A stretch of 64,000 nt of DNA from a virus (lineage: Duplodnaviria > Caudoviricetes). The notes under the pieces were generated by a model. The model saw only the letters and a program-made list of their open reading frames with translations, did not search any database and was not told where the DNA came from. Each line of letters opens with the position of its first letter. Positions within the stretch are counted from its first letter, which is position 1. The stretch is from positions 192,001 to 256,000 of IMG/VR virus record IMGVR_UViG_3300011559_000001, one strand, 5' to 3'. Of this stretch, positions 1 through 64,000 are shown one piece after another. The translations under genes were made by a program, and so were the position numbers.

Positions 1-2
1 TG

Positions 3-374
3 GTCCCCATTGAGGATGAAGACGAGTGCGAGTTCATTTCTGTGACCTTTACGGAAATGGGCATTAAGCTCAACAAGGAGCACAACCTCAAAGCGGCCAA
101 GGCAGTGATGCCTTCCTTTGCTCCGATGTGGACCAATGACGAGGACGGCACGATCAAGGCTACCTTGACCATGCACAAGGAATCCTCACCCCTGTTCAAA
201 GGGCAGAAGCCGCATGTGTGGGAAGAGATCATCGGTACGGACCGCAAGGCCATGGAGGCCCACATCCGTAAGTCCATGAAGTGGTTGGCCCACTACGGGA
301 TCTACTACAACACCGAAGGGTGGGAATACAACGTCAAGTGGGGCACCCACAAGCCCAAGAAAAAGAAGGAATAA
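3..374 (+). CDS. Hypothetical protein, 5' end outside the window
   Basis: Frame is open from position 3 (VPIEDEDECEFISVTF...) to TAA at 374; phage-like codon usage. Confidence 0.7.
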   Translation, partial: VPIEDEDECEFISVTFTEMGIKLNKEHNLKAAKAVMPSFAPMWTNDEDGTIKATLTMHKESSPLFKGQKPHVWEEIIGTDRKAMEAHIRKSMKWLAHYGIYYNTEGWEYNVKWGTHKPKKKKE

Positions 375-528
375 ACGGGTTTCGAACCCGTACTATCCCC
401 TTGCACGGCTTCCATCAAAAGCTGTTGCGAGCTCGCAACACCCCTGTATTTTGTTATTGACCCGTCTGTAGCATGTGCAGGACGCTTACAATCCTTTCCA
501 AAGACCAATCGAACAAGAGGTACACCGC

Positions 529-1047
529 ATGACCACCGCAACCAAGTCCGCCCCGAAGGCCGCCGCCAGCGATGCCATCGACTACAAGATCACCGAAGCT
601 GTCGACACCCTGGGCGGCATCTACGGCGGCAGCATGAAGGTCGAGTCCGTCGCCAAGGGCGTCAAGGAAGCCCAGATCGTCATCGACGGCGACATCGTCC
701 ACGACAACCTGCCGCCGGGCCACACCGCTGCCTCGATCAAGGAACACCAGAAGCTGCGCGGCCAGGTCGTCGCCGCCCTGGCTACCGCCGCCGGCGCTGT
801 GGCTCTGCCGGCCCTGGCCAAGAACAAGGAACTGGACCGCGTCACCATGAGCACCAAGTTCGGCAACGACAAGATCGAGCTGGCCGTCGAGCGCAACCGC
901 GAATTCGGCGACGGCAACGGCGGCAAGGTGCAGAAGTTCGGCCACGTCAACCTGGGCTACACCGTCTCCGGCGCCACCAATGCCGGCGACTTCAAGAAGG
1001 TGCGCGCGCGCATCGGCGACGAAGCCAAGGCCCTGTTCGGCGGCTGA
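529..1047 (+). CDS. Hypothetical protein, probably highly expressed
   Basis: ATG 529 after AAGAGG RBS; extreme C/G third-position bias like chmA; followed by a hairpin terminator. Confidence 0.85.
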   Translation: MTTATKSAPKAAASDAIDYKITEAVDTLGGIYGGSMKVESVAKGVKEAQIVIDGDIVHDNLPPGHTAASIKEHQKLRGQVVAALATAAGAVALPALAKNKELDRVTMSTKFGNDKIELAVERNREFGDGNGGKVQKFGHVNLGYTVSGATNAGDFKKVRARIGDEAKALFGG

Positions 1048-1076
1048 TCCTGGCCGGCGCGTTTACGCGTCGACAT

Positions 1077-1127
1077 GCGGCGGGGTCCTTCGGGGCCCCG
1101 CTGCGCTATGCAGTCCACATCTTTTTT
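1077..1127 (+). terminator. Hairpin terminator with TATG-type 3' motif
   Basis: GCGGCGGGGTCC-TTCG-GGGCCCCGCTGC, then TATGCAGTC and a T-run. Confidence 0.75.
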
Positions 1128-1147
1128 AGCGGTAGAAGGAAGTAGTA

Positions 1148-1324
1148 GTGCAACCTAACAAGGATTCAGTGAGCGTATCGGAGATGGTCCGCACGTTGCG
1201 AGCACGCAACTACGCGATAGATGCCATTGCCCAAGCGACAGGTTTGCCTGTCAAACACGTCAAGCAGATCATCTCCGATGAGACTCCCTCGATTTTCCCT
1301 GAGCGGTTCAAGAAGCCCAGTTAA
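1148..1324 (+). CDS. Small helix-turn-helix protein (58 aa, missing from the ORF track)
   Basis: GTG after AGAAGGA; MQPNKDSVSVSEMVRTLRARNYAIDAIAQATGLPVKHVKQIISDETPSIFPERFKKPS, with an HTH pattern (IAQATGL.V.HV.QII). Confidence 0.65.
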   Translation: MQPNKDSVSVSEMVRTLRARNYAIDAIAQATGLPVKHVKQIISDETPSIFPERFKKPS

Positions 1325-1334
1325 GGAGTAAGCC

Positions 1335-1814
1335 GTGCCCAAAGTCTTTACCATGCAGGTCGGTAAGTGGCGTCTGGCCAAAGACCGCGACATCAAGATC
1401 ATGGACACCACGGTCAAGTCCGGGTATTCGATCTTCGCTCCGACGTGGGACATGGTCCTTGGGCATAAGAACGGCTCGATGGATGATGACACCTACAGTC
1501 GGCTTTACCGGGACATGCTGGTTCGGTCCTGGACGGAGAACCGCCAGAAATGGATGGACTTCCTCCAGTCTGATGACCAGTTTGCACTGGCGTGCTACTG
1601 CAAGGCCGGTGTGTTCTGCCACCGTCATTTGCTAATCAAGTTCCTGAGCCAACTGTGTAAGCAGCTGGGCATCCATTTTGAGTACTATGGCGAGCTTACC
1701 GATGAACCTCTCCCTGAGCATCCCCACCCTGTTTCGCAACATCCGATCCAAGACACCGGTGGCAGTCCCGCCGGCCGAACCGATCAGCCAGCCCCCGCTG
1801 GTGGCGATGGTTGA
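1335..1814 (+). CDS. DUF488-like protein
   Basis: AAGGAG RBS; FAPTWDMV and ALACYCKAGVFCHRHLL motifs typical of DUF488-related proteins. Confidence 0.6.
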   Translation: MPKVFTMQVGKWRLAKDRDIKIMDTTVKSGYSIFAPTWDMVLGHKNGSMDDDTYSRLYRDMLVRSWTENRQKWMDFLQSDDQFALACYCKAGVFCHRHLLIKFLSQLCKQLGIHFEYYGELTDEPLPEHPHPVSQHPIQDTGGSPAGRTDQPAPAGGDG

Positions 1815-2202
1815 GATCACTGACAATCGCTTGGTGATCTTGGCGCTGTTGGAAGAAGTGGCTGACATTCTCCAGCTGAACCTGTACAACACCCAGACCC
1901 ATCGCGACTACCGGCTGGTGCTCGAACCAGCCACGCAGCTGCAGAAGATCTTCAACGCACCCTTCGTTACCGAAGGCGGTGATGAGGTCTACCTTGATCG
2001 TATCGTGAGTCCGTGGATACATTACGAACTCCTCGATCAGGAGCAGATGTGGATGTGGATTAGTGCCGACCGCTTGCCGGCGGATTTCCGTACTGACTTG
2101 GTTCGCCACCTGTGCCATCGTGATGAGCTCCAAGAGCACATCGCTGGGCTGAGTCAGACCCGTTACGAACGTCTTCGCACCTGGACCAATACTCATGTCT
2201 GA
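1702..2202 (+). CDS. Hypothetical protein (start uncertain: 1702 or 1807)
   Basis: ORF in a tightly packed + strand operon. Confidence 0.65.
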   Translation: MNLSLSIPTLFRNIRSKTPVAVPPAEPISQPPLVAMVEITDNRLVILALLEEVADILQLNLYNTQTHRDYRLVLEPATQLQKIFNAPFVTEGGDEVYLDRIVSPWIHYELLDQEQMWMWISADRLPADFRTDLVRHLCHRDELQEHIAGLSQTRYERLRTWTNTHV

Positions 2203-2929
2203 TATGCCCCATGAAGAACCGATCGGCCTGATCGCGGTTGACCCCAAGCAGGCCATACGCGATGAAGTGGATGCCTACGAGGAACTGTCCGCTGCAGCGG
2301 CCAACCCCAGTGGTGAACTGACGGTCGTGCAGGCTCAGTTGGTTTATCAGATGCTGATGGCAGGTCTGGTCAGCCGGCTGTTCCTGTACCTGTACGGGGA
2401 GCTGGACCGGATCCGTGTTGAGATGGTCTGTGAGGCCATTGAAGCGCATCGGCTGGAGAACCGCGACAACGTGTACACCGACATCGTCGAACGCGGTGTA
2501 GGGCCGCTCAGGGCCGTCTACGAGCATCTGATCGCTGAAGGCCTGATCGAGCGCGAAGCGCTGGGTGCTGAAGCCAACGCCCATCTGGATCTGCAGGACA
2601 AGATCCAGAGTCGCATCGTCAAAGAGCCCTCGTCCTACAAGGACATGGAAGACGTGCCGGCTCCGCCGACCTACTCGGTGCCCGCCGCGGTCAACATGGT
2701 ACACGTCGGTCCGGTACCAGTACCCACCCCGCTCGGACCGTGTGATCCCAGCAAGGTCACCTTCTGGGGTGGTAAGGTGGAGGCTGCTCCTGACAGCGCG
2801 CTGGTTGAAATCTCCAACGAGCGTGCTCGGCAGATGTGGGACAAGATGGACCTCAACGGCAACATCCCGCCGGGTGCGGCGTCTCGCTACACCCTATTGT
2901 ATAAACCCCCATCTGAGCTCGGTGAGTGA
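2195..2929 (+). CDS. Hypothetical protein
   Basis: 244-aa ORF coupled to its neighbours. Confidence 0.75.
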   Translation: MSDMPHEEPIGLIAVDPKQAIRDEVDAYEELSAAAANPSGELTVVQAQLVYQMLMAGLVSRLFLYLYGELDRIRVEMVCEAIEAHRLENRDNVYTDIVERGVGPLRAVYEHLIAEGLIEREALGAEANAHLDLQDKIQSRIVKEPSSYKDMEDVPAPPTYSVPAAVNMVHVGPVPVPTPLGPCDPSKVTFWGGKVEAAPDSALVEISNERARQMWDKMDLNGNIPPGAASRYTLLYKPPSELGE

Positions 2930-2930
2930 G

Positions 2931-3575
2931 ATGACCGCAGTGTGCTACGACGGTGATACGATTGCAGCCGACCGGCTGTCGCGCATCACCACCAAGGACG
3001 GCACCAAGGTAGTGAAGTCGATGGAGCAGGAGAAGATCTCCATCGACTACAAGACGACCATGTTCGATGGCGAGCATGTGTGTGCGGTAGGACGCGCCGG
3101 GCACCTGAAGGTGTCGCTGGAGTTGTTGCGCCTGCTGCGTGATTCGAAGGACCTGTATACCGAGCTGGATTCGATCCCGGCTCGGCTCAAGTCGGTGTTG
3201 GATGATGAAGTGGCGCGCAGCGCTGCTTTGTTGGTCATGACCCAGCACCACGTCTACCGCATGCGTGTGGACAAGCACGGCAAGTGCCGTTGCGAAAAGT
3301 TTGACCGTTCAAAAAAGTTGGCTATCGGGTCGGGATGCGCAACCGCAGTGTTTCTGATGGAACACGCCGGCCTGAACGCAGTGGACGCAGTCGCCGCCAT
3401 GGAACTGGCGCATGACTGTTGTGGGGGTGGTGTCACGTACACCACACGTCTGGTTGCCAACTTCCCCGAACCATTGCGTATCCGGGAACACACTGATAAG
3501 AAGACGGTCACTCAGCGCATGCTTACTGCGCTGTTGAAGGCCAGCGCTGTCCGCCTCTCTACTCAATGTGCATAA
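2931..3575 (+). CDS. HslV/proteasome beta-subunit-like Ntn peptidase
   Basis: Starts MTAVCYDGDTIAADR (N-terminal Thr, AAD), with EKI, VGRAG, AIGSG and CGGGV motifs; the true start is 2931, not 2565. Confidence 0.7.
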   Translation: MTAVCYDGDTIAADRLSRITTKDGTKVVKSMEQEKISIDYKTTMFDGEHVCAVGRAGHLKVSLELLRLLRDSKDLYTELDSIPARLKSVLDDEVARSAALLVMTQHHVYRMRVDKHGKCRCEKFDRSKKLAIGSGCATAVFLMEHAGLNAVDAVAAMELAHDCCGGGVTYTTRLVANFPEPLRIREHTDKKTVTQRMLTALLKASAVRLSTQCA

Positions 3576-3609
3576 GACACCCCGGCTTCGGCCGGGGCTT
3601 TATGCCATC
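3570..3609 (+). terminator. Hairpin flanked by GCATAA and TTATGCC
   Basis: CCCCGGC-TTCG-GCCGGGG followed by CTTTATGCC. Confidence 0.7.
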
Positions 3610-3620
3610 GCGAGGACCCA

Positions 3621-4076
3621 ATGAAAGTCGAAGAACAAATCGCCCAGCTGCTGCCGCATTGCGCTAGCATCCCTAAGAAAAGCTACAAGCACAAGAACAT
3701 CCTCTGTCGTTGCATTTACGGCATGTCGTATGCGGCGGCCCTGTCGGCAGAGTCGGAGGGACGCCAGTTGATTCCGGAAATGAGCGCTGCACGCACTAAG
3801 GAACTGGCGGCGATTCACGGTAAATGGATCCATGAACTGGTCGAGACCACCACTCAGTTCCTCACTCACAATGTGGTCGAACCGGGGGCATGCATCAAAC
3901 TGGGCGATTACCTGTTAGTGGCCAACGAAAAGGTCTTTCTGGCACATGTGCTGAGGACCTACCGAGCCCAGAACTCTTTGGCAAGTCCCAACGCTGTTGC
4001 ACACTTCTTGTTGCAGAAGAAGATGGTCACCTCCGTGACTGAGCATCCGGACGTCAGCTACGCCTACACTTGGTAA
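3621..4076 (+). CDS. Hypothetical protein
   Basis: GAGGA RBS, 151 aa. Confidence 0.75.
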   Translation: MKVEEQIAQLLPHCASIPKKSYKHKNILCRCIYGMSYAAALSAESEGRQLIPEMSAARTKELAAIHGKWIHELVETTTQFLTHNVVEPGACIKLGDYLLVANEKVFLAHVLRTYRAQNSLASPNAVAHFLLQKKMVTSVTEHPDVSYAYTW

Positions 4077-4087
4077 GGGATTAGAAA

Positions 4088-4603
4088 ATGCAACTGAACA
4101 TCAACGACTCGTTCTTCGACGGTGCTTCTGATACCGTCCTGCAGGACATGCGCACGATGATCGATCGTGTGCTACTCGCACGAGGTAAAAGCGAGACGCC
4201 GAAGTTGGCCACTCCCTCGTACATGGAGCTGATTGACCTGGGCTCCTCCCAGCTCACTGACTTGATCGACAATGCGATCGAAGCTCGTCGTCACTGCGAC
4301 ATGCTGGCAGAGGTGCAGGTACTGGCACTTTGGCGGGTTGGCCCGCCTCAGAACCTGCCGGTCTTTACCGAAGACACCGAAGGCTGGCTGCTGCACTTCA
4401 CCGTCGAGAGCAAGATGGAGAAGTTCGAAATGCGTGCACTGGCCAGCGGACTGTGGGGGTCGGGTCTGCAACTGACCGAACAGATCACCGATGCGTTCGA
4501 GGCAACGAAAGAGTTCCTGACCAAGGAACACTTCCCCGACACCGACGCCCAGTACGTGTTGGAATGCGTCACCGATCTGACCGGTGCAGTTGTCGCCTGC
4601 TGA
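4088..4603 (+). CDS. Hypothetical protein
   Basis: AAGGGA RBS, 171 aa. Confidence 0.75.
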   Translation: MQLNINDSFFDGASDTVLQDMRTMIDRVLLARGKSETPKLATPSYMELIDLGSSQLTDLIDNAIEARRHCDMLAEVQVLALWRVGPPQNLPVFTEDTEGWLLHFTVESKMEKFEMRALASGLWGSGLQLTEQITDAFEATKEFLTKEHFPDTDAQYVLECVTDLTGAVVAC

Positions 4604-4612
4604 GGAGTTCCC

Positions 4613-4921
4613 ATGTCCCGACGTAATCTTGAGATCATCTCGATCTCCAACAGCGAGACGCTGCCGTTCATCGCACCTGGCTATTGCTTGGCCACGTGCT
4701 ACATCCGGCCGCAGACGTTTGCGGCCGTCACCTTCAAGATGGCTGAGACCGAGCGCGATCCCCACACGTTGATCCCCGAGTTGCTTGAGCAGTTCATCCA
4801 TCTGATGACGCTGGACGATCAGCGGGCACGTGGAATCTTCGACATCCACCCGGATGCGCCGTTGTTCATTACTGACGTGCGTGTCCTGCAGATCATCGAA
4901 GGGACTCCCCGTGCCTTCTGA
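4613..4921 (+). CDS. Hypothetical protein
   Basis: GAGGAG RBS, 102 aa. Confidence 0.75.
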   Translation: MSRRNLEIISISNSETLPFIAPGYCLATCYIRPQTFAAVTFKMAETERDPHTLIPELLEQFIHLMTLDDQRARGIFDIHPDAPLFITDVRVLQIIEGTPRAF

Positions 4922-5120
4922 GGGGACTGACAAGTACGTGGACATCGATCAGGCCTGTCGTGATGTGGCAGGCTTGAACTTTGGTACCCACTACAACGTC
5001 TTTGCAGATGCACCGGTTAAGCAATACGATCCCAACAAGCCCCCGCGTCCTTCGACCCAGTACACGATCCTTGATGGACTGGGGTGGGTGTTTGGTGCTG
5101 CGTTGGGTGCACGGCGGTAA
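4911..5120 (+). CDS. Small hypothetical protein with a hydrophobic C-terminus
   Basis: GTG 4911 after GAAGGGA; ends immediately before a terminator. Confidence 0.55.
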   Translation: MPSEGTDKYVDIDQACRDVAGLNFGTHYNVFADAPVKQYDPNKPPRPSTQYTILDGLGWVFGAALGARR

Positions 5121-5126
5121 TAAAGA

Positions 5127-5173
5127 GCCCTCCACCCTTCGGGGTGGAGGGCATATGCTGTCTTTTCTTTTTT
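5127..5173 (+). terminator. Intrinsic terminator
   Basis: GCCCTCCACCC-TTCG-GGGTGGAGGGC, then ATATGCTGTC and a T-run. Confidence 0.85.
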
Positions 5174-5179
5174 GTCCTC

Positions 5180-5325
5180 GGCAGCATAAAACCCCGCCAC
5201 CTTTCTTAAGGGTGGCGGGGCACAACAGTCCAAGGGGTAGCGAATCCCTTGATCGGGCTGGTCGAAGAGGGAGAGAGATACCCTGCGACCGGTCAGATGC
5301 TCTTGAGACAAATGTCTCTACATAC
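5180..5325 (-). ncRNA. Candidate structured small RNA ending in its own terminator
   Basis: About 105 nt with three stems between two minus-strand hairpin terminators (5181-5220 and 5329-5362); no credible ORF. Confidence 0.35.
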
Positions 5326-5328
5326 CAT

Positions 5329-5362
5329 ACAGCATAAAGCGGGAGGTTTCCCTCCCGCTTTA
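5329..5362 (-). terminator. Terminator of the tail tube/sheath operon
   Basis: TAAAGCGGGAGG-N4-CCTCCCGCTTTA, followed on the minus strand by TGCTG. Confidence 0.8.
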
Positions 5363-5386
5363 GACTATTGACTTCACCAGGCCGAA

Positions 5387-6262
5387 TTAACGGGCCATGG
5401 TGTTGCCGCTGGTGGCGACCTTGGCCAGCTGTTCCGCATAACCGTTGTCGGTGTTGCGGACGTACGGGTCGATCTCGTTCACGAACGCGTTCTGGAAGTT
5501 CGGGTTCATGCCGTTGAGCGACATCGCAGTCAGGCGGGCCTGGGCGAACTCGGTCACGCGGGTACCGACCTGGGTCAGCGCGGTGAACTCGACGTTGTAG
5601 TCGAGCGACTCGCCGCCCTGGGTCAGATCGCGACGGCCGGTGTTCTCGGCCACCTGGTTGTTCGGACGCATGTTGGTGCACAGCCAGGCCTTGCTCACCT
5701 TGGTGAAGGTCGGGTCGGGCTCGAAGAACAGCATGGTCGCGCCGTTGTAGTCCGGCAGCAGGTCCGACGGACGCTTGCCCGTGGCAATGATGCCCGGTGC
5801 CTTGGTCGTCGGATCCATGATCAGCATCTGCACCCAGCCTTCAAGGAAGGCGCGGACCGGCATGCCGTACTTTTCGTTCCACACGAAGGTGGGGGTCGAA
5901 CGTGCACGGGTGACGTTGCTGACGTCCTGCTGCATTTCACCTGCGCCGCCGACAGCGTTCTCGACGTGTTCGACGGTCAGGGTGGACTGCAGGCCTTCGA
6001 TCGACTTGGGATGCAGCTCGACCAACGACTTCAGGGTCTGCTCCCAGATCTCCGGGTTGTCCAGGTCACGGAAGCCGCGCGGCGCGGCAACCAGCTGGCA
6101 GATGATGTTCCGGCGGACGTAGGACGAGTTGGCCGCGTAACCGACGAAGTCGGTCATCGGACCTTGCTGACCACCGACCTGCAGGTTCACCATCGGGGCC
6201 TGGGAGCCCTGCCCGTAGGCACGGTTACCCAGGATGGTGTTTTGCATGCGAGAGTTGCTCAT
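5387..6262 (-). CDS. Tail tube protein (phiKZ gp30-like)
   Basis: 291 aa directly downstream of the sheath gene; size, sequence and synteny match phiKZ-like tail tubes. Confidence 0.8.
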   Translation of the reverse strand: MSNSRMQNTILGNRAYGQGSQAPMVNLQVGGQQGPMTDFVGYAANSSYVRRNIICQLVAAPRGFRDLDNPEIWEQTLKSLVELHPKSIEGLQSTLTVEHVENAVGGAGEMQQDVSNVTRARSTPTFVWNEKYGMPVRAFLEGWVQMLIMDPTTKAPGIIATGKRPSDLLPDYNGATMLFFEPDPTFTKVSKAWLCTNMRPNNQVAENTGRRDLTQGGESLDYNVEFTALTQVGTRVTEFAQARLTAMSLNGMNPNFQNAFVNEIDPYVRNTDNGYAEQLAKVATSGNTMAR

Positions 6263-6304
6263 TTCAGGGTTTCCTCAGAAACAGTGTTCAGCGAAGGAGC
6301 TGGC

Positions 6305-8416
6305 TTACGCCAACTCCAGTTCGCTGGAACGGTGGGCGACGATGGTGGCGGTGCCCACGGTACGCATGTTCTCGCCGTACATGTGGATGTCCGTACGCCA
6401 GCTGTAACCACGCTGTTCGTCGGCCGCGGTGAAGTAGGTATCCGGACGGATCGTGACCCGGCCGTCGTACTTGCCTTCGGTGCGGTCCATGATCATCTGG
6501 TTGGAGCGCTGGATGAACACAGCCTTGGTCATCTTGCCGCTGGTGCCGACCAGGTCACGCCAGGTGCGCTGAGCAACCTTCTCCAGGTCGATGGCGATGG
6601 CCATGTTGAAGAAGTTGTTCAGGATCGAGGTGTCGTTGTCGTACACCGTCTGCAGGGCCGGCCAGAAGATCGAACGCATGTCGTAGTTCTGCGCCCAGAT
6701 CAGGCCGTTGCGCCAGTCGTTCTGACGAGCGTTGGCCGACTTGAACGTCACGTTCAGGTTCTTGAACTTCTGGACCTGGTTCATCGGCGCCTGGTCGTAG
6801 GCATTGGCCGAAGCCCAGATGCCGGTACCGGCACCCATGTAAGCTGCAGCCTTGGCAGCGAACTCGATGGTCAGCGGCAGGTGCTTGTGGCCGTTCGGGC
6901 CCTTGTACTTGGAACCGATCAATTCACCGGCATGGCCGACGACGATCGCACGGCACACCGGGGTGCCATGGATTTCCGATTCCGGGTACAGGCGCGCAGC
7001 GTTCTTCAGGGTGATCGCCATCGAGGATTCCACCGAGGCGCTGTTCAGCGGCTGGGAGACGTCCTGGGTGGAGAGGATCACGCCGACGTCCTTGCGGTGG
7101 CCCAGCGGGCTCAGCAGCGACAGCTTGGTGTCCAGGGTGAAGCCCGAGTCGTAGTAGAACGAGAACGGGTACTTGGCATCGTCCAGCAGATCCAGCGTGC
7201 TGGTGGCGTAGCTGAGCATGGCGTTGCGGACCAGGCCGTCGTGGACTGCGAAGTCCATCGTACCGTCCGAACCGCCGGCAGCCCACACCGCGGTGGATTC
7301 GCTGAAGCGGGTACCACCGGCGGCTGCACCTTCCAGCTCGTAGCTGTAGTACGGGGTGCCCTGCGGCGAGGTGGCGCCGAACAGGTTGACCACGTGCAGG
7401 TACTCGGAGTCCTCGTCCATGGTCAGCTCGGGGAGCAGACCCAGCGGGGCTTCCAGTTCACCGACCATGGCCAGCAGCTGAGCCAGGTTTTCGTGGTAGA
7501 CCTTGACGCGACCGAACGGACCGTAGATCGGGCTCATGCCCGAGGCCGGATCTGCCGACTGGTAGGTGTTCAGGAACACGTCTTCCAGCGAGATCTCGGT
7601 GTCGCTGGACGGATCCACGGCACCTTCCTTGAAGGCGAAGTCGATCGACTGGTCACCGCCCAGGGTCGGGCTGATGTTGACGGTCGAGCTTTCGTCCAGG
7701 CGGTTCACCAGGGACAGGCGATAGACGTAGGCCTTGACGGACTCGACCAGATCGCTGTTCAGGGTGACGGCCGACTTCAGGGTCGGGGCGGTCAGGCGCA
7801 GGCCCAGGTTGTTACCGTAGGCGCCGAAGAAGTTCGCTTCCAGCTCCAGGATCGGGTAGACCGTAGACTGGGCGTCGGCACTGGAGGTGATCGAACCGAC
7901 CTTGGCAGTGACTTCACCGAAGGGCTGCACGGTCGAGCCGGCGGTCCAGTCGTTGATGACGAACTTGCCGCGGGTACCGGCGATCTTGGCAGCGCCACCG
8001 GTGAGCGGGATCTTGTTGCCGTCGGTGCCCAGCTTGAAGCTGCCGTCCGGATTGCGCTCGTACTGCTGGATCTGATCGGCGACGACGTCGAGGCTGATCA
8101 GCAGGCGCGCATTCGGGCCGGCATCGGCCGGCTTCAGGCGCTGAACGAAGATCGAGTTGCCAGCACCCATGACGGTGGCGGCCAGCTCGCTCTGGTGGTT
8201 GTAGTAGGCGCTGCGCGAATCCAGGGTCTTGCTGCCGAACAGCGTCTGGAAGACGCCGCCGGAGGCCAGGGAGATTTCCGGGCCCTTCTCAGCGAAAAGG
8301 AAAACGTGCGGCAGGTGGGTGGGGACTTGCTCGGGCTCCTGCACGGGCGCACGGATGGAATCATCCCGGATGCCCTGCAGATTGAGGAACGGAGCAGCGC
8401 TGATGGAGTTGCTCAT
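6305..8416 (-). CDS. Contractile tail sheath protein (phiKZ gp29-like)
   Basis: 703 aa; GIRDDS N-terminus, YDSGFTLDTK and FWPALQTVYDNDTSILN segments of phiKZ-like sheaths. Confidence 0.88.
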   Translation of the reverse strand: MSNSISAAPFLNLQGIRDDSIRAPVQEPEQVPTHLPHVFLFAEKGPEISLASGGVFQTLFGSKTLDSRSAYYNHQSELAATVMGAGNSIFVQRLKPADAGPNARLLISLDVVADQIQQYERNPDGSFKLGTDGNKIPLTGGAAKIAGTRGKFVINDWTAGSTVQPFGEVTAKVGSITSSADAQSTVYPILELEANFFGAYGNNLGLRLTAPTLKSAVTLNSDLVESVKAYVYRLSLVNRLDESSTVNISPTLGGDQSIDFAFKEGAVDPSSDTEISLEDVFLNTYQSADPASGMSPIYGPFGRVKVYHENLAQLLAMVGELEAPLGLLPELTMDEDSEYLHVVNLFGATSPQGTPYYSYELEGAAAGGTRFSESTAVWAAGGSDGTMDFAVHDGLVRNAMLSYATSTLDLLDDAKYPFSFYYDSGFTLDTKLSLLSPLGHRKDVGVILSTQDVSQPLNSASVESSMAITLKNAARLYPESEIHGTPVCRAIVVGHAGELIGSKYKGPNGHKHLPLTIEFAAKAAAYMGAGTGIWASANAYDQAPMNQVQKFKNLNVTFKSANARQNDWRNGLIWAQNYDMRSIFWPALQTVYDNDTSILNNFFNMAIAIDLEKVAQRTWRDLVGTSGKMTKAVFIQRSNQMIMDRTEGKYDGRVTIRPDTYFTAADEQRGYSWRTDIHMYGENMRTVGTATIVAHRSSELELA

Positions 8417-8628
8417 TTGGAAAAAGCTCCTTGAACTGGGACCAGTTGATCCTGAGCCAACACAATTCCCGGAACGCGACTCCAGAAATAAAGCTGGTTG
8501 ACACAGGTGGTGCTGACTAATGCTATAGCAATGGAGTGATGTCGCGCATCATAGTAATACACGCACAACATCACGCAAATGTGCGCTATAGCGTTTTCGA
8601 TGAAAAATAACAGCAGGAGTGCGAACAG

Positions 8629-9558
8629 ATGTTCCTTACCCCGTATCAAACCACTGCGTGCTCCGCAACCGCTGGATTGCCGAGTTTGCAGGACGCGCTC
8701 AAGCGAGCGCTCGTCCATGAAGATCTGCCGCCGGCAGTCACCTTGAAGGGACACGTCGTGGACGGTGTCTACATGGTTCCTCCATACCTTAAGGATGCCA
8801 AGCCCTTCCATCTGCCGCTACCTTTCCAGACTCCGGAAGGCAAGCAGGCAGTTGCGATTGATGTGCGCGGTATCACCAAGCTGCAGGGCGAGCGTCAGCT
8901 GAAGATCGTGGCCGGTGGTGAGTATGAAGGCGCTGTGCTGCGCGCCGCGCTCACCAAGGCGTGGCTGGAAGGGGCTGCCAATGACATGCGTCGTTGGAAT
9001 GACATCTCTGCACGGGTGTTCATCCGTCTGCTCAGTGAAGCGCTGGTGCGTCGCCTGAACCTGTCCCCGCTGGATCAACAGGGCGTGGTGATCGCCACCG
9101 GTCTGCTGTACTACTCCAACTTCCACGACTTCGCCAAGGGGCCGATGGACAAGGACGACCTGGAGCGGGTGGGTGTGGCCGTGGCACGTGCAACGCGCCT
9201 GAGTCCGCAGACGGTGGTGGGAATGCTGACCACCGATGTCCCGCAGGTCACCAACCTGGATGACTATTGCAAGGCCTTGCAGCACATCGTGCAGAACCCG
9301 CGTCTGGAGAAGATCGATGCGGCCTTTATCGTCACCCTGATGGGCGGCATGTGGTTCGGCGGTCAGGCACGCCTGATCACGGCCGTGGCGTTGGAATACC
9401 CGCCGGTGTGGCTGGGTCTGGTTTACCAGGCACTGACCGACCGCAGCTTCCACTCCGCTGGCCTGACCAAGATGGTTGAGACCGAGAACCGTGGCAACGC
9501 TGGCGCGCAGTTCATTCGCGACGTTAGCTCCTACCTGGACCTTCTGAGCAATGAGTGA
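8629..9558 (+). CDS. Virion structural protein (phiKZ gp28-like)
   Basis: MFLTPYQTT start; divergent from the sheath gene, in the conserved order sheath/gp28/gp27/gp26/terminase. Confidence 0.65.
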   Translation: MFLTPYQTTACSATAGLPSLQDALKRALVHEDLPPAVTLKGHVVDGVYMVPPYLKDAKPFHLPLPFQTPEGKQAVAIDVRGITKLQGERQLKIVAGGEYEGAVLRAALTKAWLEGAANDMRRWNDISARVFIRLLSEALVRRLNLSPLDQQGVVIATGLLYYSNFHDFAKGPMDKDDLERVGVAVARATRLSPQTVVGMLTTDVPQVTNLDDYCKALQHIVQNPRLEKIDAAFIVTLMGGMWFGGQARLITAVALEYPPVWLGLVYQALTDRSFHSAGLTKMVETENRGNAGAQFIRDVSSYLDLLSNE

Positions 9559-12142
9559 CTTCCTGGTCAACCACGCGGTACAAAACGTGTGGTGCAATCC
9601 GCAACAGGATTTGCAGGTGACCTACAAGCCTCAGCGCATTTCAACTCGCCGCGGTGTGCGTGGTCGGATCTCCCATATGTGGACGTCCATCAACATGCCC
9701 ACCCCGACCGACGTGTACCACGTTTACCAGATCGGTCAGTACCACGCTTCTCTGATCGGGCTCAGCCCGGCACGGGGTAAGTGGCGCGTGCTGGCCGAAC
9801 TGATGAACGAGGAGTTCCTGTTCGCCGATGTCTACACCATCAATGGTCAGCATCTGAGCCGGTTCCACACGTACGTGTTGGTTACCCCCGAGAAGAATGT
9901 GCTGGTGGCTATCCGTGAGCAAGCCAAGATCGTTGATCTGAAGGTCACGGACATCTACCTGCGCCTGTACTCCAACTCCTTCTTCGACTCGGTGCGTTCG
10001 GACGACTACGCCCATGGCATCATCTGCCGTGGTGCTCGCGTCATGAATGCCACCCAAGCCTTGAACCTGCAGCGTGACTACCTGGAACTGAAAGCGCGTA
10101 CGCGCGGCCATACCTGGATCTACGTCAACGGCTGGTACCGCGATGATTACAAGCCGGCAGATTTCTCGGCCGGTGATTACGTGGAATACGTCTACGACAG
10201 CTCGGTCAAGGCGGTCAAGGAATTCAACATCAATGGTCTGCCGACCTTTGACAGCATCAAAGATGCCAAGCGCAAGTTCCTGTTGCACTACAGCGGCGCC
10301 CAAGCCGGTGGGGTCAACATCGACTACCGCGATGACATCGATGTGTACCTGATCAAGCCGGGTACCACCTCCGGCCGGTTCACTGGCGTGTACTACCACA
10401 AGAACAACGATGACGCCCTGCGTCAGGTCACCCACCGTGACTATGCGTTGGTGGTCGATTATGTCCGTGCTCACCAGCAAGCCATGGTTAGCCAAGGCTG
10501 GACCAACATCAATCAGTTGCGCGCTCGACTGTTCATTCGCCACGCCGGCTACAAGCGCCCGCTGGTCTTTGAACACCATCGCATCCAGGAGCTGTACAAG
10601 CTGCCCGATGCTGACATCCGTCGCGCCCTGCTGGGGCAGGACTCCACCGTGAAGGTGTGGCGTGCTGACGAGTTGGAAAACTCCGAGTACGTCAAGATCA
10701 TGGACGTGCGCAAGCGTGCGATCCAACCGGATCTGGTCAAGGATGCCTACGGGTACAACGCCATTGCCAAGCTGATCGGCGACACGCCCAGTAAGGTACA
10801 GAACCTGTCCGGTCGTCAGGCTGTACCGCTGCCCTATGGCACGCAGGTGGACTCCACCGCCTATGAGATCGATGCGGCAGGCAAGTTGATTGCCTCTTAT
10901 ATCCACACCTCGGGTATCGAGTACACCCCGTTCAGCGCCAACTGCAAGCTGGTGGAAATGATCGTCGGTCGCGGCGGTCAGCGTCTGGACATGGCGTTCA
11001 ACAAGCAAGACGCAGCAATTGATCCGCGTTACTCCTACCGCTTCTATGTTGCTCCGATCGCCCATGGCGAACTGCGCAATGACCAGTGGGAGGACGTCAC
11101 CGGTGATGCCACCAAGTACCAGATCATCAACGGCAAGGTGCATTGGTTTGTCGACCTGCAGTACAACGCAGTGTGCGCCAAGTCCGATGCGTACTTCCTG
11201 AGCTACGAGCTGAGCTTGGCCGCCGACAACGGCGTACTGCGTTTCTCCATCGGTGCCACCACTGACTGGAACGGCACCAGCCTGTCCAGCCTGTTGTATA
11301 TCCCGCCGGGTCGACTGGATGTGTGGATCAACAACGAAGTGCTGATTGAAGGATTGGACTATTTGGTCCAGTGGCCGCAGGTGGTGATCACCAACAAGCA
11401 GTATCTGGTGGATGGTCAGGCCCAGCGCATCCGCGTGCGCGGCACCGGTTTCTGTAACAAGGACCTGTCCCGTCAGCCGCCCAAGGAGTTCGGCTTTGTG
11501 CGTTGGGGTAAGCTCTCGCGCAACAACCGCTATGACCTGCGCGATGATCGCGTGTTGCGTCTGGTGGTAAATGGCCGCACTTTCCATCGTGATGATGTGT
11601 ACTTCACTGAAGGCAATCCGGCACTGTGGATGAACAACGTCCCCAACGGTGCCCCGTACCTGCTGGACGATCTGATCGTTCCGCTGCGTGCCATTGTGAG
11701 TGAGGACACCTACGCCCTGCGTGAGAAGTCGTTGGTGGTGGACCAGGCCGTCTCGGACTACCTGACCATGAAGCTGCCCGAACCGATCCCGGCCAACCCG
11801 GATCCGATCTTGGAGCGCTACGCCATCTACAGTCCGTTCTCGGCCTCGATCATGTACGACCTGCTCACCGGCCGGTTGTCCACGGAGAAGTTCCGTGGTC
11901 AGTACAGCGATCAGGAAGTGCGCGACTACCTGAAGGACTACGAGTGGCTGCTCGATTACGAGCCCACCCGTCGCGACTTGGATCTGGAACACGTCATCGT
12001 GCACCCGCACGAGCGTACCACCGTGATCCAGCTCGATGCCTACCAGTACTTCCTGCTGCGGCGTGCCATCAAGGTCTTCCTTGAGGATAAGGTGGACATC
12101 ACGCGCTTTGTGCGCATCAAGGATTCCTTCATCGACGATTGA
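9551..12142 (+). CDS. Large virion structural protein (phiKZ gp27-like)
   Basis: 863 aa; NVWCNP.QD N-terminus; synteny. Confidence 0.7.
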   Translation: MSDFLVNHAVQNVWCNPQQDLQVTYKPQRISTRRGVRGRISHMWTSINMPTPTDVYHVYQIGQYHASLIGLSPARGKWRVLAELMNEEFLFADVYTINGQHLSRFHTYVLVTPEKNVLVAIREQAKIVDLKVTDIYLRLYSNSFFDSVRSDDYAHGIICRGARVMNATQALNLQRDYLELKARTRGHTWIYVNGWYRDDYKPADFSAGDYVEYVYDSSVKAVKEFNINGLPTFDSIKDAKRKFLLHYSGAQAGGVNIDYRDDIDVYLIKPGTTSGRFTGVYYHKNNDDALRQVTHRDYALVVDYVRAHQQAMVSQGWTNINQLRARLFIRHAGYKRPLVFEHHRIQELYKLPDADIRRALLGQDSTVKVWRADELENSEYVKIMDVRKRAIQPDLVKDAYGYNAIAKLIGDTPSKVQNLSGRQAVPLPYGTQVDSTAYEIDAAGKLIASYIHTSGIEYTPFSANCKLVEMIVGRGGQRLDMAFNKQDAAIDPRYSYRFYVAPIAHGELRNDQWEDVTGDATKYQIINGKVHWFVDLQYNAVCAKSDAYFLSYELSLAADNGVLRFSIGATTDWNGTSLSSLLYIPPGRLDVWINNEVLIEGLDYLVQWPQVVITNKQYLVDGQAQRIRVRGTGFCNKDLSRQPPKEFGFVRWGKLSRNNRYDLRDDRVLRLVVNGRTFHRDDVYFTEGNPALWMNNVPNGAPYLLDDLIVPLRAIVSEDTYALREKSLVVDQAVSDYLTMKLPEPIPANPDPILERYAIYSPFSASIMYDLLTGRLSTEKFRGQYSDQEVRDYLKDYEWLLDYEPTRRDLDLEHVIVHPHERTTVIQLDAYQYFLLRRAIKVFLEDKVDITRFVRIKDSFIDD

Positions 12143-12248
12143 CCCTTTTGACTTTGCAACAGACGGCGCTGGCCCCCGCGGGTTAGGCTACTACTTTTAG
12201 TGGTCAGCGCCGTCGCTTTGCAGGTCCGCCTTTAGGAAGCTTTCCACC

Positions 12249-13958
12249 ATGTCCAATACCGTTCTTCCCGCGACTGTCATCGTGGACCCCAACCGGGGTT
12301 ACCGCGAATGGCACATTCGCGAAATCTATGCGCCGGGCAATTCGTCCAGTGCGGGCCAGTACGTCCCCAACGTGGACGACTCGGTGCGCGACTGGACGCA
12401 AGGTATCCTGCGCGTCATCTCGGTGGATCACACCACCGGTATCTCCATCCTTCGCAAGTGGTCCGAACCGGTCGATCCGGGCAAGGTCACTGATGAAGAC
12501 ATCCTGCTGGGTGCAGGACCGGGCACGCAGTCTGAGTCCTACCGTGCCTACTTGGATCAGTCGATCTTCCCGCACTCGCTGTCCTTGGACAGTCGCCTGC
12601 ACTTCTACGGCACCACGGTCAACTCGGTCAAGGTCTTCCTGGGTACGGACATCTCCGAAAACGGTGACGTCATTTCCCAGTTCCATGACTCGGCCGGCAA
12701 CCTGCTCGGTGAGAACATCCCGGTCGAGCCGGTGGCCTTCTTCTCGGCAGGTGTGACCATTCCGGGTCAGGCCGCATCGGACTACAACCGCGCCGTGTCC
12801 TCGGCTGTGGTGGGTCAGACCTCGCGCAAGTTGGTCGACGGTGAAGTGGTGACGGTGGTTTCCTATGACCTCGCCGGTCAGGCGGTGAGCCAGGCCAAGC
12901 TGCTGATCAAGAACACCGCCTTCGTGCGTCAGACCGATGCCTCGCTGAAGTACGTGGCTGACATCTCGGTGGAGACCCCGTTCCTGCTGGCCAGCGATCA
13001 GCGCGTGATCGAATACCCGATCAACATGCCGGTCGATGCGCTGAACCTGATCGGACTGGTGACCTACTCCGACGGCTCGCAGATCCGCCTGCCCATCGAC
13101 GGCACCAAGTTCGAGATGGTCGGTCTGCGCAACTACGTGGCCACCATCCAAGGTCAGTCGGTGGATCTGATGCTGTCCTATCAGCTCAGCCCGCTCGAAT
13201 CGGCCTACCTGAAAGCGCCTTCGCCGAACCGCCGGCTCAACGAGCCGTACGTGGCTCGCACCAAGGAATCCGATGGTGCGTACTCGGTCAAGCTGTTCGC
13301 CTACCCGATCTGGGTTGACCAGCTGTCCGGCTACCGCCTGGAGTACTTCCTGTACAACTTGGACCGCAAGCAGGTCTATCGTGTGACCAACCTGATCACC
13401 CAGGCGGCCAACTCGGCGCCGTTCGATCCGCTGCTGTACAACGTCAAGCAGCGGATCAACGTGGGTATCAACATGAACCAGGTCGATCCCCTGTTTGACA
13501 TGTGGCGTCACACCCAGCTGTTTGAGATCACCTTGATCCGTCCGGGCAACCAGGACATCGGCGACAACTGGACGGTGGGCTTCACTGCCGAACAGAACCC
13601 GCCCTACGGCCCCAACGTCAAGGCGAACTCCCGCTTCATCAACGTCAACAACGCCACGCTGGACATCAGCTGTGGTTGTGAGACGTTGGACGAATGGTTG
13701 GCAACGGTGTACTACCCGACCCAGCCGCTGTTCGATGCGCGTACCGAAACCGGCCCGCTGGTTCCGAACTTCTTCGTGCTTGTCTCGGAGAACAACCGTG
13801 TCGAACTGCCCATCGCCGATTGGAAGAAGGTCATCAGCGTCGAACGCACTCCTGCGGAAGGCAAGCTGGTGTACATCGAGTTCCTGCGGAAGATGGCCGA
13901 CAATGATCTGCAGCTCTCCGTGGCTGGCCTGATCACCCATCAGCAACAAGTCGTTTAA
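12249..13958 (+). CDS. Virion structural protein (phiKZ gp26-like)
   Basis: 569 aa, beta-rich, immediately upstream of terminase. Confidence 0.68.
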   Translation: MSNTVLPATVIVDPNRGYREWHIREIYAPGNSSSAGQYVPNVDDSVRDWTQGILRVISVDHTTGISILRKWSEPVDPGKVTDEDILLGAGPGTQSESYRAYLDQSIFPHSLSLDSRLHFYGTTVNSVKVFLGTDISENGDVISQFHDSAGNLLGENIPVEPVAFFSAGVTIPGQAASDYNRAVSSAVVGQTSRKLVDGEVVTVVSYDLAGQAVSQAKLLIKNTAFVRQTDASLKYVADISVETPFLLASDQRVIEYPINMPVDALNLIGLVTYSDGSQIRLPIDGTKFEMVGLRNYVATIQGQSVDLMLSYQLSPLESAYLKAPSPNRRLNEPYVARTKESDGAYSVKLFAYPIWVDQLSGYRLEYFLYNLDRKQVYRVTNLITQAANSAPFDPLLYNVKQRINVGINMNQVDPLFDMWRHTQLFEITLIRPGNQDIGDNWTVGFTAEQNPPYGPNVKANSRFINVNNATLDISCGCETLDEWLATVYYPTQPLFDARTETGPLVPNFFVLVSENNRVELPIADWKKVISVERTPAEGKLVYIEFLRKMADNDLQLSVAGLITHQQQVV

Positions 13959-14025
13959 CGGTCCAACCCGGTCGGTGGGGAGCTTTGGCTCCTCACCGGC
14001 TGGGCCTATGGACAAAGGATGTTTT

Positions 14026-16290
14026 ATGATTCTCTTCGAATCAGACTGGCAACGATACCCCTCGGCCATTGCCGATTTCCAGACCAGCAACAAAACGTTC
14101 CTCCGCTTGGCTCAGGTCTACAAGAGCATGGGCGTGAAGAACAACGTCTTCCATCTTTCTCTGTTGAACCCGGATCTGCAAGGCGTGGATCCTTTCTCTG
14201 AGAACCTGACCCCGCAGCAGAAAGTGGCCATCGGCTTTGAGTGTGCTCAAAACCCGTGGTACTTCTTCCGTGAAGTGGTACGCGTGCCGCCGCAATCCGG
14301 TCCGCGTCCGGTTCCCCTGCGAGCCAACCGTGGTAACATCGGCCTGTTCTGGTCGTTCTTCAACCACATCGACGTTGCGCTGATCCAACCCCGACAGACG
14401 GGCAAGTCTGTGTCCACCGACTGTTTGATGACCAACATCACCTACATGTCCACGGACAACACCACGGTGACGATGATCACCAAGGATAACGACCTGCGTC
14501 GTAAGAACGTGGATCGTCTGAAGAAGATCCGCGACCTTCTGCCCAAGTACCTGATCGTGCTGGGCCCGGACGATGCCGACAACCAGGTCGAGCTGACCTA
14601 CAAGACCCGTAAGAACTCGTACATGACCGCCGTGGCTCAGAACAACGAGTCCAGCGCCAATAACGTGGGTCGTGGTTTGACCTCCCCGATCCTGCACTCG
14701 GACGAAGGCCCGTTCACCGGCTTCATCCACGTGACGCTGCCGGCCGCACTGGCAGCAGGTACGGCTGCGCGTAGCGAAGCCAAGCTCAACGGTCGCCCCT
14801 ATGGCAACATCTTCACCACAACGGCGGGGAAGAAGGACACCAAGGAAGGCAAGTACATGTACGACCTGATCCACGGTGGTGCTACGTGGGATGAGCGTCT
14901 GGCATTTGACAGCGTCAGTGAAGAAGACCTGCGTTCGCGCGTGCTCAAGAACTGTGCGGGTATGCCCAACCAGAAGAAGGGCTCGCCCAAGCGTGCGCTG
15001 TTCAATATCACCCTGTCGCACAAGCAGCTGGGTGAAACCGATGACTGGCTGATGGAGGCCATCGCCAACGCCGGTGGTACGGCCGAAACGATCGACCGCG
15101 ACTTCATGAATCGTTGGACCTCCGGTTCGCTGCGCTCGCCGCTGTCAACCGAACTCAACGAACGCATCTTGAACTCGGTCAAGCCGGTACAGTTCATGGA
15201 GTTCTCTTCGGAGAACTACTGTCTGAACTGGTACATCCCCGAGCGCGACATCTCGCGGATGATGGAGGAAGGTCGTTTCGTAGCAGGGCTGGATACCTCC
15301 GAAGCGGTGGGTCGAGATGCCATTGCGATGGTGATCATCGACGTGGAGGATCTGTCGGTGGTGGCCACTGGCACCTACAACGAAACCAACCTGATCACGT
15401 TCTCCCATTACTTGGGTAAGCTGTTGATCAAGTACCCCAACATCACCTTGGTGCCGGAGCGTAAGTCCACCGGCGGTATGATCGTGGACTACCTGATCCT
15501 GCAGCTGACCAACGCCGGGCAAGATCCCTTCAAGCGCATTTTCAACCGCATCGTGGAAGAAGCCGCGTTCAAGAAGGAAGAGTACCAGGAACTGCAACGT
15601 CCTGTGACCATGCGTTCGGAAAGCTTCTACGAGACGCGCAAGCGTGAGTTCGGCTTTGTTACCAATGCCGACAACCGCAACCTGCTCTACACCACCATCT
15701 TGCAGAACGCTGCAAAGAACGGTGGTGGGGCAGTGCACAGCGAACGGCTGTCCTCGGAGATCCGTGGGTTGGTGGTCAAGAACGATCGCATCGACCATGC
15801 CAACTCCGGCCACGATGACCACGTCATTGCCTGGCTGTTGGCCCACTGGTTCATCACCCAAGCCCGCAACTTGGTCCACTACGGGATCGACACGGGTCTG
15901 GTCATGTCGGCGCTGCGCATCTTCGCCGATCGTGAGGAAACCCCGCAGGAGATCTACAACCGGGAGCTGCAGCAGAAGTTGCTGTATGAAGCCACCCAGT
16001 TGCTGGAGCAGCTCAACTCCGAGCGCGATGTGATGGTGCTGGCCAAGCTCGAAGGTCGCCTGCGTTCGCTGTCGGGGCGTCTGGTTGATGACGGGGATAC
16101 CTCCTACGTGCAGACCATCGATGCGGCCATCAACGAGTCGCGTGAGAACCGTGAAAAGCTCAAGCGCCTGCAGTCGCGTGGACCCGGTGGTGGTATGGGC
16201 GGGTTCCGTCCGATGGATCGTCAGGTCGGTTACGGTAGCGGCTACGGCCTGCCCCGTAGTGACATGAACCATCGTTTCAGCTACGCCTAA
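14026..16290 (+). CDS. terL: Terminase large subunit
   Basis: Walker A PRQTGKS, Walker B LHSDE, coupling motif TTTAG, nuclease GLDTS...HDDHVIA; start MILFESDW after AAAGGA. Confidence 0.92.
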   Translation: MILFESDWQRYPSAIADFQTSNKTFLRLAQVYKSMGVKNNVFHLSLLNPDLQGVDPFSENLTPQQKVAIGFECAQNPWYFFREVVRVPPQSGPRPVPLRANRGNIGLFWSFFNHIDVALIQPRQTGKSVSTDCLMTNITYMSTDNTTVTMITKDNDLRRKNVDRLKKIRDLLPKYLIVLGPDDADNQVELTYKTRKNSYMTAVAQNNESSANNVGRGLTSPILHSDEGPFTGFIHVTLPAALAAGTAARSEAKLNGRPYGNIFTTTAGKKDTKEGKYMYDLIHGGATWDERLAFDSVSEEDLRSRVLKNCAGMPNQKKGSPKRALFNITLSHKQLGETDDWLMEAIANAGGTAETIDRDFMNRWTSGSLRSPLSTELNERILNSVKPVQFMEFSSENYCLNWYIPERDISRMMEEGRFVAGLDTSEAVGRDAIAMVIIDVEDLSVVATGTYNETNLITFSHYLGKLLIKYPNITLVPERKSTGGMIVDYLILQLTNAGQDPFKRIFNRIVEEAAFKKEEYQELQRPVTMRSESFYETRKREFGFVTNADNRNLLYTTILQNAAKNGGGAVHSERLSSEIRGLVVKNDRIDHANSGHDDHVIAWLLAHWFITQARNLVHYGIDTGLVMSALRIFADREETPQEIYNRELQQKLLYEATQLLEQLNSERDVMVLAKLEGRLRSLSGRLVDDGDTSYVQTIDAAINESRENREKLKRLQSRGPGGGMGGFRPMDRQVGYGSGYGLPRSDMNHRFSYA

Positions 16291-16297
16291 AACAAAA

Positions 16298-16341
16298 GGC
16301 AGCATAAGCCCCCTCCCGTTTGGGAGGGGGCGTTATGTTGT
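16298..16341. terminator. Bidirectional hairpin between convergent genes
   Basis: GGCAGCATAA-GCCCCCTCCC-GTTT-GGGAGGGGGC-GTTATGTTG. Confidence 0.8.
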
Positions 16342-16695
16342 TTACATGGCAGCAGCGCGCTGGCGAATCTGACGCAGGTTATCGATGGTGGCCGCATGGA
16401 TCACTTCCATGCCCACCAGTTCCAGGCCGCGCTCGAAAGACATGCGGATGGTTTTGGTGGAGGTAAACTTACGGCCGTCCTTGAGTTCCAAGGTAGCGGT
16501 CATGTCCCAGCTTTCCAGGACCTGATCGGCATGCCAAGGGTACAAGAACTTGCGCGTGGTGGTCATCAAGGTTGCCTCGATGCGCACCTTACGCATATCC
16601 CGGGGAGCCCGGGGAAACACGCGAAGCAATTCCACGGTGTCGCCAAAGACGTTGGTGATCCGGCTCGGGCCTTCGATAATCTGCTGAAGATTCAT
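16342..16695 (-). CDS. Hypothetical protein
   Basis: Start MNLQQII overlaps the stop of the upstream minus-strand gene. Confidence 0.65.
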   Translation of the reverse strand: MNLQQIIEGPSRITNVFGDTVELLRVFPRAPRDMRKVRIEATLMTTTRKFLYPWHADQVLESWDMTATLELKDGRKFTSTKTIRMSFERGLELVGMEVIHAATIDNLRQIRQRAAAM

Positions 16696-17093
16696 AGCTC
16701 GCACTTGATGGTCGGATAAAAGGGACCCATACGTTCCAGGAATGCATGCAGGGCATACAAATGCGGGAACTGGGAATGGCGGAGCAGGGAGTTGCAAAGC
16801 TGCGGATAAACGCACGGCTCAAAAAGCCGCTCATCCAGCTGCGCCCGGACTTCATCAGGCGCAAAGGCAAGAACGCGATATACCGAGTGGGTGGTCGGAA
16901 GCAACCACCACCGTCGGTACCGGGTCGTGTAGGTGATCTGTGTCACCGTCACGCCGATTTCCACATCAGCATCTGCAAGGGACGGCCGCAGCATGAGCTG
17001 CCGGTGCGCCACCTTGCCCTTGTACTCTACCGTTGTACGGTCTCCTACGATCCAATCGACCATCTCGCCAATCTTTTCCAGCAACCAGTCCAT
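16692..17093 (-). CDS. Hypothetical protein
   Basis: GGAG RBS on the minus strand, 133 aa. Confidence 0.65.
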   Translation of the reverse strand: MDWLLEKIGEMVDWIVGDRTTVEYKGKVAHRQLMLRPSLADADVEIGVTVTQITYTTRYRRWWLLPTTHSVYRVLAFAPDEVRAQLDERLFEPCVYPQLCNSLLRHSQFPHLYALHAFLERMGPFYPTIKCEL

Positions 17094-17122
17094 GACAGGT
17101 CTCCGGTTAGGGGCGGGGAGGG

Positions 17123-18349
17123 TTAAGGGGATGTACCCTGATAGTACTGCATGGCCATGGCGCGCAACACCAAATACAACTGCACGCCCGTACGCACCGC
17201 TGCGATGACCGAATCATTCTTGGTCTTGATCGCTTGGGTGACCACACGCTCAGACAAGGCTTTCGTCTTGAGCAGTGATTCGTTGGACATTCGCGAGGCC
17301 ATGTACATCGAGCGCAGCTTCGCAATCAGCGGGGTCAACCCGCCGCGCGTGTTGTAGAGGCTCCGGTCAGATGCGATCAAATCGAACGCATAGATCAGGG
17401 ACTCATCAGCCAGCTCGGTGATGTACTCATGCCGGGCAACCAGACGGTTCCGGCTCATCCACTCCAGTGTCTCCACCAGGTGGCGCGGGTTCATCGTGTG
17501 CATTGCATCAGCCACCACGTCCACCAGCTCGTCGCGCACGAACGACTTGGGGTCGTCCATGACTTCATGCAGGTAACGGATGAACGTGGAGAACTGTCGG
17601 GACTTGTCCTGTAGGACCACGTCACCTTCAATCTCACGCACGCTCTTCTCAGTGTTGACACGCACACCCTTCGAATGTAGATCGTAGAAGATCTTGCTGA
17701 TCGACTTGATCAATTCCTTCAGACGGTTCTGAATGTCGTTGATCATCCGAATCACATCATCGTCCGACCGCATTTCCATGTAAGCGCGGCGATGAACGCT
17801 GCGCGTCGAGACCATTTCCTTGGCACGCTTCTCGAGCAGGTCATGCCAGCTCTTGGAAGTCTTGATCAAAAACTTGCGGGACATCGCAGCCAGGGTCGCC
17901 TGGGCAGTTCCTTGGTCGGCTGGGTACTTCCAATAGTGCGAAAGTAGCGAGCCCAGGAACTTGTACTGCATGATCTGGATTGTCAGTGTTGCTCCCTCCT
18001 CCTTCAAAGCCGGGGAGAGATTGGAGTTCATGATGCGGTGGGTGAGCCACACGCAGGACTGATTGAACACGTCGTTGGCGCGAACCCAGGTTTGGTCATG
18101 GGGCAGACGCTTGATCCCTTCTTCGACCAACAGGTCGTCGATGTCAAGGATCTCGCTGAACCACTTGTCCTGGTCCGAGGGGCGAAAGCGCATCGAGTGA
18201 ACACCGGTGAGGTTACCGCCGAAGAAGGCGATATGGTCCTCGTTGCGGTTCACGAAGCTGCGCTCAAACTCCCGGAGACGTTGGATCAGTTTCGCATCGA
18301 CGACGAAGTCCGTTGCCGCGTCGTCGAATACCGATTTGATCGTTTCCAC
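17123..18349 (-). CDS. Conserved phiKZ-like protein, probably virion-associated
   Basis: 408 aa; HIAFFGGNLTGV segment recalled from phiKZ-like phages; GGAG RBS. Confidence 0.6.
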   Translation of the reverse strand: METIKSVFDDAATDFVVDAKLIQRLREFERSFVNRNEDHIAFFGGNLTGVHSMRFRPSDQDKWFSEILDIDDLLVEEGIKRLPHDQTWVRANDVFNQSCVWLTHRIMNSNLSPALKEEGATLTIQIMQYKFLGSLLSHYWKYPADQGTAQATLAAMSRKFLIKTSKSWHDLLEKRAKEMVSTRSVHRRAYMEMRSDDDVIRMINDIQNRLKELIKSISKIFYDLHSKGVRVNTEKSVREIEGDVVLQDKSRQFSTFIRYLHEVMDDPKSFVRDELVDVVADAMHTMNPRHLVETLEWMSRNRLVARHEYITELADESLIYAFDLIASDRSLYNTRGGLTPLIAKLRSMYMASRMSNESLLKTKALSERVVTQAIKTKNDSVIAAVRTGVQLYLVLRAMAMQYYQGTSP

Positions 18350-18698
18350 GTGATGCTCCAGTGGGGCTTGTATGTTTGACTATACAATGGAGCGGCAGGT
18401 GAGGTTCGAACATAGACTCTTGTCAACGAAGTATGAAATTACTGTGAAGATCGTGTTAAGTATTTTTCTACTTCAATGACTCTAAGTGTAGGACCCATTT
18501 TTACTAGTACTACGTAAGTAGTACTTACTATAGTAACTATATGGGAGGGTCTGTTTGAGACCGGAGGTCGAAAATGGACAAAAAATCACCACATCGCTCA
18601 GCCTTGGGGGCTGAGCTGTTTATGCCCGTCTTCACGCTAGGGGATTTTTGGGATCCCCTAGCTCTACCCTATGAAAGATTACTCACTGGAGTGTAACT
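18350..18698. promoter_or_regulatory. AT-rich divergent intergenic region with palindromes
   Basis: AGTACTAC-GTAA-GTAGTACT (18506-18525), TTACTATAGTAA (18525-18536), hairpins at 18596-18616 and 18636-18662. Confidence 0.5.
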
Positions 18699-19673
18699 GT
18701 GACCAACCACCTGTCGTCCACTCGAGTGGACGTGATCTGCAGTAGCGAAGTCCAGGCTGCGCTTGAGGCGCATCTGGATTCGCAGATCTACCGTTTCCCC
18801 CATACCAGCGTTTCGCTGGAAACCCAACAGCTCGATGAAGCCAAGAAGGTTTCTGATCTGGCGGAACACCACGAAAACATCAAGAGGCTGCTGAAGGCCG
18901 AAAAGCCCACCGGTGTTCCGCACCTGTTCGTGCTGGACGCCAAGGCGCTGGCCAGCGGTGATGCTCAGTCTCAGTCGGTACTGCAAGCACTGGCCAGCCA
19001 GCAGTTCAACCGCAACACCTCTGTGGCGCTGCTGCCTCCGATTACCGAGCGTACCCCCGAGGTCGAACTGGCAGCGCAAACCATCAAGGATGGCCTGTTG
19101 CAGGAAGCCGGTGTCGTGGCGCTGGAATCGGTGGAGGCCATCAACAAGTTCTTCGGCACCGTCCGGGCGACACCGGCGCTGGAAGGTCTGGAAGTCAGCA
19201 TGGAAAAGATCGGCTTCCTGCGCCGGCTGTTCGAATCCAAGGAAGCCTACCGTGGTACGGTCACCCAGCAGCAGATCCTCAGTCTGCTCAAGCAACACGA
19301 TGCCACGATTTATCCGTGGAGCGAAGAAGACATCGAGCGTGTGGAGAAGACCCTGAAGGTCCGCTTCCACCACGATTCCCATCGCCTGCTGGCCAACATC
19401 GGCGCGATTCGTCTGGGACCGCTGGTCACCTACGGTCCGACGGAGATGATCGAAAAGACCGCATGGCTCAATGAGCTGTGTCCGGTTCCGAAGAGTTGGG
19501 TGTTGATCTCCTCGCAGACCTACGCTGACGAGCCGGACAACCCGTACTTTGTGATCCTCAACACCTCCACCGGCAAGTGCTCGGCCTTCCCGCTGCAGGG
19601 TGGGTTCATCACTGACCCGAAGATGCCGTTCAGCAATATCCTGCTGTCGGCTGTCCGTGAAGTGATTCGCTGA
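18699..19673 (+). CDS. Probable head-processed protein with a C-terminal SMI1/KNR4 (SUKH)-like domain
   Basis: SEEDIERVEKTLKVRF...LLANIG SUKH pattern; S/A-x-E motifs (SLE, ALE, SME) upstream of the domain. Confidence 0.55.
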   Translation: MTNHLSSTRVDVICSSEVQAALEAHLDSQIYRFPHTSVSLETQQLDEAKKVSDLAEHHENIKRLLKAEKPTGVPHLFVLDAKALASGDAQSQSVLQALASQQFNRNTSVALLPPITERTPEVELAAQTIKDGLLQEAGVVALESVEAINKFFGTVRATPALEGLEVSMEKIGFLRRLFESKEAYRGTVTQQQILSLLKQHDATIYPWSEEDIERVEKTLKVRFHHDSHRLLANIGAIRLGPLVTYGPTEMIEKTAWLNELCPVPKSWVLISSQTYADEPDNPYFVILNTSTGKCSAFPLQGGFITDPKMPFSNILLSAVREVIR

Positions 19674-19674
19674 C

Positions 19675-19712
19675 CATAAGTCCCCACCCTTCGGGGTGGG
19701 GTTTATGCCGTC
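19675..19712 (+). terminator. Hairpin terminator
   Basis: CCCCACCC-TTCG-GGGTGGGG-TTTATGCCGTC. Confidence 0.8.
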
Positions 19713-19744
19713 GAAAAAAATACGATTGAAACGGATCTGACAAA

Positions 19745-19752
19745 TATATTAC
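19745..19752 (+). promoter_or_regulatory. Putative early (virion RNAP) promoter motif TATATTAC
   Basis: Matches the phiKZ early promoter consensus as recalled; lies after a terminator and before a new operon. Confidence 0.5.
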
Positions 19753-19888
19753 TTTTACGACAGCGTACCTGAACTTGGTACTCCTGAGTCTGCGGTGGGG
19801 GCCTTGAGTGCTTGTTGGCAGATTTGCCCCTTGCCAGCAAGGTGCGAGCTCCTGTGCCCCCACCACCTATTCCAACCAAGGATCGATC

Positions 19889-20770
19889 ATGCAATTCCAG
19901 AAAGCCTACCGTCGTCAAACCCTCAAAGTCGTTTACGGCTTGGTCCTGTTCTTCAACGAGAACCGCGACGGTCCCAGCATCGAAGTCGCAATGGAAACCT
20001 TGGCTGAGTATTTCCCGGATGTCGAAGTGGAAGTGCGTCACGTCGATCAGCCCAAGCGCTTCCAACTGCAGAGCGGTATCACCCTGTCCTTGGAGAATAT
20101 CCAGGAGCAGATGTACAACTCGCTCAAGGGGCAAGACAGCACCACCTTGCAGATCAAGTCCGGCTCCAGCTGGCATGACTCGATCGTCCAGGCCATCGCC
20201 GGTCTGAAAGACATCCAGGAGACCTGCGGGATTTCTCGCCTGTACGATGCCCTCAAGTACCTGACCATTCCCAGTGAAGACCGTAAGGAAATCCTGGACC
20301 TGTACATGAAGGTGGTGGTCAAGGGTACCCCGCTGCCGGAAAACGAGACCATCTACGATCCGGTGGGCTCTACCTTCCGTATCGACCCGTTGGCCTTGGC
20401 CGAAGTTCTGGCCAAGCCCGACGCACCCAACGAAGAAGAACTGGTCGACCCCACGTACTTCAATCCGTGGAATGACCTGTTCCCGCGCATCTTCGGGAAC
20501 TACAGCAGTGCGATGGATGATCTGTTCATCTACGCCCTCAAGGCCGTTGCCAATCACGGCCATCGGGCCTTCCGCGAGCAGTACGGTGAAGAGCTGGCCG
20601 AGCTGGTCCTCTACACCTTGGCCGGTCATGATCTTACCGAATACGGCACCTCTCCGCGGACGGCCTACCCGAACCCGCAGGTGGCCGATCAGTGGGACCT
20701 GCTGATCACCAAGTGGGAGAACTACCGTACGGCCAACGACACCAAGGCCGACGGCACCCGCCACGACTGA
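19889..20770 (+). CDS. Hypothetical protein
   Basis: ATG 19889 after AAGGA; C-terminal LTEYGTSPR motif. Confidence 0.75.
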   Translation: MQFQKAYRRQTLKVVYGLVLFFNENRDGPSIEVAMETLAEYFPDVEVEVRHVDQPKRFQLQSGITLSLENIQEQMYNSLKGQDSTTLQIKSGSSWHDSIVQAIAGLKDIQETCGISRLYDALKYLTIPSEDRKEILDLYMKVVVKGTPLPENETIYDPVGSTFRIDPLALAEVLAKPDAPNEEELVDPTYFNPWNDLFPRIFGNYSSAMDDLFIYALKAVANHGHRAFREQYGEELAELVLYTLAGHDLTEYGTSPRTAYPNPQVADQWDLLITKWENYRTANDTKADGTRHD

Positions 20771-20836
20771 CCGCAGTAAGCTTCAACACATTCACCTTCC
20801 CTGTATACACCGCCCTTCCTTTCGAGATCAATCTCC

Positions 20837-21406
20837 ATGAACGTCCAGTCCATCAAGAAGTCCTTCACCCGTTCGCTGCGTGGCATGGTCCACAGCCTGT
20901 TCCACAACAGCTCCAATCCGGCCGTTGTGGGTCGCAACGAACACCACCTGGAAAACGAGTACCGTCGCCGCCTGTCCTCTCCGTTGGGTGCAGCGGCGCT
21001 GCTGGGTAGCTGGATCTTCGAGGACGAGCACGTCCTGGAGGTCCTGAGCAAGAACCCGGCCACCCAGCCGCAGTTGATGCGCGTTGCGGTGATCGGTGAC
21101 GAAATCCGCATCAACTTGTTCCGCCTGGAGCGTTTCCCCGGCGGCCCGCTGACCCCGGCCTACAACGACAACTGGCAGAAGGACGGCATCATCGACTTCG
21201 TCATGACCCAGGCTGTGGTTGGTAAGTCCAATGTGGCCGATGTCCCCGCTTACCGTCAGGAGTACAAGCACCTGGTGCGTGAGCTGCAGGCTGACCTCAG
21301 CTACGACGCCTACGAACCGTACGCCTCGCTCACGCTCCCGCTGGTGCCGGAGGAGATGGGTGAGATCAACGCAGTCACCACTCCGGCCTGGAGGCAGCTC
21401 TCCTAA
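20837..21406 (+). CDS. Hypothetical protein
   Basis: 189-aa ORF with phage codon bias. Confidence 0.75.
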   Translation: MNVQSIKKSFTRSLRGMVHSLFHNSSNPAVVGRNEHHLENEYRRRLSSPLGAAALLGSWIFEDEHVLEVLSKNPATQPQLMRVAVIGDEIRINLFRLERFPGGPLTPAYNDNWQKDGIIDFVMTQAVVGKSNVADVPAYRQEYKHLVRELQADLSYDAYEPYASLTLPLVPEEMGEINAVTTPAWRQLS

Positions 21407-21454
21407 CGGAGACTGTCTCATGCATCAACCCCTCAACTTCCAAAGGTATCCACC

Positions 21455-22048
21455 ATGAAACTGAAGTCCACGATGGCCCTGCTGGCCGCCCTGCTGATGG
21501 TTGGCTGTGTGCCCACCACCAATTCCTCCACCCCGGCGCAGCGTCTGGATCGTGCCGAGCGCACGGCCGAGACCCTGCAGAAGAGCGAAAGCCCGAACAT
21601 GGCCTTCGTTCCGCCCACCACCCAGGCCCAGTACGCGGTCGCTCCGGCTCCGCTGACCAACGCCACCAAGCAGCAGGCAGTGCCGGCTGACAGCACCGAG
21701 TACCAGGTCGATCTGGTCGAGATGACCCAGGCCATCAACACCAGCAACGCCGGCCGCTTCGTTGGCCTGCCCACCGGCTTCAAGCACGGCTACCCGATCT
21801 TCCCGGCCACCTGCATCTTCGATCCGGGCAATGCCACCTGCCAGCTGGCCGATGGTGAAGAAGTCGATGAAGCTTATCTGGTGGCCCACACCACCGTGAT
21901 CCGCAACATCGATGTGCTGGGTCTGACCTGCGGTCTGATCTGCGTGGACGAGGACGGCAACGTTCTGGGCCACGTGTCCAAGGAAATGATCGCATGGCGC
22001 GATCGCAATTGCACCTGGGTGGACTACGGCACCCCCAAGTGTAAGTAA
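21455..22048 (+). CDS. Lipoprotein with a Cys-rich C-terminal domain
   Basis: MKLK, hydrophobic stretch and lipobox MVGC; six further Cys residues. Confidence 0.75.
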   Translation: MKLKSTMALLAALLMVGCVPTTNSSTPAQRLDRAERTAETLQKSESPNMAFVPPTTQAQYAVAPAPLTNATKQQAVPADSTEYQVDLVEMTQAINTSNAGRFVGLPTGFKHGYPIFPATCIFDPGNATCQLADGEEVDEAYLVAHTTVIRNIDVLGLTCGLICVDEDGNVLGHVSKEMIAWRDRNCTWVDYGTPKCK

Positions 22049-22095
22049 CACCCCTGCCGTCAACTACCTCACTAAGAGAATAAGAAGAAACTAAA

Positions 22096-22554
22096 ATGAT
22101 TGAAACGATTACTATCCAACACAACGCCTTCGCCTCCACTGCTGCTGTGGACGCTTTCAAGGCAATCCTGGCTGAACTGCTGGCTGAGGAAGGCTCCACG
22201 CCGACCATCATCGTCCAGAAGGTCAAGCCGTTCCAGCTCGACGGCAACCAGTTCCGCGTGGTCTGGCTGGGCGGCTACAGCTTCACCTCCCCGGATGAGC
22301 ACTTCAAATTCCACGAAGACAACCTCCGTGCGGAAGTGGAAGCGACCGACCTGGACTTCGATGTCTACACCAAGCTGGTGGCTGCTCGCAGTCGTCAGTT
22401 GGTCATGGGCTACCGCAACGCACTGCGTGGCGTGTACAACATGACCGTGGACCTCAATGCCGGCGTGAGTGCCTACGTCCCGGTGATGCCGGTGAACGAG
22501 TACGTCCAGAAGACGTTGGAAGCGGCCCTGACCGCCTTCCCCAACACCAACTGA
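22096..22554 (+). CDS. Hypothetical protein
   Basis: 152 aa, A-rich leader, strong codon bias. Confidence 0.75.
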   Translation: MIETITIQHNAFASTAAVDAFKAILAELLAEEGSTPTIIVQKVKPFQLDGNQFRVVWLGGYSFTSPDEHFKFHEDNLRAEVEATDLDFDVYTKLVAARSRQLVMGYRNALRGVYNMTVDLNAGVSAYVPVMPVNEYVQKTLEAALTAFPNTN

Positions 22555-22613
22555 CGGCATAACCAGAGGACTCCCACTCGGGAGTCCTCTGGCGTCTGTG
22601 CCGTTTTCTTTTT
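22553..22613. terminator. Bidirectional hairpin
   Basis: GACGGCATAA-CCAGAGGACTCCC-ACTC-GGGAGTCCTCTGG-CGTC-TGTGCCGTT then a T-run. Confidence 0.85.
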
Positions 22614-22616
22614 GGC

Positions 22617-23417
22617 TTAGTTGTTGCCGCCCACGATCATCCGAAGCATGCGCTCCTTGGTACGGGTATCGTCCATGTGCATGACCTTCTGGAACACGTC
22701 ACGGAAGTACTCTTTGTACATCTGGTTGGCATCGGAGTAGCTGTCCACCGTTTCACGGAAGACGCCCAGCTCCATACCACCCACCAGCTGACCCATGCCG
22801 ATGCGGATACGGCCCTTGGTGTAGATGTAGGCCTTGATGGCGTATTCCACCAACTGACTGAAGTGCGGCTGGGCCGGACCACTCAGGGTGGAGAACTCAT
22901 CGTCCTGTTCCAGGAAACAACGCAGGAACGAGGCGCGCGGCAAGGACAGGTAGTCACTGACCAACACGGTGTTCTCGGCGATCAACCGGATATAGGCGGT
23001 GGAGACGATCGGGATACCCGCTTGGGCACTCATCAATCCTTGAGCTGCTTCCAGAATCTGGGAGTAGCCTTCCACACCCATGTACGAGGTGTTCATCATC
23101 GTGGACTGGCCGATGGTCAACCCCAGCACGCGCGAGATGCGCCGGTTCTGGGTGAGAGACATCGGAATGCGGTAGACGATCTTGTACATGTCCACCTGTT
23201 CAGGAGTCACCCCATGCAAGGGTAGCTCCACTTGCGTACCGCCTACCAACTTGCAGTCGGGCATCACGCGGGCATCGATGACCTTCTCACGGATCATCGT
23301 GTCCAGCGACACCGGCAGCTGCTGCTGGCCGAATTCACGCTTGAGGAAGATCTCCTGGAGGATCTCTTCAGGAATCTCCCACTTGGCGTCTTGGATTGCT
23401 TTGTCAATTGCACCCAT
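22617..23417 (-). CDS. Conserved phiKZ-like protein, possibly structural
   Basis: 266 aa, AGGAG RBS, TATG upstream on the minus strand, next to phuZ. Confidence 0.6.
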   Translation of the reverse strand: MGAIDKAIQDAKWEIPEEILQEIFLKREFGQQQLPVSLDTMIREKVIDARVMPDCKLVGGTQVELPLHGVTPEQVDMYKIVYRIPMSLTQNRRISRVLGLTIGQSTMMNTSYMGVEGYSQILEAAQGLMSAQAGIPIVSTAYIRLIAENTVLVSDYLSLPRASFLRCFLEQDDEFSTLSGPAQPHFSQLVEYAIKAYIYTKGRIRIGMGQLVGGMELGVFRETVDSYSDANQMYKEYFRDVFQKVMHMDDTRTKERMLRMIVGGNN

Positions 23418-23572
23418 GGTGGGCTCCTAATAGAACTTCATAGGAATACCCCACGAATCAACCAACTTTCAAAACTAGAATATCTACTTGAGCAGTCTGA
23501 ATGAACATCTGTAATTTTTCGCTCAGGCAGCTTCATGGTTTGATCTGTCAACCGTGCCTCTGGAGGCCACCC

Positions 23573-24106
23573 GTGTCAAAGTCCCCGTTAGGAGATAACA
23601 CCGGCTGGGTGGTGAACACCGACCGCCACTATGCTTCACGTGAACTGGATCAACCCACTCACGACATGCTGGCGCTGGTGGCAGTGGCGCTGGATCCTGA
23701 ACTGTCCCAGATGGAACGCTTCTTTCCGGAGCGGGTGATCTTGGCAGTCAGGGTCGGAAAGCGTACGCTGCACATCCGGGCTTACAACCGTGACGAAGTG
23801 GAACGACGGCCTGATGAAATGGCTTCTCGCTCTGCCTACCGCGATACCTACACGTACATCGCCTTTGATCTGCACGACAACAAACCTAAGTTGTTGGAAG
23901 GTCAACTGCGCGATGATGCTCAAGGCCATCGTCCCATGCTGTACGGCGATCGCCGTCTCAGTGCTGAACGGGTGTATGAACTGGACCAGTTGCAGGCCAA
24001 GTTCCTCAGGCGCCTTCCGCTGACCGCGGCAGGGGCTCTGTTGGAAATGACGGCCCTTGCGATTTTCCAAGACAAACCTTCCAACTCCATCGAAACCGCT
24101 GCATAA
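23573..24106 (+). CDS. Hypothetical protein
   Basis: GTG 23573 after GGAGG; ends 10 nt before phuZ. Confidence 0.7.
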   Translation: MSKSPLGDNTGWVVNTDRHYASRELDQPTHDMLALVAVALDPELSQMERFFPERVILAVRVGKRTLHIRAYNRDEVERRPDEMASRSAYRDTYTYIAFDLHDNKPKLLEGQLRDDAQGHRPMLYGDRRLSAERVYELDQLQAKFLRRLPLTAAGALLEMTALAIFQDKPSNSIETAA

Positions 24107-24116
24107 GGGAAACAAC

Positions 24117-25112
24117 ATGTCGCAGAACAACGCCAACCTTCCGCCGCACGGCACCTTCCGTATCTACGGCGCTGGCGGCGCTGGTATCAACATCGTCGGT
24201 GGCTGGAACTCGGTCAACGGTACCAAGCCGGGTCCGGGCACGGGCCTGACCGAGCTGGCCTACATCGACACCTCCCGCTCCAACCTGCCGGCCGGCGTCG
24301 ACCCGGACCTGGTCTTCGTGCTGGAAGGCGTGGACGGTTCGGGTAAGGTGCGCGCTGAGAACCACGTGGAAATCGGCCGCAACATCCGCAACGTCATCCA
24401 GCAGCACGAGCCGGGCGATCTCAACGTGGTGGTGTTCTCCGCCTCCGGCGGCTCCGGCTCGGTCTTCGGTCCGCTGCTGGTGTCTGAGCTGATCGAACGC
24501 GGTCAGCCGGTGCTGGCCATCGTGATCGGTTCGGAAGAATCCAACATCACCGCCAAGAACACCCTCAACACCCTGAAGTCGCTCGAAGCGATCTCCAAGA
24601 AGAAGGGCGTGCCGGTGGTGATGGCCTACCTGCACAACGAGCGCAATGCCAAGCGTTCGGACGTGGACACCCGGGCCCGCTACGTGATGTCGACCCTGGC
24701 CATGCTGGCCAGCCGTCGCAACCACGCTCTGGACACCAAGGACCTGATCCACTTCTTCAACTTCTCCAAGGTCACCTCGGTGGAAGCGCAGCTGGCACTG
24801 CTGCACGTCTACTCCGACCCCAACGAAGTGGACGCTGCGTCCGGCCCGATCGCCATCGCCTCGCTGATGCGTGATCCGGACCAGGTCGGCTACACGATCA
24901 CCCCCGAGTACGAAACCACCGGCTACCCGTCCGAAGCCATCGACACCTTCGACCAGCTGCACTTCGTGATCACCACCGACGGCGTCCAGGGCATCAACAA
25001 GACCCTGAACTCGCGCATCGATGAAGTCACCAAGAACAGCGCCGCCCGCGTCAAGCACGATTCGATCGTGACGGCCAGCGACGCGGTCACCGACGACGGC
25101 CTGGTCCTGTAA
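24117..25112 (+). CDS. phuZ: Phage tubulin PhuZ
   Basis: GAGGAGINI, YIDTS, DGSGKVR, tubulin signature SASGGSGS, LDTKD T7 loop, acidic DDGLVL tail. Confidence 0.93.
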   Translation: MSQNNANLPPHGTFRIYGAGGAGINIVGGWNSVNGTKPGPGTGLTELAYIDTSRSNLPAGVDPDLVFVLEGVDGSGKVRAENHVEIGRNIRNVIQQHEPGDLNVVVFSASGGSGSVFGPLLVSELIERGQPVLAIVIGSEESNITAKNTLNTLKSLEAISKKKGVPVVMAYLHNERNAKRSDVDTRARYVMSTLAMLASRRNHALDTKDLIHFFNFSKVTSVEAQLALLHVYSDPNEVDAASGPIAIASLMRDPDQVGYTITPEYETTGYPSEAIDTFDQLHFVITTDGVQGINKTLNSRIDEVTKNSAARVKHDSIVTASDAVTDDGLVL

Positions 25113-25120
25113 GGACCCCT

Positions 25121-25167
25121 GACTCCCAGACCCCTGCTTCGGCGGGGGTCTGGAGTCTATGCCTTTT
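25121..25167 (+). terminator. phuZ terminator
   Basis: GACTCCCAGACCCCTGC-TTCG-GCGGGGGTCTGGAGTC-TATGCCTTTT. Confidence 0.8.
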
Positions 25168-25182
25168 CTCTTGAGGTCCACC

Positions 25183-25383
25183 ATGAACGATCTGTTCGTT
25201 TGCGACAAGTGCAACAACATCGATGCGCTGGAGTTTGCGTACCCCGATGGCTACACCCCCGGTCTTCCCTACGAGTGCACCCAATGTCAAACTGGTCAAT
25301 GGCACGGCCTGCTCCACCAGCGAGCCTACGACCCGGAGAAGGATACGGTAGTGAACCGTCCAACGGGTATCGGGATGAGCTAA
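25183..25383 (+). CDS. Small zinc-ribbon protein
   Basis: GAGG RBS; CDKC...CTQC. Confidence 0.7.
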   Translation: MNDLFVCDKCNNIDALEFAYPDGYTPGLPYECTQCQTGQWHGLLHQRAYDPEKDTVVNRPTGIGMS

Positions 25384-25841
25384 CGCTCGTCATCCGACAG
25401 AACCCCTACCAAGACCTTTCCGAGTACAGCCAGCAGATCCTCCATGGGTTTGGTGTGGATGGACACTGGCTGTTTACCCTTTTCGTTGATCTGATCCAGA
25501 AGGGTCACGTCGACACCAGCAATACCCGATGGCAGTACGATGGTAGCTTTGCCCGCATGATGCTGGCCGCTGAAGATCTCTTCACCACATGGCTGATCCA
25601 AGCTGCTGAAGGGGAAGGCATGTGCGATGATCAGCTGGCTATCCTCGACGCTGTGGCTGAAGAGGAAGTCCCCACGCTGATTGGCGAGGCTGAACCGATC
25701 CTGTACCAGATGTGCCTGCTCTTGAGCAGCATGTCGCCCCCGCCCGGGATGCAACACCAGCGACTGGACAAGTATCTGGTGGGCTACTCGATGAACGGCC
25801 TGCACGCAGGCTATCTCCACTTCCAGTTCAACGACCTATGA
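25299..25841 (+). CDS. Hypothetical protein (start unresolved)
   Basis: Protein-like sequence from about 25380; stop coupled (ATGA) to the next gene. Confidence 0.6.
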   Translation: MARPAPPASLRPGEGYGSEPSNGYRDELTLVIRQNPYQDLSEYSQQILHGFGVDGHWLFTLFVDLIQKGHVDTSNTRWQYDGSFARMMLAAEDLFTTWLIQAAEGEGMCDDQLAILDAVAEEEVPTLIGEAEPILYQMCLLLSSMSPPPGMQHQRLDKYLVGYSMNGLHAGYLHFQFNDL

Positions 25842-26275
25842 AGATCGTCATTCCCTACGCCCCCGAAGAGCTGTTCTCTGACGCAGACCATCATCTGATG
25901 TCCTCGCTGGGGTTGGACCCGATCTTCCTGTTCAACCGAGCACTGGAAGATTGGACGCTCTATTCCTACGGCCAGGCGTGGGATAAATACGAGAACACCG
26001 TGGATTGCATTCACGAACATCTCTACGTGAAATACCAGCACAACCCGCAGCTGTTGGAATCGAGTGAGACCTTGCTCAACGACCGCGCTGACGAAGTCAC
26101 CTTGATGATCGTCCAAGTGGCCGGGTATCTGCACCGGGTCTTACAGGACATCCCTGATGATGTCGTGCGTGAAAGTCTCAACAGCGATGTCTACCACGTC
26201 CTGCGCGTGGAGAAGCTCGATCCCATCGGCCGCTACGGGCAGCTGTTCTCTCAGTCCGAACCCATGTACGCCTGA
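25838..26275 (+). CDS. Hypothetical protein
   Basis: ATGA coupling, starts MKIVIPY. Confidence 0.75.
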   Translation: MKIVIPYAPEELFSDADHHLMSSLGLDPIFLFNRALEDWTLYSYGQAWDKYENTVDCIHEHLYVKYQHNPQLLESSETLLNDRADEVTLMIVQVAGYLHRVLQDIPDDVVRESLNSDVYHVLRVEKLDPIGRYGQLFSQSEPMYA

Positions 26276-26299
26276 CCTCGTGTCAGGCGTTATGCTGTC
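26268..26299 (+). terminator. Hairpin plus TATGCTGTC, no U-tract
   Basis: ACGCCTGAC-CTCGT-GTCAGGCGT-TATGCTGTC. Confidence 0.55.
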
Positions 26300-26417
26300 A
26301 AACGCGCTAGAACGCGTTCTGCGCCCCGTACGTTATTAAGTACATACAACCGTAATCTAGTGAGCAGGAAGGCCGCTGTGGCGCTTCTGAGGCCTTTCCT
26401 GAATCGAGTCCATTCCC

Positions 26418-26807
26418 ATGCCCTTCAAGTCCAAGACGTTCAGTAACGGATTCATCTTCACCTTGCTACCCATTCTCGATGACCTCGAACCTGAGGTGAG
26501 TGGCGTGTACAAGGAACTGCACCTGTTGGATTACCCCTTCACCGAAAGTGATGTGGTGACCACTTGGGTCATGTACCAGCTGGAGCGCCACGCCCATCTG
26601 ACGTTGGAGTTCAACGCACAGAAGGAAGCAGCCCAGCTCATCACCTCGCTGACTGATAAGCGGTTTTTCGATAGCCAGATCGCCGCGCGCGATCAGCTGC
26701 TGTCGCAGGTGTTGCCAGCGTTGACTTGTCGAGAGTCAATCCCTTACACCGAACGCATCTGCCGTGTCTGGACCCGCCTTCCGGACCTGCACTTGCAATT
26801 TCTCTGA
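26418..26807 (+). CDS. Hypothetical protein
   Basis: 129-aa ORF heading an operon. Confidence 0.7.
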   Translation: MPFKSKTFSNGFIFTLLPILDDLEPEVSGVYKELHLLDYPFTESDVVTTWVMYQLERHAHLTLEFNAQKEAAQLITSLTDKRFFDSQIAARDQLLSQVLPALTCRESIPYTERICRVWTRLPDLHLQFL

Positions 26808-26821
26808 GAGCTGACGTAGCA

Positions 26822-27547
26822 ATGAACAAACTTCCCATCGGCACTGGTCTGTTGCTTCCGGCAGCGGATATGGGTGCTGGCATTCTGGAGCGAATGCAAG
26901 AGTTCGCTGAGCAACCGGGCATGGAGCCTATCAAGGCTGCCTTGGAGTACCGCCCTATTGCCAACGGCAAATGGGTAGGTATCAACCGTGCCTCGATCGC
27001 AGATCTGATCGCTTCGATCTATCTGGACATGCTGCACAACTTCAGCAAGTGGAACAAGGGCGCCACCGAGCAGTACACCCAAGCGCAGTGGATGCGTATG
27101 GTGGAAGGCTGGGAGTCGATCCCGACCAAGATCGAAAACGAGCTGTTCAACAAGGTCATCCGTGACGCCTACGAAGAAATCCACGACACGCTCAACTGGA
27201 TGGATTCTGAGTGCGACGGCTGGAGCATCTGGTACGTGCGCCGCAGTGGCTACGATGTCGTGATCGTGCGGGGTGAAGACTTCCGCATCGCCGACTGGGA
27301 ACGCCGCATGCAGGCTGGTGCGGATTACCTCAAGGCCAAGGAACTGGGTGAGGAACCGCCGTCCCACGCCTGGCTGCCGGACGAAGAAGCGACCCGCTTC
27401 ATCTCGCTGGTGGAATACGAACAGCGCAACGCGGGCCCGCTGGGTAAAACCGCCATCGACGAGTTGGACAAGGAGCGCGCTGAAAGCAAGCGTCAGGCCT
27501 TTGGCAACCGTCGTCGGATGTTCCGTGGTGAGGCACCGAATCTGTGA
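26822..27547 (+). CDS. Hypothetical protein (phiKZ-like, DFRIADWE motif)
   Basis: ATG 26822; coupled to the next gene. Confidence 0.75.
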   Translation: MNKLPIGTGLLLPAADMGAGILERMQEFAEQPGMEPIKAALEYRPIANGKWVGINRASIADLIASIYLDMLHNFSKWNKGATEQYTQAQWMRMVEGWESIPTKIENELFNKVIRDAYEEIHDTLNWMDSECDGWSIWYVRRSGYDVVIVRGEDFRIADWERRMQAGADYLKAKELGEEPPSHAWLPDEEATRFISLVEYEQRNAGPLGKTAIDELDKERAESKRQAFGNRRRMFRGEAPNL

Positions 27548-27990
27548 GTCGCGCCGCTCCGGTCCCACGCATTCGCATCATCAGTGGTCGGGCTCTGACG
27601 GAGACCATCCACGGGATCTTGGAGCAGCACATCGGATTTGTCGCCGGGATGATCAATCTGGAGAGCATCGCTGAGTCATTGCTGGAGGAGTTCTTCTTCG
27701 GCCATAGCTTGCGCGATGACTTCGACGATACGATGCGTGGTTTCAGTATCCCAACCGATAAGGTCAGCTACGCACGCACTCGCATCTTGCAGTGTCTGTG
27801 TGAGCAAGTCCACATGGCCTTTGAGGGTATCTGGCCCAGCCGCCACTACAGCTATCAGTTCATCCCGGGTGGTGATCTGATCATCACTGAGACCTCAGCC
27901 GTACCGGTCTTTGGTAGGCTGACTCAATCGACATGGGATGCCCATGAAAGTAATCATCATCGCAATTCGGGACATCTGGATTCGCTTTGA
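27544..27990 (+). CDS. Hypothetical protein
   Basis: GTGA coupling. Confidence 0.7.
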   Translation: MSRAAPVPRIRIISGRALTETIHGILEQHIGFVAGMINLESIAESLLEEFFFGHSLRDDFDDTMRGFSIPTDKVSYARTRILQCLCEQVHMAFEGIWPSRHYSYQFIPGGDLIITETSAVPVFGRLTQSTWDAHESNHHRNSGHLDSL

Positions 27991-28423
27991 GGAAGAAAGC
28001 CAAGCTCTGACGCATGCCGGACTGAGTGTGGAAGATGCAGTGAAGATGGCCTTTGGCTACGCAGCGTTGTCTAACCGCCGTCCATGGGGTCGACAAACGG
28101 TGCCGGTGGCCGTGGACATCTTCACTGCCGTGAGGAACCTGTTGATTGACCGCCTGCCCATGGATGATGACCGGCTGCCGTTTACCCGGCAGTCGGGTTA
28201 TGGCGTCAATGACATGCTGGTCTACCGGGTGGTAGACATCATCGGTGAAATCTCACACATGCTGTCCAATGCTGTAATCATGCAACTGGGCCAATTCCCA
28301 GCGAACCTCCAACTGAACAGTTTCACAGGACTGGACTTAGTCCTCCACCTGAACTCCGAGGATTCACGTGTACCTCATCCTTTCGCCCCAAGTCAAACCC
28401 AAAGACCTGAGCGAGCGGGCTGA
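27938..28423 (+). CDS. Hypothetical protein
   Basis: ORF in a packed operon. Confidence 0.7.
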   Translation: MPMKVIIIAIRDIWIRFEEESQALTHAGLSVEDAVKMAFGYAALSNRRPWGRQTVPVAVDIFTAVRNLLIDRLPMDDDRLPFTRQSGYGVNDMLVYRVVDIIGEISHMLSNAVIMQLGQFPANLQLNSFTGLDLVLHLNSEDSRVPHPFAPSQTQRPERAG

Positions 28424-28754
28424 CACGCTGGAGCCGGTGGGTGTTGACTACGCCGACCTGCTCCAACTGACCTTTGACAACTGGCGCCTGATCGATGGGG
28501 CCAGTACCGAAGAACTGCAAGCGATGGTGGAAGGCTACATCAACTCCACTTGGATTTGCCGACGCATGCATGACTACGGTCACATGCAGGAAGTTGCTTC
28601 GGCCATGGCCAGTGCGGTTCAGACGTTCCACGAAGGCTTGCAAAGCCAGCTTGCCCCGTTGCTGGAAAACACCGACTTTGGGTTGGACATCACCGTGCGC
28701 TTGTCGCGCATGATGCACAATGACATTGTCGTCCGCCTGGAGAACACCCTTTAA
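28368..28754 (+). CDS. Hypothetical protein
   Basis: GAGGA RBS, GTG start. Confidence 0.7.
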   Translation: MYLILSPQVKPKDLSERADTLEPVGVDYADLLQLTFDNWRLIDGASTEELQAMVEGYINSTWICRRMHDYGHMQEVASAMASAVQTFHEGLQSQLAPLLENTDFGLDITVRLSRMMHNDIVVRLENTL

Positions 28755-29365
28755 TGGATACCACCATGGATCGTCGTACGTGGTTCACCATGGTCATGCC
28801 GGGCCGTGAGCTGATCATGGACTTTGAGCCGACCGACAACCTGCTCAAGTCCTTGGGTACCTCGGTCAAAGAAGTGATCGAGATGTTCATCAATACCTGG
28901 GCCGAGTACAAGACTGTGGAATACCACGGCTGGTCCATGTATTCATCCGCTCCTCGTCTCTACGAGCACGACCGTGACCATCCGGCCGTGGTGGAGTTGC
29001 GCCTGCAAGCCCGATGGTTGGTCACTGACATCATCCTTGAAAACGCCTACAAGCGCGTGGAGAAGGGCGAGATCACCAAGATCCGCGACATCGATCTGAA
29101 GGACGCTGAGAAGGTCATGATGTCACTGTGGGCCACTGTGTCTGAGTACATCTTCGCCCTGCTCGATGAACTGCGCGTCACTGACGAACAGATCAGCCAC
29201 CTGCGCTTTGAACGTTGGCTCGGCGATGACTTCATCATCACCCTGCCCCGCATGAGCGGGATTTTTGACGTACGCCGCCAAGAGGAGATGAAACGTGTTG
29301 AGAACCTTCGGGCAGCGTCCCCGCTTTGTAACCACCACGGTCGTGGTTGGTCTGGATCTCACTGA
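28754..29365 (+). CDS. Hypothetical protein
   Basis: TAATG coupling; RFERWLGDDFII motif. Confidence 0.75.
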   Translation: MDTTMDRRTWFTMVMPGRELIMDFEPTDNLLKSLGTSVKEVIEMFINTWAEYKTVEYHGWSMYSSAPRLYEHDRDHPAVVELRLQARWLVTDIILENAYKRVEKGEITKIRDIDLKDAEKVMMSLWATVSEYIFALLDELRVTDEQISHLRFERWLGDDFIITLPRMSGIFDVRRQEEMKRVENLRAASPLCNHHGRGWSGSH

Positions 29366-29780
29366 GGGGCTGGACGAACATCCCCTCCGGTTGTTCCACC
29401 GGACCTATCCGATCTTGCTGGTGGGCAACTGCCTGTTTGATCTGATGGTCACCTCCAGCGCTGCGGAGTTCTCCGGCGCCGAACTGGCCCAGCACGTGGA
29501 AGAAAGCATCCATCGGATGACCGAGTGTCGACAGAGCCAGATCAACGTCAACGAGGAAGACGGATCAGTCCACGTCAACAACTACTCCCCGCGTTGGGCC
29601 GACGAACAGATCCCAGAGTTCCAGCGCTGGCCGATGCAGAACATCCTGGAAGTGATCTACGATCAGTTCTGCGGTACGATCTGGCCGTTGATCAAGGATG
29701 ACCACCACCTGCGCATGACGACTTCGCTGGTCAACATTCATTGTGACCGTGCCGAGTTCAACCTCTATCGACTCTCGTAA
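29295..29780 (+). CDS. Hypothetical protein (start uncertain)
   Basis: ORF fills the operon gap. Confidence 0.65.
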   Translation: MLRTFGQRPRFVTTTVVVGLDLTEGLDEHPLRLFHRTYPILLVGNCLFDLMVTSSAAEFSGAELAQHVEESIHRMTECRQSQINVNEEDGSVHVNNYSPRWADEQIPEFQRWPMQNILEVIYDQFCGTIWPLIKDDHHLRMTTSLVNIHCDRAEFNLYRLS

Positions 29781-29790
29781 GGACACCGTA

Positions 29791-30159
29791 ATGGCTCCCA
29801 AAGTTTTGGTGCTCGATGGCAAGGAGGCCGTCGAGCGTGCGTTCAATTTGATCAACGGTATGGTCGAGCGTCCCAACAACCTGGACACCTTCGGCCGGAC
29901 GATGGTGGATCTGATGGCGTTCCCTGACGCCAGCATCGATCAGATGGCCGACATTCTCCAACCGCTGGTGCAAGCCCACAGACTCGAGGGTGACGACCCC
30001 GGGTTTGACCAACGCATCATGTACGAGGCTGTGACCTACGCTGCTAAGAAGCTGCGTGCGGTCCTGCTGGAACAAGTACCTGACCTCACCCCTCAAGACT
30101 ATCGCTTCCAGCGGTGGTTGGGTCGAGATCTGGTGCTTGAGTTACGCGGTAGTCTATGA
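29791..30159 (+). CDS. Hypothetical protein
   Basis: AAGGA RBS; RFQRWLGRDLVL motif. Confidence 0.75.
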   Translation: MAPKVLVLDGKEAVERAFNLINGMVERPNNLDTFGRTMVDLMAFPDASIDQMADILQPLVQAHRLEGDDPGFDQRIMYEAVTYAAKKLRAVLLEQVPDLTPQDYRFQRWLGRDLVLELRGSL

Positions 30160-30186
30160 GACTTTCTTTTTTTGTAGGCACCGACA

Positions 30187-30594
30187 ATGTTGGATCAATC
30201 CAAGATCAAGCTGGAGAGCACGGTTTCCTTTGACCTGTATCCGGCTCATCAACTGCAAGCCAAGGTTACCAACGCCAAGGTGTTGGGTATCTTCACTGCA
30301 GCCACCGCGCAGTCGCTGGGCTTTGATGCCCCGGCCCTGCACGTCAACGTGTACCCCACCCTGCCCCCGGGCACGCCGAACAAGTTCGACCAGTACCTGT
30401 ACATCTACGTCAAGCTGGCCAACGGCGAGAAGACCTTCTATGGTCTGCCGTGGATCAAGGAGACCACCTTCAAGGAAGAGGTGATCCGCACCATCGCCAT
30501 CTACATCGATGCGATCTCCCCGGACCAGCAGAACCTGGCGGTCCAAGCCCTGTCGGCTATCGGCCTGACGGTGGCAAAAGTCGAGGTCCTGTAA
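30187..30594 (+). CDS. Conserved phiKZ-like small protein upstream of the DNA polymerase
   Basis: 135 aa; VSFDLYP, HVNVYPTLP and GLPWI segments; synteny. Confidence 0.7.
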   Translation: MLDQSKIKLESTVSFDLYPAHQLQAKVTNAKVLGIFTAATAQSLGFDAPALHVNVYPTLPPGTPNKFDQYLYIYVKLANGEKTFYGLPWIKETTFKEEVIRTIAIYIDAISPDQQNLAVQALSAIGLTVAKVEVL

Positions 30595-30600
30595 GGACCC

Positions 30601-30634
30601 CGTATTTTGTTACGGGTTTGCACCTATGTTGTAG
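30601..30634 (+). promoter_or_regulatory. Bipartite promoter-like motif CGTAwTTTGTTAC-N9-CCTATGTTGTAG, copy 1
   Basis: Near-identical copy with the same spacing at 34331-34364. Confidence 0.55.
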
Positions 30635-30858
30635 ACGACACAGGCGGGTGGCGTCTAAACTCCCCGGACTCTCGCCAATCATTGTTATGGTTCTCGATTT
30701 CCCAGACAATGAAAGGCATCACCTTGAGAGGATGGGATAGCGGTGCCAATTGGTGCCGCCACGACCAAATGCGCTCGCACGTTTTGGACTGACGTGCTTG
30801 ATGCGCTGGGAAGTGGGAGAGGGGGCCTCGGAAGAGGCCCCCTTCTTTTTATGCCGTC
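30628..30858 (+). ncRNA. Candidate structured ncRNA of about 220 nt
   Basis: Lies between the promoter-like motif and a terminator; multi-stem fold; no RBS-supported ORF. Confidence 0.45.
30817..30858 (+). terminator. Hairpin terminator
   Basis: AGGGGGCCTC-GGAA-GAGGCCCCCT-TCTTTTTATGCCGTC. Confidence 0.85.
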
Positions 30859-30917
30859 GATCTATTTTTCCTTTTTTACGTAGCCGCCGGAAGGTATGAA
30901 CGGTAGAAGGAAATCAG

Positions 30918-33119
30918 ATGGAACATTTCGTAAATGCCCCCGAATCCTACAAACGTAATGTGGACCTGCGCGCTACCTACGTGCAGGATGCGGCCACCTA
31001 CGTTTCAAAGATGCGAGGGATCTCGCTGGAAGAAGCTCGAGACTTCGTCCTGCGTACCATTGCACCCACCGGCGCCAAGCCGATGAAAGACCCCATGACG
31101 ATGGTTCTGGTCCGTCAGCCCAATGGCGACCGTGAACAAAAGCAGATGCACATGTCCGAGTTCCTCGGATCGGTGTACGAAAACCGCCAGATGCTTTCCC
31201 CCTCGATGACGGCCTATGTCCACCCGGACGTCGAGAAATCGCTGCTGGCCGTTTACATTGACAAGAACCTGGATCGTCGTAAAGCCGCCAAGGCTGAGAT
31301 GTTTGCAGCCAAGATGGCAGGCGATGACGCTGCGGCCAACATCGGCAACTCCAAGCAGACCACGTTCAAGATCAAGAACAACTCCCTGTCCGGTGCACAC
31401 AGCTCGCCGTACACGATCCTGTGGAACAAGTCCAGCCACTCCACGCTGACCTCGACTTGCCGTGTGGCCACCTCGTATGGCAACACCAACAACGAGAAGT
31501 TCCTCTACGGCAACCGGCACTACTGGTGCCCGGACATTGCCCGCAACAACATCATCTCCATCGTCAACCACACCGACCTGCCGCGCATGGAGCAGGTGAT
31601 GACCACCTTTGGTCTGGTGGCACCGACGGTAGAAGAGTGCATGGGCATCATGCACCGGTGCTGTGACAACTACTGGCGCGATGATGCTGAGATGGACAAC
31701 CTGCGTCAGCTGCTGAGTACGCTCAGCGACGTGGAACGTTCGGCCTTTGCCTACACCTCTGATCTGTATCACTTGGCTCAGTGTAACGATGCCTTCGTGC
31801 GCGAGTTCCTCAAGCGCCTGTCTCACCATCCGGCAGAACCGCAGTCGGTGGAGGAAGCCAAGGGTTGGATCAAACGGATGGACGGCAACTTGGAAGCGTT
31901 CGTGTTTATGCTCTGCTCCAAGGAACTGGCCGGTGGTACCCTGAAGGATGCTATGGGCGATAAGTCCAACATCCCGTTGCAGGAAGCCCGTCCGGAAGAC
32001 TACGGTCGCATTGGTGCGGCTGCCAAGAGCGTGATCGACACCCTGGATTACTACCGTGATTTCATCCGGTGCTTCTGGGTCAGTGACAACCTGCCGGCAT
32101 CGATCTTCCATGCCCCGGGTATCCTGCGTCGTTCGGCGGTGACCTCCGATACCGACTCGACCATCTTTACCGTTCAGCATTGGACGATCTGGTACCGCGG
32201 TCAGTTGGACTTCACCAAGGAGTCTGAGGACATCGCATCGACCACGGTGTATCTGGCCGGTCAGCTGATTCGCCACATTCTGGCCACCACCTCCGGTGCC
32301 ATGGGTGTTGCCACTCAGTACGTCAACAAGCTTTCGATGAAGAACGAATACTACTTCCCGGTATTCAGCCTGACCTCGCGAGCCAAGCACTACTATGCCT
32401 ACCGCGCCGCGCAGGAAGGTAACGTGCTCAAAGAGCTGGAGACGGAGATCAAGGGCGTGGCCCTGCGTAACTCCAACGTCCCGCCTGCAATCACCAAGAA
32501 AGCCCATGCGTTGATTCGCTATGTCATGGACAGCGTGATGGCCGGTCGCAAGCTCAACTCCAGTCAGGTGCTGCGTTATGTGGCCAAGGTGGAAGATGAC
32601 ATCCATCAAGGCGTGCTCAATGGCGATTACTCGCTGCTGGGTAAGATGCAGATCAAGTCGCCCGATGCCTACAAGAACCCTGAGAGCTCCCCATACGTCC
32701 ACTACGGGCTGTGGCAAGCGGTCTTTGCCGATACGTACGGTCCGGCGCCGAGCCCGCCCTACGTCGCTGTCAAGGTCCCTGTGGATCTGGAACGAAAGAC
32801 CGACGTGGCGGATTGGTTGAAGAATATGCCCGACCAAGCGATCGCTGATCGTCTGCGTACGTGGATGGAAGCCAACGGTAAGACCACGATGGCTGTGATG
32901 ATGCTCCCCGAGCAGGTGTTGGCATTGACGGGTATCCCCAAGGAAATCGTCTCTACCGTGAACATTCGACCGCTGGTGATCCAGACGGTGGAATCGTTCT
33001 ACCTGATCTTGGAATCGCTGGGCATCTTCATGAAGAACAAGGACCAGACCCGTCTGGTTTCTGATGAGAAGTGGTTGCTCGATCCTGAGTGGCCTTTGCC
33101 TGAACTTGAAATCGGCTAA
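30918..33119 (+). CDS. Split family-B DNA polymerase, catalytic part (phiKZ gp50-like)
   Basis: Motif B QTTFKIKNNSLSG, motif C TSDTDST, AKHYY and EIKGV; synteny with chmA. Confidence 0.85.
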   Translation: MEHFVNAPESYKRNVDLRATYVQDAATYVSKMRGISLEEARDFVLRTIAPTGAKPMKDPMTMVLVRQPNGDREQKQMHMSEFLGSVYENRQMLSPSMTAYVHPDVEKSLLAVYIDKNLDRRKAAKAEMFAAKMAGDDAAANIGNSKQTTFKIKNNSLSGAHSSPYTILWNKSSHSTLTSTCRVATSYGNTNNEKFLYGNRHYWCPDIARNNIISIVNHTDLPRMEQVMTTFGLVAPTVEECMGIMHRCCDNYWRDDAEMDNLRQLLSTLSDVERSAFAYTSDLYHLAQCNDAFVREFLKRLSHHPAEPQSVEEAKGWIKRMDGNLEAFVFMLCSKELAGGTLKDAMGDKSNIPLQEARPEDYGRIGAAAKSVIDTLDYYRDFIRCFWVSDNLPASIFHAPGILRRSAVTSDTDSTIFTVQHWTIWYRGQLDFTKESEDIASTTVYLAGQLIRHILATTSGAMGVATQYVNKLSMKNEYYFPVFSLTSRAKHYYAYRAAQEGNVLKELETEIKGVALRNSNVPPAITKKAHALIRYVMDSVMAGRKLNSSQVLRYVAKVEDDIHQGVLNGDYSLLGKMQIKSPDAYKNPESSPYVHYGLWQAVFADTYGPAPSPPYVAVKVPVDLERKTDVADWLKNMPDQAIADRLRTWMEANGKTTMAVMMLPEQVLALTGIPKEIVSTVNIRPLVIQTVESFYLILESLGIFMKNKDQTRLVSDEKWLLDPEWPLPELEIG

Positions 33120-33121
33120 GG

Positions 33122-33168
33122 GGCATAAGCCCCCACCCACGCTCCTTGACGGGGGCGTGGGTGGGGGC
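33122..33168. terminator. Hairpin between convergent genes
   Basis: GGCATAA-GCCCCCACCCACGCTCC...GGGGCGTGGGTGGGGGC. Confidence 0.8.
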
Positions 33169-33175
33169 GGCTGCT

Positions 33176-34261
33176 TCAAAGGTACGGCACGATGCCGTAG
33201 TCGATGAAAATGGAGACGTCCTCGTACAGGTCGGCGGGCATGGCCGAGCGCATCGTGGTGTTTCCATCCATGTACTGCAACCAGCGCTTGATGTAATTCA
33301 AGTACTTCTGGTTCAGGTGGTTGTTGGTGTTCCGGTTGAACTGCACCAGGAAAGTGATCAGCGCCAGACGGGCCATCATGACACCCCATTGCAGCTGGGT
33401 GTTGTAGGGCATCTCCGGCAGCTTAAGCACGTGGTGTAAATTCTCAGCGCAGACCGTAGGTATGTGAGACACCAACGTGTCAAAGTCCCAGCGCTTGGGG
33501 CCGGCTTGTTCGAGGAACTTGTCCAACACCTTATCCATCTCCGTCGACCAGTCGGTGAGGTGATAGGGATGGCGGAAGGACTCGGCAACCGGCTGTGTAC
33601 CGAAGAACCGGTTCATCAAGCGATTCAGGACGGCGATGTCGATTTGGCTGTCAAGCATGTTGGGCAGCGGGTAGGCCTGCAGGAACTGAGCAACGCCCCG
33701 CTCGGATTCATCCTGCTGGTTGTACGCCAGGCGCCACGCCCGGTACTGACTGGCCAACATGGGAACGTTGATCGTGATCACTGCCACACCCGGCTCAGAC
33801 GACGCGAACTGAGCATCGGCCACCGGCAGTCGCAAGGTACTCATCGGATGCCACAGATAGCGGATGGGCGCAAGCTCCTCCCAATTCGCTAGACCGGCTT
33901 CGACGTCCCACGTATCAGCCGTGGCAATGATGATTTCCGTGGACCCTTTACCCAGAAAGGGCCCCGGACGCCAGACTTGCCCCTTGGACAGGGCTGAGGT
34001 CAGACGTAGGCTCTGCGTAAACAACAGAGCAATGTCGGCCACCTTGTCATTGTAGATGATGGGATCCATCTTCTGCGACACAGGCACGCTGTAGAGCAAG
34101 CGCGTCAGCAAGTGACCGCCCGGAAGGTAGCGGGGGTTCATCCTCCGGTACCGCTTGATCTTTTCAATGGACAACTGCAGCCCATCACGGATCCTGCGGA
34201 AGTCGGGGAAGATCAGTCCCCCGCCGAAATGGTTGGGAGACTCGTTCAACAACTGATACAT
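33176..34261 (-). CDS. Conserved phiKZ-like protein (gp52-like position)
   Basis: 361 aa, GGAGGAG RBS, opposite strand between the polymerase and chmA. Confidence 0.65.
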   Translation of the reverse strand: MYQLLNESPNHFGGGLIFPDFRRIRDGLQLSIEKIKRYRRMNPRYLPGGHLLTRLLYSVPVSQKMDPIIYNDKVADIALLFTQSLRLTSALSKGQVWRPGPFLGKGSTEIIIATADTWDVEAGLANWEELAPIRYLWHPMSTLRLPVADAQFASSEPGVAVITINVPMLASQYRAWRLAYNQQDESERGVAQFLQAYPLPNMLDSQIDIAVLNRLMNRFFGTQPVAESFRHPYHLTDWSTEMDKVLDKFLEQAGPKRWDFDTLVSHIPTVCAENLHHVLKLPEMPYNTQLQWGVMMARLALITFLVQFNRNTNNHLNQKYLNYIKRWLQYMDGNTTMRSAMPADLYEDVSIFIDYGIVPYL

Positions 34262-34330
34262 GTCTCCTCCAACGGGGACGGTAAAGGGAGTTGGGAAAAG
34301 GCTATATAATTCCGGTCCGGAACCTGCTTA

Positions 34331-34364
34331 CGTAATTTGTTACTCCAGAAGCCCTATGTTGTAG
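34331..34364 (+). promoter_or_regulatory. Bipartite promoter-like motif, copy 2, upstream of chmA
   Basis: CGTAATTTGTTAC-N9-CCTATGTTGTAG. Confidence 0.55.
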
Positions 34365-34578
34365 GGAATACGCTCCCTAGACATCCAACCGCAACTGGGT
34401 GTCGAGAAAGCCGAGGTATATTGTCTCCTACCTCTAGTTTGGTGTGGATTCGAAAGTTTTTCACAACTAGACTATACCCTTGACAACAGTAACGAGCAAT
34501 CGGAACTGGTGTTCGCGCGAACTACCCATACCGCAACAATCCGCTAGCAATCGAAGATCCATAGAAGAGGAATACACC

Positions 34579-36525
34579 ATGTCCGTTACCCGCGGCAGCG
34601 ACAACAACAGCAACAACAAGAACACCTCGCAGAACGAAGGCGGCAGCCACACCTTCGGCACCTCGTTCAACCAGACCGGTGGTGCGCAGACCGCCGGCAA
34701 CGCGCAGGCCTCCGGCGCCAACGGTCGCGTGACCTCCAGCCGTGGTGGCCTGGGCAAGCTGCTGGGCATGCGTTCGGGCGTGGGCCGTCGTCGTCCGGCG
34801 GCTGAACTGCAGAAGATGCAGGAAGCCTTCGTCGAAGAGTTCAAGGCCTACGAAGGCAGCCCGGTCCTGCCGGAAGCGCAGCCGCACCGCCTGATCATGG
34901 CCGACCGCGGCCGTCTGAACAAGAAGGTCGACGCCCTGATCGTCGCCCTGCCGGTCCAGCACGAAGGCGGCATCCACATGGTCATCCACACCCTGCTGGT
35001 CGAAGACGCCAACGACGTCTACGAAGCCAACCAGTGGCAGGTGGGCGGCAAGCAGTACCGCATCAGCACCGTGGTCGGTGACGTCTACGACGCCGCCTTC
35101 GCTTCGACCATCGTCGAAGTGGTGCGCGAGCAGACCGGCGTGAACTTCACCTCGTACGACGCCGGTCACCAGACCCTGCCGGCCGAGATGAACATCCTGG
35201 ACAAGGAAGCCATCCACAAGATCGCCTTCTTCGTCGCCGAAGCCCTGCTGCGTACGGCGCTGTCGCAGGTCATCAAGACCACCGCCGACGTCATCTCCCT
35301 GTCCGACCTGGGCGAGAACATCCAGACCACCGCGGCCATCGACTTCCGCAACGTCCAGAGCCAGACCGCCGCCGGCCTGCCCCTGCTGGGCGAGTTCGAC
35401 GTCAAGCTGCGCTACAGCGAAGGCACCACCTCCGGCAACACCGGCGGCGCCAAGGCCTTCGACCTGGGCAACCAGATCCCGCTGGGCGGCGCTGAAGGCT
35501 TCATCGACCTGTCGTACTCCGAGCCGCCGGCAGCTGGTTTCGGCCAGCAGCCGATCACCCAGCAGTACTACGCCAAGGCCGTGCTGACCCGCCTGGACAC
35601 CGACCAGGACGTCATCACCCCGGAACTGCAGATGCTGGCGCTGCTCGGCGCGACCCTGGTCGGCCGCAACATGAACTGGGCCCGCACCTGGTCGCCGTCC
35701 TTCCGTGGCCTGAACGCCGACCTGAACGACATCGGCGCGATCGGCTACGAGATCCCGGCTCCGGACGGCAACCCGATGGGCCGCATCGACACCACCTCGG
35801 CGCAGTTCGACGACGCCGCGCTGGCACGCCTGGTGATGACCTTCGTCCACGCACAGCCGCTGGTGGCCATCGACGTGGAAGAAGCTGGTGAGCTGTCCTG
35901 GCTGAACCGTACGCTGCTGGACGCAGCGGCCGGCAACGCCGATGCCGAGCAGGCCATCGTGACCGCGATGAACAACCTGACCGCGGGCAACTTCAGCCAG
36001 ATCTGGAACGGTGGCGAGATCGTCATCGACGACCAGAACCGCATCCACCTGGGCTACTACCAGGCCGATGACGGCGTCAACAGCCGCGTGGACCTGCGCG
36101 ACCTGCGTTACCTGTCGGTGCTGAACCGCTACGCGGACGTCGACCCGTCGATGATCGTGAAGTGGCAGGCCACCTTCGACGACGTCGGCGTGGATGCTGA
36201 CGTGCGCCTGGCCGAACGTGAAGACCTGATCCGCAAGATCCTGGGCCCGACCGTTCGCATCACCGGCTACGCTCGCCGCCTGACCTTCACCCCGGACTTC
36301 CTGGACAAGGCGCTGGAAGCTGCCGGCCAGGCCGGTCTGCGCATCCGTCCGGAGAACACCCTGATCGGCTTCGGCCACACCGCGGTTCGCGGTCGCGCCA
36401 ACATGGCCGACCTGACCTTCGGTGGTGGCGGCGGTCGCGCCGTGTTCAACTCGGGCGCCGGCGCTGCCGGTGGTCGTAACCTGAACCGTCCGTTCACCGG
36501 TCGCGGCAACACCTGGGGCCGCTAA
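34579..36525 (+). CDS. chmA: Chimallin, major nuclear shell protein (phiKZ gp54-like)
   Basis: 648 aa with disordered N- and C-termini, strongest codon bias in the window, AAGAGGA RBS; position between DNA polymerase and nvRNAP beta' is the conserved chmA locus. Confidence 0.85.
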   Translation: MSVTRGSDNNSNNKNTSQNEGGSHTFGTSFNQTGGAQTAGNAQASGANGRVTSSRGGLGKLLGMRSGVGRRRPAAELQKMQEAFVEEFKAYEGSPVLPEAQPHRLIMADRGRLNKKVDALIVALPVQHEGGIHMVIHTLLVEDANDVYEANQWQVGGKQYRISTVVGDVYDAAFASTIVEVVREQTGVNFTSYDAGHQTLPAEMNILDKEAIHKIAFFVAEALLRTALSQVIKTTADVISLSDLGENIQTTAAIDFRNVQSQTAAGLPLLGEFDVKLRYSEGTTSGNTGGAKAFDLGNQIPLGGAEGFIDLSYSEPPAAGFGQQPITQQYYAKAVLTRLDTDQDVITPELQMLALLGATLVGRNMNWARTWSPSFRGLNADLNDIGAIGYEIPAPDGNPMGRIDTTSAQFDDAALARLVMTFVHAQPLVAIDVEEAGELSWLNRTLLDAAAGNADAEQAIVTAMNNLTAGNFSQIWNGGEIVIDDQNRIHLGYYQADDGVNSRVDLRDLRYLSVLNRYADVDPSMIVKWQATFDDVGVDADVRLAEREDLIRKILGPTVRITGYARRLTFTPDFLDKALEAAGQAGLRIRPENTLIGFGHTAVRGRANMADLTFGGGGGRAVFNSGAGAAGGRNLNRPFTGRGNTWGR

Positions 36526-36569
36526 GTCTACGACGTGAGTCGTTGACGAAGGTCAAATAGCAGTACGTG

Positions 36570-36610
36570 AGAAAGGCCGCCCTCCGGGGCGGCCTTTCTT
36601 TTTTGCCGTC
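36570..36610 (+). terminator. chmA terminator
   Basis: AGAAAGGCCGCCC-TCCG-GGGCGGCCTTTCT-TTTTTGCCGTC. Confidence 0.85.
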
Positions 36611-36651
36611 CACGTGTAAAAAGCAACTCAACGCATTAATAGAATGATCCG

Positions 36652-38247
36652 GTGTTTTGCTGGGCTAGCCCCGGAATTAGAATAATCGAAGAGCCCAGTG
36701 CAACAAGGGGAAGTATCATTGACGCACTAATCGAATTCGACCCCGAGTCGATCGATCCACCCCTGCGCGCCCGCCGACGCGCAGGCATTGACAAGTGTCG
36801 GAAGTTCGACGGCATTACCACGCGTCTGGTGGACCTCGATCGCGACTTTGAGACGGCGGCTAACCCGCCGGTGATTGTCAACACCTTCAACGTCAACACT
36901 GCTGAAGACAAGCAGTTGCTGGACAACCTGATCTACACCTACTACGAAGGCGATAGCCTGAATGTGATTCCGACCTGTGACTGCGGTCGGACCAAGGGTG
37001 CATCCAAGATCGGCAGTCGCTGCCCCAAGTGCAATGGTGAGATCCGTCCGGTCAGTGAACGACCGCTGGAATCGCTGTTGTGGCTGGCTCCGCCTGACGG
37101 CGTGAGTACGTTCATCAATCCGCAGGTCTGGACCATGTTGTCCAAGGCCCTGACCCACGGTGGTGTGAACGGACTGGCATGGCTGTGCGATCCGACGATG
37201 TCGGTGGGCAACGAGCCCCATCGCGAGATCCGCAAGATGATGGATCTGGGCATCGAACGTGGTATCAACAACTTCCACGAGAACTTCGATGAGATCATCG
37301 AGCGTCTGTTCGGGGCCGGGGTGATCTCCGGTACCAGCCGCCGTCAGAAAGATGACCTGCACCTGTTCATCAAGCTCAACCGTGACAAGATCTTCTGCCG
37401 CCACCTGCCGATCCCCTCGCGCTTGGGTTTTGTGGCTGAACGATCCACCACCGGCTCCTTCGCCGATACCACGATGAAGACGGCCATCGAAGCGATCCGC
37501 ACGATCTCGGCAACCGTGCACTCGCTGATCCCGTTGGACATCCGTCGCCTGCAAGCGCGTACGGTCAAGGCCAACGAGTACCTGGCAGAGTATCACCAGG
37601 AGTACATGTCTGCTACGCTGACGTCCAAGCGTGGCTGGCTGCGTAAGAACGTGTTCGGCTCCCCGCTGTACTTCACGTTCCGCGCGGTGATCTCCTCGCT
37701 GTCTGAGCGTCACGAGTACGACGAACTGCATCTTCCGTGGGGTGTGGCAGTTTCCACCTATGCCATCCACCTGACGTCCAAGATGTATCGGATGATCAAC
37801 CCGGACACCAACCGTCCGTTCACTCCCAACGAAGTGCTCAAGCATCTTCGTGAGCACACGCTGCGTTACAGTCCGCTGCTGGACCAGCTGTTCAAGGAGT
37901 TGATCGCCGAATCGCCGTACAAGGGCCTGCCAGTCCTGTTCAACCGCAATCCGTCGCTGGACCGCGGTTCGATCCAGGAGTTCTTCGTCACCAAGATCAA
38001 CCCCGATCCGAAGATCAACGCCGTGGCCATGTCGGTCCTGACGCTGAAGGCGCCCAACGCCGACTTCGACGGTGACGCATTGAACGGCACACCGCTGTTG
38101 TCCAACCGCCTGGAGCGTGCGTTTAGCGTACTGGCTCCGCACCAAGGTGTTCTGGACTTGGACCGTCCACGCCAGATGTCCAAGAACCAGGCCATGCCGC
38201 CGCCGGTCGCAAGTACCATCGCGAACTGGTTGCACCGCGGCAAGTAA
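36652..38247 (+). CDS. Non-virion RNA polymerase beta' N-terminal subunit (phiKZ gp55-like)
   Basis: Zn-binding CDCG...CPKC, RAVISS, NRNPSL and catalytic NADFDGD; start codon uncertain. Confidence 0.9.
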   Translation: MFCWASPGIRIIEEPSATRGSIIDALIEFDPESIDPPLRARRRAGIDKCRKFDGITTRLVDLDRDFETAANPPVIVNTFNVNTAEDKQLLDNLIYTYYEGDSLNVIPTCDCGRTKGASKIGSRCPKCNGEIRPVSERPLESLLWLAPPDGVSTFINPQVWTMLSKALTHGGVNGLAWLCDPTMSVGNEPHREIRKMMDLGIERGINNFHENFDEIIERLFGAGVISGTSRRQKDDLHLFIKLNRDKIFCRHLPIPSRLGFVAERSTTGSFADTTMKTAIEAIRTISATVHSLIPLDIRRLQARTVKANEYLAEYHQEYMSATLTSKRGWLRKNVFGSPLYFTFRAVISSLSERHEYDELHLPWGVAVSTYAIHLTSKMYRMINPDTNRPFTPNEVLKHLREHTLRYSPLLDQLFKELIAESPYKGLPVLFNRNPSLDRGSIQEFFVTKINPDPKINAVAMSVLTLKAPNADFDGDALNGTPLLSNRLERAFSVLAPHQGVLDLDRPRQMSKNQAMPPPVASTIANWLHRGK

Positions 38248-38297
38248 GAGTGAGGCCCTTCGGGGCCTCTGTTTTCCTACCCAATCGAGAACGAGCA

Positions 38298-38633
38298 ATG
38301 ACCCAGAAGACCGATACCGATTTCGCCCGCGCACTGGCCCTGTCGCTGAACCAGGTTCTGCCGATCGCCAAGCGTGCCGCCCAGGCCGACGGCGTGGCCA
38401 ACGCCAATGCCAACCTGCGTCACCTCAATGACGTCAATGCCAACGGCGAAACGGACGCGTCCAACTTCAACAAGGCTCAGCTGGAGAAGGACGTGGCCGC
38501 CCACCGCGCCGACAACCAGCGCCTGCAGCGTGCCTCGCACCTGCTGCAGCAGTTCGACCAGACCGAGCAGCACGTGCGCGATCTGCCGGAGGACCATTTC
38601 GATGGCTCCTTCGAAGTGAAGTTCGAAGACTAA
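38298..38633 (+). CDS. Acidic-tail paralog 1
   Basis: LALSLNQVLPIA...EDHFDGSFEVKFED. Confidence 0.75.
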   Translation: MTQKTDTDFARALALSLNQVLPIAKRAAQADGVANANANLRHLNDVNANGETDASNFNKAQLEKDVAAHRADNQRLQRASHLLQQFDQTEQHVRDLPEDHFDGSFEVKFED

Positions 38634-38637
38634 GCGC

Positions 38638-38679
38638 CGGCATACAGCGGAGGGCCCAAGTGGCCCTCCGTCCTGTGCC
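38638..38679. terminator. Hairpin flanked by GGCATA and TGTGCC
   Basis: GCGGAGGGCC-CAAGT-GGCCCTCCGT. Confidence 0.65.
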
Positions 38680-38698
38680 CTCAATTGGATTTTTCTTT

Positions 38699-39175
38699 AT
38701 GTCTGACGTCAAGCCGACTTCGCTCTACCCCAAGCTGCCGGTCCTCAACCTCAGCTATGACAACACCCGTTACAGCTGCACCCCGATGTTGTCCTGTAGC
38801 GATACGGCCGAGATCCGCATCACAACGCGCGTCGGCCTGTTTGGTGATGAGGTGGTCCACCGCTATTCGATGGACCTGATGCGGCAGCTGCGCAATGACA
38901 AGCGCCAGTTGCCGGTCAAAGCCGTGCACGAGGCTAACCTGCGCTACCTCAACCGCATCGCAGGGCGCATGTTGCACGATGCAGGTGCCGGCCACAGTGA
39001 GCTGTGGCCTGTGGCAATCGTTGTCCAGTTGTCGCCAGATCTGGAAGCCTACCGGCGCTCTTTCGATGTCGAGGAATGGCAGCTGATCTTGACCGGTCTG
39101 GTATCGGGGGACGTGTTGGCCATGGATGTTGAGGCAGACGGGACCGTTCGCGGGAAGTCCTCCATTCGTAACTAG
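38699..39175 (+). CDS. Hypothetical protein
   Basis: ATG 38699, 158 aa. Confidence 0.7.
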   Translation: MSDVKPTSLYPKLPVLNLSYDNTRYSCTPMLSCSDTAEIRITTRVGLFGDEVVHRYSMDLMRQLRNDKRQLPVKAVHEANLRYLNRIAGRMLHDAGAGHSELWPVAIVVQLSPDLEAYRRSFDVEEWQLILTGLVSGDVLAMDVEADGTVRGKSSIRN

Positions 39176-39184
39176 GAGCCCACC

Positions 39185-39721
39185 ATGTACTTTGTCAATG
39201 GCGTCAACAGCCTCGGTGATCCGTACACCATTCATTTCTACCAGCACAACGGTGGCCTGATGGGCGAGGTCACTCCAGCCCACTCGTTGCCGAGGGGTGA
39301 GTTGGAGAAGGTGATGGCCGATTGGGGTAACGCCCATCTCCATGTGTTTGATCAACTGCCTGACTTCAATACCTCCCGCATCCAGAACATCATTGAAAAG
39401 TCCATGGCTGAGTTCCGTAAGGACCTCAGCACCATCACCCATGGTCTGCGGGAACGTCAGCAAGCATCCGACAACCTGACCCAGTTCTTGGGCGTCAGCC
39501 TGCGCGGTGTGTTACCCTACGCCATCGAGAGCGTGGCACAGCGCCGCTACCAGGCACAGCTCAACGAAGACCCCGAGGCCGCCGCCTCGGTAGCGCTGGC
39601 TCATCGTCAGATCGACCGCGCCGAAGCTGCACTGACAGCCTTGCGCGAATCGGACCTCAACATCGAAGCATTGAATGACGACGAACTTGATGGTGAGTTC
39701 ACGATCGTCTTCGAGGAGTGA
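39185..39721 (+). CDS. Acidic-tail paralog 2
   Basis: GGAG RBS; LGVSLRGVLPYA...DDELDGEFTIVFEE. Confidence 0.75.
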   Translation: MYFVNGVNSLGDPYTIHFYQHNGGLMGEVTPAHSLPRGELEKVMADWGNAHLHVFDQLPDFNTSRIQNIIEKSMAEFRKDLSTITHGLRERQQASDNLTQFLGVSLRGVLPYAIESVAQRRYQAQLNEDPEAAASVALAHRQIDRAEAALTALRESDLNIEALNDDELDGEFTIVFEE

Positions 39722-39723
39722 TT

Positions 39724-40263
39724 ATGGACATCAACAAACAGACGGCCGCCCGTGTCTGCAATCTGGTGGTCGAAGGCGTCAGTCCGCAGGTGGCTGCCCT
39801 CCAGGTGCTGGGGAGTGTCAATCATCCGGCTGTCGATGTGATCGAACAGTTGCAGCGTGCGGAAGGTGAGGACTATTCCCGTGCCATCCTGAAAGTGGCG
39901 GCCAAGGGGCTGGAGGAAATCGCCCCCGACCCCCGAGCTGACAACCTCGGCCGTGCTTTTGAGGTGATGGAGAATAAGCTGTATCAGGTTGGAGAGGAAA
40001 TAAACAAGGAACGTAGGTTGACCTGCGCCTTGGGCGTCGCCCTCCGTCAGGTATTGCCGTTTGCCGAAAACGAAGTGGCCAGTCTGCACGACGATGCACA
40101 ACGAGATGGTGATGAGGGGTTTGCCGAACAGGCCGAAGAGGGCAGTCGCTCCCTCCACCGTGCTCGAGTGCTGTTGGACAAGCTTGATAAGGGTCCCCTC
40201 TCGATTCGTCACACGAAGGACGACGCCTTCGATGAAGAGTTCCAGATCAAGTTCGAGGACTAA
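39724..40263 (+). CDS. Acidic-tail paralog 3
   Basis: GAGGAG RBS; LGVALRQVLPFA...DDAFDEEFQIKFED. Confidence 0.75.
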   Translation: MDINKQTAARVCNLVVEGVSPQVAALQVLGSVNHPAVDVIEQLQRAEGEDYSRAILKVAAKGLEEIAPDPRADNLGRAFEVMENKLYQVGEEINKERRLTCALGVALRQVLPFAENEVASLHDDAQRDGDEGFAEQAEEGSRSLHRARVLLDKLDKGPLSIRHTKDDAFDEEFQIKFED

Positions 40264-40380
40264 CCGGATCTGAAAACTATACCATCTCTTTGTAACAACA
40301 AGAGAAGGTTTAGGATGCAGTTCAGGTGAAGTGGATTTTTACAGGCCTTTCTAACACTATAGACTTCCAAGGGAAACGAA

Positions 40381-41001
40381 ATGGCAGTTTTGATTGATGG
40401 CGATGCCACGTCGTTTAGCGCGGCGCTCTATGGACGGCCACGCCAAGAGACCGTGCAGTTTCTGCAGCAACAGTTCGATGACCCTACCCGGGCCATGAAC
40501 TTCGCCAACAGTTCGTTCTACGAACGTTCGCGGCAGGTCTTTGAGGTGAAGTTCAGTGACGAAGCAATGGCCAAGTACGATGCCGTTGCCCGTAGCCTGA
40601 ACCGTATGTGGGACACGGACAACATCCGTGAGCTGCACACGCTGGAGGAGTTCAGGAACGCCAAACCGCGCATGCAGCGCTGGGTCATGGCCAACCCGTT
40701 CATCCGTACCCAGTTCAAGCAAGGACGTGTCGCCGGCTACGGCGAATCGTATATCGACCACAAGCAGCAGGGCATCGGCGAAGACCACTACGACTACCAG
40801 CTGGCGCGTAGCGGCTTTGCCACGTTCGACGATGAGAATGGGTGGACAGCGACCACCTACGCCGTCGAGCTGCTGGATGGCGATGAAGCACCGACGTTCT
40901 CCGAGCAGGTGGACATCGACCGGACCTGGGCACGCGCTGAAGCGCTGCTGATGTTTGGTAGTGATGACCCGACCTCGCCCGAAGGCGGCAAGTGGGGCTA
41001 A
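40381..41001 (+). CDS. Conserved chimallivirus protein (possibly phiKZ gp59/Imp3-like)
   Basis: 206 aa; MQRWVMANP, GYGESY and DPTS motifs; position after the nvRNAP gene. Identity rests on recall and synteny only. Confidence 0.5.
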   Translation: MAVLIDGDATSFSAALYGRPRQETVQFLQQQFDDPTRAMNFANSSFYERSRQVFEVKFSDEAMAKYDAVARSLNRMWDTDNIRELHTLEEFRNAKPRMQRWVMANPFIRTQFKQGRVAGYGESYIDHKQQGIGEDHYDYQLARSGFATFDDENGWTATTYAVELLDGDEAPTFSEQVDIDRTWARAEALLMFGSDDPTSPEGGKWG

Positions 41002-41009
41002 TTGAAAAA

Positions 41010-41057
41010 ACCGGGACCCTTCGGGGTCCCGGTCTCTGGAGAGAGATTTTCTTTTTC
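41010..41057 (+). terminator. Hairpin terminator
   Basis: ACCGGGACCC-TTCG-GGGTCCCGGT. Confidence 0.7.
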
Positions 41058-41068
41058 AAGGCTTAGCC

Positions 41069-41488
41069 ATGGTTACCCAAGTAATCCCCACGCTCAGCTT
41101 GGCCGGTTTTGTCCAGGACATGCCGACCAAGATTGACCGTATGCTGGCGTACTACCTGACCAGCGACTACTCCCAGTCCAACGTGTTCAAGGGCAGGATC
41201 CTGTCCCTGCAAAAGCACGTGCAGGCTTATCAGCATGACCTGCGCACGTTGACCACCAAGGTACGTGAAGATCTGGAAGGTTATTTCGGCGCGGTGTGTG
41301 ATGCACAAACCATCTCCGTGTCCGCAGAGACCCCCAACCCTGACGACCCCAACCGTATCAACCTGTCGATCTCGGCCATGCTGTACAAGGACGGCAAGGG
41401 CTACAGTCTGGGCAAACTGATTGAGACTCAAAACTCGATCACCCTGAGCATCATCAACCTGAACAACGAAGGCGTCGTTTCGTCATGA
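41069..41488 (+). CDS. Conserved phiKZ-like protein
   Basis: IPTLS...SDYSQS motifs, 139 aa. Confidence 0.7.
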   Translation: MVTQVIPTLSLAGFVQDMPTKIDRMLAYYLTSDYSQSNVFKGRILSLQKHVQAYQHDLRTLTTKVREDLEGYFGAVCDAQTISVSAETPNPDDPNRINLSISAMLYKDGKGYSLGKLIETQNSITLSIINLNNEGVVSS

Positions 41489-42198
41489 CCACCAAGCCGG
41501 CCAAGAAGGCCACCAAGAAAAGCACCGCTGTCCCCGCAGGCAAGGTCAACCTGACCCGCAAGCCGACCAAGCGGGTGGCTACACCCGCCACCCAGGCCCT
41601 GCTGGACAAACTCAACAGCGCCGATCCGACGCCCGCTCTGTCTGAAGCTGAACGTCGCGAACAGGGCCGTCAGTTCGCCGGCAAGATGCTGGGCGACATC
41701 GCCCGCCTGAACAACCAGGTCGCCTTCCTGCACGATCAGAACCAGAGCCACTTCCAGGAAATCAGCGACCAGCTGATCTTCCAGCACGAATGCATCCGCG
41801 TTCTGTTCGAGCACGCCCACCTGCCGATGCCGGTGCGCCAGCCGCGCCTGGTCGATGCCAAGATCGAACTGATCGCCCCGGCCGATGCCACCGACGAAGA
41901 CAAGACCCTCGAGCTGAAGGTCGCCGTCCACAAGAAGGCCCACCCGGTCTTCGGCAACGTCGAACTGATCCTGGGCGTGGGCAGTGATGCCAGCACGATC
42001 ACCATCGACAAGCTCAACCCGCTGGTCGGTCAGCGCCTGCAGGAATCGATCGCCGAGCTGAAGGCGACCAAGAAGCTCAAGTACGGCCAGTACTACTTCG
42101 TGAAGACCCTGCTCTTCCACGCCCGGCCGGTCACCGAAGACAGCCAGCCGGTCAACGGCGGCGCTGGCGAGGAAAACGGCGATGTCGAACAAGCATAA
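41485..42198 (+). CDS. Hypothetical protein with a Lys-rich, histone-like N-terminus
   Basis: MTTKPAKKATKKSTAVPAGK; ATGA coupling. Confidence 0.75.
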   Translation: MTTKPAKKATKKSTAVPAGKVNLTRKPTKRVATPATQALLDKLNSADPTPALSEAERREQGRQFAGKMLGDIARLNNQVAFLHDQNQSHFQEISDQLIFQHECIRVLFEHAHLPMPVRQPRLVDAKIELIAPADATDEDKTLELKVAVHKKAHPVFGNVELILGVGSDASTITIDKLNPLVGQRLQESIAELKATKKLKYGQYYFVKTLLFHARPVTEDSQPVNGGAGEENGDVEQA

Positions 42199-42763
42199 CG
42201 ACATTCCGCAGGACCCGGCGGAAAACCTTCCGGACATCACCGAAGCCTTTGCCATTTTGGCAGAGGCCACCCAGGTGGAAATCCCGAAGATGCCCGAGCC
42301 GATGTTCCGTGAGCATCTGCTGCCGATGCTCTCTGCGCCGGCCGGGGTCAAGACCGATCTGACCAAGTGGTTGGACGTGGCCGGCACGCCGCTGCGCGCC
42401 ATTGACGTGGTTGATCCCATCACCGGTGTCACGCTGTTCCGTGTACCGCCGCTGATGCGTTCACTGCCCACGGTCTACCAGCAGGAAGTGAACTACTCCA
42501 ACATCATCGTCGAAGCCAAGGCGCATGGTAACGTGCACTCCAGTCAGGAGGACATGTATCTGCGTCGTGAGTTGGCCAAAGCCAACATCGCCGGACCGAA
42601 GATCGATCTGGAAACGGCCGCGCAGTGGAATCTTATTCTGGCGCGCTATGATCTGCCCCTGCTGCCGATCCCCGGTGCAGAGCAGGCAGCAGCCTCCGGC
42701 GGGCTCCCGCTTCCGGCAGGTGCCGGCGCGTTGTCGGTCTCCGATGACCAGGACGATTTCTAA
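42182..42763 (+). CDS. Conserved phiKZ-like protein
   Basis: WLDVAG.P...LFRVPPL motif. Confidence 0.7.
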   Translation: MSNKHNDIPQDPAENLPDITEAFAILAEATQVEIPKMPEPMFREHLLPMLSAPAGVKTDLTKWLDVAGTPLRAIDVVDPITGVTLFRVPPLMRSLPTVYQQEVNYSNIIVEAKAHGNVHSSQEDMYLRRELAKANIAGPKIDLETAAQWNLILARYDLPLLPIPGAEQAAASGGLPLPAGAGALSVSDDQDDF

Positions 42764-42773
42764 GTAGGACAGC

Positions 42774-43892
42774 ATGAAGCCCGATTTGTATCTCGCCTCA
42801 CTTTCAGACATCCACACCGGCCACCCCAAGACATTGACGGAGGCCATCATCAACAGCCTGCGTCGTGCTTTGCCGGACGTGGAGTCCACGCATAAGCTGG
42901 ACCTGATCCTGTTTGGTGGCGACTTCTTTGATCGGCTTCTCCAGCTGAATCAATGGGACGTGCCCATGATCCTTGAATGGGCCGGCCTGTTCTTCCAGAT
43001 GGCCGAACGGGAAAAGATCTACGTGTATTTCATGGAAGGTACTCCCTCCCATGACTGGGGCCAGCAGCGCGTGCTGCAGGTCCTGAAGAAGCTGGGCATG
43101 GGTAAGCGCTATGTCCACTTTGTTGATGAGCTGAGCATCGTCCACAACGACGATCTGGATCTGGACATTCTCTTCGTCCCTGACGAATGGCGTCCTGAAC
43201 CGGATGACACGTGGATGGAAGTGCGTCAGCTGATGATGGACAAGGGTTTGGAACAGGTGGATTTCACGGTGCTACATGGCGCCTTTGATTTCCAGCTGCC
43301 CGCCCATGTCACCGTGCCCAAGCACATGTCTGAGCGCTACCAGAGCATCACCCGACATCGGGTGTACGGCGCACATATCCACACCCCTTCGGTCAATGGC
43401 AACATTCGAGTGAACGGGTCCCTGGAGCGGCTTTCTCACAACGAGGAAGAAGACAAGGGGCACTGGCGCTGTCAGTTCCGCGACGGTCAGGTGTTCAAAG
43501 ACACCTTCGTTGTCAATGAAGGCGCCAAGATTTACAAGACCTTCGATTACTCTGGATCGCAGGTAGATGAGGCCTTGGAATCCATCTCCGCCGAGGTGGT
43601 AAAATTGCCTGATGATAGTCACGTCCGGATCAAGGCCAACAAGGGCGATGGAATCTTGTCCAGCTTTGATGTGCTACGCAAGCGCTTCCCCAAGATCCAC
43701 TGGTCCTCCAAGGCGACCGAAGCTGAGGTCGTACAGAAGAACCTGCTGGTGGATCTGCGTGGTACCTTTGCCCAAGTGCAAATCACGCCCGACAATATCG
43801 CCGAGTTGCTCAGTGACCGACTGGACGGGTTGCGTCTGGATCCAATTGTCCTTGAGCGTTGTCAACAACGTATCCGGGAGATTGCCCGATGA
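42774..43892 (+). CDS. SbcD/Mre11-like metallophosphoesterase nuclease
   Basis: SDIH, GGDFFD, EGTPSHD, LHG and AHIH motifs. Confidence 0.85.
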   Translation: MKPDLYLASLSDIHTGHPKTLTEAIINSLRRALPDVESTHKLDLILFGGDFFDRLLQLNQWDVPMILEWAGLFFQMAEREKIYVYFMEGTPSHDWGQQRVLQVLKKLGMGKRYVHFVDELSIVHNDDLDLDILFVPDEWRPEPDDTWMEVRQLMMDKGLEQVDFTVLHGAFDFQLPAHVTVPKHMSERYQSITRHRVYGAHIHTPSVNGNIRVNGSLERLSHNEEEDKGHWRCQFRDGQVFKDTFVVNEGAKIYKTFDYSGSQVDEALESISAEVVKLPDDSHVRIKANKGDGILSSFDVLRKRFPKIHWSSKATEAEVVQKNLLVDLRGTFAQVQITPDNIAELLSDRLDGLRLDPIVLERCQQRIREIAR

Positions 43893-44737
43893 ACCACGTC
43901 ATGCTGGCGGCACTGGAAAACCGCGAGAAAGGACAGATCCCGGTTTCGATCGGGACGTCCTTGGCACTGGAAGCAGGGGCCGGGACTTACCCCGACCGCC
44001 CGGAGAGTCCGCCTCCGTTTACCCGTGCCAAGCAATTGTGGATTAATCTGCGCACGATTGTCCGTAATTTATATGGGTGCCTGTCCACTGATCTGAGAGA
44101 GTCAGTTCTACCGGATGATGTGTGGCAAGTGGCTCTTGAAGAGCTTGCCATCATCGACGCTGCGGTTGCCAAAGCGTCCATGGGCAACACCCAAGTAGTG
44201 TACTATGTCAGCGACTACAAGGGACTGGCAAAGCGCTACCCTGGGGCAATCTTGAAGGAGGCCAAGACCTCCCGACAGGTGATCCAACAAGAGCTGGAGA
44301 ACCGCACCCTGAAGCTGATGCTCGAACACAACCATCAGCAGAAGAACGTGCAGTTCTTTGACTTTGAAATCGAAGGTCAGCATCCTGACAGCTTCATCAT
44401 GACCCACCTGCCGGTGGACCTGCTGGCTCGCTACCGGTTTTCACGGCTGGAGCTGCTGGAGTCCCACACCGGCAAGATCAAAGGTCCTGCGGAGTGGAAC
44501 ACGAAACTGACCAACGGAAAAGAGCTGGCGAACATTCCGTTCAATAGCTTCACCCTGCAACTCTTCGGGGACAATGGCAACATGTTTTCTCCCCAGTCCA
44601 TTTCGATTCGTCGCGTCCTTTTGGAGGCGGCTCAGAAGTGGGGCTGGACCAACGTCAGCGGTATGGAACGAGTGCGTGACACGATCGGCAAGATCGCTAA
44701 CGACCATCATCGTGAACAGCTGGTGAAGTTGCTGTAA
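43889..44737 (+). CDS. Conserved phiKZ-like protein, possible PIN/5'-3' nuclease-like fold
   Basis: LWINLRTIVRN, TH.PVDLL and LLESHTG motifs; ATGA coupling to the sbcD-like gene. Confidence 0.55.
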   Translation: MNHVMLAALENREKGQIPVSIGTSLALEAGAGTYPDRPESPPPFTRAKQLWINLRTIVRNLYGCLSTDLRESVLPDDVWQVALEELAIIDAAVAKASMGNTQVVYYVSDYKGLAKRYPGAILKEAKTSRQVIQQELENRTLKLMLEHNHQQKNVQFFDFEIEGQHPDSFIMTHLPVDLLARYRFSRLELLESHTGKIKGPAEWNTKLTNGKELANIPFNSFTLQLFGDNGNMFSPQSISIRRVLLEAAQKWGWTNVSGMERVRDTIGKIANDHHREQLVKLL

Positions 44738-44790
44738 AAAGAGACGCACAAGTCTAATCCCTTGAGGACTATTAACTGGAACCCGCGACG

Positions 44791-45663
44791 ATGTCCGACG
44801 GCTACAATCGAAACAACAATCAACAGAACCCCAACGCCAAGCCGCCGAACGCGCTGAACGAGTTCAGCCTGAAGCTGACCGGCGAGCCGATCAACGGCAG
44901 CAAGCGTTCGCCCTCGCTGATGCTCAACGTCAAGCGTGACGGCAAGGCCGGTCCGTGGATGGTCAACTGCGAAGCGCGTACCGGCGTGGATGATGACAAG
45001 GACTACGGCAAGATCCCGTTCCTGCTGGACATCCCGACCGCCTTCATGGTGCTCGATGCCATCACCAAGCATGCCGACGCTGCGGCAGCTGGCAAGGAAG
45101 GCGATTTCACCAAGATCGAAATCTCCAACCGCCGCTTCATGCGCAACCAGAACGCATGGTCGAAGGAACCGATGCTGGAAGGCTCGATCACCATCGGTCA
45201 CACCACGGCCAAGCCCGAAGGCGGCGGCGGTGTGGTCTACATCGGCGTCAAGTCGTGGGATACCAACCGTCCGATCTGCAAGTTCCTGCTGAAGCCGATC
45301 GTCGACTTCCGTCGTGCGGTCAAGCTGTACCAGAAGGACGGCACCGAATGGGCCGAAGGTCCGCTGTCGCAGACCTACGCCCGTGCCTGGGCTCGCGCCA
45401 TGGGCCACATCCTGACCCAGCTGTACGCCGACGAGTTCGTCCCGCTTCCCCCGCGTGAGCAGGGTGGTAACGGTGGCGGCGGTGGTGGCTACGGCGGCGG
45501 TGGCGGTGGTAACCGCGGTGGTGGCAATTACGGTGGTGGTGGCGGCAACCGCAATGGCGGTGGCGGCGGCTACAACGGTGGCAACAACAATTCCGGCGGC
45601 GGCAACTCCGACGGTGGCGGCGCAGCGGCCAGTGGCGGCTGGGACGACGACATTCCGATGTAA
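44791..45663 (+). CDS. chmC: Probable nucleus-associated nucleic-acid-binding protein ChmC
   Basis: Directly upstream of the gp68-like gene; Asn-rich N-terminus, Gly/Asn/RGG-rich C-terminal low-complexity region, WDDDIPM end. Assigned by synteny and architecture. Confidence 0.6.
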   Translation: MSDGYNRNNNQQNPNAKPPNALNEFSLKLTGEPINGSKRSPSLMLNVKRDGKAGPWMVNCEARTGVDDDKDYGKIPFLLDIPTAFMVLDAITKHADAAAAGKEGDFTKIEISNRRFMRNQNAWSKEPMLEGSITIGHTTAKPEGGGGVVYIGVKSWDTNRPICKFLLKPIVDFRRAVKLYQKDGTEWAEGPLSQTYARAWARAMGHILTQLYADEFVPLPPREQGGNGGGGGGYGGGGGGNRGGGNYGGGGGNRNGGGGGYNGGNNNSGGGNSDGGGAAASGGWDDDIPM

Positions 45664-45679
45664 TAATCGGGCAACGGCG

Positions 45680-45707
45680 GAATGGGGCCTTCGGGCCCCG
45701 TTCTTCT
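45680..45707 (+). terminator. Hairpin terminator
   Basis: GAATGGGGCC-TTCG-GGCCCCGTTC-TTCT. Confidence 0.7.
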
Positions 45708-45986
45708 CCCCCATTCATTAGGCCCTTTAGAAAGCCTAATGCTATTAGCCGAGGAACTTCATGAAACCTGTGACGTCCGTGGTGACCTTGTAAGACCTGT
45801 AAAGACCAATCGAAAACTCTCGCTCACAATGACGCTGATGCGCATTGCGGGCGGGTAGGAGACATGGTGTCTCCACCAGAGTGGGACGGTATGCCGCATA
45901 AAAGCTTCGAGAATCTAGTCCATTCAAAAAAGAAACAGGCGTATACTATCCCCATGTAAGTCATCCCGCAAGGATAAACACCCGCC

Positions 45987-47555
45987 ATGAAAATCAGTGC
46001 AGTAGCGGCCCCCAACTCTGGCTTGAGCATGATCAAGCTGGAACACAAGGGCAGGTTCAACACGTGGGACGTGTCCAGCACGTACTCGCGCACGCAAAAC
46101 AGCAACAAGGAGAAAGAGGAGGAAATCGACACCGCCACTCTCTTCGCCGAAATCAATGACTACTGGGCCAGCCTCTCTCCCGAGCGGCAGGATGGTATCT
46201 TCGAGACCTACCAGAGCATCAGCGAAATCTTCGAGGCCGACTACCAGCTGGAAACGGCCACCAACAAGCTGCGCCAGAAAGTGGCGCTGCTGTACAACTA
46301 CCAGCCGCTGGGCGAGATCCAGCACTTCTTGAAGTTCCACGCTGACATCCAGTATCCGTCTTCGGTGCGCGAGAGCTTGGACAGTGCCAACAGCAATAGC
46401 CGTGCAGAGCGTACGTACCTGCGCAGCGATTACTTCGGCCTGGTTTCCCTTGCGGTGGCCCTGCGCCCGATGATTCCGATCTGGGGCCAGTTCATCGAGC
46501 ACTCCCGCCGAGAACTCGGGAACAACTACAAGGAGTACATGGCCTTTGGTCTGCTGAAGAATACCCAGCTGGCCCGTTGCCATGAACTGGAGCGCCTGCG
46601 CGAGTTCATCCATTCCTCGATCGCCAGTCAGACCACCGGCGATAAGACCTTCACCACCGTCCTCGGTGGCCTGGGTACGGAGGAACTGCCGGTGTGGCTG
46701 ATGGCCATGACCGCCGTGCGTCGTCTGGCTTCCTCGACCGTTTCCGGTCCGGGTGACAGCGTCAACCTGATCGCCAAGGTCCACTACTACGTGGACAGCA
46801 AGATGAAGTCGCTGGACCGGGACTTCGGACGCGCCTTCGGTGGTAAGGTGTCGGAGAAGAAGCAGACCGGCAGCGCTGATGGCGACAACACCTCCCACGT
46901 GGAGATGTACAAGATCAAACCGGACATCTCTGACGGTGACATTGTCAGCCTGAACGTCTACGCTGAAGATCCGTATCGACTGCTGGCTGCACGCGAGCCG
47001 TCGGTGCCGGTGGATTACCTGGAGCAGTGCCTGGCCGTGACCAGGAAGCTGGACCAACAGGACATCCAGCCACATCAGCTGTGGTTGATCAAGTGGGCGA
47101 TCTACCCGACCCTGCCGCCGCGGGGCATCGACGTGATCACCATCGAACCGCTGCTGAACTGCATGGCCGTTGCGCAGGCTGTGCTGTGGCACTGGGGCTT
47201 CTTCGATCTGGCTGCGATGATCACTGCGACCCCGCAGATGACCACTGATGACCTGCTGATCGGCATGTCGGAAAACCGCTCCCGCATTCCCAAGGAACAT
47301 CTGGGTCGGATGCAGGAGAACTACCCCTACACCCTGCCGGTGAAGAAGAATCAGTCTGCCCGCCAAGGCAACGTTGCGGCCCGCGCCGTTGACAAGCTGG
47401 CTGACATTCTCACGCGCAGCGACTGGATCCTCAACGCACCGCCTGCGTTGGTGGCAAAGACCAGCCGTATCGGCAATTCTCGTACGCTGAGCGCTCCGCC
47501 GGATCTGAAGATCCAGTTGAGCAATCTGCTCGAGCACCCCAACTTCGCAAAGTGA
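45987..47555 (+). CDS. Non-virion RNAP promoter-specificity subunit (phiKZ gp68-like)
   Basis: 522 aa; TYLRSDY, PIWGQFI and AQAVLWHWG segments; synteny. Confidence 0.72.
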   Translation: MKISAVAAPNSGLSMIKLEHKGRFNTWDVSSTYSRTQNSNKEKEEEIDTATLFAEINDYWASLSPERQDGIFETYQSISEIFEADYQLETATNKLRQKVALLYNYQPLGEIQHFLKFHADIQYPSSVRESLDSANSNSRAERTYLRSDYFGLVSLAVALRPMIPIWGQFIEHSRRELGNNYKEYMAFGLLKNTQLARCHELERLREFIHSSIASQTTGDKTFTTVLGGLGTEELPVWLMAMTAVRRLASSTVSGPGDSVNLIAKVHYYVDSKMKSLDRDFGRAFGGKVSEKKQTGSADGDNTSHVEMYKIKPDISDGDIVSLNVYAEDPYRLLAAREPSVPVDYLEQCLAVTRKLDQQDIQPHQLWLIKWAIYPTLPPRGIDVITIEPLLNCMAVAQAVLWHWGFFDLAAMITATPQMTTDDLLIGMSENRSRIPKEHLGRMQENYPYTLPVKKNQSARQGNVAARAVDKLADILTRSDWILNAPPALVAKTSRIGNSRTLSAPPDLKIQLSNLLEHPNFAK

Positions 47556-47568
47556 GTCGAGACTTACA

Positions 47569-49059
47569 ATGAAAATCAACAAGATGATCCTGCTCGAAAT
47601 GGGCACCTTCGACGAACAGTACCAGCGCCCGTTCCAGGCGTACGTCGACGGTACGTCCATGGCGGCCCTGCAGGAGGCCACGCACTACGGTCAGAACCTG
47701 ACCCCGGCCGCTCTGGGCGCAGTCGGTGCGGACATCATGCGCGTTTCGGCAACCACCACCGGTACTGCGGCCATCGCCAATGGCTTTGACACCGGCCGCC
47801 TGTGCTTCATGATGGAAGTGGAGTTCCCGGGCACCGCCGGGATGGTGGCTGTGGAGTGGCTGCTGGGCTACACCGATCACGTCGGTGTCCAGCAGTCCGC
47901 CTTCGGTGGCGGACTGGTGTTCGACAAGAACATGCGCCTGTTCTTCAACAACGTGATGAAGGGCCGTCGTGTCGCCAATGCCAACGCCTTCGGTCGTGGC
48001 ACGCACACCAACGTCAGCGGGTCCTACCAGCTGATCAACCACGACTTCCGCGCCAACATCAACAACCTGCAGCACCAGCCGCGTCTGATGCGTCCGCAGG
48101 ACGTGTTCTACTCCTGGTCGATGGCCAACCAGCGTCACCTGCTGGGCGACGAGCTCCAAGACGTGCGTTCCACCCATGGTCCGGAACGCGTACAGGTGTC
48201 CAACCGCCAGAATGTCGTGCCGGGTCAGTACCTGTCGCGCATGCTGGAGACCTGGCGTACCCAGTCGGTTCTGGACGAAGTGGACTCCGGTTCGCTGAAC
48301 TCCCAGATGGGTGCTTCGGTGGCTGAGCCGACGATCTCGCGCCTGCGTTCGCTGCAGGAGCTGTCGTTGGTGTCCGAACTGCGTGCAGGTGGCTCCATGA
48401 CGTGGGGTCAGCTCCTGCAGGCCGAAGACACCGGCCGCCTGGAGGACATCGTGATGGTGGTGCTGGCCCAGTCCCAGCAGTACCGCAACAACCTGGCCCA
48501 GCGCGGCGCCTACGAAGGTTGGCACGGCAATGGCAACCACACCCTGATCGCCAACCAGATCGTCCAGTCGGTGCCGGGTGTGATGCTGCAGCTGATGCTG
48601 ACCGAACTGGACTTCTCGGTCACCAACCAGACGCTCAACGGCGAATGGGAAGTGCTGTTTGAGAACGTACAGTCCTTCAACGATGGCGACAAGGTGCAGC
48701 AGATGCACGCCTTCCGCGCCAAGCTGACCAACGAGCTGATGTCGGGTATCTCCCGCGGCGGCTTGATCCCGATGGAAATCCACGCCAGCTTCAACGTCGT
48801 GGGTCAGACCTTTGTCCAGGTCAGCATCGATGGTGGTCCGTTCACTCCGTTCATGGCCCCCAGCTTCTGCGACGGGCTCTTCTCCAACATCCGCTCGCCC
48901 GACGCCACCACGTTGGACCGCTTTGCTGACAACCTGAACAAGATCACCACCAGCTTGCAGCAGGATTCCTCCGCCGGCGGCTTCGGCTACGAGCCGAACG
49001 ACAGCCAGTTCACTCCTTCCATCATCGGTAACAACTATGAAAATCAGGGATCTCTATAA
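47569..49059 (+). CDS. picA: Probable nuclear import factor PicA/Imp1 (phiKZ gp69-like)
   Basis: 496 aa right after the gp68-like gene; GT..EQY.RP, GYTD, RPQDVF and PSFCD motifs. Confidence 0.65.
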   Translation: MKINKMILLEMGTFDEQYQRPFQAYVDGTSMAALQEATHYGQNLTPAALGAVGADIMRVSATTTGTAAIANGFDTGRLCFMMEVEFPGTAGMVAVEWLLGYTDHVGVQQSAFGGGLVFDKNMRLFFNNVMKGRRVANANAFGRGTHTNVSGSYQLINHDFRANINNLQHQPRLMRPQDVFYSWSMANQRHLLGDELQDVRSTHGPERVQVSNRQNVVPGQYLSRMLETWRTQSVLDEVDSGSLNSQMGASVAEPTISRLRSLQELSLVSELRAGGSMTWGQLLQAEDTGRLEDIVMVVLAQSQQYRNNLAQRGAYEGWHGNGNHTLIANQIVQSVPGVMLQLMLTELDFSVTNQTLNGEWEVLFENVQSFNDGDKVQQMHAFRAKLTNELMSGISRGGLIPMEIHASFNVVGQTFVQVSIDGGPFTPFMAPSFCDGLFSNIRSPDATTLDRFADNLNKITTSLQQDSSAGGFGYEPNDSQFTPSIIGNNYENQGSL

Positions 49060-50206
49060 ATCCATCCTCGAGGCTGTCGGCGCCACCATCAACGACGAAG
49101 GCCTGATCTCCATGCTGGTACCGGATTCCGATCCGGTGCCGATGCAGGTCAGCGACAAGCGTCTGGCGATGCCGCACGACAAGCTGCTCAACCAGGGTGC
49201 CTTCAACTCCGACGGTGGTCTGATCGCCTTCCATCCGATGTGTGAGAACGTCGTGCTGGAAACCTCGCCGGTGTTGGAAGCGTTGGAAAAGGCCATGCTG
49301 TTCCGCCTGACCTACATCCTGCGCGAACTGATCATGCAGCTCACCGCCGTGGCTGCTGACTCCAAGCAGCACAAGAAGCTGAAGATGGCCGCCCACGGTC
49401 TGCTCTCGGCGCTGCCGACGGCCGACGAGAAGACCCGCGATGCCTTCATCAAGGTGATGGAGAACACCAGCGTGATCGGCACCAAGAAGCTGATCTCGCT
49501 GTACACCCGCAAGGGCGGCACCTACGCTGGCGAAAAGGTCAGCCGTCTGGGCCGGTTCTTCCCCTCGATCATCGATCAGCTGGACGAGAAGGAACGCACC
49601 CTGCTGGGTGTGAACCTGCGCAAGGCCGACGTGGCTGCCTTCCCGGCACTGCTGCAGTACCTGCTGCCGGACTTCCGTGATCCGGACCAGTACGCCGCCC
49701 CGTCCAACAGCCAGGTGGCTCCGACCTTCCAGGCGCTGGTGAAGACCTACGCCAAGGTGGCCAAGCAGCTGAACAAGGTCGTGGCACTGCATGCCGACCA
49801 CCTGTCCAACGCCGACTCGCTGACGATCGACGTGGAATGGCTGGACGCGGTGCAGGACCTGTCCAAGTACCGCGAGCTGATCCCGGTGCTGCCGGGCAAC
49901 GACGGCGCCGATGGCACGAAGAATGCCAAGGCTACCGGCGCAGCCAAGCCGGCCAATGCACCCGTCGGTTACGGTCAGCCGGCACAGCCGGCGATCAACC
50001 GCAGTAGCAATGGCGTGAACGTGGATGATGCCCTGCGCGCAGTGATGCCGCAGCGTGCCTTCAACCCGCGTGCACAGACCGGCTGGGGCAGTGCTCGTCA
50101 GGATCCGGAAGCCGATCTGCCGCCGTGGGCTCGCACCCAGCAGCAGACCCAGTTCACCGCCCGCAGCGGTGCCTGGGGCAACACCGGCGGTACCGGGTCG
50201 CTGTAA
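49037..50206 (+). CDS. Conserved chimallivirus protein (phiKZ gp70-like)
   Basis: LYKSIL, AFHPMCEN.V..TS and IP.LPGNDG motifs; disordered tail. Confidence 0.65.
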   Translation: MKIRDLYKSILEAVGATINDEGLISMLVPDSDPVPMQVSDKRLAMPHDKLLNQGAFNSDGGLIAFHPMCENVVLETSPVLEALEKAMLFRLTYILRELIMQLTAVAADSKQHKKLKMAAHGLLSALPTADEKTRDAFIKVMENTSVIGTKKLISLYTRKGGTYAGEKVSRLGRFFPSIIDQLDEKERTLLGVNLRKADVAAFPALLQYLLPDFRDPDQYAAPSNSQVAPTFQALVKTYAKVAKQLNKVVALHADHLSNADSLTIDVEWLDAVQDLSKYRELIPVLPGNDGADGTKNAKATGAAKPANAPVGYGQPAQPAINRSSNGVNVDDALRAVMPQRAFNPRAQTGWGSARQDPEADLPPWARTQQQTQFTARSGAWGNTGGTGSL

Positions 50207-50207
50207 G

Positions 50208-50244
50208 GCGGCATAAAGCGAGGGCCCCCATCGGGGCCCTCGCT
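50208..50244. terminator. Hairpin between convergent genes
   Basis: GCGGCATAA-AGCGAGGGCCCC-CATC-GGGGCCCTCGCT. Confidence 0.8.
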
Positions 50245-50248
50245 CAGG

Positions 50249-50596
50249 TCAGGTAATTTTCTTCTGTCCGGTCAACGACACCGCCACCAGCTGTTGCAAG
50301 GTGGAACGTGCCGGAATCATCACCGTCACCGCTTCACCGTTGTACGCCGTCGACGAATACAGCCCGTTCACGCGCATCACAGTCCAGTGCATGTAACGCG
50401 GGATGTTCAACTCCGTCAACGCACCGAAGAAGTCACCTTCGTATTTGTACCCCAACTGGGGAGTGATCGCCACGACCTCCATTTCGGTGGAGGACCGCAA
50501 CCACGTCAGATGGGATTCCACCAGAAGGCGCCAGGCTTTGGTGTAGTAAACATCAGAACCTGAATCGCCCATCTCGTTGAGAACCGACATGGCCAT
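50249..50596 (-). CDS. Small conserved protein, possibly LysM/baseplate-wedge-like
   Basis: YKYEGDFFG.L...HWTVMRVNG...VMIP pattern; GAGG RBS. Confidence 0.55.
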   Translation of the reverse strand: MAMSVLNEMGDSGSDVYYTKAWRLLVESHLTWLRSSTEMEVVAITPQLGYKYEGDFFGALTELNIPRYMHWTVMRVNGLYSSTAYNGEAVTVMIPARSTLQQLVAVSLTGQKKIT

Positions 50597-50707
50597 GGAA
50601 CACACCTCAAAGTTATTTCGTATACATACTATTCCTTAGTAGGGTGACACCTACCAAGCCTGCTCCGCCTAGCAGATTGCTGTAACCAGCTTGAGGATTC
50701 AACACCA

Positions 50708-53155
50708 ATGTTCAACTACCCCGTAAACGAGCACCGCGCAGAGCTGGCCTCGTCAGGTGGCTGGAACCCCCAGATCCAACACGACTCGTCCGCTCGTGTG
50801 CAGATGATGGGCAGCCACCTCAGCCAGGCCTTGCCGGTCATCGGATGCGAAATCCGCCGTATTCTCACCGGCATGGAGCGCGAGTTCGGTCGCGCTACGT
50901 TCGACATCTCACTTCCCTGCGATGCTGAGATCGTCAAGGTAATCCAGAAGTACCCGCCGACCATCGGCGCAGGTGGCATCAAGAAGAATCCGACGACTGC
51001 GATCGTCTACATGGATGCCAACACCAAGACCTTCGACATCTTGGAGTTCAACAACTACCACTGCATGCATCAGCACTTCGGTTTCAACTACGTGCTGACC
51101 AAGGACATGAAGCGCATCGTTCCGGGCGCTCGCATTCCGGCCGGTACCGTGCTGGGCCGTTCGCCCACGCTGGATGAGCAGGGCAACTATCGCCTGGGTA
51201 CCAACCCGCGCGTGGCCATGATGTCCCTGCCGGGTATCATTGAGGACGGCGTGATTGCATCGCGCAGTTACTGCAAGGCCAACACCACCCACTGCATCGA
51301 AAGTCGTGATCGCAGCTGGGGCAAGAACTGGTTCCCACTGAACCTGTACGGCACCGATGAGATCTACAAGCCGTTCCCGGACATCGGTGACACCATTCGT
51401 GAAGACGGACTGATCTTTGCCTTGCGGCGCGCGCCGCAGGACGATGACATCATTCTGGCGCCGCTGATGATGTCCAAGGCCGCACTGCGCGAAGTGGACT
51501 ACTTCTTCGACCGTTGCGAATACGGCCACCCCGGTGCCACGGTGACCAATATCACCGTCCGCCATGACGATCGACAGACACCGCCCACCCCGCCGGGGAT
51601 GGAGGTGCAGACCATGAAGTACTACCGTGCTGAGTGCCTGTACCATCAGTCGATCCTGGATTGCCACCGGATGCTCTCCGGCCGCCATCGTGAGCACCTG
51701 CAGATCAGTCCGAAGTTCCAGGCCATGCTGCGCGAAGCACGCATGTACCTGCCGTGCCCGATCCGTTCCAAGTCCACCCAGATGTACCAGCTGCAACCGC
51801 TGGACGATTGGCGGGTGGATCTGACCTACGAGTACGAATTCGAACCGACCATCGGCTCCAAGGTCACCGGCCTGCACGGCGACAAGGGCGTGATCTGTCA
51901 GGTCTGGGAAGACGAAGACATGCCGGTGGATGCATGGGGCAACCGTGCGGACATCATCGTGGCTGCACTGTCGACCATGGACCGCATGAACATCGGCCGC
52001 CCGATCGAGCATGAAGTCAACGGCTCGATGGAAATGCTCACCGAGGCGATCCGTGAATCGCTCAACTGGCCGGCCGATCCGTCCAACCCGCAGCGTGAGT
52101 ATGCCACCGCGCAGATCCATGCGAACATGGCCCGGCGCAACTACCCCAAGCCGGCCGCCCAGCGTAAGTACGAGGAAATCGTCGAACGCATTGGCGGTGA
52201 CCCGGACAAGGCCTTTGCCGAACTGCTGAACTTCTACGAGCTGGCATCGCCGAAGATGCGCGCTCTGTTTGACAGTCCGGACTACAAGGGCAATCGCGAC
52301 TACCACCTCCAGCAGGTCCTCAAGGATGGCATCTATCTCTGGGTGCCGCTGGATTCACCCAAGCCGTGGGTGCATGTGGAGTGGGACGAAACCGACTTCA
52401 ACCGCGACGAATACGAAGCGGCCAAGGCGATCTACGAGGCCAAGGGTGATAGCGACCCGGATGCCATGATGCCCACGATGGATACCTACGGCGCCCGCTT
52501 CGTACGTTGGGGCGGTGTGGTGGGTGACCTGACTGAGCATTACCCGGCGCGTCGTGCACCGGTGTGGTTCCGTGGTCGCTCGGGTAACGAGTCGGTGACC
52601 ACCGATCCGATCATGATTGCCCGTACGTACATGGTGTTGCTGGAAAAGACCGGTTCGGATTGGTCTGGTGTGGCCTCGGCCCGCCATCAGCATTACGGTC
52701 TGCCGGCCAAGCTCTCCAAGCAGGACAAGTACTCCTTGCCGGCGCGAGCCAACCCGGTGCGTATCTTCGGTGAGGCCGAAGTGCGACTGACCACCACCGC
52801 CACGCAGGATGACGTGGTGTCTGAAATGATGGAGATGTCCAACAGCCCGGCTGCCCACAAGAACGTGGTGGCCAATATCTTGCGGGCCCTGCGTCCGTCG
52901 GATATTGAAGACGTGCTCGATCGTAATGTGATCGCACACGGCTCCAACCGTGCTCAGATGTTTGTCAATCATGCCCTGCATTGTGCCGGGTTCCAACTCG
53001 TCTACGTCGATCACACCGACGAAGAAGAGATCTACCCTGCAGATCCGATCGGCATTCGTGCTGACTTGGGCTTGCCGGAGATCGAAGACGATGAGGACGA
53101 TGACGGCGAAGAGACCGAGGGCGACGAAGAACCCACCGACGACTCCGACGAATAA
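50708..53155 (+). CDS. Non-virion RNA polymerase beta C-terminal subunit (phiKZ gp71-73-like)
   Basis: SSARVQM, IEDG, GSKVTGLHGDKGVI, RMNIG and RIFGEAE motifs; acidic tail. Confidence 0.9.
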   Translation: MFNYPVNEHRAELASSGGWNPQIQHDSSARVQMMGSHLSQALPVIGCEIRRILTGMEREFGRATFDISLPCDAEIVKVIQKYPPTIGAGGIKKNPTTAIVYMDANTKTFDILEFNNYHCMHQHFGFNYVLTKDMKRIVPGARIPAGTVLGRSPTLDEQGNYRLGTNPRVAMMSLPGIIEDGVIASRSYCKANTTHCIESRDRSWGKNWFPLNLYGTDEIYKPFPDIGDTIREDGLIFALRRAPQDDDIILAPLMMSKAALREVDYFFDRCEYGHPGATVTNITVRHDDRQTPPTPPGMEVQTMKYYRAECLYHQSILDCHRMLSGRHREHLQISPKFQAMLREARMYLPCPIRSKSTQMYQLQPLDDWRVDLTYEYEFEPTIGSKVTGLHGDKGVICQVWEDEDMPVDAWGNRADIIVAALSTMDRMNIGRPIEHEVNGSMEMLTEAIRESLNWPADPSNPQREYATAQIHANMARRNYPKPAAQRKYEEIVERIGGDPDKAFAELLNFYELASPKMRALFDSPDYKGNRDYHLQQVLKDGIYLWVPLDSPKPWVHVEWDETDFNRDEYEAAKAIYEAKGDSDPDAMMPTMDTYGARFVRWGGVVGDLTEHYPARRAPVWFRGRSGNESVTTDPIMIARTYMVLLEKTGSDWSGVASARHQHYGLPAKLSKQDKYSLPARANPVRIFGEAEVRLTTTATQDDVVSEMMEMSNSPAAHKNVVANILRALRPSDIEDVLDRNVIAHGSNRAQMFVNHALHCAGFQLVYVDHTDEEEIYPADPIGIRADLGLPEIEDDEDDDGEETEGDEEPTDDSDE

Positions 53156-53167
53156 CGAGGTCAGATA

Positions 53168-55129
53168 ATGCAATCCATCCATGCGCGCCAGTTGGCAGCA
53201 ATGCCAAAGGACCAACTCTGGGCGCTCCCGGACGAAGATCTGATCATCGTGTTTGACGACGGGGAACTCGTCAGTGATCAGCGCAAGGCCATCTTCTCGG
53301 CGTACATGTGGGGGCTCTACAACGTGCTCCCCAATGCGCCGGCGAAGAAAAGCCATTTCATCGGCGATCAACGGGTGGGTACGGATACCCACCTGAAGAT
53401 GATCAACAAGGTACGTTGGGATGCCCAGGATGCCTACGAGGCAGCCGGCCACCCGCTCAACGGCGAAGAGCTGTCGCGCGAGTGTCTGATCCTGGTCAAC
53501 GACTACTACAACGACATGACCGAACGGCTCGAGCCGGAAGTGACGTCGCTGGGTATGCTCGACATCATCGAGGTGATGGCCCATCCGGAAGTGTTGGACG
53601 TGAACCAGAACGTGTCGAGTGCGGACAAGTCCATTGTCCATGCTCACCGTACGATCGAGCGGGTCCTCAAGGACCCACGTGAGCTGGATACCAACATCCT
53701 GGCTCGTTCGGTTCGCAGTGGTCTGGTCAAGATCGGTCAGGTGTTGCAGTGCGTCGGTCCTCGCGGATCGGTCACCGACATCGACTCCAACATCTTCCCC
53801 TACCCCACCCAGACCGGCTTCGCCGCTGGTCTCTACCGGTTCTACGACAGCTTCATCGAGTCGCGTACGGCGGCCAAGTCGCTGACGTTCACCGAAAAGC
53901 CGCTGCAGGATACCGAGTACTTCAACCGCCGCCTGCAGTTGCTGGCTGCCACGATCTTGGACATCTACGATGGCGACTGCGGTACGCCGGACTACCTGAC
54001 CTGGTATATGGCCGCAGGCGATCTGGCAGCGTTTGCCGGTAAGTACTACCTGTTGCCCGACGGCGACGGGGCACTGGGTGTGATCCAAGACGATGACTGG
54101 TGTCGAAAGAACCTGGTCGGTAAGACGTTGAAGATCCGCTCGGTCCTGCACTGCGATACGCCTGACTCAGGCTTTGTCTGTGCGACCTGTTACGGCGACC
54201 TGCATCGCTCGATCCCCTACGCTACCAACATCGGTCACGTGGCGGCGACTTCGCTGTGTAAGCAGGCCTCCCAGCAGGTGCTGTCGGTCAAGCACTTGGA
54301 TACCTCGGCCAGCTCCTCCGGCCTGCGGTTGTCTGAGTACGAGCAGCGCTTCGTGCGTCTGGGCAATGACCCCAACCTGCTGTTCCTGTCCCAGCGACTG
54401 GAAGGCATGAAGGTCTTCCTGTACGTGCGCAGTGTCGAGGCGGAGCGTCTGTCGGAAGTCAAGGCAGTGGAGAACATCGAGGTTCTGCTGCCCACCCACG
54501 TCAGCTCGCTCACGCAGGTTGGTTTCCGGGTCTACCACAAGGACCGCACCGAGCCGGAGGCAGATCTGGTTCAGGTCTCCAACGGCAGCCGCACCAGCTC
54601 GCTCTCGCGTGAGATGTTGGCCTACCTGCGCCAGCATTCGTGGAACCTGACCAAGGAAGGCGATGTCGAAATCGACCTGACCAACTGGGACGTGGATCAG
54701 CCGCTGTTCTCCACCCCGCGTCGTCAGGAGAACATGCTGGACTACATGGCCACCATTGAGAAGTTCCTCAAGGCGGTCAAGCGTGGTGGACCGGTCAAGT
54801 CCTTGAAGGATTTCGATACGGTCGATGATGCCCTGCGTGGGTTCTTCGAGCTGGTGAGTTCTCGCCTGTTTGTGAACATCGTCCACCAGGAACTGCTGGT
54901 CAAGGCCTGTCAGGTGCGCTCCTCCCGGCACCGTGACTATCGCGTTCCGTTGCGCGGCAACAAGTTGGAGTTCGGCAAGTTCGACTTCAACATCTTCAAC
55001 CGCTCCGACGGCGCTGCGATGGCGTACCAGAACCACAAGCAGCAGTGGAACAACCCGGCGACGTACTTGGTCGACAAGCGCCCGCCGCATCCGCTGGATC
55101 AGATCCTTCTGCCCAGGCCGCGCAAATGA
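53168..55129 (+). CDS. Non-virion RNA polymerase beta' C-terminal subunit (phiKZ gp74-like)
   Basis: QCVGPRG, ESRTAAK, YFNRRLQ, GDCGT, VCATCYG and SQQVLSVKH motifs. Confidence 0.9.
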   Translation: MQSIHARQLAAMPKDQLWALPDEDLIIVFDDGELVSDQRKAIFSAYMWGLYNVLPNAPAKKSHFIGDQRVGTDTHLKMINKVRWDAQDAYEAAGHPLNGEELSRECLILVNDYYNDMTERLEPEVTSLGMLDIIEVMAHPEVLDVNQNVSSADKSIVHAHRTIERVLKDPRELDTNILARSVRSGLVKIGQVLQCVGPRGSVTDIDSNIFPYPTQTGFAAGLYRFYDSFIESRTAAKSLTFTEKPLQDTEYFNRRLQLLAATILDIYDGDCGTPDYLTWYMAAGDLAAFAGKYYLLPDGDGALGVIQDDDWCRKNLVGKTLKIRSVLHCDTPDSGFVCATCYGDLHRSIPYATNIGHVAATSLCKQASQQVLSVKHLDTSASSSGLRLSEYEQRFVRLGNDPNLLFLSQRLEGMKVFLYVRSVEAERLSEVKAVENIEVLLPTHVSSLTQVGFRVYHKDRTEPEADLVQVSNGSRTSSLSREMLAYLRQHSWNLTKEGDVEIDLTNWDVDQPLFSTPRRQENMLDYMATIEKFLKAVKRGGPVKSLKDFDTVDDALRGFFELVSSRLFVNIVHQELLVKACQVRSSRHRDYRVPLRGNKLEFGKFDFNIFNRSDGAAMAYQNHKQQWNNPATYLVDKRPPHPLDQILLPRPRK

Positions 55130-55326
55130 GCGGCCTTTATTCCAGGAAGCCGAACATGCCCGAACTGTACGAAAAGCTCAGTGAACTCAGTGGTATCTCC
55201 GCTGAGCGCTTGCAGGAACTGCGTGAAGGGGAAAACGTCCAGATGACGCTGGATGAAACCCAGTTGCTGGCCAACGCGCTGCTGGCCCTGCCGGATCAGC
55301 AGCTTTACGGGTTGGTTGATCTGTAA
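55126..55326 (+). CDS. Small XRE/Cro-like HTH protein
   Basis: ATGA coupling to the RNAP gene; EKLSELSGISAERLQELREG. Confidence 0.55.
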   Translation: MSGLYSRKPNMPELYEKLSELSGISAERLQELREGENVQMTLDETQLLANALLALPDQQLYGLVDL

Positions 55327-55346
55327 GGTAGAAAGTGAAATGATGT

Positions 55347-55385
55347 GACGGTATGGCGGTGGGGTAACTCCCACCGCCCATGCTG
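55347..55385 (+). terminator. Hairpin, possible terminator or processing site
   Basis: GGCGGTGGG-GTAACT-CCCACCGCC-CATGCTG. Confidence 0.5.
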
Positions 55386-55412
55386 AAGGTTATTTTCATT
55401 TGGAGAATAGGA

Positions 55413-57023
55413 ATGTCGGCGATTTCAACGGAGCAAGCTCCACCGTCGAAAGGGTTTACTGCCGACGACATCATCAAGGCTGTGATGGCACCACGGGCCC
55501 GGATCGATGTCTGGAGCCACGGCTGTCGAATCAGTGACTTCGGTGCGGAGATCCGCACCTTGATGATTGAACTCTGCCGCCAAAGCTGGGGCGAGTACGG
55601 CACTGTCAGTGTGGGACGTTTCCGCACTGAGCAGAAAATCAAGCGCGTGTTTGTGGGCACGAACAAAGAACGTTCGCAGTTCCACTTCCACCGCAATCAG
55701 CTGGGCTTTGTCCTGAACCGACTGGGCAAGCTGAACATCCTCGAAGACCGCCTCAATATCGTACGTCATGAGACGTACGAACCGGTCACCGTGGAACACC
55801 CCCTTAACGATGACCGACCGCCGCGCGAAAAGCAGGTACCGATCATCGAATACGTCATAGCGCCGCCAGATGCGCGCTACGCTCCGTCCAAGGTGGTCAC
55901 GCTGCAAACGGGCGGGGGCAAGACGTTCCTCGCTCTGTACGCCCTGCGCAAGCTGAGCAAGCGCACCGCGATCATCCTCAAGGGCATGTACATCGACAAG
56001 TGGATTGGCGACATCGAAGGCGCATACGGCGCTGAGAAAGGTTCGCTGATGGTCATCCGTGGTATCCCGCAATTGCGGGCTGCGTTGGAGATGGCCCGCT
56101 TGGGTAATTTCAAGCCGCGCGTGGTGGTCTTCTCGCAGAAGACCATGCAGATGTATCTGCAGTACTACGAGCAGCACGGGGTGGATGAGTTCATCCCCGT
56201 CGCGCCCATGGATCTATACCAGTACTTGGGCATCGGCGTACGCCTGATCGACGAAGTCCATCAGGAGTTCCACTGCAACTTCCGCCAAGACCTGTACACG
56301 AATATCCCCCTGACCATCTCCCTCTCTGCAACCCTGGAGCCGGATCAGAAGTTCATCGAGGATATGTACCGGATCCTGTGGCCGGTGGGCACCTGGGCTC
56401 CTGAGATGGAGTATGACAAGTTCATTGCCGTCAAGGCTCTGTGGTATCGCATCCGCGAACCGGAGAAGCTGCGCTGGGTGAACTTCATGCGTCAGTACAA
56501 CCATACTGAGCTGGAGAAATCCATCTTCAAGCGCCCGCGTGTGCTTGAGGCCTACACTGACATGATCATTGACATCGTCAACAAGACCTTTATCCAGCGC
56601 ATGGAGAAGGGACAGAAGATGATCATCTACGTGGCCACGGTTCAGTTGGCAACCTTGCTGTCTGATCAATTGGCAGCCATCTACCCGCATCTGCTGGTGA
56701 ATCGTTACGTCTCTGAAGACGAATACGAGGATCTGGTGGCCGCTGACATCTCGGTGACCACCCTGCAATCGGCAGGCACTGGCGTGGACATTCCCAATCT
56801 GCGTATTAACCTTATGACGACCGCTTTGAGCAGCAAGCAGTCCAACATTCAGGTGTTGGGTCGCACGCGTCGCTTGAAGGACTGGCCTGACGTAACTCCC
56901 GAGTTCTACTTCCTCTCGGCGCTGGACATCGACAAGCATGTTCAGTACACCAAGCAGAAGAAGGAAAAGCTTGAGGGTAAGGTTCTTTCGTTCCAGGAAT
57001 TGCGAACGGATTACGTGGTGTAA
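55413..57023 (+). CDS. Superfamily 2 (DExH) helicase (phiKZ gp75-like)
   Basis: QTGGGKT, DEVH, SAT, GTGVDIP and QVLGRTRR motifs. Confidence 0.9.
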   Translation: MSAISTEQAPPSKGFTADDIIKAVMAPRARIDVWSHGCRISDFGAEIRTLMIELCRQSWGEYGTVSVGRFRTEQKIKRVFVGTNKERSQFHFHRNQLGFVLNRLGKLNILEDRLNIVRHETYEPVTVEHPLNDDRPPREKQVPIIEYVIAPPDARYAPSKVVTLQTGGGKTFLALYALRKLSKRTAIILKGMYIDKWIGDIEGAYGAEKGSLMVIRGIPQLRAALEMARLGNFKPRVVVFSQKTMQMYLQYYEQHGVDEFIPVAPMDLYQYLGIGVRLIDEVHQEFHCNFRQDLYTNIPLTISLSATLEPDQKFIEDMYRILWPVGTWAPEMEYDKFIAVKALWYRIREPEKLRWVNFMRQYNHTELEKSIFKRPRVLEAYTDMIIDIVNKTFIQRMEKGQKMIIYVATVQLATLLSDQLAAIYPHLLVNRYVSEDEYEDLVAADISVTTLQSAGTGVDIPNLRINLMTTALSSKQSNIQVLGRTRRLKDWPDVTPEFYFLSALDIDKHVQYTKQKKEKLEGKVLSFQELRTDYVV

Positions 57024-57033
57024 GGGGTGAGGT

Positions 57034-57669
57034 ATGTCGGACCAAACTGACAACGTTGTGGATGAGGTGGGTACTTTCGTCTATGACAACCCGGAGGCTG
57101 AGTGGGCGGCGGTGTTGGCCGTCGCTCCTGCCATGGATCGCTTGCCGGATATGGTGGCCAACACCTACGAAGGTTACGGACTGCCGCAGGGCTACTCCGT
57201 AGAGGAGCTGAGGAGCCGGGTTCGCGATCGCATTCGCACCGGCTCGATCTTCGTGTTCAAGCTGATTGACAACAACGTCAATCTGCTGTTTGAAAACTTC
57301 TCCGTCCATTTCGGTCAGGGCATCGACCTGCTGATGGACGATCTGGAAGTGGCCATGAGCTCGGACATTGAGGCCGTGGAAAATTACACGGGCGAGGAAG
57401 TCTGTGGCAGGCTGTTTGCCTATATCGCCATGGACATCCACACCCAGAACCGGGATAAAGAAAACCCCAATTTGGACATGGTCGATGAAGAGACCGGCCT
57501 GTACAAGGACATGGACTACACCGCCTGCCGCATGCACTTGGACGATGTCCTCAAGTCGGTACGGATGACCCCTGAGTTTGCTGCTGAGGCCCGCGAGTGG
57601 GGCTTGGCCAGCATTCGAGCACAGATCTTCATGCTGGCCGAACTTCCGGCCGGTGCGCGCTTGCACTAA
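57034..57669 (+). CDS. Hypothetical acidic protein
   Basis: GGTGAGG RBS, 211 aa. Confidence 0.75.
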   Translation: MSDQTDNVVDEVGTFVYDNPEAEWAAVLAVAPAMDRLPDMVANTYEGYGLPQGYSVEELRSRVRDRIRTGSIFVFKLIDNNVNLLFENFSVHFGQGIDLLMDDLEVAMSSDIEAVENYTGEEVCGRLFAYIAMDIHTQNRDKENPNLDMVDEETGLYKDMDYTACRMHLDDVLKSVRMTPEFAAEAREWGLASIRAQIFMLAELPAGARLH

Positions 57670-57682
57670 AACGAGAGAGACA

Positions 57683-58222
57683 ATGGAATCCACCGCACTG
57701 GCTTCTCCGGGCGAGGTACTCACCGCCCTGACCCCATCGCGCCTCCACTGGAAACAGCTGGTGTCCCGATTTGGTGAACTGGATCAGCTGGTGCAGGCCA
57801 TTGCCACCACCCCGCTTTTCCAACACTCCTACTTTGCGCTCTACGGTAGGCACGTGGAGGAAATGCTGCAAGACATCCGCTCGGCCACCAGCTTGCTGCT
57901 GTGTAACATGTTCACCCAGGCCGAGTTGGACGCTTTCAAGGAACGCGACGTGCTGCACTACGTCAACCAAGGACTGGCGTTGGCTGTACCCCACCTGCGT
58001 AAGCGGTTGGTCACGGTCGATCAAAGTCGCTGTGTTGAGGTGTGCCGGATGGCATGCTTTGGCTTTATCTTCAAGCAGATTGCGGAGGACCTAGCGGATC
58101 CTCGCCCCTTGCTCACCGAACTGGTGGAGCAGTTGGAGATCGAACCCAGCCAACGGATGTCCCTGATCGCTTCGGTGGTCACGTTGTTCTGCCCGCAGTC
58201 GCGTAGCTTCACCCTACATTAG
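57683..58222 (+). CDS. Hypothetical protein
   Basis: ATG 57683, followed by a terminator. Confidence 0.7.
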   Translation: MESTALASPGEVLTALTPSRLHWKQLVSRFGELDQLVQAIATTPLFQHSYFALYGRHVEEMLQDIRSATSLLLCNMFTQAELDAFKERDVLHYVNQGLALAVPHLRKRLVTVDQSRCVEVCRMACFGFIFKQIAEDLADPRPLLTELVEQLEIEPSQRMSLIASVVTLFCPQSRSFTLH

Positions 58223-58225
58223 TCG

Positions 58226-58266
58226 CCCACCTCGTACCGCTAGTCACGGTGCGGGGTGGGTTTTTG
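58226..58266 (+). terminator. Intrinsic terminator
   Basis: CCCACCTCGTACCG-N7-CGGTGCGGGGTGGG-TTTTT. Confidence 0.75.
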
Positions 58267-58287
58267 CTCGCTATACAAGGAGAGAGA

Positions 58288-58830
58288 ATGACCAGCTTCC
58301 ACGATAAGAAACCGTCCCAGAAGATCAAGGACATGATGGCGATGTTACCACCGGTGCCCAATCACTGGCATGGCCGTCCGGTCACCACGCTGTTCCGGGT
58401 TCTGGATAGCAGCGGCGGACGGGTACTGTTCACCCAGTGGGAGGAGGATGACCACAGCGACCGACCCTCGGAAGGTATTGCTGTCTTCCCGCCGGGCTTC
58501 AAGGCGGGTGTGGTTCACTCCGATGGTGAGGTCCGCGGTATCGCCGACATTGGCTGTAGTCGCATGGTCATGATGAGCTACCAGTCCGGCTGGCTCATCA
58601 CCGTGTTGGAGCTGCCCGAGGCTTGGCCGGTCACTATCGATCCCCAGCGCCTTGCCGCACGCATTACCAAGGAATTGACGCCTGAGTCCCTGCAGCAGGA
58701 GATGATCCTGCGGGTCATGGGTGATGTCCCGCGCAGCTATGAGGAATACCTCACCTGCGTCCACGACTACCACCGCCACCTTCAGCGCCAGCATCCGCAT
58801 TACGACGAACCCTCCATCACTTACGCCTGA
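58288..58830 (+). CDS. Hypothetical protein
   Basis: AAGGAG RBS. Confidence 0.75.
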   Translation: MTSFHDKKPSQKIKDMMAMLPPVPNHWHGRPVTTLFRVLDSSGGRVLFTQWEEDDHSDRPSEGIAVFPPGFKAGVVHSDGEVRGIADIGCSRMVMMSYQSGWLITVLELPEAWPVTIDPQRLAARITKELTPESLQQEMILRVMGDVPRSYEEYLTCVHDYHRHLQRQHPHYDEPSITYA

Positions 58831-58858
58831 GTCTAGGCTCGCACGAAAACAAGGCCCG

Positions 58859-59254
58859 ATGAAAAACAACAATACCTTGTCTCGCATTCGGCAGACTTTG
58901 CTGCCGATGGCCTGCAGCCTGATGGAGAAGAGCCCGCATCTCCAGGAGTTGCAAGAGGGAGCCATCTTGCAGTTGAAGGTGGTCAACAACTTCAAGGCGG
59001 TGTTCCAGTGGTTTGGGGAGCACGGTACGGGAGAGGAGCTGTTCATGGCCCTCACTCAGAAAGAGCCGGCGCCCCTGCTCAATGAAGTGTACGTGGTCAC
59101 CAAGGTCCGCAATCCATTCATGCGTTTCTGGCGCAAGCACACCATCGGTGGCAAGTACTACCTGAAGCTGGTGGAGCCGGGGTTCAATGAGAACCTGCGG
59201 ATTTACTTCTCCGACACGCTCAAGTCCTTCAAGTACCGCGAAGTGATGTTCTAA
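58859..59254 (+). CDS. Hypothetical protein
   Basis: ATG 58859 after AAGG. Confidence 0.7.
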   Translation: MKNNNTLSRIRQTLLPMACSLMEKSPHLQELQEGAILQLKVVNNFKAVFQWFGEHGTGEELFMALTQKEPAPLLNEVYVVTKVRNPFMRFWRKHTIGGKYYLKLVEPGFNENLRIYFSDTLKSFKYREVMF

Positions 59255-59305
59255 GCGGCATAGCGCCCCAGTACCCTTGACGGGTACTGGGGCGTATGTG
59301 CTGCC
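59255..59305. terminator. Bidirectional hairpin
   Basis: GCGGCATA-GCGCCCCAGTACCC-TTGAC-GGGTACTGGGGCGT-ATGTGCTGCC. Confidence 0.85.
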
Positions 59306-59313
59306 TATTCTTT

Positions 59314-61092
59314 TTAGGCAGCTTCCAGCATGGGCGCTGGGGTGGGGGACGGGTCAGACGGGTGCTGCTTGTCGAACTCGGCCAACAGATCATTGAAGCT
59401 CGGGGCTGCATAGATTTGCTGACAGATTTCAACGGCGTTAACGAAGCCGCCAGAGAGGTTCACACCGACCGCGCGGCGATAGATCTCATGGACCCCTTGG
59501 ATGTAGCACAGCTCCTGCGCAGTGGTCTGCTTGGAGATGTTCATCAGGATCTCAACGTTGGGATAGGTACCTTCCACGTCAAGGTCGGCCACGTGTGCAC
59601 GCACATAGCTGCGCACGTCCGGCAAGTCCTCAAACAGGCACAAGCCGTTTTCCTCCACCAGATGGGAGGGTAGGGTGACGATCCAGTCGGTGATGTCGAT
59701 CACATGCTGGTCGTTGTCATCCACCATCTTGTTGGAGGTGGAGGCGCACACCAAGTTGTTGTCCAAAGCCAGGAAGTGCAAGTCGTCACAGGTACGACGC
59801 GGCTGGCTGGGGAAACGCTTGTACTCGGAGTGGGCACACATCAGAGAGATCATCGACTGCAAGTCGGTAGTCTTCTCATCGAGCATCTCAACGGAAATAC
59901 AGTCAAACAGGTTGTAGATGCAGTATTCGACCTTGTACTTGGTCTGCATCTCCTTGTGCCAGCTGGGGCCAGAGAGATGATCGCACTGCTTGAACTTCAG
60001 CTTGCGAATACCAAGCACCTTGTTCAAGATCGCATCCAGCGAATACGACGGTTCCTTACCGCCGGCAATACGCAGCTTCAGATAGACGCACATCGCATCC
60101 AGTGCGTACCACTTGGCCGGGGTGATCACTTCGTGCCAGCGCTCAGCCGGCGCCAGAGCCATGGTCTTACCCGAAGCGGTAACCTTCTGGGAGGGACCTT
60201 GCTTGTACTCAAACTGCTTGAACGGTTCGGGGATCTCAGGATCGGAGAACACGTGGGCCAGGTTGTAGCCACGCTTGTCCAAGGCCTGGATCATCTTGTT
60301 CATATCGAAGTCGATGTTCCAAAACGCCATGATGTCAGGTGACCACTCATGGGCTGTTTCAATCACCCGCTTGGCCGCTTGGCCGGCATCGTCGACGAAC
60401 TCGATTTCCAGCTTGATACCACGCTGCTTGACCAGATCCACTTGGATCGTCTGGCCCTTCTTCTTCGGGTCCGGCGCAGTCATGTCGCCCAGGTAGTACT
60501 GGAACTGACGCTGGATCTCAACTTCCGGATCACGGACCCCATTGAGGAACTCACGCACCACGATCAGGCGCGCTTGACCCTTCATGGTGATCGAGGCCAT
60601 GATGATTTCTTCATGCCCGTGGATCATGTCCGTTTCGGTATCGACCACCGCCACCTTGTTGTTGGACACCCGATGGGGCCACTTGGTCAGGTGATGATGC
60701 TTGGCCAATACGCAGGAGTTGACGTCAGTACCGTAGACGTACGGAGACTGTGCCACCTGACGCAGGTCCATCCGTCCGCTGGGGAAGCGGCCCAGCTTGC
60801 GCATGATGTCCGCGCACAGGTCAGACTCGGTGGCCTTGTGCATGACCAGCCGCTCCTGCTTCTCCCACTCCTTCTTGTCCTTGTGGTTCTGGTAGATCTC
60901 TTTGGTGATCCAGTACGGCCGCTTCTGGTTGTAGATCTGACGCAGTCGGCTGTACGGCTCCCGGCCATCCATGGGGTAGACGTTTTCCTTCAACAGCAAC
61001 AGGTCATTGTTACTGCCATCCTGAGCGGTGAAGTACAAGGCGTGCTTGCACTCCAACTCATCAGTCTTGGAAGGCTTTTGTTGCTCACTCAT
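59314..61092 (-). CDS. Split family-B DNA polymerase, 3'-5' exonuclease plus motif A part (phiKZ gp82-like)
   Basis: ExoI VVDTETD, ExoII FWNIDFD, YSLDAI, ExoIII YNLFD, polymerase motif A DLDVEGTYP. Confidence 0.85.
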   Translation of the reverse strand: MSEQQKPSKTDELECKHALYFTAQDGSNNDLLLLKENVYPMDGREPYSRLRQIYNQKRPYWITKEIYQNHKDKKEWEKQERLVMHKATESDLCADIMRKLGRFPSGRMDLRQVAQSPYVYGTDVNSCVLAKHHHLTKWPHRVSNNKVAVVDTETDMIHGHEEIIMASITMKGQARLIVVREFLNGVRDPEVEIQRQFQYYLGDMTAPDPKKKGQTIQVDLVKQRGIKLEIEFVDDAGQAAKRVIETAHEWSPDIMAFWNIDFDMNKMIQALDKRGYNLAHVFSDPEIPEPFKQFEYKQGPSQKVTASGKTMALAPAERWHEVITPAKWYALDAMCVYLKLRIAGGKEPSYSLDAILNKVLGIRKLKFKQCDHLSGPSWHKEMQTKYKVEYCIYNLFDCISVEMLDEKTTDLQSMISLMCAHSEYKRFPSQPRRTCDDLHFLALDNNLVCASTSNKMVDDNDQHVIDITDWIVTLPSHLVEENGLCLFEDLPDVRSYVRAHVADLDVEGTYPNVEILMNISKQTTAQELCYIQGVHEIYRRAVGVNLSGGFVNAVEICQQIYAAPSFNDLLAEFDKQHPSDPSPTPAPMLEAA

Positions 61093-61178
61093 TCTCGATT
61101 ACCTGCTTTTACCTTGCCCGGTATAGTATTGATATGAAGCATATCTTTTCACTTTCCCTTTAACCTTGAGGCACCCAC

Positions 61179-62498
61179 ATGAAAAATGTGCCATTGCCGA
61201 GGGTCTCACTTGAAGCCATTTCCTACCAAGGAAAGTCGTTGCTGTATTTCGACTTGGTGGCTTTGGTGGACAACCTCAGGCTTCAGCCCGATCTGAGCCA
61301 GCGTTCGCTGGACGGTTCGGGCCTGTCTGCAATCATCAAGAAGCGTACCAAGATGAACGTCATCGTCCGACTGCAGTCGGACGGCCAGGATGATGGGTAC
61401 TTCTACGCCGAACCGCCCCTGTTGGATGCGGGCAATCCCTTCTACGAGTTGATCTCCAAAATCAGCTCGGCAGATGAACGCTCCCATGCCATCGACCGCT
61501 ACCAGCGCGCTGTGCGGTTGGCCAAGGAAAGCACCGGTTGGGTGGATCTGAAGCTGGGGCAAGTCGGCGGTCTGTTGGCCACGCTGCCCTGCTACCTCTA
61601 CCTGTCGCGTGATCTGATCTACGACCGCAACTACAGCTCCGAAGAGCTGGCGGCAATGATCCTGCACGAGCTGGGTCACATCTACTCCTTCTTCGAGACC
61701 TTGTGGTACACCTCGGTCAGCAACATGGTGATCTCCACGGCGGTGGATGCCATGAAGACCGAAGCTGATACCACGGTCCGGATCAAGCTGGTCTCCCAAG
61801 CACTGGGTGCCTTTGGTACGGTCGATCCGGAAGCGGCCAGTCTGATTGGCGGTGCAGCTGATGAAACCAGTCAGCGCGTGCTGTTCCTGAAGACCTTCGA
61901 AGAAGGCGAGCGTCAGCGCGTCAAGCAACTGGTCGATCGCGACGATACCTACAACGTGCGCTCGATTGAGTTCATGGCCGATCAGTTCGCCGTGCGTCAC
62001 GGTGCTACGCTGGCCCTGGCCAATGCACAGCACAAGATGGCCATGCGTACCCGCTCCGGTTACGGTATCAACCACAGTAGCTTCCTGGCCGCCCAGGCGG
62101 TCCGCTACGCCCTGTTGGCCGGCGTAAGCTACGTTGTCCCGCCCTTGGGCTTGGTGATCGGTGTGGTGGCCTCTCTGCTCCAAGCAGCGCAGGTAGCCAA
62201 CGACGACGTCAACCCGGACCCGATCGAACGCCTGACGCGTTTGAAGGGCGATCTGGTACAGCTGCTCAAGAACACCCGCCTGTCCCCGCAGATGCGCAAG
62301 CAGATCCTGCAGGACATCGAAGCGTTGGACGCCCTGCGTACCACGATGAAAGAAAACGGCGGCCTGTTCCGATTCATCTGGCGCAACGTGGCTCCGGCCG
62401 GTCGCAGGCGCTCGACGCTGCGCGAAATGCAGAAGGGGTTGGAAGACCTCATCAACAACGACCTTTTCACCCAAGCAGCGCGCATCCGCTCGTTGTAA
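61179..62498 (+). CDS. Virion protein with a zincin metallopeptidase motif
   Basis: ELAAMILHELGH, EFMADQFA and P.PIERL (M48-like); N-terminal VSLE/AI processing-type site; hydrophobic hairpin. Confidence 0.7.
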   Translation: MKNVPLPRVSLEAISYQGKSLLYFDLVALVDNLRLQPDLSQRSLDGSGLSAIIKKRTKMNVIVRLQSDGQDDGYFYAEPPLLDAGNPFYELISKISSADERSHAIDRYQRAVRLAKESTGWVDLKLGQVGGLLATLPCYLYLSRDLIYDRNYSSEELAAMILHELGHIYSFFETLWYTSVSNMVISTAVDAMKTEADTTVRIKLVSQALGAFGTVDPEAASLIGGAADETSQRVLFLKTFEEGERQRVKQLVDRDDTYNVRSIEFMADQFAVRHGATLALANAQHKMAMRTRSGYGINHSSFLAAQAVRYALLAGVSYVVPPLGLVIGVVASLLQAAQVANDDVNPDPIERLTRLKGDLVQLLKNTRLSPQMRKQILQDIEALDALRTTMKENGGLFRFIWRNVAPAGRRRSTLREMQKGLEDLINNDLFTQAARIRSL

Positions 62499-62517
62499 CA
62501 ACCCTTAGGACACTTCA

Positions 62518-62937
62518 ATGAAGATCAACGTTTCCGACATCGCCTCCACCATCAACGAACTGGGCATCCCCTTCGAAGCCCAGTCGCGCTACCTGGTGGC
62601 TGCTCTGGCCCGCGTGCTGGCCTACATGCTGCCGATCCCGGCCAACAACGTGGCCGGCACTCCCGGCGAGATGTTCCAGTCCACCTACGGTGCGCAGGTC
62701 ACTGCCGCCCTGGACGCGCTGAACGAGCGCATGCCGGTGGACTACCAGCAGGTGCTGGAGCTGACCCAGAAGATCTGGGAAGTGCGCTACCACCTGGTGC
62801 ACCCGAACCGCGACGCCCAGGCATGGGCGGCCATCGACTGCTGCGTGCAGAAGGCCAACCTGGGCTTTGAGATCGACTTCACCGACGCTGCCCTGCAGCG
62901 CCTGGGCCAGGTGATCACCCAAGGCGTGGAAGGCTAA
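62518..62937 (+). CDS. Hypothetical protein, probably virion
   Basis: AGGA RBS, strong codon bias, same operon as the peptidase. Confidence 0.7.
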   Translation: MKINVSDIASTINELGIPFEAQSRYLVAALARVLAYMLPIPANNVAGTPGEMFQSTYGAQVTAALDALNERMPVDYQQVLELTQKIWEVRYHLVHPNRDAQAWAAIDCCVQKANLGFEIDFTDAALQRLGQVITQGVEG

Positions 62938-62938
62938 C

Positions 62939-63889
62939 GTGTCCGGCGGTGACACCACCGCCGTGCCCGAACTGTCGCTGGGCCAGCTGGAGGGCAACCT
63001 CCAGCTGGTTATGGCCGTTCGTGCCCAAATCGAAAAGACCGGTACGGTCCACCGCGAACAAATGCGCGTGGCCTGTGAGTCGATCGGTTTGGAACTGCCG
63101 GCGGATCTGCCTCTGAACTCCTACACCCAAGTGCCCTCGACCACCAACCTGGAACGCACCAAGCATGTGCTCACTGCGCATCAGGAAAAGGCGTTGGTCA
63201 ACTTGGTAGGCAGCTTCAAGCGCAATGCGACCCAAACTTGGGGGAAGATCCAAGACGGTCGCTTCCGCGCCTATCCGGACCTGCGTCCGAAGTTGAACCA
63301 TCTGCAGAGGGTGGCCTCGCGCTACGATGGTCTTGATGTGGCTAACACGGTTGATCGGGATGAGCCGGCTATCAAGGCCGAATGCGATCTGATCAGCCAT
63401 GTGATGGACACGCTGAGGAGTCTCAACCAGCTGGGTCAGGATTCGATCTGTCCCTTCACTGGTCTGCGTCGGGAAGCCGAACAGGTCTTGGTCCACATCA
63501 ACGAAGCCATCGCCACCAAGCTGCACTTCCAAGGCGATGCTGCGGTGGAGCAGTTCGTTGCGATGATCGGCAAGTTCACCTGCAAGGTCTCTGCAGCCAG
63601 TTACTCGGAGGTGGAGAACGCTCTCAGTGCCGACGGTATCGTACAGGCCGTGACGGAAGCTGGCCAGCACTATGAAGGTCCGATTGCTCCCCAAGTGGAG
63701 ACGATCGAGCTGGATCTGGAAAGTCTCTCTGAACAACAGGTGCTGGAATCGCAACTGGGTAAGGTACTCGATGCCATCAACGAGTTCATCTTCTACAGCT
63801 GGAAGGTGGATGATGCGTTTGCCCAAGCCACCAACACGGCTGTGGAAACGGCCAAGAGCCTGTACCATCTGAAGGTACTGACGGCATAA
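62939..63889 (+). CDS. Hypothetical protein, probably head-associated
   Basis: 316 aa; LNSYTQVPSTTN segment recalled from phiKZ-like head proteins. Confidence 0.6.
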   Translation: MSGGDTTAVPELSLGQLEGNLQLVMAVRAQIEKTGTVHREQMRVACESIGLELPADLPLNSYTQVPSTTNLERTKHVLTAHQEKALVNLVGSFKRNATQTWGKIQDGRFRAYPDLRPKLNHLQRVASRYDGLDVANTVDRDEPAIKAECDLISHVMDTLRSLNQLGQDSICPFTGLRREAEQVLVHINEAIATKLHFQGDAAVEQFVAMIGKFTCKVSAASYSEVENALSADGIVQAVTEAGQHYEGPIAPQVETIELDLESLSEQQVLESQLGKVLDAINEFIFYSWKVDDAFAQATNTAVETAKSLYHLKVLTA

Positions 63890-63924
63890 AAGCCAGCCCC
63901 GCAAGGGGCTGGTCTTTATAGCGC
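63880..63924. terminator. Bidirectional hairpin
   Basis: GACGGCATAAAA-GCCAGCCCC-GCAA-GGGGCTGGT-CTTTATAG. Confidence 0.8.
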
Positions 63925-64000
63925 TTAGATCAGCGGGGCCGGGATGGCCGGCAACGGCTGCGCCAGCTTCTTGGCCTTGGTCTGGCCCTTCTTGACCGTC
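63925..64000 (-). CDS. 3' end of a gene starting beyond the window
   Basis: ...TVKKGQTKAKKLAQPLPAIPAPLI-stop, converging on a terminator. Confidence 0.55.
   Translation of the reverse strand, partial: TVKKGQTKAKKLAQPLPAIPAPLI

Follow-up and report, generated by a model that had tools for sequence, protein, structure and literature searches.

Does the 323-nt gap (30595-30917) in front of a phage DNA polymerase gene encode an RNA of its own, or does it merely serve the gene on one side of it? The gap lies in the stretch of 64,000 nucleotides analysed here (the window), which spans bases 192001-256000 of a 310,882-bp record of 58% GC. The source is a chimallivirus, i.e. a giant nucleus-forming phage of ~311 kb, and its nearest isolates are the Xanthomonas phages RTH11 (polymerase protein 84% identical) and vB_XciM_LucasX (69%; LucasX below). 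Between the upstream stop codon at 30594 and the polymerase (pol) ATG at 30918, the gap holds a promoter-like motif, a set of four or five hairpins and a phage terminator of canonical form. Judged by sequence comparison, it very likely holds a genuine non-coding element that is both structured and conserved, and we put at about 0.6 the probability that it is the gene for a discrete structured ncRNA of ~223 nt, read from the plus strand and acting in trans as a small RNA. The genes on either side are as follows:

30187-30594, plus strand: SH3DP gene, for an SH3-fold protein associated with phage DNA polymerases (Pfam PF20287, E = 1e-30)
30918-33119, plus strand: divergent family-B DNA polymerase gene (Pfam PF20286, E = 3e-249)

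The gene that follows a second copy of the promoter-like motif was called as chimallin (chmA) from Pfam PF25677 and PHROG 4795. Since Pfam and PHROG assign pol, SH3DP and chimallin, the gene labels of the preliminary description (DNA polymerase, chmA) hold, and because SH3DP lies upstream and pol downstream, the gap splits the conserved SH3DP-pol pair. Each sequence element listed in that description was found at the position given for it, except CCAAA, which occupies 30765-69 instead of starting at 30766. Many RTH11 and LucasX genes in this block are without a recognisable Shine-Dalgarno sequence; TTTTTTGTAGGCTTCCGTC, for example, precedes the SH3DP gene.

Counterparts of the candidate RNA were found in six distinct versions of 158-225 nt, always between SH3DP and pol:

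Window 30628-30850, plus strand: version of the source phage
L001:5502-5726: version of RTH11
L002:5529-5690: version of LucasX
L016:16-203, L017:2198-2408 and L037:109-266 (the last on the minus strand): versions of uncultured phages

A covariance model of the 5' domain (R1) recovered one copy per genome and the six known copies only, with no match in the pol-upstream gaps of L021, L022 and phiKZ or in more distant chimalliviruses, and a metagenome scan contributed nothing beyond identical copies (L078 and L089). In the second of these contigs, L089 (JACCDR011581828.1), the locus recurs base for base, and 0.61-0.66 of its sampled words were present in runs X1 and X3 (freshwater, one study) and X2 (different organism). 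Four wastewater runs labelled RNA-Seq, which are probably DNA, yielded few exact contigs and no pattern. Rfam 15 gave no match in the window at the gathering threshold, and at E up to 10 only the generic terminator stem and spurious short matches appeared; a 17-mer of the P1 region (see below) returned mostly chance matches from viral contigs, e.g. L010, and was discarded as a probe. In more distant phages (L018, L019, L020, L028) only the terminator and a TTTTTAC box stand before pol, and unrelated hairpin-rich terminated units occupy that place in L021 (174 nt), L022 (115 nt) and phiKZ (~109 nt). The phiKZ unit follows a terminator in the gp049-gp050 gap (L032:22378-22578), between the gene in the SH3DP position and pol; it starts at TATGTTG, comprises two hairpins and a T-rich run, and has no sequence similarity to the RNA of the source phage.

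Only six sequences thus enter the comparison, and for the middle of the RNA a reliable alignment is confined to the source phage and RTH11. Identity to RTH11 is 69%, close to that of third codon positions in the flanking genes (61-68%), with the fold kept; the RNA appears to be under selection for its fold, with two sequence-constrained patches. Against shuffled sequences it folds with a z-score of -4.6 with the terminator and -4.05 without. A common order is kept in all six RNAs, namely a 5' hairpin (P1), a second hairpin (P2), one to three variable hairpins and the terminator, and in the source phage the parts are arranged as follows:

30628-30850, plus strand: candidate RNA of ~223 nt, its putative ends set by the promoter-like motif and the terminator
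30632-30657, plus strand: P1, 5'-proximal hairpin UAGACG.CAC/GUG.CGUCUA with the G-rich loop GGCGGG
30679-30712, plus strand: P2, 7-bp helix (30679-85/30706-12) closing a 20-nt loop, with covariation in six phages
30662-30738, plus strand: irregular outer extension of P2 (CCC/GGG, GCC/GGC), in the source phage and RTH11 only
30740-30759, plus strand: P3, hairpin GCGGUGCC-AAUU-GGUGCCGC, with two compensatory and two half-compensatory pairs against RTH11
30760-30816, plus strand: P4 domain, with closing CAC/GUG and a helix at 30771-30805; three compensatory pairs against RTH11
30817-30856, plus strand: intrinsic terminator and post-terminator signature TTTATGCCG (30848-30856); stem covaries in all six phages

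P2 was examined by taking its invariant loop as an anchor, which places the seven flanking pairs in register in all six phages. Compensatory changes were seen in every one of the seven pairs, 95% of cells were paired as against 33-55% in slid controls, and none of 500 shuffles reached the score. This helix is the TCATTGT/ACAATGA pairing that had been put forward as a possible switch; the pairing is real, is the best supported of those proposed, and forms the core helix. The loop that it closes (AUGGUUCUCGAUUNCCCA in the RNA, 18-19 nt) is pyrimidine-rich (UUCUC, UUUCCC), and its bases 30687-30704 (AUGGUUCUCGAUUUCCCA) are the same in the six phages except at one position. Because the stems change in step among relatives while the loop stays nearly unchanged, the RNA is probably real.

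P1, proposed earlier as a TAGACG/CGTCTA stem, is nearly invariant across the homologues and can be accepted, with 90% column identity in five phages, 97.8% of cells paired and one compensatory pair; since stem and loop hardly vary, its pairing is compatible with covariation but barely tested by it. Comparison of the source phage with RTH11 alone gave 12 compensatory pairs, including pairs in P3, in the P4 apical stem and in the terminator, and both the GCGGTGCC/GGTGCCGC hairpin (30740-59) and the GCACGT/ACGTGC stem of the preliminary description are upheld by these changes. The latter is the P4 apical stem, GCACG/CGUGC with the loop UUUUGGACUGA (30777-97); the architecture of P4 varies in LucasX, L016, L017 and L037. 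Other proposed pairings did not survive the comparison: the outer nested stems TTCCCAG/CTGGGAA and GCATCA/TGATGC are changed on one side in RTH11 without compensation, as is the CCAAA/TTTGG pairing, whose complementarity is lost. TTCCCAG instead makes up the 3' portion of the unchanging P2 loop and is not a stem. G-U pairs in P2 and P3 fit the plus strand only; together with the covariation and the lack of a conserved open reading frame, they agree with the earlier description of a putative structured, non-coding, plus-strand RNA of ~220 nt.

Three promoter-like features bear on how such an RNA might be expressed:

30601-30634, plus strand: bipartite promoter-like motif, two copies in the genome; at the same place in RTH11, LucasX, L037 and L017
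34331-34364, plus strand: second copy of the motif, one mismatch, ~221 nt upstream of the probable chmA ATG at 34579
30872-30898, plus strand: promoter-like element TTTTTTAC-N15-TATG, 20 nt before the pol ATG

The first of these is a 34-nt arrangement, CGTATTTTGTTAC-N9-CCTATGTTGTAG (also written CGTAWTTTGTTAC-N9-CCTATGTTGTAG), in which a T-rich TTAC box (30604-30613) is followed by an 11-nt spacer, TATG (30625-30628) and then TTGTAG. When up to three mismatches were allowed, two copies were found in the window, as against 0 in 100 shuffles, and these two were the only ones in the whole 310,882-bp genome. Its recurrence upstream of chmA with identical spacing and a single mismatch, as previously claimed, was confirmed; RTH11 and LucasX have the same arrangement at each of the two loci, with TATC and TATA in their chmA copies, and the motif is thus shared with the shell gene in all three phages. 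The form appears to be common in this genome essentially only to the RNA and chmA, apart from two looser copies (genome 168238, minus strand, and window ~18457), and an independent small RNA would probably be co-regulated with chmA through it.

The start of the RNA would be G30628 or a few bases downstream. In phiKZ, late promoters take the form (-3)TATG(+1) (PMC7618050, PMC4666361), middle promoters carry an AAanTTACc box near -24, some of them with TATG at the start (PMC4666361), and of the two chmA start sites the primary is early and the secondary middle (PMC8244752). The motif had been called late on the strength of its TATG. That element is indeed present, but a late assignment from TATG alone is too narrow; because a TTAC box, spacer and TATG precede both the RNA and chmA, the promoter seems to follow the grammar of the phiKZ middle class and not that of a plain late promoter. 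Common to both are a TTAC box after an A/T-rich run and TATG downstream, and the chmA gene of phiKZ likewise has a middle-class start (PMC8244752). The promoter predicted here from sequence differs in that the run before the box is T-rich and not A-rich, in that the box lies ~6 nt nearer TATG, and in an extra conserved TGTAG just after TATG. If G30628 is +1, the TTAC box falls at -18 to -15, and at about -24 if the start is near 30634; with the box ~6 nt closer than that of phiKZ (centred near -24), the start site or the promoter class may differ.

Both looser copies are followed by hairpins and a terminator. One belongs to a second candidate small RNA, G000:C1:168089-168245 on the minus strand, ~24 kb left of the window, in which TTTTTAC-N12-TATCTTGTAG is followed by a 128-nt hairpin-rich stretch and a hairpin-TTATTATGCCG terminator, without an open reading frame; its body is ~90% identical in RTH11 and its terminator stem covaries. 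The other stands in an AT-rich gap at window 18450-18630 composed of TATTTTTCTAC-N11-TAAGTGTAG, hairpins and a hairpin-TGTTTATGCC terminator. The motif of this gap is also found in RTH11, at 284811, and a frame of ~40 codons with a GGAGG site starts at window 18574 and runs through the terminator. The chmA leader (window 34358-34578) would measure ~221 nt if transcription starts at the G of TATG, the probable start codon being ATG 34579 and not TTG 34480. Its 5' hairpin has a loop of the AUAC type, a further hairpin covaries (GACAUCCA...UGGGUGUC), and RTH11 and LucasX keep a block around GGTGTTCGCGCGAAC almost unchanged. Homology between this leader and the RNA beyond the first 7 nt was rejected (alignment z-scores 1.2 and 0.4). 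Between the divergent gene 33176-34261 and chmA, TATATAAT (window 34303-34310) occurs once in the whole genome and is conserved in RTH11 as CATATAAT; it may be a distinct promoter, possibly an early one.

At the other end of the gap, the strong terminator of the preliminary description was borne out as an 11-bp GC-rich stem (30819-30844) with the loop GGAA, followed by CTTTTTATG. TTTATGCYG sites lie directly after a strong GC-rich hairpin, with only a short T run, in 20 of 21 instances in the genome; the terminators of this phage thus appear to carry a conserved ATGCCG tail, itself containing the TATG start motif. Between the terminator and pol stand the TATG of the signature TTTATGCCG and the element at 30872-30898, and chimalliviruses that lack the RNA still have a TTTTTAC/T box in front of pol. 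A consensus fold of the homologues contained no conserved antiterminator, the TTCCCAG/CTGGGAA pairing being lost in LucasX as well as in RTH11. The conserved parts of the RNA are P1, the P2 loop and the terminator only, which is not the multi-helix ligand core of a riboswitch. The promoter-like elements after the terminator, its generic operon-end form and the lack of a conserved antiterminator favour a stand-alone small RNA, with pol probably transcribed separately from its own elements, although some transcripts may read through into pol; the attenuator offered earlier as an alternative becomes the weaker reading.

Taken together, a sequence of events can be proposed for the small RNA. A phage RNA polymerase would use a promoter of the form T-rich TTAC box-N11-TATGTTGTAG, begin at the G of TATG (30628) or immediately downstream, and stop at the canonical phage terminator (30819-30850), with P1 and the terminator hairpin probably stabilising the two RNA ends. 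The RNA would then act in trans, the P2 loop and possibly P1 serving as the recognition surface for a conserved partner, which could be either a protein or an RNA whose evolution is not tied to that of the phage genes. The DNA polymerase gene would be transcribed separately, from the promoter-like elements downstream of the terminator.

Two alternatives attach the element to one of its neighbours. In one, it is a cis-acting leader of the pol mRNA, and transcripts begun at 30628 either stop at the terminator or read through it; the P2 loop would then pair with the pol ribosome-binding site in those transcripts that read through, or else be bound by a protein controlling termination or translation. 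The element does lie directly upstream of pol in all six phages, and in phiKZ and 201phi2-1 premature termination within 5' UTRs accounts for most of the phage small RNAs reported (PMC10914365; PMC11512511). The reverse complement of the loop, moreover, resembles a Shine-Dalgarno sequence, spacer and AUG, pooled duplexes between loop and pol lie ~2 sd above background, and in LucasX the loop variant UUACC stands opposite GGUAA near the pol start. Yet the part of the loop that is used differs between phages, the L016 duplex reaches only -4.7 kcal/mol and single-phage ranks are ordinary, and the arguments from terminator, antiterminator and pol promoter given above all tell against a leader, and we regard this account as unlikely. 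The other alternative, which we consider improbable, makes the element a long structured 3' UTR of the SH3DP operon, lacking an internal promoter, whose hairpins protect the mRNA or are processed out of it. Only a weak hairpin (30585-30599), not kept in RTH11, parts the SH3DP stop from the element; in chimalliviruses without the RNA the operon terminator occupies this position, immediately ahead of the pol promoter box; and in phiKZ a 3' UTR is the source of one small RNA (PMC8545117). For a simple stabiliser, however, an invariant 18-nt loop would be superfluous, the 34-nt motif at the 5' edge has its only duplicate in front of chmA and is kept in relatives, and the other operon-end terminators examined are without a comparable structured stretch before the hairpin.

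Two further readings dispense with a functional RNA fold or with a non-coding RNA. As an element acting at the level of DNA, such as a replication origin, packaging site or operator, the stretch would suitably adjoin replication genes, and both strands fold well (z = -4.05 for the plus and -3.76 for the minus strand). On the other strand, though, the G-U pairs of P2 and P3 become A-C mismatches; promoter motif and terminator share one orientation; and no repeats or iterons were seen, which makes this very improbable. A replication origin in particular was rejected, as GC skew shows no turn at the locus. The remaining reading is a short peptide, as a micro-protein or a leader: each of the six phages has a frame of 13-31 codons whose ATG stands where the invariant loop begins (30687), and this frame, MVLD[FYS]P, is the only one common to them; a 61-codon TTG frame (30607-30792) is also present. 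No Shine-Dalgarno sequence precedes the MVLD start, which is weak counter-evidence because many genes of these phages have none. The peptides are unrelated after the six shared codons, however, with tails of differing length (13-31 aa), and these codons exhibit no synonymous variation, every third position being invariant, whereas third positions of pol are 50-68% identical; the one variable base is a second codon position (F/Y/S), and the ATG lies directly beside the P2 stem. Mismatches between the source phage and RTH11 fall evenly by codon phase (22/20/24), the 61-codon frame is broken by indels in RTH11, and no conserved open reading frame was found in the six phages. Translation of either frame is therefore scarcely credible.

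A partner of the RNA was sought through the P2 loop. The reverse complement in question is GGGAAAUCGAGAACCAU, and duplexes of the loop with pol start regions averaged -10.8 kcal/mol in six phages, against -8.4 (sd 2.8) in 3000 random ATG-anchored windows; this excess comes to ~2 sd when the six phages count as independent. Compared with every window of its own locus, each energy was ordinary, and among annotated neighbouring genes pol ranked about 3rd of 14 and 2nd-3rd of 15 in single phages. The pairing, which in LucasX includes the UUACC-GGUAA match, is weakly indicated as a lead. A target in the chmA 5' UTR was rejected: the site at 34387 (-21.6 kcal/mol) was 9th in the genome, its equivalent reached -12.3 in RTH11 and was absent in LucasX, and the LucasX counterpart of the site is part of a local covarying hairpin. 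A general anti-Shine-Dalgarno role found no support either, since 27 neighbouring start regions (means -7.2 and -8.3 kcal/mol) paired no better than background (-8.4). A duplex-energy scan of the four complete genomes, with orthologous sites compared, gave no conserved phage target that was strong in all four. Exact searches with the loop on both strands returned the phage copies and scattered coding matches (69 metagenome, 45 genome), none from Xanthomonas or its relatives, and in no bacterial genome of the collection was the loop or its complement present in exact form. An unchanging loop beside diverging phage genes would point to a protein partner or to a conserved partner in the host. A more ambitious proposal, quite doubtful in our estimation, is that the phage nucleus produces and exports the RNA as a riboregulator acting in trans. 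Its loop, almost exactly antisense to an idealised ribosome-binding site with start codon (GGGAAAUCGAGAACCAU[G]), would mask the translation start of the pol mRNA or of a conserved host mRNA, and the RNA would form with chmA and at least one other small RNA (G000 168089-168216, minus strand) a small regulon under a dedicated TTAC-N11-TAT(G/C)TTGTAG promoter class.

Known regulatory RNAs offer three points of comparison. The gp43 translational operator of phages T4 and RB69 lies ahead of a family-B polymerase gene and is a hairpin with a conserved loop sequence but not a conserved stem sequence; in T4 it sits right next to the gene 43 Shine-Dalgarno, within one mRNA. The present element likewise has a conserved loop on a hairpin upstream of a family-B phage DNA polymerase gene, but P2 ends at 30712, 206 nt before the pol ATG, with a strong terminator and a promoter-like element between, and thus neither adjoins nor overlaps the pol Shine-Dalgarno. 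RNAIII and RsaE of S. aureus are multi-hairpin regulatory RNAs with C/U-rich anti-Shine-Dalgarno loops, and share with the candidate RNA a pyrimidine-rich loop on a stable hairpin, whose complement here is similar to a ribosome-binding site, spacer and AUG; there is one such loop and not several, however, no target is kept across four genomes, and the 27 neighbouring start regions pair with it no better than random ATG-anchored windows.

The closest likeness is to the small RNAs of phiKZ and 201phi2-1, and the RNA is probably of a kind already seen in phiKZ-like phages. Those RNAs were mapped by ONT-cappable-seq and Grad-seq (PMC10914365, PMC11512511, PMC8545117) and include 5' UTR-derived or intergenic units of <250 nt that run from a phage start site to an early terminator, e.g. 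upstream of gp182/gp277; one catalogued small RNA is conserved across genera (PMC10914365, PMC8545117, PMC11512511). The candidate RNA comes from the same virus family and follows the same plan of a promoter, a few hairpins, an intrinsic terminator and then a gene, in the same size range (223 nt from the motif at 30601-30634 to the terminator at 30819-30850, upstream of a coding gene); it has no open reading frame of at least 10 codons with a Shine-Dalgarno before it, and it too is kept among related phages. It differs in having no sequence similarity to them, in its invariant 18-nt loop and in its rare promoter form shared with chmA, and its expression is a prediction. No small RNA upstream of a DNA polymerase gene is reported in the phiKZ and 201phi2-1 catalogues, and the LucasX paper describes no RNA element. 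Transcription in nucleus-forming jumbo phages takes place apart from translation, and their catalogued small RNAs (phiKZ, 201phi2-1) are without known function; this RNA would be a well-defined handle, with a single invariant loop, a covarying stem and a promoter form shared with the shell gene. Two of its carriers, RTH11 and LucasX, are culturable Xanthomonas phages in which deletion or mutation is possible. Together with the phiKZ hairpin unit in the same gap, it suggests that the position between SH3DP and pol is a recurrent home of regulatory RNA in this family.
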